Of a DNA stretch of 34,963 bases, positions 1 through 34,963 are shown piece after piece. The DNA is from Octopus bimaculoides. Its lineage: Eukaryota. Below the pieces are notes generated by a model that saw only the letters and a program-made list of their open reading frames with translations, made no database searches and was not told the DNA's origin. A program made the translations under genes and the position numbers. The stretch spans positions 38,929,778 to 38,964,740 of the forward strand of contig NC_068987.1 in assembly GCF_001194135.2 (NCBI RefSeq). Direction: 5' to 3'. The first letter of the stretch is position 1. Every line of letters starts with the position of its first letter.

Positions 1-64
<64 letters not shown>
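1..64. repeat. (GT)n microsatellite
   Basis: Pure GT dinucleotide run from the window start. Confidence 0.99.
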
Positions 65-67
<3 letters not shown>

Positions 68-1724
68 TATAAGAAGACATATGTATATGGCCAAGGGCAT
101 CTGTCAGTTAATGTTTATATGTATTGCGCATTGCTATATTTATATATTGTTATTTATATATTATTTGTACACGTAGAACTCATAAATAGATATACTTATG
201 GAAAATGTATAGTCCTTATACATTCTTCTAGGTACATAAGTAACGTATGGAATTACCTATATGCATTCTCCTACAATAGCATAATAAATAAATACAAAAC
301 ACCATGCGAAACACAGACAAGAAAAATGCAGTAACTATTTACAGCGAAATGACTTCCCAGTTTTTAACGTTTCCAAAACACCCACTTAGAATTTTGTTTT
401 TTAAATCTACTAAAAGAAATATCAATTCAACCTCAGTTTGAATGACCAACGAATTTATCTACAAACATTCCTTTGTGAAATTTAACTCAATAAAAAACAA
501 CTTCTATAGAAAGAATGCCGTAACCTAAATTTGAGAAACCTGAATTTCACATATTTGATTATACCACACAATTATTTGTATCAACGCATGCCCTATAAGC
601 ATTCCTCTCCATTCTCCTCTTCCTACACAAGTCTTTCCACGGTTTACCTATAGCACACAAATTTTCATTGACATAGCTAATTATCATTCCACATAGCACC
701 ATCCAGCACACCCAAATCAACTTTCTAAAGACTACCAAAAGCCAAAAAGAACAAAAAGCCCAAAAGCAAAATTTGACGAAGGCGAGCACTATTGTGTACT
801 ATTAAAAGTATATGGATATAAAAAGATAACCTTTACAAGAGAACAGATGACGGTGACTTCGATGTTTCAGCTTGCTGGCTTCCACCAGACTGTGATTTGC
901 GTTAGAATTCTGTTAGTGTTTAGGGTTCAGTCGGGCATGAAAGTTGAGGTGTAAACAGACGTAATCAAATTCAGGTCACGACATTCTTTATCTAGAAAGT
1001 TGATTTTTGTTGTTTTAGGGTTCACAAAATGTAGATAAATCAGTTGGTCACACAGCATTCGTCAGAGTGAGGTTAAATTGGTGTTCGTATTATTAGATTT
1101 CTATTAAGACATTTTAAAGTAGGTATTTTGAAAAGGTTAAGATTGAGTAAATATGTTACTATAAATATTTATATGGGTTTTCTAATCTGTTCCTAGTGCG
1201 GTCATTTGTATTTTATATCATACTATTGTAAACAAATGTATACATGTAACTACATCGCATAACTTATACATCCAGATGAACACATAAAGTGATGCATCTT
1301 TTCATTTGTACATGTATAAACAATATATCAGTATAACAATATAACAATATATATGCTTATCCACACATAGGTATACTCGTACATACAGCTTCGCACATAT
1401 TCATACGTGTATGTGCGCATATATAAATATAAACCTATGCACAAATAAGAATAAGCGTACTGGGATGGATAAATACGTACACAACCATACATATGCATAT
1501 CCTATATGTATGCTAAAATGTATGGGGTGCAAACAGCAGAAGTAAGAAAATAACATGGAATTAAATTAGAGTTCAAAAAAAAAAAAGGAGTGAGACAATG
1601 ATATGTCTTATTTTCCAGTCTCTTTAACTTATACATCCAAAATATATTCCAAGAAGTTGGAGAAATGCTGATGTTACTTCATTATTAACACTGAGTACAT
1701 CAATTGGCCAATGCAGTCAATAAA

Positions 1725-1725
<1 letters not shown>

Positions 1726-1774
<49 letters not shown>

Positions 1775-1790
1775 GCGCGCGTGTGTGTGT
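1726..1790. repeat. (GT)n microsatellite with GC interruptions
   Basis: Direct reading. Confidence 0.97.
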
Positions 1791-1816
1791 TATACTATAT
1801 TATATTATATATACAT

Positions 1817-2212
1817 TATCTTTTACGTTTCAGTCATTAAGCTACAGCCGTGATGAGGCACTGCCATGAATGATTTAAGTCGAATGAATCAACTCCAGTA
1901 CTTCTCATTTTTATAAAGCTCGGTACTTCTATCAATCATTGTTTTATTTTACCGAACCGCTAATTAGGGATGGGTAAACAGACTAACACCAGCTGTCAAG
2001 CAGTGATGGGGACAAACATAAAGATACAAACGTATACATATATTGTACGACGCACTGAGGTTTCTTTCACTTTCCGCCTACCAAATCCACTCAAAGATTT
2101 AGTCAGCCCGTGGGTATAGTAGAAGACACACGATTAAGATGCCATGTTGTGGGACTGAACCTGGTGCAATGTGGATGGAAAGCAAACTTCTTACCACACA
2201 GTCACGCCTGCG
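1817..2212 (-). mobile_element. tRNA-head SINE, family A (diverged copy)
   Basis: Reverse complement aligns by eye with the copies at 7608-7988 and 7998-8370 (shared blocks such as GTGTCTTCTACTATA, GAGTGGATTTGGTAG, GCTTGACA, TAGCGGTTC, ATGACTGAAAC). Degenerate Pol III B-box-like GGTTCAGTCCC. Confidence 0.9.
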
Positions 2213-2216
<4 letters not shown>

Positions 2217-2275
<59 letters not shown>

Positions 2276-2290
2276 GTATATATACATATA
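2217..2290. repeat. (TA)n/(TGTA)n microsatellite
   Basis: Direct reading. Confidence 0.97.
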
Positions 2291-2300
2291 CATTGTGGGA

Positions 2301-2432
2301 TTTCGGGTTTGCTTAATATATCATAGGAAATGCATTCATTATCTAAACATTCCTCAGTTAATGCATATACTTTAACTGAAGAAGGTTTACGTAATGGATG
2401 CATTTCCTATGATATATTACGCAGACCTGAAA
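2301..2432. repeat. ~132-bp imperfect palindrome (inverted duplication of an HHR-bearing segment)
   Basis: Arm 2314-2361 (TAATATATCATAGGAAATGCATTC...CAGTTAA) is the near reverse complement of 2372-2419, around a 10-nt loop. Pairing extends to 2301/2432 with G-T pairs. Confidence 0.92.
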
Positions 2433-2445
2433 CGTGTGTATTAAA
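2371..2445 (+). ncRNA. Type I hammerhead ribozyme motif
   Basis: Stem I TTTAA (2371-2375)/TTAAA (2441-2445); core CTGAAGA (2376-2382); stem II AGGTTTACGTAAT/ATTACGCAGACCT (2383-2395/2416-2428); GAAAC (2429-2433); self-complementary stem III ACGTGTGT (with G-U pairs); GTA triplet, predicted cleavage after 2440. Confidence 0.85.
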
Positions 2446-2632
2446 TTATTTCAAAATATCACTTTTTGGCTTGACTTCATTATTACAACTAATGCGAATC
2501 GATGCATGTGCAAACTAATTTAACTTTTAAAATTTTTTTGTGCTTATACAAAGTGAGGAAAAAGAAAAATATGTTACGTTAAAATTAAATTAAAAGCAAT
2601 ATTCAAATATTTTTTAACGAAACCAAATTTAC

Positions 2633-2654
2633 TCTCTCTCTCTCNNNNNNNNNN

Positions 2655-2698
<44 letters not shown>
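2633..2698. repeat. (CT)n microsatellite spanning a 10-N gap
   Basis: Direct reading. Confidence 0.95.
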
Positions 2699-2699
<1 letters not shown>

Positions 2700-2950
2700 G
2701 CACATTATATATATATACCCCTACTCTGTTTCTGTGATTATTTTTCTTTTATTATGTAAATGTACTGTGTCTTTACTCAATGCCTGCCACCAAACCTAGT
2801 ATATGCGCTCAAATGCACCTCATGTTATCTCTCTTTGTATCTCTCCTTTACTCTGTCTCCCTTTCTCTCTATACAATGTAAAGCAAGACTGGAAAATCAA
2901 CGAATATTTATAACGGCTGTTGCGATATAGAAACATGTTTTATATATATA

Positions 2951-2981
2951 CTAGCATACCAGTGTCGTCAAAAATGCTGAC
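2951..2981 (-). mobile_element. Possible Helitron-type 3' terminus (short hairpin, then CTAG|T)
   Basis: Minus strand reads GTCA-GCATTTT-TGAC...GCTAG|T, similar to the clearer terminus at 16047-16073. The hairpin is weak. Confidence 0.4.
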
Positions 2982-3112
2982 AGTTCTAATAATGACAGAT
3001 AAAGGTGCATCAAAACAATAGGAGAAGCCGTTGATAAATGTCAGCAATTGAGTAAATATATGTAGATTCACAAAATTGAAGGACTTGAACAGAAAACTTT
3101 AGCGTCCTCGTG

Positions 3113-3158
<46 letters not shown>

Positions 3159-3789
3159 NNNNNNNNNNNNNNNNNNNNNNNNNNNNNNNNNNNNNNNNNN
3201 NNNNNNNNNNNNNNNNNNNNNNNNNNNNNNNNNNNNNNNNNNNNNNNNNNNNNNNNNNNNNNNNNNNNNNNNNNNNNNNNNNNNNNNNNNNNNNNNNNNN
3301 NNNNNNNNNNNNNNNNNNNNNNNNNNNNNNNNNNNNNNNNNNNNNNNNNNNNNNNNNNNNNNNNNNNNNNNNNNNATATGTATACACGTATGTATATAGT
3401 TCACGTATGTGTATATATAATACTAGCTACATTTTATCATATATATATATATATATATATATTTATATGTATATATACTGATATGTGCATTATATATACT
3501 AGCAGAAAGACTACCCTCCGGGCGGTTTTCTCTTTTTTAAACAAACATCACGTTAGTCCAACGACAGAAGGGGAAGCAGTTTGTCAAGTTTTATCTTCCC
3601 CTGAAAGCAACATACAAATTTTAATTTAGCAATCTTTCAGTAAGCTTTGCAGTATGTGTGAGAGAGAGAGGAGGAGAGAACATTGCAAACAATGAATGAA
3701 ATAAACATGAAATCAAAAAATCATATAAATAAAAGGGCATTACTACATGTATGTTATTTATACTACTGTATGTTATTTAAACGTAAATA

Positions 3790-6310
3790 GTAAGTGGAAA
3801 CTCGCTATAGGGCGAACGGATAGCAGAAATCTTCAGATGAAGAACTCTCGTCAATCAACTATTTCGGCCCTTTTGTTCCTGACAATCTAAGGCAGTTGAG
3901 CCAACCTAGGTCATGACTCTTAGGTGTCCTCGGAACATTCAAATGATCTTATTCCGAGCTGACCTAATAGTTGGTTCGTTAACACTGCAGTAAACTTTCG
4001 TGCAACAATATCCACTGTCTGTACTGTCGTATGGTACCCCTTCTTATGTCAGTTTTTTCACAAGGTCATCATATTTCCTCAAATGAAATCGATACTGTTC
4101 ACCTACTCGGACAAAAGAAATTGTCATCTCGACAAAGATGATTCTGGCATCTGATTTCGATCATGGGTCAATATCTGATATTTGCCTTTGTATACTGATG
4201 AAATTTGGATAGTTCTTCATGCCAGTCTGGAGATCTGCAGATATTTCCCATTCTCTTTGAAGTCGAAATAGATTTGGTCCGAGTGTAAAATCATCCCTGA
4301 GCATGTTTTTTTTTTTTTTTTAACCCATACCACTTCTCTTCTTTCCCTTCTGTTACAAACATCTGGGCTGAGCTCGTAGGTTCAGGCCTCCATTGAATAA
4401 TTTAGCTCTTCTTCTAGCATTCTGTTGTGTTTTTATGTGTATCTGCTATTGGTAAGAACCACCTTACCGAAATAAAGCACGTGCTCCAGAAACGACTTTA
4501 CTCCATTTCACAAGGTTGACCTTTGATGGAAGCAGGTCGTATGTGGCTAGTATAATGAAGTTCAACCTGAGAGGTGCCATCTTCCACACATCATTCTATG
4601 TAAGCAACATTTGCAATGACTCGTCTCAGTTATTTGCTGAGACGGCTGTACTGCTTTTGTGTATCTCCTTTTGTCCTCCTCTTACCTTACTTCTCGAATT
4701 ACCAAGTCTTAATGGCCCTCACCCGACGTTTTTGACTAACGTTGCATTTTACTTGTGCCTAATCTTTGTCTCCATATCTGAGTAAGTCCAATGATTTCCT
4801 TAAGGGCGTGGCTTTCTTTGGCATCTGTTGCAGCATCAAGGACCTTCCATTTCCTGCCAGTCTTCAATGTAGGCTGTACTGATCTGATCGCTCTGTCTTT
4901 GGAGCATTCTAACATTATCTACAGTCTTGTTTTGAATGCTTTTCGATTTAAGTGGCAACTTCAGTTTTGCCTGTCGGTAGTATAGGACGACATGAGACAG
5001 TCTAGGAGGTGCACGTAGCTATTTCCTGATGAATTTATTGATTTTTCGACTCCAGTGCTTCAACTGTACCAGTAGCAATTTCATATACATAAGTTGTAGT
5101 CACTGCAACATTGATATAAGCATATGTCGGAGGCACCACACTGTGTATTTCTCCAGCAATGGGCAACGGTCAATCTTCTTGAAACCTTCATCTGCTGTTT
5201 GGGCAGATTCTTTTATTTCTGGTGTCATTCAAAGTTTCATCATGCCACTCCCCAGACTTGTCACGAGTTGTTCTGGTAATGTGGAGGATTCTTTGGTCAT
5301 TCCCTTCGAAGTTGATTTCTTGGCTGACTTTCCCTTTTTTCAGAGAGAGTCTTCTGGACTCCTTAGGTTTGAAGGTTATCCTGCCCTTGACTTCTTAGGT
5401 TTGAAGGTTATCCAACTGAGTGAGGAAATTTCAAGTCTCTGACTCTTTGGATACCAGGATAGTAGTATCGACCAGGAAACCTGAAGCAGTAGCAATTGAC
5501 ATCCTCTGCTCAGTTTCACTGGTTTTAACTGACTTTCTGCAGCTCTGATAATCACCTGCATCACACCAGATTAAAGGGTATTTGTGACAATGTACATCCC
5601 ATTGCGATTACCACTTCCACTCTATTCCAATTCAATGTGTATTCACTAGTGCTGAAGCGTATCTTAAATACATTGAACAACGCACCAGGCATTTTGCATA
5701 TCTCCTTTGGAACACTGTACATCAGGAAAGAATCTATATCGTGATAGGTAGGGAACAGGACCATAGGCATTTATCAAATCCGACCAGATGACATGCAAGA
5801 CGGTGTTGTTCCCCGCCCGCTTCCCAGATCATACTCCCATATTCCAAGCAACCTGCTATTCCGGGGACATCGCCCTTCTGAACTGATATGCCGATATATA
5901 ATGTGAGTGAATAAATATACTTAATTTCCATGCCATTACCGCGAAGAATATCTTCGGTACGGCGGATTTTGTCCTAGTATTCTGAGATTTTATCTGTATA
6001 CACAGCGCGCTGCTCCTGAGTCACAGGTTGAGCTGTGCATCTCATCTTTGTTCGATGAGTCTTCCTTCTTTTGAGAGAACTGAATCTCACCCCCGACCCC
6101 CGACGCATACATAGTCCATTCACTGATCAGAAATCCTTTGTACATTCCGGGGCTGTTCCTGATTATCGTCTGAGGATTCATTATCTTCCCCCACCCTTTC
6201 GGTGAATCCTGGAGGACATTTTCCTTCATCTGATTCTGTAGTAAGATTAATAATGGACCTGGAAAAATAGCTTTCTGAGTAGTCTGTTTCTTCGACCGAT
6301 CACCTGAGCG
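3790..6310 (-). mobile_element. Decayed R2-superfamily (Hero-like) non-LTR retrotransposon: RT plus restriction-like endonuclease
   Basis: Minus-strand peptides across many stops and frameshifts: KIFFAVMAWKL; QKGDVPGIAGCLEY; LHVIWSDLINAYGPVP; VIAMGCTLS; WITFKPKKSR; NKFIRK*LRAPPRLSHVVLY; VQPTLKTGRKWKV; WNDVWKMAPLRLNFIILATYDLLPSKVNLVKW; RYT*KHNRML; WEISADL...IIFVEMT...RKY. These match the motif order I know from Hero-clade ORFs. Confidence 0.9.
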
Positions 6311-6454
6311 TTCAAATGAGTCGGGACTACAGTACAAAACACACACAAAATTACATCAAAAATAACCAATAACATATACTCTGCTTTTTATGTTCTACTG
6401 TTTAGAAGTCGGTGCACTAGCAGGGCCACAGTTAAATGACTGACACCAGAATTG

Positions 6455-6458
<4 letters not shown>

Positions 6459-6486
<28 letters not shown>
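6459..6486. repeat. (TA)n microsatellite
   Basis: Direct reading; it abuts the MITE's left end. Confidence 0.95.
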
Positions 6487-6489
<3 letters not shown>

Positions 6490-6702
6490 GGTCGGCTAAA
6501 GGTCACCTGACAGTAAATCAAAACAATTCAAATTCAGCAACCGAATGAATTTAATAAAAACATCTAAATATGAAACATCATAAAAATTGTTCAAACTGAA
6601 GTCCTACTGGAGCGACGCATTTTTCTATTCGAGTCAATACAGAATTACAGATAGTATTTATGGAACTTTCATTTACAGTTGGGTAACTTTTGGCCAACCC
6701 TG
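6487..6702. mobile_element. Tc1/mariner-type MITE (216 bp, TA target duplication)
   Basis: Left end TA|CAGGGTCGGCTAAAGGTCACC; right end reverse-complemented TA|CAGGGTTGGCCAAAAGTTACC. Imperfect TIRs of about 21-25 bp flanked by TA, with no coding capacity. Confidence 0.88.
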
Positions 6703-7607
6703 TATACTTTCTCTTTTACTCTTTTNNNNNNNNNNNNNNNNNNNNNNNNNNNNNNNNNNNNNNNNNNNNNNNNNNNNNNNNNNNNNNNNNNNNNNNNNNN
6801 NNNNNNNNNNNNNNNNNNNNNNNNNNNNNNNNNNNNNNNNNNNNNNNNNNNNNNNNNNNNNNNNNNNNNNNNNNNNNNNNNNNNNNNNNNNNNNNNNNNN
6901 NNNNNNNNNNNNNNNNNNNNNNNNNNNNNNNNNNNNNNNNNNNNNNNNNNNNNNNNNNNNNNNNNNNNNNNNNNNNNNNNNNNNNNNNNNNNNNNNNNNN
7001 NNNNNNNNNNNNNNNNNNNNNNNNNNNNNNNNNNNNNNNNNNNNNNNNNNNNNNNNNNNNNNNNNNNNNNNNNNNNNNNNNNNNNNNNNNNNNNNNNNNN
7101 NNNNNNNNNNNNNNNNNNNNNNNNNNNNNNNNNNNNNNNNNNNNNNNNNNNNNNNNNNNNNNNNNNNNNNNNNNNNNNNNNNNNNNNNNNNNNNNNNNNN
7201 NNNNNNNNNNNNNNNNNNNNNNNNNNNNNNNNNNNNNNNNNNNNNNNNNNNNNNNNNNNNNNNNNNNNNNNNNNNNNNNNNNNNNNNNNNNNNNNNNNNN
7301 NNNNNNNNNNNNNNNNNNNNNNNNNNNNNNNNNNNNNNNNNNNNNNNNNNNNNNNNNNNNNNNNNNNNNNNNNNNNNNNNNNNNNNNNNNNNNNNNNNNN
7401 NNNNNNNNNNNNNNNNNNNNNNNNNNNNNNNNNNNNNNNNNNNNNNNNNNNNNNNNNNNNNNNNNNNNNNNNNNNNNNNNNNNNNNNNNNNNNNNNNNNN
7501 NNNNNNNNNNNNNNNNNNNNNNNNNNNNNNNNNNNNNNNNNNNNNNNNNNNNNNNNNNNNNNNNNNNNNNNNNNNNNNNNNNNNNNNNNNCATATATATA
7601 TTGATAG

Positions 7608-7988
7608 TAATGGTAAGAAGTTTGCTTTTGTTCTGAGTTCAGTCCCATTGCGGACACCTTGGATAAGTGTCTTCTACTATAGCCTCGGGTTGACCAAAGC
7701 CCTGTGAGTGGATTTGGCGAACGGAAAGTGAAAGAAGCCTCTCTGTGTGTGTGTGCGCGCGCGCGTGTGTGTGTGTGTGTGTGTGTTTGTTCCCTACCAC
7801 TGCTTGACAACTGGGTTGGTTTGTTCACGTCCCCGTAACCTAGCGGTTCAGCAAAAAACACAGCGATAGAATAGGTACCTGGCTTTAATAAATAGTAAGT
7901 ACTCGGGTCGATTGGTTCGATTAAAATTCCTCAAAGCAATGCTCTAGCATGACTGCAGGATAATGACTGAAACAAGTAAAAGATAAGA
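7608..7988 (+). mobile_element. tRNA-head SINE, family A
   Basis: GAGTTCAGTCCC B-box-like motif, internal (GT)n, homology to 1817-2212 and 7998-8370, ends ...ATGACTGAAACAAGTAAAAGATAAGA. Confidence 0.9.
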
Positions 7989-7997
7989 CATTTATTG

Positions 7998-8368
7998 TAG
8001 CTGCGTGGTGAGAAGTTTGTTTCCCAGTCACATGGTTTCAAGTTCAGTGCCACTGCGTAGTACCTTGGGCAAGCGCCTATTATAGCCCTAGGCTGACCAA
8101 AGCCTTGTGAGTGGATGTGGTAGGCAGAAAGAGAAGCCGTCATACATGTATGTGTTTGTGGTGGGGGCACTTTGTGTTTAGGCCCCACCATCGCTTCACA
8201 ACCGGTGTTAGTTTGTTTAACTCTCTGTAACAAGCGGTTCAGCAAAAAAAAAACAATAGAATAATTATCAGGCTTTAAAAAAAATAAGTAGTGGGATTTA
8301 TTTGTTTCACTAAAACCTTTCAAGGTGGTGGCCCAGTATGGCCACAGTTAATAACTAAAACAAGTAAA

Positions 8369-8370
<2 letters not shown>
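7998..8370 (+). mobile_element. tRNA-head SINE, family A (second, directly adjacent copy)
   Basis: Starts TAGCTGCGTGGTGAGAAG (A-box-like), has AAGTTCAGTGCC, same body and ...AAAACAAGTAAAA end, followed by (TG)n. Confidence 0.9.
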
Positions 8371-8416
<46 letters not shown>

Positions 8417-8634
8417 NNNNNNNNNNNNNNNNNNNNNNNNNNNNNNNNNNNNNNNNNNNNNNNNNNNNNNNNNNNNNNNNNNNNNNNNNNNNNNNNNNNN
8501 NNNNNNNNNNNNNNNNNNNNNNNNNNNNNNNNNNNNNNNNNNNNNNNNNNNNNNNNNNNNNNNNNNNNNNNNNNNNNNNNNNNNNNNNNNNNNNNNNNNN
8601 NNNNNNNNNNNNNNNNNNNNNNNNNNNNNNNNNN

Positions 8635-8700
8635 GCTTGCTTGTGTGCGTGTGTGTGCTTGCTTGTGTGCGTGTGTGTGCTTGCTTGAGTGCGTGTGTGT
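8635..8700. repeat. 22-bp minisatellite, 3 copies (GCTTGCTTGTGTGCGTGTGTGT)
   Basis: Direct reading right after an N gap. Confidence 0.9.
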
Positions 8701-9004
8701 GCGCACACACACTCACACACAATTTTGTATGTATGTATATACACACACACATACAATTTTGTATGTATGATGTGTGTGTGCGCGCGCGTACAAACACACA
8801 GATCATACATACAAATATAGAAACAAATTATAAACATACATAAACACTCGGACATTCACATACACCAATTTAGCAGACCGTATTTAAGACCTATTCTATT
8901 GTGGTGCAGCCCTAAATTTGCCCCTGTTGGAAAGATCTACAAGCGTGTTTTGAGGGGCTTTTTTTTTTTTCGAGTCACTCTTAAATAAAAGCAGAAAAAC
9001 TTAC

Positions 9005-9085
9005 CTAGCGTGGTGTGATCAAAAACTACGTGAATGTCCAGCTAGTTTTTAAAAAGTAGCTTCGTCTCGTAACTGGGTGACAAAA
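9005..9085 (-). other. Candidate non-coding exon (81 bp)
   Basis: Minus strand has acceptor TTTGTTTTATAG| and donor CTAG|GTAAGT. All three frames contain stops, so it could only be a UTR or lncRNA exon. Confidence 0.25.
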
Positions 9086-9472
9086 CTATAAAACAAATTA
9101 TCAACTATGAAGTGCTGTATAACTGTTGTCGTTCCTACAGCTGCTGATAATGTTGAGGGTTGTGGTGTTGGTGGTGGTGGTGGTAGTTTAGCGGCGGAAT
9201 GGTGATAGTGGTATACCTTCCTAAACTACTTAACAGTACACACAGACACACTCAGTCATTTGTGTGTGTGTGTGTGTGTATATGAGCGGACACACCCCGT
9301 ATTTACGCTTAATGGTAGTTAAATTTCTAACAAACCAACCTACACTAGGAATGTCAGTCAGTTGTTGAACAGAGGAGACCAAGTCGTGGATTTGAGAGAA
9401 GCAGTGGAAATCGGAAACAAAAACAGTCAGACAGAATGTAAAGAATGTGAGAGATCTTAGAGAGACAGTCCA

Positions 9473-9526
9473 AGAGAAAGACATGCAGACAGAGAAAGAC
9501 ATGCAGACAGAGAAAGACATGCAGAG
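9473..9526. repeat. 18-bp minisatellite, 3 copies (AGAGAAAGACATGCAGAC)
   Basis: Direct reading, inside a GA-rich low-complexity tract. Confidence 0.92.
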
Positions 9527-10524
9527 AGACAAGGGAGAGACATACGTGAGAAACAGATAAACAGAGAGAGAGAGTGTGTGTGTGTATGTGCGGGAGATAG
9601 TCGAGGAGACAAATAGTGTGAAAGCCAGTGAGGAGACAGTCAGGGTGTGAGAGAGAGGGACTGAAAATCAGAAGTAATGTGTCAGAGAGAGAGAGAGATG
9701 GGGGCAAACAGTGGTTGAGAGGAAGACAGTGTGATAAAGAAAAAGAGAGGAGAGAGAGAGAGAGAGAGTAAAAGATCAGGTGTCAGCCAAAGCGAAAGAA
9801 TAAGTGGGAGTATAGTCGCAGGAAAAACATATATAAGAGGAGGGAGAAGTCGGCAAATAAAAGCACACTAAAAGAAAGAGAGGAAGAAGGGGAGACAGGA
9901 AGACAGACGAGAGGCGCAGAGAAACAGTCTAAGATAAATACAGGCAGGAACAAAAATGCAGAATTTCGGCCAGTATTGGTCTGGGGCATGTCAACTTTAA
10001 TAACATCATCCGCTGACGTCATTTGGAGACACCGTAACCTATTTTTGTGTGGCATTATTGTAGACCAAAACACATCCAGGTGTCGGTGATTTATCTCGTA
10101 TCTCTCAGAGGAGTTTGGGAAGAAAACATTTGAAGGTTATGAGGTCCTAATCCATTTTTTCATTTGTTTCTGAATAGAATTAAATACAACATAAAATGTT
10201 GAGGTAGAAAAAGGTGTATCACAATCGGAGACGAACTCGACTTTTGTATGGGACGCATGGCACAGAGCCAGTTCTTACGTAATTTTAAACTTAATGCTAA
10301 CATCTCTGGGCAGTATTAGTGGGATATTTTCCATGTTGTACAAATGATATAGAGCTCATTGCAGAGTTTGCGCGCGTGCGCGTGTGTGTGTGTATGTTTC
10401 ATGGTGAGTGCCTTTTAGTCAGGAAGCGAAGAACTGCCGATGACCTTTTTTCTCCTTTCTTCTTTTTTTTTTTAGGGACTCAGTGATGAGACAAGGAAGA
10501 GACAAAAGTTATCTTCAAACCGAA

Positions 10525-10720
10525 AACCAAGTCCGAGTGCATAAACTCAGAACGCAATGAATCGGAACAAATTCCGCAAGTTATCTATTTCATCCGATAC
10601 TCTAACGATTCCGCCAACTTATTGCTCTTCCCTAGTACTTTGTTTTATCGACCTTGAAAGGATAAAAGACTAAGTTGGCCTCAGTACGATTTGAAATCAG
10701 AGCACAGGCGGCCGTAAAAA
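10525..10720 (-). mobile_element. Two fragments of a tRNA-head SINE, family C
   Basis: Reverse complement of about 10632-10705 (CTGATTTCAAATCGTACTGAGGCCAACTTAGTCTTTTATCCTTTCAAGGTCGATAAA) aligns with 17048-17115. 10525-10620 looks like a second 5' head fragment. Confidence 0.7.
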
Positions 10721-11739
10721 TGTTTCAAGAAACTTTGTTTTATATTTGAAAATTACCTTTCAAATTCAACGGCGTTACACACATCCTCCTGAAGGTCTTC
10801 CCTTTAATCTTTTACTTATTTTTTCCCACCCAAACCCACCCAAAAGGTATCGTATTTAAAATGAAATTCCAACGTTACCTGTATTATTTTTAAGCTTCCT
10901 CTTGTCCTATATTTTCCAGGTTTAATGAATTCGGAATATTATTACAACTGCGCCAGCATTTTCCTATGCACATACATAGATACATACATACATACGTACG
11001 TATATGTCACCTCACCTTTTTGCTGACGACCTTAAACTTTATTGAAGTAATGTCCACGGTATAAAGAGCTGGTTAGAACTTTTCACAACAGAAACAAAGA
11101 CACAGCATTATCCCTAAAGCCCTCTGCAATGTTATCCACAGAAAATATTGTCCTAGGTGCCATACCAAAAGTACACAAAACCTGAATATATCCAAACCTT
11201 TTAAAAATAAAGATTTGTGGCAGTACATCCCTATAAGAACACCAAAAACAGCAACCCTGTATAAACATAATAGGTCCAATGCTGCTCTATGAGATATGGG
11301 ACCAAAAAAATATGAACTGTGGTAGAAATCAGCTTCCTGGTGTATGTGAATATTTCAACAAAAATCGAGGAAAAGGAAAACATCAATGAAGAAGAAATGA
11401 TATATTTACAGTTCTTATATCCAGAGTATAGATTTTTATTTGTACTCATTATGTGGACTGGGCTATGTAACAACAGATTTCCATAAAAGCCTAGAAATTC
11501 TGCAGCTCTCCAAGAAGAAAAAATAAAGCAACTTGATTCGAATTCTCCAAATATGATCGATTAGTAGTATAATAAAGCGTTCCATTTGAGGTTCCTGATT
11601 TGAACATTGCAGACAATAACATATACACATGGAATACACAGACACAAATACATACATAAACAGGCAGCGAAACACGCACACAAGTGTGTACTAATATCAC
11701 ATGCAAACCTATTATATGAGTGCGAGTTTATCCACATAC

Positions 11740-11744
<5 letters not shown>

Positions 11745-11807
<63 letters not shown>

Positions 11808-11820
11808 GTGTGCGCGCGCA
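11745..11820. repeat. (TA)n-(TG)n compound microsatellite
   Basis: Direct reading. Confidence 0.95.
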
Positions 11821-12387
11821 CAAATACATACATACATATGTGCGCACCACGAAACTGTCTTGACTTTAAATAAAAGGACTTTGTCATTTTGTTAGAGACC
11901 GGCTTGACTTCTGGAAAGAAATAGCATATATACGAACATGCATAGATACATACATGCACATACTCTAACACATCTAAAAACAAACTCAGCAACCAAAATT
12001 CCACCAATCCCCGTATTTGCTATAATTCCAACAAAAAGCTCCCTTGACTCCGACTGTTTTGAATAATGGTATAGTCCATCAGCGTAGGGTAATCAGTAAA
12101 AGCAACTCTAAAGCCTATGCGGAAATGACCTCAAGTAAGATGCCTTTACGTGCATTCCTTTACGAAAACAAACCTCTTTAACATCATACATTCAGTCATT
12201 AAGGGAACATTCGGTACTATTTAGGACAAAAGCAAAAGAATTGAAGAAACCCAGCTATCTTTGTACCATGTAGAACGTTCATACATTTTTGCTAAAATAC
12301 TGTTACCGTTCAGATTATATTTTTAAAAATGTTGCACAAACTTCTTTCAGATGGCGAATGGGAAGAGTTATAATAATAATAATATAT

Positions 12388-12742
12388 GGAGGCGCAATGG
12401 CCCAGTGGTTAGGACAGCGGACTCGAAGTCACAGGATGGCGGTTTCGATTCCCAGACCGGGCGTTGTGAGTGTTTATTGAGCTAAAGCTCCACGAGGCTC
12501 CAGTGGGGGGAGGCGAACCCTGCTGTACTCTTTCTCTCACTCCTTCTTCCTGTTTCTGTCGCACCTGTACTTCAAAGGGCCAGCCTTGTCACACTATGTG
12601 TCACGCTGAATCTCCCCGGAGAACTACGTTAAAGGTACACGTGTCTGTGGAGTGCTCAGCCATTTGCACATTAATTTCACGAGCAGGCTGCTCCGTTAAT
12701 TGAATCAACTGGAACTGTCGTCGTCGTAACCGACGGAGTGCC
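12388..12742 (+). mobile_element. tRNA-head SINE, family B
   Basis: A-box TGGCCCAGTGG, B-box GGTTTCGATTCCC; colinear with and highly similar to 27955-28336; ends GACGGAGTGCC. Confidence 0.93.
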
Positions 12743-13699
12743 GTAGTATATATAAATGTATATATAGTTTTATGTTCGTAATATCTCTTCATAGATGGTA
12801 TCACTTTTCCACTGTACCCCTTTCAACCGCTAGACAACCTTCTCTTACTACATCCATATCACTAAATAATAGCATTCTGAAATATTTCTTATCGAAAAAG
12901 CTCTACTAGCACGCACACATACACCCACAATCTTGTTCTCTCGACGCCTCTCTCTCTCTCTCTCTCTACATTAATATAGAAGGGAATAAGTAAAGAAAAC
13001 AAAAAGTAGGTCCCACGTCACAACATTCCAGATAATGAGACTGTCGACAAAATTTTAACCATATGCACAAATGCAAGCACTCAGTCATTGTCGTCCATAA
13101 TTTTTTTGTTATTTTCAATTAATGTCGAAGTTGTCAACTTGAACTCGGCACATTATATTCAAGTGGTCTCGAATCATGTTGGTGAGTGGACAAGAAAAAC
13201 TACGTGTCGTTTATTATAGTTACCCTAGTTATGTGGAAATTGTTTAAAAAATACAAACTGGAAACAACGTAACTAATTGTTTCTTCGACTNNNNNNNNNN
13301 NNNNNNNNNNNNNNNNNNNNNNNNNNNNNNNNNNNNNNNNNNNNNNNNNNNNNNNNNNNNNNNNNNNNNNNNNNNNNNNNNNNNNNNNNNNNNNNNNNNN
13401 NNNNNNNNNNNNNNNNNNNNNNNNNNNNNNNNNNNNNNNNNNNNNNNNNNNNNNNNNNNNNNNNNNNNNNNNNNNNNNNNNNNNNNNNNNNNNNNNNNNN
13501 NNNNNNNNNNNNNNNNNNNNNNNNNNNNNNNNNNNNNNNNNNNNNNNNNNNNNNNNNNNNNNNNNNNNNNNNNNNNNNNNNNNNNNNNNNNNNNNNNNNN
13601 NNNNNNNNNNNNNNNNNNNNNNNNNNNNNNNNNNNNNNNNNNNNNNNNNNNNNNNNNNNNNNNNNNNNNNNNNNNNNNNNNNNNNNNNNNNNNNNNNNN

Positions 13700-13754
<55 letters not shown>

Positions 13755-14019
13755 ATGTCCTACACACACTTACACAAACATTACTGGTGAAGAACAAAAA
13801 AAAAGACAGGATAGTTACAGTCTGTGTGACCAAACCTTTTCCCGGACAATTAATGTCTTGAGAATATTTGCCAAAAAGAAAGTTCACTCATATAACTAAT
13901 ATTTTAACTTTTAATTTTCGAAATAATAAGCTTTTACTGCTTATTTAACAACTGGATTACGACTCTGAATAATTTAATTTTCAAACGAGTCAGTACGTAT
14001 CTATGTACGTAAGTAAGTA

Positions 14020-14200
14020 TGTATGCACATATGTATGTATGTACACATACATACATACATACATACATACATACATACATACATACATACATACGTACGT
14101 ACGTACGTACGTACGTACATACATACATACATACATACATACATACATACATACATACATACATACATACATACATACATACATACACGCGTACATATAT
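14020..14200. repeat. (CATA)n/(CGTA)n compound tetranucleotide microsatellite
   Basis: Direct reading. Confidence 0.97.
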
Positions 14201-14373
14201 ATCATGAACCAACTGTTATTTTCTCAGATGCAGTACGGAATTTGGTCAGTGATCAGATCGCGGTCTCAAAGTGACGAAAATATTTCGGCAAATTAAATTT
14301 AAATGTTGAAGTGAATTTAACAGTTTTTGTGTGTTTTTAAATGGCTTATAAACACCTTCCACGCTGCAATTAT

Positions 14374-14406
<33 letters not shown>

Positions 14407-14546
14407 NNNNNNNNNNNNNNNNNNNNNNNNNNNNNNNNNNNNNNNNNNNNNNNNNNNNNNNNNNNNNNNNNNNNNNNNNNNNNNNNNNNNNNNNNNNNNN
14501 NNNNNNNNNNNNNNNNNNNNNNNNNNNNNNNNNNNNNNNNNNNNNN

Positions 14547-14600
<54 letters not shown>

Positions 14601-14601
<1 letters not shown>

Positions 14602-14955
14602 GAAGTGATATATCTCGACTTTGGAAAGGCCTTCGATAAAATCGATCATGGAAAAAGTCGATAACAAACTGCGTGATAGTCGGAAAATTGGGAGAATGGC
14701 TGCACGACTTTCTGAAGGACAGAAGTCAGGTGGTAGTAACCAATGGGGCCACCTCCAATGACACGCAAATAGTGAGCGGTGTTCCGCAAGGCACAGTTTT
14801 AGAAACACTACTGTTTATAATGGCCCACTCAGCTATGCCCTCAGCCACACAGACAGCCACGATCACAAGTTATGCAGATGGTACAAAGTCTCACAGGTGA
14901 TACAGAACCTTGAAGACATTATGCACCTGCAATGTGAGTTGCATGGAATATACGA
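14601..14955 (+). mobile_element. CR1/L2-group LINE reverse transcriptase fragment
   Basis: EVIYLDFGKAFDKIDHG, then frameshifted GKLGEWLHDFLKDRSQVVVTNG...SGVPQGTVL..LLF...ITSYADGTK (RT motifs LDFxKAFD, GVPQG, degenerate YADD). Confidence 0.92.
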
Positions 14956-14999
14956 TAGTGACCATATATATATATAATAGTGACCATATATATATATAA

Positions 15000-15922
15000 T
15001 CCAAGAGAGTTAGGGGTTGAGAATCCAACCCACTAAGGGATAATATCTATCCAATATACTGCTGGGAGAGTACCCAATTATTGTTATACTAGTGTTTTAC
15101 CAAGTGCAATAAGTGGGTGCGGATAAAAGGGGATTTTTACCTTAAATTTATATAGCAATAAGAAAATGGAGGGGAATATGAGGTACTCATCAACTTGCAG
15201 ACACTGTACTCTATTGATTAATCCGTTTATTTTACAACCAAAAGGACAATAAAGACAATATACAGACACTTTTGACATACTATGTCATATCAACAATTAA
15301 AATTTCAAACTTTAAAGGACATCTAGCAACCGAAGAAGGGACAAAACCTTACAGCTGTTTCAGCCTAGCGTTGGCATGCCCCATTCTATCTATATAACTC
15401 CAGTACGCTGGAGTAATTGGTAGATGAAAAGGATGCAATGTGTATGTATGTATGGGTGGGTATATATCTATATATGTGTCTGTCCTCCTTATATATAGTA
15501 ACAGTGACTTTTGAATCTTTTGGCATGCATGTACAGTCATCTATGTATGTACATCTGAACACACATATAGGTATTCATGTGTTTATGTTTTTGTATTCAT
15601 GTATATCTGTATATGGTAATGTATACATGCTTATGCATGTATATATGAGTTTTTATGACTCTTTATATGGGTTTTTATATGCTTTTATATTTTTATATTT
15701 CTATTTTTATACTTGTATTTGAATTTTGCAAAATTCATGAATTGAATTTTGTAAATCTCTGAAGAAGCCTCGTGAACCATGCATGTACTCCCATTGCATC
15801 CTTTTCATCTACCAATTACTCCAGCGTACTGGAGTTATATAGATAGAATGGGGCATGCCAACGCTAGGCCGAAACAGCTGTAAGATTTTGTCTCTTCTTC
15901 GGTTGCTAGATGTTCTTTTAAA
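15000..15922. mobile_element. Penelope-like pseudo-LTR in inverted arrangement (arms 15311-15440 and 15792-15922)
   Basis: The two ~130-bp arms are near-perfect reverse complements and both carry the GAAAC-AGCTGTA half of a hammerhead. The PLE assignment and the 15000 boundary are inferred from the HHR plus inverted-repeat architecture. Confidence 0.7.
15753..15888 (+). ncRNA. Type I hammerhead ribozyme motif with a long stem II extension
   Basis: Stem I AAATCT (15753-15758)/AGATTT (15883-15888); CTGAAGA (15759-15765); stem II AGCCT...AGGCC enclosing 95 nt; GAAAC (15871-15875); perfect palindrome ACAGCTGT; GTA triplet, cleavage after 15882. Confidence 0.8.
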
Positions 15923-16046
15923 GGAAACAAGCAGTCAATGGATGTTAGTTGCGGATAGATTTTTCACAAAACACTTAGTAATAAAAGAATTATAAAACCA
16001 AAATCTTGGTTTTGTACCTTATTTATATATAAAATACCACATTTAG

Positions 16047-16072
16047 CCGTCATTTTTGACGGGGCCCAGCTA

Positions 16073-16073
<1 letters not shown>
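16047..16073 (+). mobile_element. Helitron-type 3' terminus
   Basis: Hairpin CCGTCA-TTTT-TGACGG, then GGCCCAG, then CTAG followed by T. Confidence 0.6.
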
Positions 16074-16110
<37 letters not shown>

Positions 16111-16281
16111 NNNNNNNNNNNNNNNNNNNNNNNNNNNNNNNNNNNNNNNNNNNNNNNNNNNNGGTTCATTTTTAGTATTCTCGTTTGTGAGAGCAATCGA
16201 GTTTATTAAAAAACATCTCCGGTTAATCATTGAGAGGATGTTGGTGTTACCTTGGTCGAAGTTTGTGCTCTCTGAGTGCTC

Positions 16282-16320
16282 TTATTATTATTATTATTAT
16301 TATTAATATTATTATTATCA

Positions 16321-16382
<62 letters not shown>

Positions 16383-16383
16383 G
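16282..16383. repeat. (TAT)n trinucleotide microsatellite
   Basis: Direct reading; source of the poly-L and poly-N ORFs. Confidence 0.97.
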
Positions 16384-16384
16384 A

Positions 16385-16930
16385 CTGAGAGAGCAGTGCA
16401 TGTCATCAAAATGACACTGGGGTACAAATATATGAAGCTAAATATACCCATCATGACTACCAGTCTGATAAAGATACACCAGGCACATGCATCACAACCA
16501 AATGTGCGTGACATGGTGATCTCATATCAAAATAGACCTCGCACATGGGGCCCAGCTAGAAATTTCTTCAGCTCGAATAGCTCATCCTGCTCAAAAGGTC
16601 CCTGAATGAGGTTTGTTTAAGGATGATGAATGAAACACCCATGTGTCCATAGGTGCATCATTCAAACCCCAAAGAATTCCTCTCAGCACATGACTATGAT
16701 GTTTCCCACTACTCCTGCTCGTGATCAGAGATGCACATATCGTCATCCACTAAGGGGCATGTTCAACTGGTTATGGTCAAGCAGCTGACAAGCAAATCTG
16801 TGATATTGAGCAGAATATTTGCTGTAGCCCATCTTTTATACCAAGACAAAACAATGTACATGGTAACACTTCCAATCAGTTAAGATCAGAAGCCATAAGA
16901 GCCAGTGCCTGGTACAGCATCAGGGCATTT
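16385..16930. mobile_element. Unclassified interspersed repeat (probably two pieces)
   Basis: Looks like a repeat I associate with octopus genomes and ends in GGCATTT x3. No second copy in this window, so this rests on recognition only. Confidence 0.35.
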
Positions 16931-16954
16931 ATGGCATTTGGGCATTTATTATTA

Positions 16955-16980
16955 CTAGCTGGACCATGAAAAATTCACGG
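16955..16980 (-). mobile_element. Helitron-type 3' terminus
   Basis: Minus strand CCGTGAA-TTT-TTCATGG-TCCAG-CTAG|T; same layout and CCAGCTAG ending as 16047-16073. Confidence 0.55.
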
Positions 16981-17039
16981 AAACATAAAAAATGTAAGCA
17001 TCTGTAAACAGTGTACTGGTTCCATGAGAAATGTTTGTA

Positions 17040-17175
17040 TATTTACGTTCTGAGTTCAAATCCTGCCGAGATCGACTTTGCCTTTCGTCTATTAGGGGTC
17101 GATAAATTAAGTATCAATTGTGTACTGAGGTCGATCTAATCAACTGCCCCTCCCCACAAAAAATTCAGGCCTAGA
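17040..17175 (+). mobile_element. tRNA-head SINE, family C (5'-truncated)
   Basis: B-box GAGTTCAAATCC followed by GTCGACTTTGCCTTTC-like and GGGGTCGATAAATTAAGTA blocks; homologous to 10632-10705. Confidence 0.85.
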
Positions 17176-18173
17176 AAAGTATATTGTGACAGTTACAGAA
17201 TATAGAAAGTAATGTAACACCAATAACTGTATAATCCAACCAAAATATCTGTTACACAAACGAAAATGGAATTACTATTCAACCTTATAATACATCGTAC
17301 ATATTTAAAGAACCTTAATGTACAAATTGAAATGCAAAAGATCGAAATAATAAATGGATTTATGAATGAAAGTTTGGTAATTGCGTTTATTTCCACTCCA
17401 CGACACTTATAATTGCAAACATGTCTCTTTCACTCTCTCTTTCTCTCTCACTTTTTCTCTTACGTCCTCTCTGAAATATTTAAAAACACAAAACGAATGC
17501 TGTTACCACTCACTGTCTCTTTCACTNNNNNNNNNNNNNNNNNNNNNNNNNNNNNNNNNNNNNNNNNNNNNNNNNNNNNNNNNNNNNNNNNNNNNNNNNN
17601 NNNNNNNNNNNNNNNNNNNNNNNNNNNNNNNNNNNNNNNNNNNNNNNNNNNNNNNNNNNNNNNNNNNNNNNNNNNNNNNNNNNNNNNNNNNNNNNNNNNN
17701 NNNNNNNNNNNNNNNNNNNNNNNNNNNNNNNNNNNNNNNNNNNNNNNNNNNNNNNNNNNNNNNNNNNNNNNNNNNNNNNNNNNNNNNNNNNNNNNNNNNN
17801 NNNNNNNNNNNNNNNNNNNNNNNNNNNNNNNNNNNNNNNNNNNNNNNNNNNNNNNNNNNNNNNNNNNNNNNNNNNNNNNNNNNNNNNNNNNNNNNNNNNN
17901 NNNNNNNNNNNNNNNNNNNNNNNNNNNNNNNNNNNNNNNNNNNNNNNNNNNNNNNNNNNNNNNNNNNNNNNNNNNNNNNNNNNNNNNNNNNNNNNNNNNN
18001 NNNNNNNNNNNNNNNNNNNNNNNNNNNNNNNNNNNNNNNNNNNNNNNNNNNNNNNNNNNNNNNNNNNNNNNNNNNNNNNNNNNNNNNNNNNNNNNNNNNN
18101 NNNNNNNNNNNNNNNNNNNNNNNNNNNNNNNNNNNNNNNNNNNNNNNNNNNNNNNNNNNNNNNNNNNNNNNNN

Positions 18174-18845
18174 ATTGCTGACCTGTGGGGTTATATTGAA
18201 CAGCTGCTGTCACGAATGGGATGGATCCGTCTATCGGCCGAATCTATAGTGATGATCGCACCGCCACCCTCCTGCAATCGGGCAAGCAGGGCAGTTTTCC
18301 CTTGCTTGGTGGCTATGGCGAAAGTGGATGTTTGGTGGACAAGCCTGAAAATCATGAGGATAGAAACATTCCACTTTGAGCTCTCATTGAATTTTTCAAG
18401 TTTCGCTTGAAAAGGAAATTGAGAGTGGAAAGGAGAGTACTATTCTCGAGTGAGTTTATTGAAGGGTTGGTGAAAGTTGCGAAAATGGCAAGAGTGGATG
18501 GTATCTCTCTAAGTGTAGACCTGTGAGTCGGAGAGAAGGAATTGGAGAGGGCATTTGCTCCTAGGGTTTCAGGAAAATCTCAGACAGTAGGGTTCCTCGA
18601 TTCTCCCTAGAGGCCTTCCCGTATCAGGAGGGCCACATTTCTCACATCTTCCCCACCTTCTTTATTTTTTTACCTTTGTATGCTTTGCCTACGTCCCTTC
18701 CTTTTCAGAGTATGCCGTGTATACTTACTTTTTTTTTATTTCATTGATATATGTAAACCACCACACTTTATGTTTGTCTCTGTATTGTCCCCCTCATCCT
18801 TCGCCTTTGTGGCAAATAAATTAAATTATTATTATTATTATTATT
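18174..18845 (+). mobile_element. 3' end of an L1/Tx1-type LINE (ORF2 C-terminus, 3' UTR, (TAT)n tail)
   Basis: IADLWGYIEQLLSRMGWIRLSAESIV..APPP...VFPCLVAMAK..VWWT, then frameshifted LIEFFKFRLKRKLRVER...DL*. Followed by a pyrimidine-rich UTR, AATAAA and a TAT-repeat tail; the 5' part is lost in an N gap. Confidence 0.8.
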
Positions 18846-19177
18846 GTTGTTGTTGTGAATATAGATAGCGCGTACCTGTTAACAATGTGTACGTTAACTT
18901 AAAAAGTGCGCAGTACATTAAAGTAAGGTATAGGGGTTATTTTCATAAGGTAAAGTGGAAAAGTAATGTCGAGATTTCGCCGGTCGTCGACCTCATTTGG
19001 ACTTCAAAAAGCGAATCAAAGATTAAATTATAATTACAACAAAATGTTTAATATTTAGCCTCGACATAAACGTAGACTAGGTGGTTAAACCACAGATATT
19101 TCAACAACTAGGATGAAAGATCAAATCGGTCAGTTAGGGATTTGCTCTTATTTGCCTCTAACTGAGGGGAAAGAGAT

Positions 19178-19218
<41 letters not shown>

Positions 19219-19431
19219 CTGCATATGGAGAATGTAAACAATATCATAATCTGCGCAAATCTTTATATTTGCTCACATCCAGTCCTAGGCAGACAGGCGA
19301 CATTACTTTTCCACTTTACCTTATGAAAATAACCCCTATACCTTACTTTAATGTACTGCGCACTTTTTAAGTTAACGTTCACATTGTTAACAGGTACGCG
19401 CTATCTATATTCACAACAACAACAATAATAA
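18838..19431. mobile_element. 594-bp foldback/MITE-like element with 134-bp terminal inverted repeats
   Basis: 18838-18971 is the reverse complement of 19298-19431 with one mismatch seen (GTGTACG vs GTGAACG). The 326-bp spacer is non-coding and includes (GA)n. Confidence 0.9.
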
Positions 19432-19749
19432 GATGCGGGATGGGTATGGTTGGAACCACTTTGAAAATATGTTTGCTGTTTCAGATGTTGAGCAACACCA
19501 GCAATATATATATGAATGCACGTGACAACTGCTTGTGTACATGCGTGAAAAAATATGTTTAAAGAGCTGAATTACAAAATCTTAAACATGGGAAAAAGAG
19601 ACAAAGAATATTGTTTCTTTGTTAGTTTGTGTTTCTTATTTCTTTATGTGACATTTTAAAATAGAAGCTAAAAATAGCTCTAAAGTAAGAACAATTTGTA
19701 TGTGGCTGAGTAATAATATCATAATGGGTCACATAACGATTTTGCAGCT

Positions 19750-20576
19750 ATGAATAATTAAAGAGACGCGAAAAAACTGAGAAGGCAGCATATAGAAAAC
19801 GCAGACAGTAAACAACGGAAAACGAAAAACGGAAAACAAAAAAGAGAAACTAAAATGTCAAAAATGAAAAATAAAAGCTAAAAGAGCTATCCTCCTTGGA
19901 CCTTAAAGGATAAGGCTGAAAAGATATCAAGTCAGTCAGGAATAGGCTGAATTTTTCGATTATTAAAAATATATTTAAATATATGCATGCAACCACTGAA
20001 AATTTCTGTCCTGGAGTCCAATAGAGAGTTAGGGATCTTAGATCTGAACAAGATCTGCTCTCTTCTAGCTAAACGAAGTCTACATCTATTCGATCCATTC
20101 ACATAAGGTTTTTCAATTACTTCCATTTAATCACATGCGGGGTTTCGTTATCTTTCAAAGTCCATACATAGCTAACTAACTTAGTAGCTTTACTTTTGTC
20201 CCTATGTCGGAAGAAGGCTATGTGATTGGCATAGCGATTTTTAAATTCACCTTCCCATAATCCAATATAGGTCTTCTTATCAGTTGAATTATTATTTAGG
20301 ATTGCAGTAACTTCTGCCTCATATATAATAGATTTAGTCGTACATCGTTGGTCAAGTGGACAGGATCCTGGGTCGCAACAGTTGCAACTAGATTCAGGTT
20401 CTTGGTATTGACCCCGTGTAATGGTACTCTTCATATTGGGGCAGCAGCTATATGATAATTTCACAGAAGGACTATTAAATATTTTCCAGTATCTGTGAGT
20501 GGCTGGAAAGTGTTTGTCTTGCAGTGACAGTAATCTTTTACCAATGTTAGTTTTTATATTAAGGGAAAAGGGAAGG
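19750..20576 (-). mobile_element. Penelope-like element, inverted arm with GIY-YIG endonuclease and 3' UTR
   Basis: CNCCDPGSCPLDQRCTTKSIIYEAEV...TYIGLWEGEFKNRYANHIAFFRHRDKSKATKLVSYVWTLKD...IKWK, then KPYVNGSNRCRL. This is the typical PLE CNC-CPL plus GIY-YIG C-terminus. Confidence 0.95.
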
Positions 20577-21780
20577 GCGACGTCTGTGATCTTGTGGATT
20601 TATTTATATTACATACATTGAGATATAGATACCCGGCTCATGACATTGGTTTATACCGTGACGGTGGTTTGGGTATTTCCCATAGGTGTTATGGTCACCC
20701 CCTTGATAGATTTAGGAAACAACTAATTTCTAGCTTTAATCAATTATGACTTAAAATTACAGCAGCTACTAATCTCTATATAGTTGATTATGTGGATGTT
20801 TTCCTAGATTTAAACTCTTCCTCGTATAAACCTTTCCATAAGCCTAGTGAGAAACTCGCATGTATACATAAACAGTCTTGTCAACCTCCTGTAGTATTTA
20901 AAAACCTGATAGCTAATATTAGTAACAGTGTCAAACCTCTCTACTTCCAAAGAAATTTTCGAGAAAGCTGCCTCCCTTATAACAAGGCCCTAGCCAATAG
21001 TGGCTTCAAGGATAATATATAATCCCTCTAATAATAACCAAAATATTAATAATAGATCTAGTAGCATCAAAGGTAAAGTAGTATTAATCAGGATAATAAG
21101 AAACCTAAAAATAGGCAAAGGAAAATTATTTGGTTCGCCCTCCCTTTTCCCTTAAAATAAAAACTAGCATTGGTAAAAGATTCCTGTCACTCCAAGACAA
21201 ACAATTTCCTACCACTCACAGATACAGAAAAATGTTTAATAGGCCTTCTGTGAAATTATCATATAGCTGAAGAATATCATTACACGTGGTCAATACCAAA
21301 AACCTGAATCCAGTTACAACTGTCGTGACCCAAGATGCCAATCACATAGCCTTCTTCCGACACAGAGACAAAAGTAAAGTTACTAAGTTGACCAGCTATG
21401 TATGGACTTTGAAAGATAACGAAACATTGCATGTGATTAAACGGAATAAATGTAGACTTATTAAACAAAATAAATGTAGATCCTGTTCAGATCTAAGATC
21501 CCTAACTCTCTATAGAACTCCAGGTCAGAAATTTTCAGTGATTGCATGTATATGTATAAATATATTTTGAAGAACTGAAAAATTCCGCCTATTCCTGACT
21601 AACTTGTTATCTTTCCAGCCTTATTATCTAAGGTCTAAGGAGGATTATTTTACCTTTTACCTTTTACTTTTTATTTTTGACATTTTAGTTTCTGTTTTTC
21701 GTTTTCCGTTGTTTACTGTCTGCGTTTTCTATATGCTGCCTTCTTAGTTTTTTTGCGTTTCTTCTATTATTCAATTTCTT
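20575..21780 (+). mobile_element. Penelope-like element, forward arm (RT C-terminal half, partly deleted GIY-YIG, 3' UTR)
   Basis: VCDLVDLFIL...IGLYRDGGLG (degenerate LYRDDGL), VDYVDVFLDLNSSSYKPFHKP...IHKQSCQPP, RKIIWF..PFS. About 21140-21780 is the reverse complement of 19750-20576 apart from an internal deletion. Confidence 0.95.
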
Positions 21781-21800
21781 TAGTTATGATATGTGGTTCG

Positions 21801-21870
21801 CACCTGAAGAATATGTTTGAGTTTTCTCAACATATGAAAGTATTAGTAGCACTTTAATACATGTATTGTG
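21801..21870 (+). ncRNA. Degenerate hammerhead motif at the 3' end of the Penelope arm
   Basis: CTGAAGA (21804-21810); stem II ATATGTTTGAG-TTTT-CTCAACATAT; GAAA (21836-21839); stem III GTATTA/TAATAC. The U of the NUH triplet and stem I are not intact. Confidence 0.55.
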
Positions 21871-21959
21871 ACTTTTAAATAAATAATATTTGTCTCTCAA
21901 CAGATGGAATACTTTTCTTGTTGAATTTTCTATCTCTGATAAAAACATTATATATGCAT

Positions 21960-21960
<1 letters not shown>

Positions 21961-22034
<74 letters not shown>
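21961..22034. repeat. (GATA)n microsatellite
   Basis: Direct reading. Confidence 0.98.
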
Positions 22035-22035
<1 letters not shown>

Positions 22036-22809
22036 GAAATTAATTAGAATTACGTCGAATTTTCAATTACGGGATGGGCGTTGCCATGAGAATGGTTGTT
22101 TGTTTAATAACGTCATATAGTAAAACAAAACCACTAGATTACTTCGTCAGACATGTTTGAAGAATCAAAACACAATTCGATTCAGTCTACGAGAAATTTG
22201 TCACAACATTCCAAGAAAATTTTTAGAATGCGTTTACAACAAATAACATGAGGGCATAGGATAAATTCAATNNNNNNNNNNNNNNNNNNNNNNNNNNNNN
22301 NNNNNNNNNNNNNNNNNNNNNNNNNNNNNNNNNNNNNNNNNNNNNNNNNNNNNNNNNNNNNNNNNNNNNNNNNNNNNNNNNNNNNNNNNNNNNNNNNNNN
22401 NNNNNNNNNNNNNNNNNNNNNNNNNNNNNNNNNNNNNNNNNNNNNNNNNNNNNNNNNNNNNNNNNNNNNNNNNNNNNNNNNNNNNNNNNNNNNNNNNNNN
22501 NNNNNNNNNNNNNNNNNNNNNNNNNNNNNNNNNNNNNNNNNNNNNNNNNNNNNNNNNNNNNNNNNNNNNNNNNNNNNNNNNNNNNNNNNNNNNNNNNNNN
22601 NNNNNNNNNNNNNNNNNNNNNNNNNNNNNNNNNNNNNNNNNNNNNNNNNNNNNNNNNNNNNNNNNNNNNNNNNNNNNNNNNNNNNNNNNNNNNNNNNNNN
22701 NNNNNNNNNNNNNNNNNNNNNNNNNNNNNNNNNNNNNNNNNNNNNNNNNNNNNNNNNNNNNNNNNNNNNATATATATATACACGCACACATAATGACAGA
22801 CAGGCAGGC

Positions 22810-22810
<1 letters not shown>

Positions 22811-22862
<52 letters not shown>
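22811..22862. repeat. (GATA)n microsatellite
   Basis: Direct reading. Confidence 0.97.
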
Positions 22863-24589
22863 TGGTTAGTCAGTCAGTTAGTAATAATATACATCTACAG
22901 TTCTCAATGTATATATTAAGAGATCACTAGTGTCAAAAAATTTCTTTGGATTTCAGACAGCCTTGATTTATTAATATAAATTCTTAGTTTTGCTAGCTCT
23001 ACTATACAAGAGCCATTCTGTAGATTTTATTGTCTAGTTTAACTCCTCGCAGGTTATTTTACTTTCCTATAGCTTATTTTACGCTCATTTTTCTTAATAT
23101 TAATTCATTTGATACCTCTATATCCCTCATATTTTTAGTGCACTGTTTTGTCTTTTAATTGACTATAAAGTCGATTTTTTTGTTATCTAGGATGCTTATT
23201 TTTTATTTCATTTGCATCTGTTTTCATTGTTACCTCTTCAATGTTTATTCTTAACGGCTCGTTTCGGATCCTTTCAGCTTGGATGCCAATTTTCGAAAAT
23301 TCAAAGTTTATTGAAAATTCTAAAGTTTTGGTACATTAATGTAGTTTTCCAAGCTGAATCTCAGGAGATATTTCACTTTTTCCAGAAAAATTTTTTTTTT
23401 TAAATTATAGAGGTTTAAATTTTGATAATTTTCACCCAGTCAAAAAACAGGATTTGAAAGCTTTCATTTTGTGGGTGACGTGTTCTAATATGAAACTGTA
23501 AGTAAATCAACTTCTGCTCTACGTACAACATATAACCCCTTATAACTTTTTTATTCTTTGAATTTTTAGAAAATTTTTGCGAATTTGTATACTGCACTTG
23601 GGAATTCATACAATTATGCAAAAACCAAAAGGGATAAAAAATAAGCGGTGCGTGATTTAAGGCCTATTTGGCTGTTATTTTTAGAACATCTCTCGGCTAG
23701 CAGATGGGTACAAGAAGCAAAACACAGCTTTCGCGTAGAACATATTTGTGAACACATGCTATCTCGTAGACAAAAGAGTTTTTATATTTGGCTTGTTACT
23801 ATGAGAACAGGCATGAATGTGCCTGTGGCTTACGTATGGCTAAAATTAACCAAAATTATCAAACTTTAAAAGCTAATAACTTTATTTATTTATTTATTTA
23901 TTTATCTAATAATAACTTTATTTATTTATTGCGAAAATGAATTTCAAAGCTTTGATTAGCATATAAAATCATATCATTACATCGAACATGAAATCAATTT
24001 AAATAGGAATTGAAGATATTGAAAATTGACAGCCAAACATCTCACTTTATCTCATTTCAATTCTATCTATTCCCATGAGTATTGGCTTGACTAGGAACCC
24101 CTTAACCCATAGTTTGATTACGTATTTATTACTTGTGTCTCTAGTTTCTTTCTTTTTCATGGTTCAAACATGATTCGCTTACCATATATAAAGGGAATAA
24201 CATAATGGTTTCATATTTCGGTATCGTCTTCCGATGAGATTATTACTAATCGATTTAATCATTTATTATTAAAACAAACGTAATAAAATATCTGAAATAT
24301 CAATAATCTGTTTCCTGTTTTTGTTCTGTAAAACTACGTGTGGTTCTTGTTACGATTCAATGGCTCGAGTTTAGATTGCTGCTTTACTGGCTGCATTATA
24401 CCGGCGTAGGATCTACCTTACAATGATCTTACATTCAGGGCAGGAATGACTATATGTATACACACACACATGCACACATGCATATACACTCATATATTAT
24501 ATATGCATGTATATATGTATATATGTGTATGTCATTATTCAGTTTTATGTATTTATGTATGTATGTATTTTGCATACAGTTTGCACTAC

Positions 24590-25790
24590 ACGAGCGGAGG
24601 CTATAACGATTTACAGCATCTTCCGACGTGTCGCTCATTCGACGGTGTGCTGAACAGCTTTAATGCTTCCAGGGAATGTCAATTATTTTGATCCTATCTG
24701 CATTGATGGCGGAAAGTAACAGCGTGATACTCAGTATAACGGTTTTTGTCCGCCTTCAAGGCAGTCACCACAGCGTGGTGGATGCAACTCTAAATCTCCA
24801 ATTCCTATGATGATCAATGGACCGGGAGTGATCTCATCTTCCTTAGACTAACCCAAGCTATTTGCCAAGAACTTTACAGCACATTCTACGCGGAATGGAT
24901 CCAGCTATTTCTTCCCTAACTTCCCCAGTCATACTAACTGCTTTATTTCTGATTCTGGAATATTAGTCGGGGAGGTTTCCATACACATAGAATATATTGA
25001 TTCGTCAAAAGCAATTAAACCAGTCCAAATCTCAATCACTGAATTGAAAGTCATATCACTTGAGATATCCTTAATTCTAGTAAATTTGTTGAATTGTTAT
25101 CTCGAAGAGAAAAGATTCCCTAGCTCATGGAAGAACTGTCGCCAAAATTTTCAAGAACATTGGTGACAGTTTTTTTTTTTTTTCTTATCAGAACAATTAG
25201 TTTTATGCAGGTGGCTAATAATCTATTATTGTTAATGATAAAGCAAATTACTTCGTAGCTTTCGGTCTTCTAAATCTTCTCTTCATTAACTTCACTCATG
25301 ACATGTATTACACTGGAGGCAGTTTTAATGTTCATGTTGCCTTAGATATCTTAACACCCGGCTCATTCATAAACTAACTATGGCTTATTTGATAATCTTT
25401 TCCACCATCAAATTATTCCTAATGAGAAGCATGACGGTTACTGTGACGTTTAGTTCACTGTCTTTTATGAAGATAATGCAAACTTCTCTTGGGAATGTTT
25501 TCCAGAAACTACTGTTTGAGACAAGATAAGAAGATGTTTACAGACAAATTTGCTAATAGCACACTTTATTGCATCACTTCTAAGAGCGTTGGGTACTTGG
25601 ACTTAGTTGCAGATGTTTTCACTGACCTGACGAGAGTCGTACAATATGAAAGCAAATAGCTTGTTGCATTTAGTAAATGCTACTTCACTCTATACCTGTA
25701 AAAGACCAACTGTGCGTATTGTGAATAACCTATGAGCATACATAAAAAGCTTGTGACAGGATCGCTACATCAAGGAACTCTCTCTAATAA
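24590..25790 (+). mobile_element. Heavily decayed CR1/L2-group LINE ORF2 (RT region)
   Basis: LFAKNFTAHST...PNFPSHT...IDSSKAIKPVQISITELK...LILVNLLNCYLEEKRFPSSWK; FRSSKS; VALDI; FANSTLY...DLTRVVQYESK*LVAFS. RT motifs are in the correct order but with many stops. Confidence 0.75.
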
Positions 25791-26679
25791 AGTATAGTAC
25801 TTGCACTAACTGTATTTAATCTTATAATTTACACCATCGCACACCTACCGATAATTTATGGGCCACCAATGAATTTATGAATTACTACAGAACACGCCGT
25901 AATACAACATCTCTCCTTATTCTTTCTTTATATCTAATATTATAATATCCTTATATCTAATATTATCTTTGAATTATTTTCTGTGCCAAATATTTTTCTC
26001 AAATTTCTATTCTTATATATATATTTTGGTTACTGGTTAAATTTCTTTGATCTCTCAAGAGTAATTCTTCTTGGACTGAAAGTTAAGAGTTTTGTTTTAA
26101 CATTTGAAACGCATGTGACTGCTAGTTGGAAACGAACTTTGTCGTGGGAAGTAACTAGATTATTACGTAAACACTTTCTATGCATACGAACATACATACA
26201 AAGTTGTGTACAATGTGATAAACATTAGTTTCATGCCAAATTACTTTTAAAAAAGTTATTATTATGAAATAGTAACAAAGTGATCTTGTGACAAAAGAGA
26301 ACAAACTATACTTTATCAAGCTAGTCAGTGTATTTATGTATGTGCCCGTGTGTGCCAACTAACTGAAGAATATGAGCTTTTGTGAGTTTTGTTTCATGAA
26401 TTTAACACAATAACCATACACAAAAGGCGAAACAATGGCAAAAGTATCTATTTCAATGACACATTTATTAAATCGATCAGGTGACTGGAAAATATTTTTG
26501 CACAGAAATAAAAACAATATACTGTTAATACTTAATTCTATTCCCACTCGTATTGTTGTAATCAAAGGAAGAATAAGTTTCATATACAGTCAGAAAGGTT
26601 TACAGGCATTCTAAACGTTATACATTTGGCTTTTGAAAAAACAAAAGAGAAAGACACATCACATTTCGGTTTCAATTGC

Positions 26680-26774
26680 ATGTACATGTATGTATGTAGG
26701 TATGTATGTATGTATGTATGTGTGTATGTATGTATGTATGTATGTATGTATGTATGTATGTATATGTGTTTGTG

Positions 26775-26816
<42 letters not shown>

Positions 26817-26850
26817 TATATATATCACACGTACACGCACACATACATAT
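26680..26850. repeat. (TGTA)n/(TA)n/(CA)n compound microsatellite
   Basis: Direct reading. Confidence 0.95.
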
Positions 26851-27344
26851 ATATAGGTAGATATATTCAAACACACTAATATCTACCTTATTGTGATAAG
26901 GTACAGCACAGTACTGAGCCATTAAACATAGTATGAATAGAATATATAGAGATACAAGAATCATTGGCTATTTGTAAGTTATACAAACTCGAACGAATAT
27001 GATAAACACTGCCAAATATTATAATGAAATTTGCAAACAAGCTTCATATCGAAATATATTAGAAAATATTGAATTCATCTGTTGAATTAACACCTACCCA
27101 CAGTACCTCTTACTCCCCTTCTCTTCCTCTCTCTTTCCCTTTTCCGTTTTCTTTGTTACCTCTTCAGTTTTTCCAAATTTTTCCTTTTTCTTTCTTTCCC
27201 CAACACCCACTCCCTACAACCTATGATAGAAATCCAGCTTATATGTATGACCTCCATTAGAAATCTCTAGTCATAAATTGTCTGATAACCTTGTGAACAC
27301 AGGCGAAATAGTAAGAGACTGATTCGACCAGAATAAGAATATGG

Positions 27345-27355
27345 TGTATATATAT

Positions 27356-27410
<55 letters not shown>
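27345..27410. repeat. (TA)n microsatellite
   Basis: Direct reading. Confidence 0.95.
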
Positions 27411-27411
<1 letters not shown>

Positions 27412-27414
<3 letters not shown>

Positions 27415-27850
27415 AAGTAGCAGGAAACGTTTATTATAATATGCAAAAAATGCTATGAAATGATGCTCGGTTAAATGTTAGGATTGGGGAGAGGTTTACC
27501 TTCAGTTGTACCTACATATGCAGTGGTATCTGAAAATATAATTAAGAGGATTATGACATAAGCTGGAAAAGTTAAGTAGCTTTTGCTTAGAGGAGGCGAA
27601 TACACATATTGCTACATTATATTATGATTCTTAAATTCCATAAGGTCCCCTATACGAGTAGGTTTATTGCGGGAGCTAGATGTCTTTTTTAATGGGGCAC
27701 CGAATATTATGAGACTGATTTTTGTGAGGTACTGCAAATGAATTTATGAATATAATTTAGGTATTAATATTTTTTGGAGTGTTAAGTCCATTAAATGATT
27801 TTTAGATAGACTTAAAAAAGGTTATAGTTGTTCGAAGTATATATGTGAGT
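27412..27850 (+). mobile_element. Decayed Penelope-like RT fragment (third PLE lineage)
   Basis: With frameshifts: KVAGNV-IIICKKCY (cf. DKAxNNxxxxCKKYY), ILKFHKVPYTSRFIAG (cf. PKLHKxPxxxRFIAG), IYEYNLGINIFWSVK (cf. GINxxWxxKN). Confidence 0.6.
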
Positions 27851-27918
27851 ATGAACCGCTGGAATAATGTTACTAGAATATATATATATATATACGTATA
27901 TTCGTGTGTGTATGTTTG

Positions 27919-27949
<31 letters not shown>

Positions 27950-27954
27950 TGTGT

Positions 27955-28336
27955 GGAGGCAATGGCCCAGTGGTTAGGGCAGCGGACTCGCAGTTATAGG
28001 ATCGCGGTTTCGATTCCCATACTGTGCGTTGTGAGTGTTTATTGCGCGAAAACACCTAAAGCACCACAAAGCTCCGGCAGGGGATGGTGGCGAACCCTGC
28101 TGTACTCTTCCACCACAACTTTCTCTCACTCTTACTTCCTCTTTCTGTTGTGCCTGTAATTCAAAGGGTCAGCCTTGTCACACTATGTCACGCTGAATAT
28201 CCCCGAGAACTACGTTAAGGGTACACGTGTCTGTGGAGTGCTCAGCCACTTGCACGTTAATTTCACGAGCAGGCTGTTCCGTTGATCGGATCAACTGGAA
28301 CCCTCGACGTCGCAAGCGACGGAGTGCCAACAACAA
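27955..28336 (+). mobile_element. tRNA-head SINE, family B, inserted in a (TGTA)n tract
   Basis: A-box TGGCCCAGTGG, B-box GGTTTCGATTCCC, colinear with 12388-12742, (AAC)n tail, (TGTA)n on both sides. Confidence 0.93.
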
Positions 28337-28338
28337 TG

Positions 28339-28371
<33 letters not shown>

Positions 28372-29006
28372 CCCAACAACATTTCCAACTGAATCTGGAC
28401 AAACATCGAATGATAAAATTTGGAGATAGATTTAGCTGAAGAATTTGAGACTCTATTATCCATGCACAATAGTTCAAAGTATTTTTGCAATATGAAAACA
28501 TTTACTAATAACATATTTATTAATGTAATTTTAATAGCTTTTCAAACTAAACTTTATTGATAAATTTAGGCTTTTTTTCAAAATGCAATAGTTACAATAC
28601 TTTATTAAAATATCTTATCCTACAATACTGCTACTAAAATATCTTATCCTATCTCCCCTTAAGGAATTTTTCACACTTCGGTTTATTTCATTTTATGTTA
28701 TTTCTACAATTATGCTTTGTATCTGGAAGCTCCTAAGCACATCCCTAGCACTTGGCGTCCTGGATAACAGCCAGAGACACTAGTAGCCTTGTCTGGCTTG
28801 TGTGAGATCAATTTTCATCTAATTAGGACACTAATTTATCACAGTTCACATTTCTTGAATATCTGATAGCTATTTACCATAGTAAAATAACCTGAGTATG
28901 TGTGGAGAACAGAAAAGTAATAGAGCCCTTTTCACTAATAAATTGTAGGTTTTTAACAAATTTTAGATAAAAGGTAGCTTACGTTAAGAACCGTTATTTA
29001 CGTCCT

Positions 29007-29130
29007 TTACGGACTTTTAAAAAATGATTCAATCATCTGTACCACTTCTTTACAAATGTACTGCATTGTACCTAATTTAGCAGGGACATCAATCACAGTG
29101 TATGACGGTGAATTATATTCCTTTACAAAC
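29007..29130 (-). CDS. Candidate terminal coding exon of an unidentified gene (40 aa, FVKEYNSPSYTVIDVPAKLGTMQYICKEVVQMIESFFKSP*)
   Basis: Acceptor CATTTTTCAACAG|G at 29131-29132, open frame to TAA at 29007-29009, AATAAA about 400-450 nt downstream on the minus strand. No homology recognised. Confidence 0.25.
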
Positions 29131-29699
29131 CTGTTGAAAAATGTTCAAGTTTCTTGCTTAGTTTTTTAATAAGACGTATATGTAAATAAATGATTGGTCT
29201 TATTTTAAATAAACACTTCTAACCGACCACTCATCTAAGGAAGAAGTTAAATTTGATACTGGAATCAACTAAAATAATCGTCAAATTTAATCGCTAAGTG
29301 TTGCTAAAGTGGAACTTGCTACTGTGTGGTAATTATTTACAGCTAAGTTAAGAGAATCTTTGAAACTTGAGTAATGGAGAAGGTTAACGAAGTTGCACTG
29401 GGCAGTCCAGATTGACTCTGGCTGGATTGATTCTGAATCTCTAGGTTACAAAAAAACCAGAGAAGTGATGAACTGTTCATGGCATATCACCGCCATTGAG
29501 TTATGTTCGTGATCAGAATATCTAACTTTGAAGTGGTTTAGTTCAAATTGCTATGAATATGTACTGCAAGATATGAACTACCTACTGCTTTATACTCAGC
29601 AATAGGACTGTAATGATTTATTTCTAACATTGACAAAATAGCATAAATTGGTCTCGGCAGAAATTGAATGTAAATACCATAAGGTATTTCAAACGATGT

Positions 29700-30360
29700 A
29701 ATGATCCTGTCTTTTCAGTTTTAATTATCGATTATTCCTTCTGCTGTTCCAAAATTCAAGACCTTTGACCCTGGTCCACCAAGGTCGACAATTCAATTCC
29801 GCCTTACAGATTCAAATGTTGAATTAACCAAAATTCTATCCTGGCCCGCGTCCTATAATCTCTGCTGGATTACATGGTTCCATTATCAACAGCAGAGTTT
29901 CTCGAAAGGATAATCAGTGACTTTTTGTAGCTTTCCCCGTAAGTGACTTTCTCTATATCTACAAAAAGCGTAGCACTGTATGGGACCAGTAACATCTTGC
30001 AGCTTTAGCTAAAATGAGTAAGAGAAGTTTTAAAATACAAGGACTCCAAGAATATGTTATCAAATGGCCTCTGAGTAAGAACAGGGAGGAAATGAAAACT
30101 AGAGAAAGCATTGCAAGCAACAAAGCCACTTCCGAAAGACCCAGCTTCGCAAGACCCCAGTGCAAAGAAAGGCGTCATTTCATCCGGGAAGATGTCCGAC
30201 TAGAAGTACAGGAAAAACAAATGACTAGAACCATTGGGCTCAAGCAGAAAGGAAGCATGGACAAGATGGAATAGTTTGAAGCAATGCCGGATTTCTATCG
30301 TGCTCGATTTCTTATCCAGGACGTATAGATTAATGTATCTCCATTAAATATGATGCACAG
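29700..30360 (+). mobile_element. Second Hero-like (R2-superfamily) LINE fragment, different subfamily
   Basis: Frameshifted peptides resembling RFKCWIYQ..ILPRVLWPL..Y.VPLSTAEFLERIIS; SVALYGTSNILQL; KERRHFIREDVRLEVQEKQMTRTIGLKQKG; RARFLIQDV. Confidence 0.7.
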
Positions 30361-30384
30361 AAGTATACCCTACCAGCCTAATGA

Positions 30385-30680
30385 ATTTATTTTTTCTTGA
30401 GCTAACTTTGTCATGTGGCGGGATACATACCCCTTTCCTTCTCCATACTCTTTCCTTATCTGTTTGAGGTGATCTTGCACAGTGGACCGAGGTTTATTAA
30501 GCCTCTGGGACAAGTCCCCAGTACTTTGACGCGAATACTCTTCACCACTTTTGAATTTGTTAAACTACCTTTCGCATTCCCGATCACTCAAACCATCAGG
30601 ATATATATAGTGCATATGATGCCTGACTATTTGCTTGAAAATACATGACATTTCTATACACCTAATATATGCCAAAATCT
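30385..30680 (-). mobile_element. Mariner transposase N-terminal (HTH) fragment
   Basis: ICTIY-PDGLSDRECER*FNKFKSGEE...SRQSTGDLSQRLNKPRSTVQDHLKQI resembles the mariner xxxWFxKFxSG and RxTxxELAxxLxxxxSTVxxHLKxxG segments, with an internal deletion. Confidence 0.75.
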
Positions 30681-31176
30681 GAACACTGAAATCTCAGATA
30701 GAGTGAATGATTAATTATCTATTCAAAGTACAGTTAACAAAGAATGGTCATGCCTTTTCCCTAGCGAAAACTTGAAAAAGTTTTTCGTTGAGTAATAGTG
30801 ACATTGTTTCAAAGTAAGCATGGACACTTATAGAAATACATTAATGCCTGCGTAGGAAGAAAGAGAAGAGAACTAGAGAAAAAGCTGGGTGATGCTTGAC
30901 AACAAACTTCAATTGAAAGAAACTTCAATATTCTTTTATTTAAAAGAAAACAGAAAAATAAACAATAATAAATCTTTGTGCGAGGTATAAACAGTAGCTG
31001 CACGACATCGTGAAGTATATTTGCCACCTAAGTGTGGCTAATCCTTAAGGGTTGATGCTACTGTAGCTTGTAGCCTCAGGAAGACATCTCCTCCAGCTGG
31101 CTATTGACACACTACCTGTGCCCTATCAGTATTTGCAAAAGGAAGTCATCGTTCCCATCTCCAGCCTGACGTGTTA

Positions 31177-31221
31177 CACACGGACCCGAGTTTCTGGTTA
31201 TTGATCCGTCATCAGCGTGTG
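31177..31221 (-). ncRNA. Minimal type I hammerhead ribozyme motif
   Basis: Minus strand reads CACACG-CTGATGA-CGGATCAATAACCA-GAAAC-TCGG-GTC-CGTGTG: perfect 6-bp stem I, intact core, short stem II, self-complementary ACTCGGGT stem III, GUC triplet. Confidence 0.9.
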
Positions 31222-31568
31222 ACAACCACCGGTTGGCGATGGGAAATGATTCTCAATGCAAATATATAAATACCTTTTCCAGTGACGAAAAGCCACTGAT
31301 CTCGAAAAAGTGGAAAAAAGCAATAAAAAATCTCTGAGCGATGTATAAACAGTAGGGTTGACGCTACAGTAGCATCAACCCTTAAGGGTTAACCACATTT
31401 AGGTGGCAAATATACTTCACGATGTCGTGCAGCTACTGTTTATACATCGGTCAGAGATTTATTATTGCTTGTTTCCACTTTTTCGAGATCAGTGGCTTTT
31501 CGTCACTGGAAAAGTTATATATATATATTTGCATTGAGAATCATTTCCCATCGCCAACCGGTGGTTGT

Positions 31569-31613
31569 CACACGCTGATGAGGGGTCAATATCCAGAAAC
31601 TCGGGTCCATGTG
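31569..31613 (+). ncRNA. Minimal type I hammerhead ribozyme motif (second copy)
   Basis: CACACG-CTGATGA-GGGGTCAATATCCA-GAAAC-TCGG-GTC-CATGTG; one mismatch in stem I; predicted cleavage after 31607. Confidence 0.88.
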
Positions 31614-31944
31614 TATAACGTCAGTCTGGAGATGGGAACAATGACTTCCCTTTGCAAATATTGATAGGGCACAGTTAGTGTGTCAATAGCCAGCTGGAGG
31701 AGATGTCTTCCTGGGGCTACAAGCTACAGTAGCATCAACCCTTAACGGTTAGCCACATTTAGGTGGCAAATATACTTCAAGAAAAATAGACGTTTTCTTT
31801 TTGATATCATTTTTTTCGATAAATTCACAAGTCTAGGATTGACAGCTATGGTTATAAGAAATTTCTCTGAAATAAAAAGCAAACTATAAAAAGAAACTTG
31901 TAATAGTGATGTGGCGTTATTGCCTGCAGCATCTACTGTTGTCG

Positions 31945-31950
<6 letters not shown>

Positions 31951-31979
<29 letters not shown>
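31951..31979. repeat. (CTA)n microsatellite
   Basis: Direct reading. Confidence 0.95.
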
Positions 31980-32092
31980 GAATCCCGAGAGAATTATGGA
32001 ATGGGAGATTGATATCTTGGGACAACTATCTCCAATGTTATTTATGCACTGCTTGATGACGATTCACACAGACACTCCTGCAGTGGACGTGA

Positions 32093-32131
<39 letters not shown>

Positions 32132-32331
32132 TTTGTACGTGCGTGAGAAAGGAAATACCACAATCACTAGTCATGGCTGTGTTCTAATTTAGCGAATAAA
32201 AGTCTGAAATACAAGTAAAACAAGTACCGAATTCGACAACGCTTTTATTGACATTTCCTATTTTAGAACGTCTTTAAATAGTAGAATGGCACTGAGACAC
32301 CTGTTTAACTTTCTTAACAGTCGGCGATTGT

Positions 32332-32381
<50 letters not shown>

Positions 32382-32714
32382 TACTGTTTTGAAACTTTTT
32401 TTTTTTTAATATAAATGATTAGGTTTTGTTCTGTTTGGTATTTGCAGCCGTCATACCATGTATGTGAAATACTCTTTTCAGTTTGTATTTAAAACAAGAC
32501 CTAAAGCAATTGTTATAGCTTATAGGACTCTGTGTTTATTTCTCGGGTATCGATTGATACATGCCTACGACAGGAAACTAGAGTTCTGATATTTTCAGTT
32601 GGTTACAAATTACTCCCAGATTGAGTCGAACAAGCTTAATATATGAAAGATACATTTCCTGGATGAGCCGGGATTATCAGATGTTTCGGATCTTTCCACA
32701 TCGGACACACTTAC

Positions 32715-32759
32715 CCAGCTGAAGCTGGTTCAACCTCACAATTTGCATTAATGCGGTCA
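32715..32759 (-). other. Candidate exon with a strong donor site
   Basis: Donor CTGG|GTAAGT at 32714. The acceptor is uncertain: GAAACAG| at 32760 (weak, gives 45 bp) or TCGTGTTATAG| at 32830 (gives 115 bp). Confidence 0.2.
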
Positions 32760-33090
32760 CTGTTTCAGTAGCGATGGATTTGTTTTAGCATGCCGTTGCC
32801 AGTAGTATACAAATAAATAGTTTTAAAAACTATAACACGAAGACGAGACAAAAACGAAAAACAGTGTTGACACTCAGGAAATAGGAAAAGAAGGAAATAT
32901 CTTTTACGTTTCAAGTATACATCCATCTTCTGAAAGAAAGGATAAACAAGGAGAGAACAATGGAAAAGAAAATAAAGAAAAACGAACGTGTATACAACCG
33001 CCACGGTATGCTGAAATGATCGGACGTGACAGAGAGGTCGCTTTAGGCGTGAGTGGCAAAGAAGACCACTGTGAAATGGACATGTGTGAA

Positions 33091-33143
<53 letters not shown>

Positions 33144-33199
33144 NNNNNNNNNNNNNNNNNNNGTGTGCGCGCGTGAAGCTATTTTATGCGTGTATGTGT

Positions 33200-33235
<36 letters not shown>

Positions 33236-33299
33236 ATAGTAATTGTATGTGTGTGTATGAGGCTGTTGTGTGCGTCTGACAGGATAGACGTGTTTAGGT

Positions 33300-34540
33300 A
33301 AAATAGAGATGACATAAGTATGTCCAATGTAAGAAGAGAGCTAAAGACATGGAAGACTGGGTATCAGTGAAGACGATGGTGCTAGAAAGGAAGGGACAAG
33401 TGCGGCTGCGTAGGCAAAAGCAAGAGAGGGACTCAACTTGAGTAATGAGAGTGAGGAAAGAACTATGAACCTATAAGTCGTGTAGATTGTTGGAAAGAGT
33501 AGGGTGGAGAATATGTGGGAGGATGCGTGCGGAAAGCACGTAAAATAGTGGATGGGGTCTGGACAATGAGGATGGAGGCGGTGCGGAAGGAGAAAATGAG
33601 TTCGTGAATAAGTGAGGAAACGACTTGTTGATGGTGATGCGTGAGGTCAGCGGATAGAGGACAATAGCGTAAGGTATCTTGAAGTTGGCAGAAGCGCTTC
33701 TTCCCAGTAGAGATCTACACAACACACAACCACAACTCCACCACTGCCATCCAGCTAGATAACGAGGTCCTGGCGGTATCGGAGACAGCGGAAGGATGAG
33801 AGTTAAGCTCGGCAGTTGTTAAGTTGTCGAAGGTGCCTACCGAAGTCGAACAGGTTTAGGGTGAAATGATAAGCACTTGCAAACTGCTCAGCTGAATGGA
33901 ACAGGCCAAGGGCATGGCGTCCATAGAGATGGCTGGCGTTCCAGGCTAGTGAAGTAGTTTGGTGCGCTAGATGCAGGTGAAGCATTATGAAAGAGAGCAT
34001 TCATCCTGACATGGCGCACAAAGTTTTGGACATCAACCTGGGCCCGAAAGTTGTTGCTGGACAAAATAAGGACTATGAAATGGAGAGCCCTACTAAGGAG
34101 AGAACGCTCAGCTTCAGAGAGACTCAGGAAGATTAGTAACAATAATGTGAAAAGGAGTAGTGAGAGTGGAGCTGAAGGAAAGCAGGTTAGGTGAGGAAGG
34201 GGTGGCGGTGGCAGGATTAGACGATGTGAGGAAAGAGGTGGTAGTAAGTGGGTAAGTGTCGTTGGTAGGGGTAGAGGGTGAGTGACAAACAGTAGAGGGG
34301 TGAGGTAAGAGTGGCAGTTGTTGGGGATGGAATGAACGCTGAGTGTAGTGGCGTTGGGTGGGACAGGGTGGAGAAATGATAGGAGCTCGAAGTGCTTCGT
34401 GCGAGCAAGAAAGCGGTTTTGATTAACTGTTGTATGGAATGGACAGCGAGGGAGGAGCAGCAGGAAAAAAAAACAGATAGAATAGGGAAGTGAGTAATGG
34501 TGGCCAGAAAGATTGTAACAGATAGTGGCACGCATACGGT
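33300..34540 (-). mobile_element. Decayed Penelope-like (Neptune/Poseidon-like) ORF, N-terminal region and start of RT
   Basis: LSLSEAERSLLSRALHF...NNFRAQVDVQNFVRHVRMNALFH...FTSLERQPSLWTP; FRCLRYRQDLVI*LDGSGGVVVV (cf. LRxLxxxxDIVIKPADKGGAVVV); CQLQDTLRYCPL..D.T..HQQVVSSLIHELI; a degenerate xTxDxxSL motif. Confidence 0.8.
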
Positions 34541-34544
34541 ATGG

Positions 34545-34611
<67 letters not shown>

Positions 34612-34612
34612 C

Positions 34613-34657
<45 letters not shown>

Positions 34658-34718
34658 CATACATACATACATACATACATNNNNNNNNNNNNNNNNNNNN
34701 NNNNNNNNNNNNNNNNNN

Positions 34719-34765
<47 letters not shown>
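34545..34765. repeat. (GATA)n/(CATA)n/(CA)n compound microsatellite with N gap
   Basis: Direct reading. Confidence 0.97.
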
Positions 34766-34767
<2 letters not shown>

Positions 34768-34963
34768 AGCTAAAGGTATTCTCAGTCATAAGACTAAGAT
34801 GTCTGCAAATAGAAAAAAATGTTCTAAATGAGATGAGAGATAGTGTATTCATCAAAGTTTCGTCTTTTCCCTGCTGGTATAATAAGGCGCTCATCAATTA
34901 ACTTAGTGATATGGCTAAATCATCAGTACAAACTTGTTGAGTACCTTTTTTGATTTGCGGGCA

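What the first reader, a model, noticed from the sequence alone, without database searches (positions are those of the whole stretch)
30945..31779. Retrozyme-like ~360-bp hammerhead unit, tandemly repeated and folded back on itself
Seen in the sequence: a non-coding ~360-bp unit occurs as two arms of about 1.15 units each. Each arm overlaps its own start, as head-to-tail repeats or a copied circular template would. The arms are inverted relative to each other, and each carries a minimal type I HHR with intact CTGATGA/GAAAC core, GUC triplet and self-complementary stem III (31177-31221 minus; 31569-31613 plus). Established knowledge: animal non-LTR retrozymes are tandem repeats of a few hundred bp with minimal type I HHRs, are processed to monomeric circular RNAs, and are thought to use PLE enzymes; PLE pseudo-LTRs carry similar HHRs. 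Inference: this is a cephalopod retrozyme family or a non-autonomous PLE derivative. This locus would place an HHR on either strand and give a ~400-bp hairpin if read through. Both copies have a mismatched stem II closing pair (C.A and G.A), so these particular copies may be impaired.
Basis: partly seen in the sequence, partly recalled or inferred. Interest (0 to 1): 0.85.

Follow-up and report, generated by a model that had tools for sequence, protein, structure and literature searches.

The report
Decayed hammerhead retrozyme insertion, octopus genome
This is most likely an old, inactive copy of a small non-coding mobile element that carries a self-cutting RNA motif (hammerhead ribozyme), pasted into an octopus genome as two mirror-image pieces in the way Penelope-like retrotransposons insert; the kind is known from mussels, corals and amphibians, so it is a new example, not a new kind.

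Summary
A non-coding 360-bp unit (31363-31722) occurs as a plus arm of 1.17 units (31363-31782) and a minus arm of 1.11 units (31355-30956). The arms lie head-to-head and are 93% identical. Each arm has one head-to-tail junction and one hammerhead-like motif, at exactly the stated coordinates.

- The motif has the canonical metazoan type I geometry, as in mussel and coral retrozymes, not the "minimal" Penelope-like element (PLE) form. Rfam Hammerhead_1 aligns full length, but at only 16.0 and 11.3 bits against a gathering score of 34.
- The stem II closing pair is mismatched in both copies.
- Neither arm holds two ribozymes, so this locus cannot release a monomer or a circle by itself.
- The fold-back has a precedent. 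Partial tandem plus an adjacent inverted copy is the published signature of PLE integration.
- A 9-bp direct repeat (AGAAAAATA) flanks the whole composite. The two ends are asymmetric by about 50 nt.
- A Hydra-clade PLE remnant 10 kb away has the same head-to-head layout.
- Repeats in the window match Octopus vulgaris DNA.

No other copy of the unit could be retrieved. Copy number, core conservation and RNA circles therefore remain untested.

Verdict: a decayed non-LTR-retrozyme-type element, a new member of a known kind, of moderate to low interest.

The parts
30952..30960 (.). Left copy of the 9-bp direct repeat AGAAAAATA. It is a candidate target-site duplication and overlaps the A-rich last bases of the left-arm homology.
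   Evidence: The same 9-mer lies at 31780-31788. In this window, equally spaced 26-bp zones share a 9-mer at 0.66% of positions.
30956..31355 (-). Left arm: 1.11 units in minus orientation (unit 71-360, then 1-112). The head-to-tail junction is at 31068/31067. The 3' end of the arm faces outward, to the left.
   Evidence: blastn. Alignment of 402 columns at 93.3% identity. Direct repeat D4 and inverted repeats I1-I3.
31177..31221 (-). Hammerhead-like motif, minus copy: CACACG CUGAUGA CGGAUCAAUAACCA GAAAC UCGG GUC CGUGUG. Helix I is a perfect 6 bp. Helix II is weak (C.A, G-C, G-C, A.A, U-A). The predicted cut is 3' of C31183.
   Evidence: Rfam RF00163 positions 1-45 of 45, 16.0 bits, E = 0.12 on a 76-nt slice; gathering score 34. 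The dimer cofold gives a double hammerhead with an 8-bp helix III, -24.3 kcal/mol.
31356..31380 (.). Inversion centre: the local palindrome GGTTGAC-GCTAC-A-GTAGC-ATCAACC, centred on 31368. The left arm resumes at unit 71 after a CAGTAG microhomology, so unit 19-70 is missing from that arm.
   Evidence: Sequence. blastn hit of unit 1-20 to 31373..31354. Alignment.
31363..31782 (+). Right arm: 1.17 units in plus orientation (unit 1-360 = 31363-31722, then 1-60). The head-to-tail junction is at 31722/31723. The 3' end of the arm faces outward, to the right.
   Evidence: Direct repeat D1 with spacing 360, 95%. blastn. Alignment.
31516..31528 (.). (TA)n microsatellite inside the unit, at unit 154-166. 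It has decayed in the left arm, around 31262-31272.
   Evidence: Sequence. Low-complexity blast hits. The significance is unknown; Hydra-clade PLEs target (TA)n (PMC8557442).
31569..31613 (+). Hammerhead-like motif, plus copy: CACACG CUGAUGA GGGGUCAAUAUCCA GAAAC UCGG GUC CAUGUG. Helix I has one C.A mismatch. Helix II is G.A, G-C, G-C, G.U, U-A. The predicted cut is between 31607 and 31608.
   Evidence: Rfam RF00163 positions 1-45 of 45, 11.3 bits, E = 4 on a 76-nt slice. It is the only hit of my descriptor in the window. The chance rate is about 0.002 per window.
31614..31666 (+). Segment 3' of the cleavage site that pairs with 31520-31568. This extends helix I into a long imperfect helix that closes the 360-nt RNA.
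   Evidence: Folding of the monomer permuted at the cleavage site: -109.5 kcal/mol against -92.3 +/- 4.6 for shuffles, z = -3.8 linear and -3.1 circular. Inverted repeat I13.
31780..31788 (.). Right copy of the 9-bp direct repeat AGAAAAATA, the candidate target-site duplication.
   Evidence: sequence.

Best explanation
The locus (about 30956/30961 to 31779/31782) is one old, now decaying insertion of a roughly 360-nt non-coding retroelement of the animal non-LTR retrozyme type, that is, a non-autonomous dependant of Penelope-like elements (PLEs).

Inferred life cycle, taken from the literature on relatives:
- Master copies are tandem arrays.
- Their transcripts are cut by a type I hammerhead that works as a dimer through its palindromic helix III.
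- The 360-nt monomers are ligated into highly self-paired circles.
- A PLE reverse transcriptase / GIY-YIG endonuclease copies the circular or multimeric RNA into a nicked target.

What happened here, inferred from the anatomy: both target strands primed cDNA synthesis. Each cDNA ran for more than one unit length (1.1-1.2 units). The two products met head-to-head at a short palindrome with microhomology. This gave two inverted arms with 3' ends outward, an extension of about 50 nt at one end, and a 9-bp target-site duplication.

What is shown directly: the repeat anatomy, the motif and its geometry, the flank repeat, the long hairpin, and the octopod origin.

Current state: each arm carries one ribozyme and the arms have diverged by about 7%, so the locus is a dead-end copy. 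It cannot release a monomer in cis, and its two ribozymes are probably impaired.
For: - Anatomy. A more-than-unit copy in each arm, a head-to-head arrangement and 93% arm identity.
- Simultaneous origin. The stretch present in three copies (unit 1-60) shows a star-like difference pattern, as expected if all copies arose together.
- Single integration. A 9-bp direct repeat flanks the whole composite, p about 0.007 within this window.
- Asymmetric ends. One arm ends at unit ~107-112 and the other at unit ~57-60. This matches the one-sided 'tail' described for PLE insertions and argues against terminal-inverted-repeat transposition.
- Published PLE signature. Partial tandem plus an adjacent inverted 5'-truncated copy (PMC8557442). 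Paired hammerheads on opposite strands 100-700 bp apart were seen in Schistosoma (PMC4209133).
- Motif geometry. It is identical to Rfam type I, and Hammerhead_1 is the top-scoring family for both copies. The 8-nt palindromic helix III segment is the same length as in the cloned mussel retrozyme. The dimer folds as a double hammerhead.
- Chance rate of the motif: about 0.002 per 32 kb.
- Unit properties. 360 bp, 43% GC, non-coding, and an RNA more stable than shuffles (z -3 to -3.8) with helix I extended into a long closing helix. These match the retrozyme descriptions in PMC7229834.
- PLEs in the host. A Hydra-clade PLE remnant with the same head-to-head layout lies at 19751-21773. Penelope elements are abundant in coleoid genomes.
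- A 2026 preprint derives retrozymes from PLE pseudo-LTRs.
Against: - Rfam scores (16.0 and 11.3 bits) are far below the gathering score of 34. The stem II part of the model was skipped in both alignments.
- No hammerhead hit appeared when the whole window was searched, or the 1.1-kb region.
- The 10.1-11.1 pair, highly conserved as G-C in natural hammerheads, is mismatched in both copies. A at 11.1 is shared, so the template probably had it already.
- Only two related copies exist for comparison, so there is no covariation evidence.
- Seven of the 25 arm differences cluster in and just 3' of the motif, so there is no sign of constraint.
- Across a genome of a few gigabases, on the order of a hundred chance matches to my loose descriptor would be expected. 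This is an extrapolation.
- No second copy of the unit is in the window. None was found in 23 kb of other octopus DNA, or in the metagenome, viral or protein collections.
- The target-site duplication is A-rich, and its left copy overlaps the end of the homology.
- There is no RNA evidence.
Confidence: 0.6

Rival explanations
1. It is a foldback-type or long-terminal-inverted-repeat DNA transposon (MITE-like). The two arms are its inverted terminal repeats, built of sub-repeats. It was inserted by a transposase that makes 9-bp target duplications. The hammerhead-like motif is incidental.
For: Two long abutting inverted arms and a 9-bp flanking direct repeat. No coding capacity. From my own knowledge, Drosophila Foldback elements have repeat-built arms and 9-bp duplications.
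Against: - The termini are not reverse complements of each other. The left arm runs about 50 nt further (unit ~107-112) than the right (unit ~57-60), and the candidate duplication abuts these unequal ends.
- The arms are circular permutations of one 360-nt unit, not a terminal sequence plus sub-repeats.
- The motif geometry is unlikely by chance.
- A bona fide PLE remnant in the same window has the same topology.
Confidence: 0.08
2. It is a fragment of an ordinary satellite or tandem repeat (period 360) that was folded back by a DNA-level accident, such as replication template switching or hairpin-mediated inverted duplication. The hammerhead-like motif is a chance match, or a long-dead relic without a present role.
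For: The inversion centre sits on a short palindrome in the unit, with CAGTAG microhomology and a 52-nt deletion. This is typical of template-switch junctions. The motif is sub-threshold in Rfam and imperfect in stem II. The bare core alone is not above chance.
Against: There is no array: only 1.1-1.2 units per arm and no further copies nearby. A direct repeat flanks the composite, as for an insertion. The full descriptor is rare by chance. Unit size, GC content, self-pairing and helix III palindrome match retrozymes.
Confidence: 0.15
3. The 360-bp period is not a stand-alone element. It is the terminal (pseudo-LTR) region of a coding PLE whose pseudo-LTR happens to be internally repeated. The locus is then a heavily 5'-truncated autonomous PLE insertion.
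For: PLE insertions are usually strongly 5'-truncated, with tandem or inverted pseudo-LTRs that carry hammerheads. Hydra-clade PLEs carry canonical hammerheads and occur in molluscs. A Hydra-clade remnant is in the window.
Against: Both arms cross a head-to-tail junction with the same 360-nt period. This requires a template that repeats every 360 nt. No similarity exists between the unit and the PLE remnant or its flanks in this window. No hammerhead-like motif was found in that remnant.
Confidence: 0.12
4. It is an assembly artefact: a palindromic mis-join in a gap-rich short-read scaffold.
For: The window has 11 runs of N next to microsatellites. Craig et al. note that PLE tandem/inverted structures trouble short-read assemblies.
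Against: There is no N within 30900-31850. The arms differ at 25 positions plus indels and a 52-nt deletion, so they are not the same reads used twice.
Confidence: 0.03

Closest known systems
Metazoan non-LTR retrozymes, especially the Mytilus galloprovincialis family (Cervera & de la Pena 2020, PMC7229834)
   Same: - Non-coding unit of a few hundred bp: mussel 350-390 bp, here 360 bp.
- GC below 50%.
- Type I hammerhead with a 6-bp helix I, a short helix II and an 8-nt palindromic helix III segment (mussel ACGCGCGU, here ACUCGGGU).
- The unit RNA is predicted to be highly self-paired.
- Mollusc host that also carries PLEs.
- Target duplication longer than 4 bp.
   Different: - Retrozymes are defined by arrays with a ribozyme in every repeat. 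Here there are only 1.1-1.2 units and one ribozyme per arm.
- The two arms are inverted.
- Stem II has a mismatched 10.1-11.1 pair.
- No circular RNA, copy number or cleavage data.
- No sequence similarity beyond the motif was looked for or seen.
Penelope-like element insertions: pseudo-LTR partial tandem plus adjacent inverted 5'-truncated copy and a one-sided 30-40-bp tail (Craig et al. 2021, PMC8557442), with hammerheads in the pseudo-LTRs (Cervera & de la Pena 2014, PMC4209133)
   Same: - Head-to-head inverted copies with 3' ends outward.
- More-than-unit (partial tandem) copies.
- An extension at one end only.
- Variable-length target duplication.
- Hammerhead on each strand a few hundred bp apart.
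- The same topology in a Hydra-clade PLE remnant 10 kb away in this window.
   Different: - No RT or GIY-YIG reading frame. The whole period is 360 nt.
- The ribozyme lacks the 'min-HHR' marks: a long helix II, no helix III, and G10.1-C11.1 with an extra base after A9.
- The one-sided extension is about 50 nt, not 30-40 nt.
Double-hammerhead satellites (newt satellite 2, Schistosoma Sm-alpha; Forster et al. 1988 as cited in PMC4209133)
   Same: Helix III is too short to be stable in a monomer. Its palindromic sequence gives an 8-bp intermolecular helix in a dimer. This is predicted here for the minus copy.
   Different: Those ribozymes sit in long arrays that supply the second ribozyme in cis. 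This locus has none in cis.
L1 'twin priming' 5' inversions (Ostertag & Kazazian 2001; from my own knowledge)
   Same: There is an inverted 5' segment and a direct 3' segment. The 5' ends meet in the middle at a microhomology, with a small deletion or duplication. One target-site duplication flanks the whole.
   Different: In L1 the two segments are different parts of a linear mRNA. Here both are permuted copies of the same 360-nt unit, which implies a circular or multimeric template. A different enzyme family would be involved.
Foldback / long-inverted-repeat DNA transposons
   Same: Abutting long inverted arms, a 9-bp flanking repeat and no coding capacity.
   Different: The ends are unequal by about 50 nt. 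The arms are permutations of one unit, not true terminal repeats.

Membership tests
Hammerhead ribozyme, type I (Rfam RF00163) | Conserved core: C3-U-G-A-N-G-A9, G12-A-A14, A15.1-U16.1, and a non-G nucleotide (H17) at the cleavage site | tested here: met
   Both copies read CUGAUGA ... GAAA ... GUC with no core change.
Hammerhead ribozyme, type I (Rfam RF00163) | Three helices in type I topology, with G10.1-C11.1 closing helix II | tested here: inconclusive
   Helix I is 6 bp, perfect in the minus copy and with one C.A in the plus copy. Helix III is 2 bp plus the loop UCGG. In helix II the 10.1-11.1 pair is G.A or C.A, followed by 4 pairs (plus copy) or by 2 pairs, an A.A mismatch and 1 pair (minus copy). 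The covariance model skipped stem II in both alignments.
Hammerhead ribozyme, type I (Rfam RF00163) | Score at or above the curated gathering score (34 bits) | tested here: not met
   16.0 and 11.3 bits. There was no hit on the full window or on 1.1 kb. Caveat: a well-formed motif in metagenome locus L002 also scored only 18.5 bits.
Hammerhead ribozyme, type I (Rfam RF00163) | Helices supported by covariation across family members | not testable with these tools
   Only two related copies are available, and no cephalopod genome collection is at hand.
Hammerhead ribozyme, type I (Rfam RF00163) | Site-specific self-cleavage | not testable with these tools
   This needs in vitro transcription of monomer and dimer constructs.
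Metazoan non-LTR retrozyme | Tandem array of 150-450-bp repeats with a type I hammerhead in every repeat | tested here: not met
   The unit length of 360 bp is in range. However, each arm holds only 1.11-1.17 units and one ribozyme, and the window has no other copy. The locus would count as a 'monomer derivative' in the sense of the 2026 preprint.
Metazoan non-LTR retrozyme | Non-coding; no LTR, primer-binding site or polypurine tract; GC below 50% | tested here: met
   The longest open frame is 92 codons. There are no homologues for any frame. There is no tRNA-like part. GC is 43%.
Metazoan non-LTR retrozyme | Target-site duplication longer than 4 bp, when present | tested here: inconclusive
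   The 9-bp repeat AGAAAAATA is at both ends, p about 0.007 in this window. It is A-rich, and its left copy overlaps the end of the homology.
Metazoan non-LTR retrozyme | Unit RNA highly self-paired and stable | tested here: met
   z = -3.8 (linear) and -3.1 (circular), with 64% of bases paired.
Metazoan non-LTR retrozyme | Expressed as unit-length linear and circular RNA; multi-copy family in the genome | not testable with these tools
   No cephalopod genome or transcriptome DNA search is available. Indirect protein-based look-ups were negative.
Penelope-like element (autonomous) | Single reading frame encoding RT plus a GIY-YIG endonuclease | tested here: not met
   There is no such frame in or next to the unit. 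At most it is a non-autonomous dependant.
Penelope-like element (insertion signature) | Partial tandem (pseudo-LTR) plus adjacent inverted 5'-truncated copy, with a one-sided tail | tested here: met
   compared with the description in PMC8557442. The one-sided extension is about 50 nt, against the described 30-40 nt.

The most novel reading that the evidence does not exclude
The locus is a direct structural footprint showing that a circular or multimeric retrozyme RNA was integrated by PLE-type, doubly primed reverse transcription. The marks are a head-to-head composite, more-than-unit arms, a one-sided tail and a single target duplication. It would be the first such evidence, and it would reveal an undescribed cephalopod retrozyme family that may still be expressed as circular RNA. 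In addition, if transcribed, inverted copies like this one would give double-stranded RNA of about 360 bp. Such RNA could feed small-RNA silencing of the family or serve as an ADAR substrate in these editing-rich animals.
Probability: 0.25. Interest if true: 0.55.

Novelty: new member of a known kind. Interest (0 to 1): 0.35.

Why it matters
Hammerhead-bearing retrozymes are known from cnidarians, mussels, insects, fishes and amphibians. Their link to Penelope-like elements rests so far on co-occurrence and on sequence relatedness to pseudo-LTRs.

If a genome-wide survey confirms a family behind this copy, three things would follow:
- Cephalopods would be added to the host range. I found no paper reporting hammerheads or retrozymes in cephalopods.
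- Insertion-site anatomy (head-to-head composites with target duplications) would become an independent line of evidence that PLE enzymes move these RNAs.
- There would be a defined unit to look for among octopus circular RNAs.

As a single decayed locus it has little functional weight.

Tried and rejected
Searches for more copies of the unit, all without result:
1. Protein route. The unit's 80-aa ORF, and a 908-aa concatenate of all open six-frame segments of both arms, had no homologue among 5.8 billion proteins.
2. Strict hammerhead-plus-stem pattern. It had no match in the metagenome or viral contigs.
3. Looser pattern. It gave 21 metagenome matches, and none is homologous to the unit. One of them, L002, is a well-formed hammerhead-like motif with the same helix III but is not in a tandem repeat.
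4. Other octopus DNA. 23 kb was fetched through the PLE protein hits and holds no copy.

Other checks:
5. Rfam at gathering score on the window and at E<=10 on 1.1 kb gave no hammerhead. The only hits were spurious long-hairpin 'miRNA' matches such as MIR821 at 112 bits.
6. Pfam on ten window ORFs gave nothing.
7. A relaxed hammerhead scan of the whole window, including the PLE remnant, gave no further candidates.
8. A tRNA/SINE origin is rejected: no tRNA-like gene.
9. 'Minimal PLE-type hammerhead' is rejected on geometry.
10. CpG decay is rejected as the cause of A at 11.1, because C-to-A is a transversion.
11. The equal lengths of the 52-nt inner deletion and the ~52-nt outer extension of the left arm were considered. 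They are judged a coincidence, because the right flank has no similarity to unit 61-112.
Full report
**Observation.**
- Taking 31363-31722 as the unit, blastn against the window finds the unit's first 60 nt again at 31723-31782 (95%).
- Unit 71-360 lies on the minus strand at 31355..31068, and unit 1-112 lies directly after it at 31067..30956.
- Each arm therefore crosses one head-to-tail junction. The right arm is 1.17 units and the left arm is 1.11 units.
- The arms are head-to-head. With the ribozyme strand as sense, their 5' ends meet in the middle and their 3' ends point outward.
- The full left-arm alignment has 402 columns at 93.3% identity: 25 substitutions (12 transitions, 13 transversions) and two small indels.
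- The centre is a local palindrome, GGTTGAC-GCTAC-A-GTAGC-ATCAACC (31356-31380), built on a short palindrome of the unit itself.
- Next to the centre the left arm lacks unit 19-70 and resumes after a CAGTAG microhomology.
- No other copy of the unit is in the 35-kb window.
- A read-through transcript would form a hairpin of about 360 bp (-641.5 kcal/mol, z = -73). This hairpin also explains the spurious Rfam 'MIR821' hit.

**The ribozyme motif.** Both copies sit at the stated coordinates.
- Plus copy, 31569-31613: CACACG CUGAUGA GGGGUCAAUAUCCA GAAAC UCGG GUC CAUGUG.
- Minus copy, 31221-31177: CACACG CUGAUGA CGGAUCAAUAACCA GAAAC UCGG GUC CGUGUG.
- Rfam gave no hammerhead hit at gathering score on the window, nor at E<=10 on 1.1 kb.
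- On 76-nt slices the top-scoring family for both copies is Hammerhead_1 (RF00163). It aligns over model positions 1-45 of 45 without indels. The scores are only 16.0 bits (E = 0.12) and 11.3 bits (E = 4) against a gathering score of 34, and the stem II part of the model was skipped.
- The geometry is a 6-bp helix I, a 14-nt stem-loop II, and a 2-bp helix III with a 4-nt loop. This is the canonical metazoan type I form described by Cervera & de la Pena. It is not their 'min-HHR' of PLE pseudo-LTRs, which has a long helix II, no helix III, an extra base after A9 and a conserved G10.1-C11.1.
- The cloned mussel retrozyme has the same 8-nt palindromic helix III segment: ACGCGCGU, against ACUCGGGU here.
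- As isolated 45-mers the hammerhead fold is not the minimum-energy fold. Two minus-copy motifs, however, cofold into a double hammerhead with an 8-bp helix III, as known for newt and Schistosoma ribozymes.
- Defects: 10.1-11.1 is G.A (plus) or C.A (minus). The plus copy has a C.A in helix I, and the minus copy has an A.A in helix II. The helix I and A.A defects are private to one arm, so the common template lacked them. A at 11.1 is shared, so the template probably had a non-canonical closing pair already. The alternative, that 10.1 was U, would need two hits at one site.

**Chance.**
- The bare core pattern is not above chance: 4 overlapping matches at two related sites against 3.4 expected.
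- A descriptor with helices that accepts the plus copy hit 1 of 600 random 32-kb sequences.
- That is rare for one window. Extrapolated to a genome of a few gigabases, though, it allows on the order of a hundred chance matches. The motif alone is therefore not proof.
- The weight comes from its presence inside a permuted, more-than-unit, non-coding repeat of retrozyme size.

**The unit.**
- It is 360 bp with 43% GC.
- The longest open frame has 92 codons. Neither an 80-aa ORF nor a 908-aa concatenate of all open segments in six frames has a homologue.
- It has no tRNA-like part.
- RNA permuted at the cleavage site is more stable than shuffles: z = -3.8 linear and -3.1 circular. The antisense gives -3.2 and -3.5.
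- In the fold, the 55 nt after the cut pair with the 50 nt before the ribozyme, extending helix I into a long closing helix.
- These properties match the published description of animal non-LTR retrozymes: 150-450-bp repeats, GC below 50%, no LTR/PBS/PPT, highly self-paired RNA, and 350-390 bp in mussel.

**Insertion anatomy.**
- A 9-bp direct repeat, AGAAAAATA, lies at 30952-30960 and 31780-31788 and flanks the whole composite. In this window, equally spaced 26-bp zones share a 9-mer at 0.66% of positions.
- The two outer ends are unequal. The right arm stops at unit ~57-60, and the left arm runs on to unit ~107-112.
- The stretch present in three copies (unit 1-60) shows mostly private differences. 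This star pattern fits a simultaneous origin.
- Craig et al. (PMC8557442) describe PLE insertions as strongly 5'-truncated partial tandems, often with an inverted 5'-truncated copy immediately adjacent and a 30-40-bp tail at one end.
- Cervera & de la Pena saw paired hammerheads on opposite strands 100-700 bp apart in Schistosoma.
- The fold-back is thus the expected product of PLE-type integration.
- Unequal ends abutting the duplication argue against a terminal-inverted-repeat transposon.
- The 360-nt period in both arms requires a circular or multimeric template.
- My mechanistic reading is inference, by analogy with L1 twin priming: both target strands primed cDNA synthesis on such a template, and the products joined head-to-head at a microhomology.

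**Context.**
- The window is a gap-rich eukaryotic scaffold with 11 runs of N.
- At 19751-21773 it holds two inverted partial copies of a retroelement. Its frames show an RT motif (GLYRDGGL), a CNC-CDPGS-C linker and a GIY...YIG core without internal cysteines.
- This fits the CxCX5C linker and the absent CCHH motif that define the Hydra clade of PLEs. That clade occurs in molluscs, carries canonical hammerheads and targets (TA)n.
- Pfam did not recognise the frames, so the assignment rests on motifs.
- The best named homologue is an Octopus vulgaris hypothetical protein at 65% identity.
- Window repeats match an O. vulgaris chromosome at 82-88%, so the host is an octopod.
- Penelope elements are among the abundant coleoid repeat families.
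- The PLE remnant has the same head-to-head topology as the ribozyme locus. It shares no sequence with the unit and has no recognisable hammerhead.

**What could not be done.**
- No collection at hand holds cephalopod genomes or transcriptomes as searchable DNA.
- Pattern scans of metagenome and viral contigs found no relative of the unit.
- 23 kb of octopus DNA fetched through protein hits holds none.
- Family size, arrays, core conservation, covariation, the partner element, circular RNA and cleavage therefore remain untested.
- A well-formed hammerhead-like motif in metagenome locus L002 scored only 18.5 bits. The Rfam threshold is thus a weak guide for such short motifs in either direction.

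**Verdict.** The best-supported reading (about 0.6) is one old composite insertion of a ~360-nt, hammerhead-bearing, non-autonomous PLE-dependent element of the non-LTR retrozyme type, now decaying. It has one ribozyme per arm, so it cannot release monomers or circles in cis. The rivals, with my estimates, are:
- DNA-level fold-back of a satellite fragment with a chance motif (0.15)
- a truncated autonomous PLE with a repeated pseudo-LTR (0.12)
- a foldback-type DNA transposon (0.08)
- mis-assembly (0.03)

The kind is known, so I class this as a new member of a known kind. I found no report of hammerheads or retrozymes in cephalopods, nor of head-to-head retrozyme insertions in the papers read. 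A genome-wide follow-up would therefore have modest value.

Noticed in passing
window 19751-21773 (minus copy 19751-20576, plus copy about 20577-21773; ORF 20120-20599 minus): Two inverted, head-to-head partial copies of a retroelement. Its frames show an RT motif (GLYRDGGL), a CxCX5C linker (CNC-CDPGS-C) and a GIY...YIG core without the CCHH cysteines. These are the marks of the 'Hydra' clade of Penelope-like elements. The best named homologue is an Octopus vulgaris hypothetical protein (65%). Pfam does not recognise the frames, and no hammerhead was found in the element.
   Followed up: partly
window 14341-14897 (+): Fragment of a non-LTR (LINE-type) reverse transcriptase (YLDFGKAFDKIDH ... 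SGVPQGTVLETLLF ... SYADGTK). It is interrupted by a (GT)n tract and an assembly gap. Pfam gave no hit on the 86-aa piece.
   Followed up: partly
window 16297-16932; also 1821-2267, 7630-8369 and 17038-17156: Interspersed repeats that match several places in a 20-kb stretch of Octopus vulgaris chromosome OX597833.1 at about 67-88% identity (82-88% for the 16297-16932 element). This places the window in an octopod genome.
   Followed up: partly
window 12380-12742 and 27947-28328: Two copies of another interspersed repeat, 82% identical and in the same orientation. It was not classified.
   Followed up: no
window 2645-2654, 3159-3375, 6726-7590, 8417-8634, 13291-13699, 14407-14546, 16111-16162, 17527-18173, 22272-22769, 33144-33162, 34681-34718: Eleven runs of N (3,113 bases in all), most next to GT/CA or TA microsatellites. 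The window is a gap-rich scaffold, and the low-GC troughs in the composition profile are these gaps.
   Followed up: yes
window unit positions 220-263 (31582-31625 and 31165-31208): Seven of the 25 substitutions between the two arms cluster in and just 3' of the hammerhead motif, where about 2.7 would be expected. Two of them hit both partners of the 10.4-11.4 pair (G.U against A.A). The cause is unexplained. It could be chance, or heterogeneity in the RNA templates.
   Followed up: partly
L002 6927-6969 (-), metagenome contig Ga0126336_10004877: A well-formed type I hammerhead-like motif (gagcaa CUGAUGA GGUUC-ACUGAA-GAACC GAAAC UCGG GUC uugcuu) with the same helix III as the octopus motif. 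It scores 18.5 bits against Hammerhead_HH9 and is not within a tandem repeat.
   Followed up: partly
window 31950-31980, 32089-32132, 32332-32383: (CTA)n, (GT)n and (TA)n microsatellites lie within 600 bp to the right of the insertion. PLEs are reported to favour microsatellite targets, but the insertion itself sits in an A-rich stretch, not in one of these tracts.
   Followed up: no
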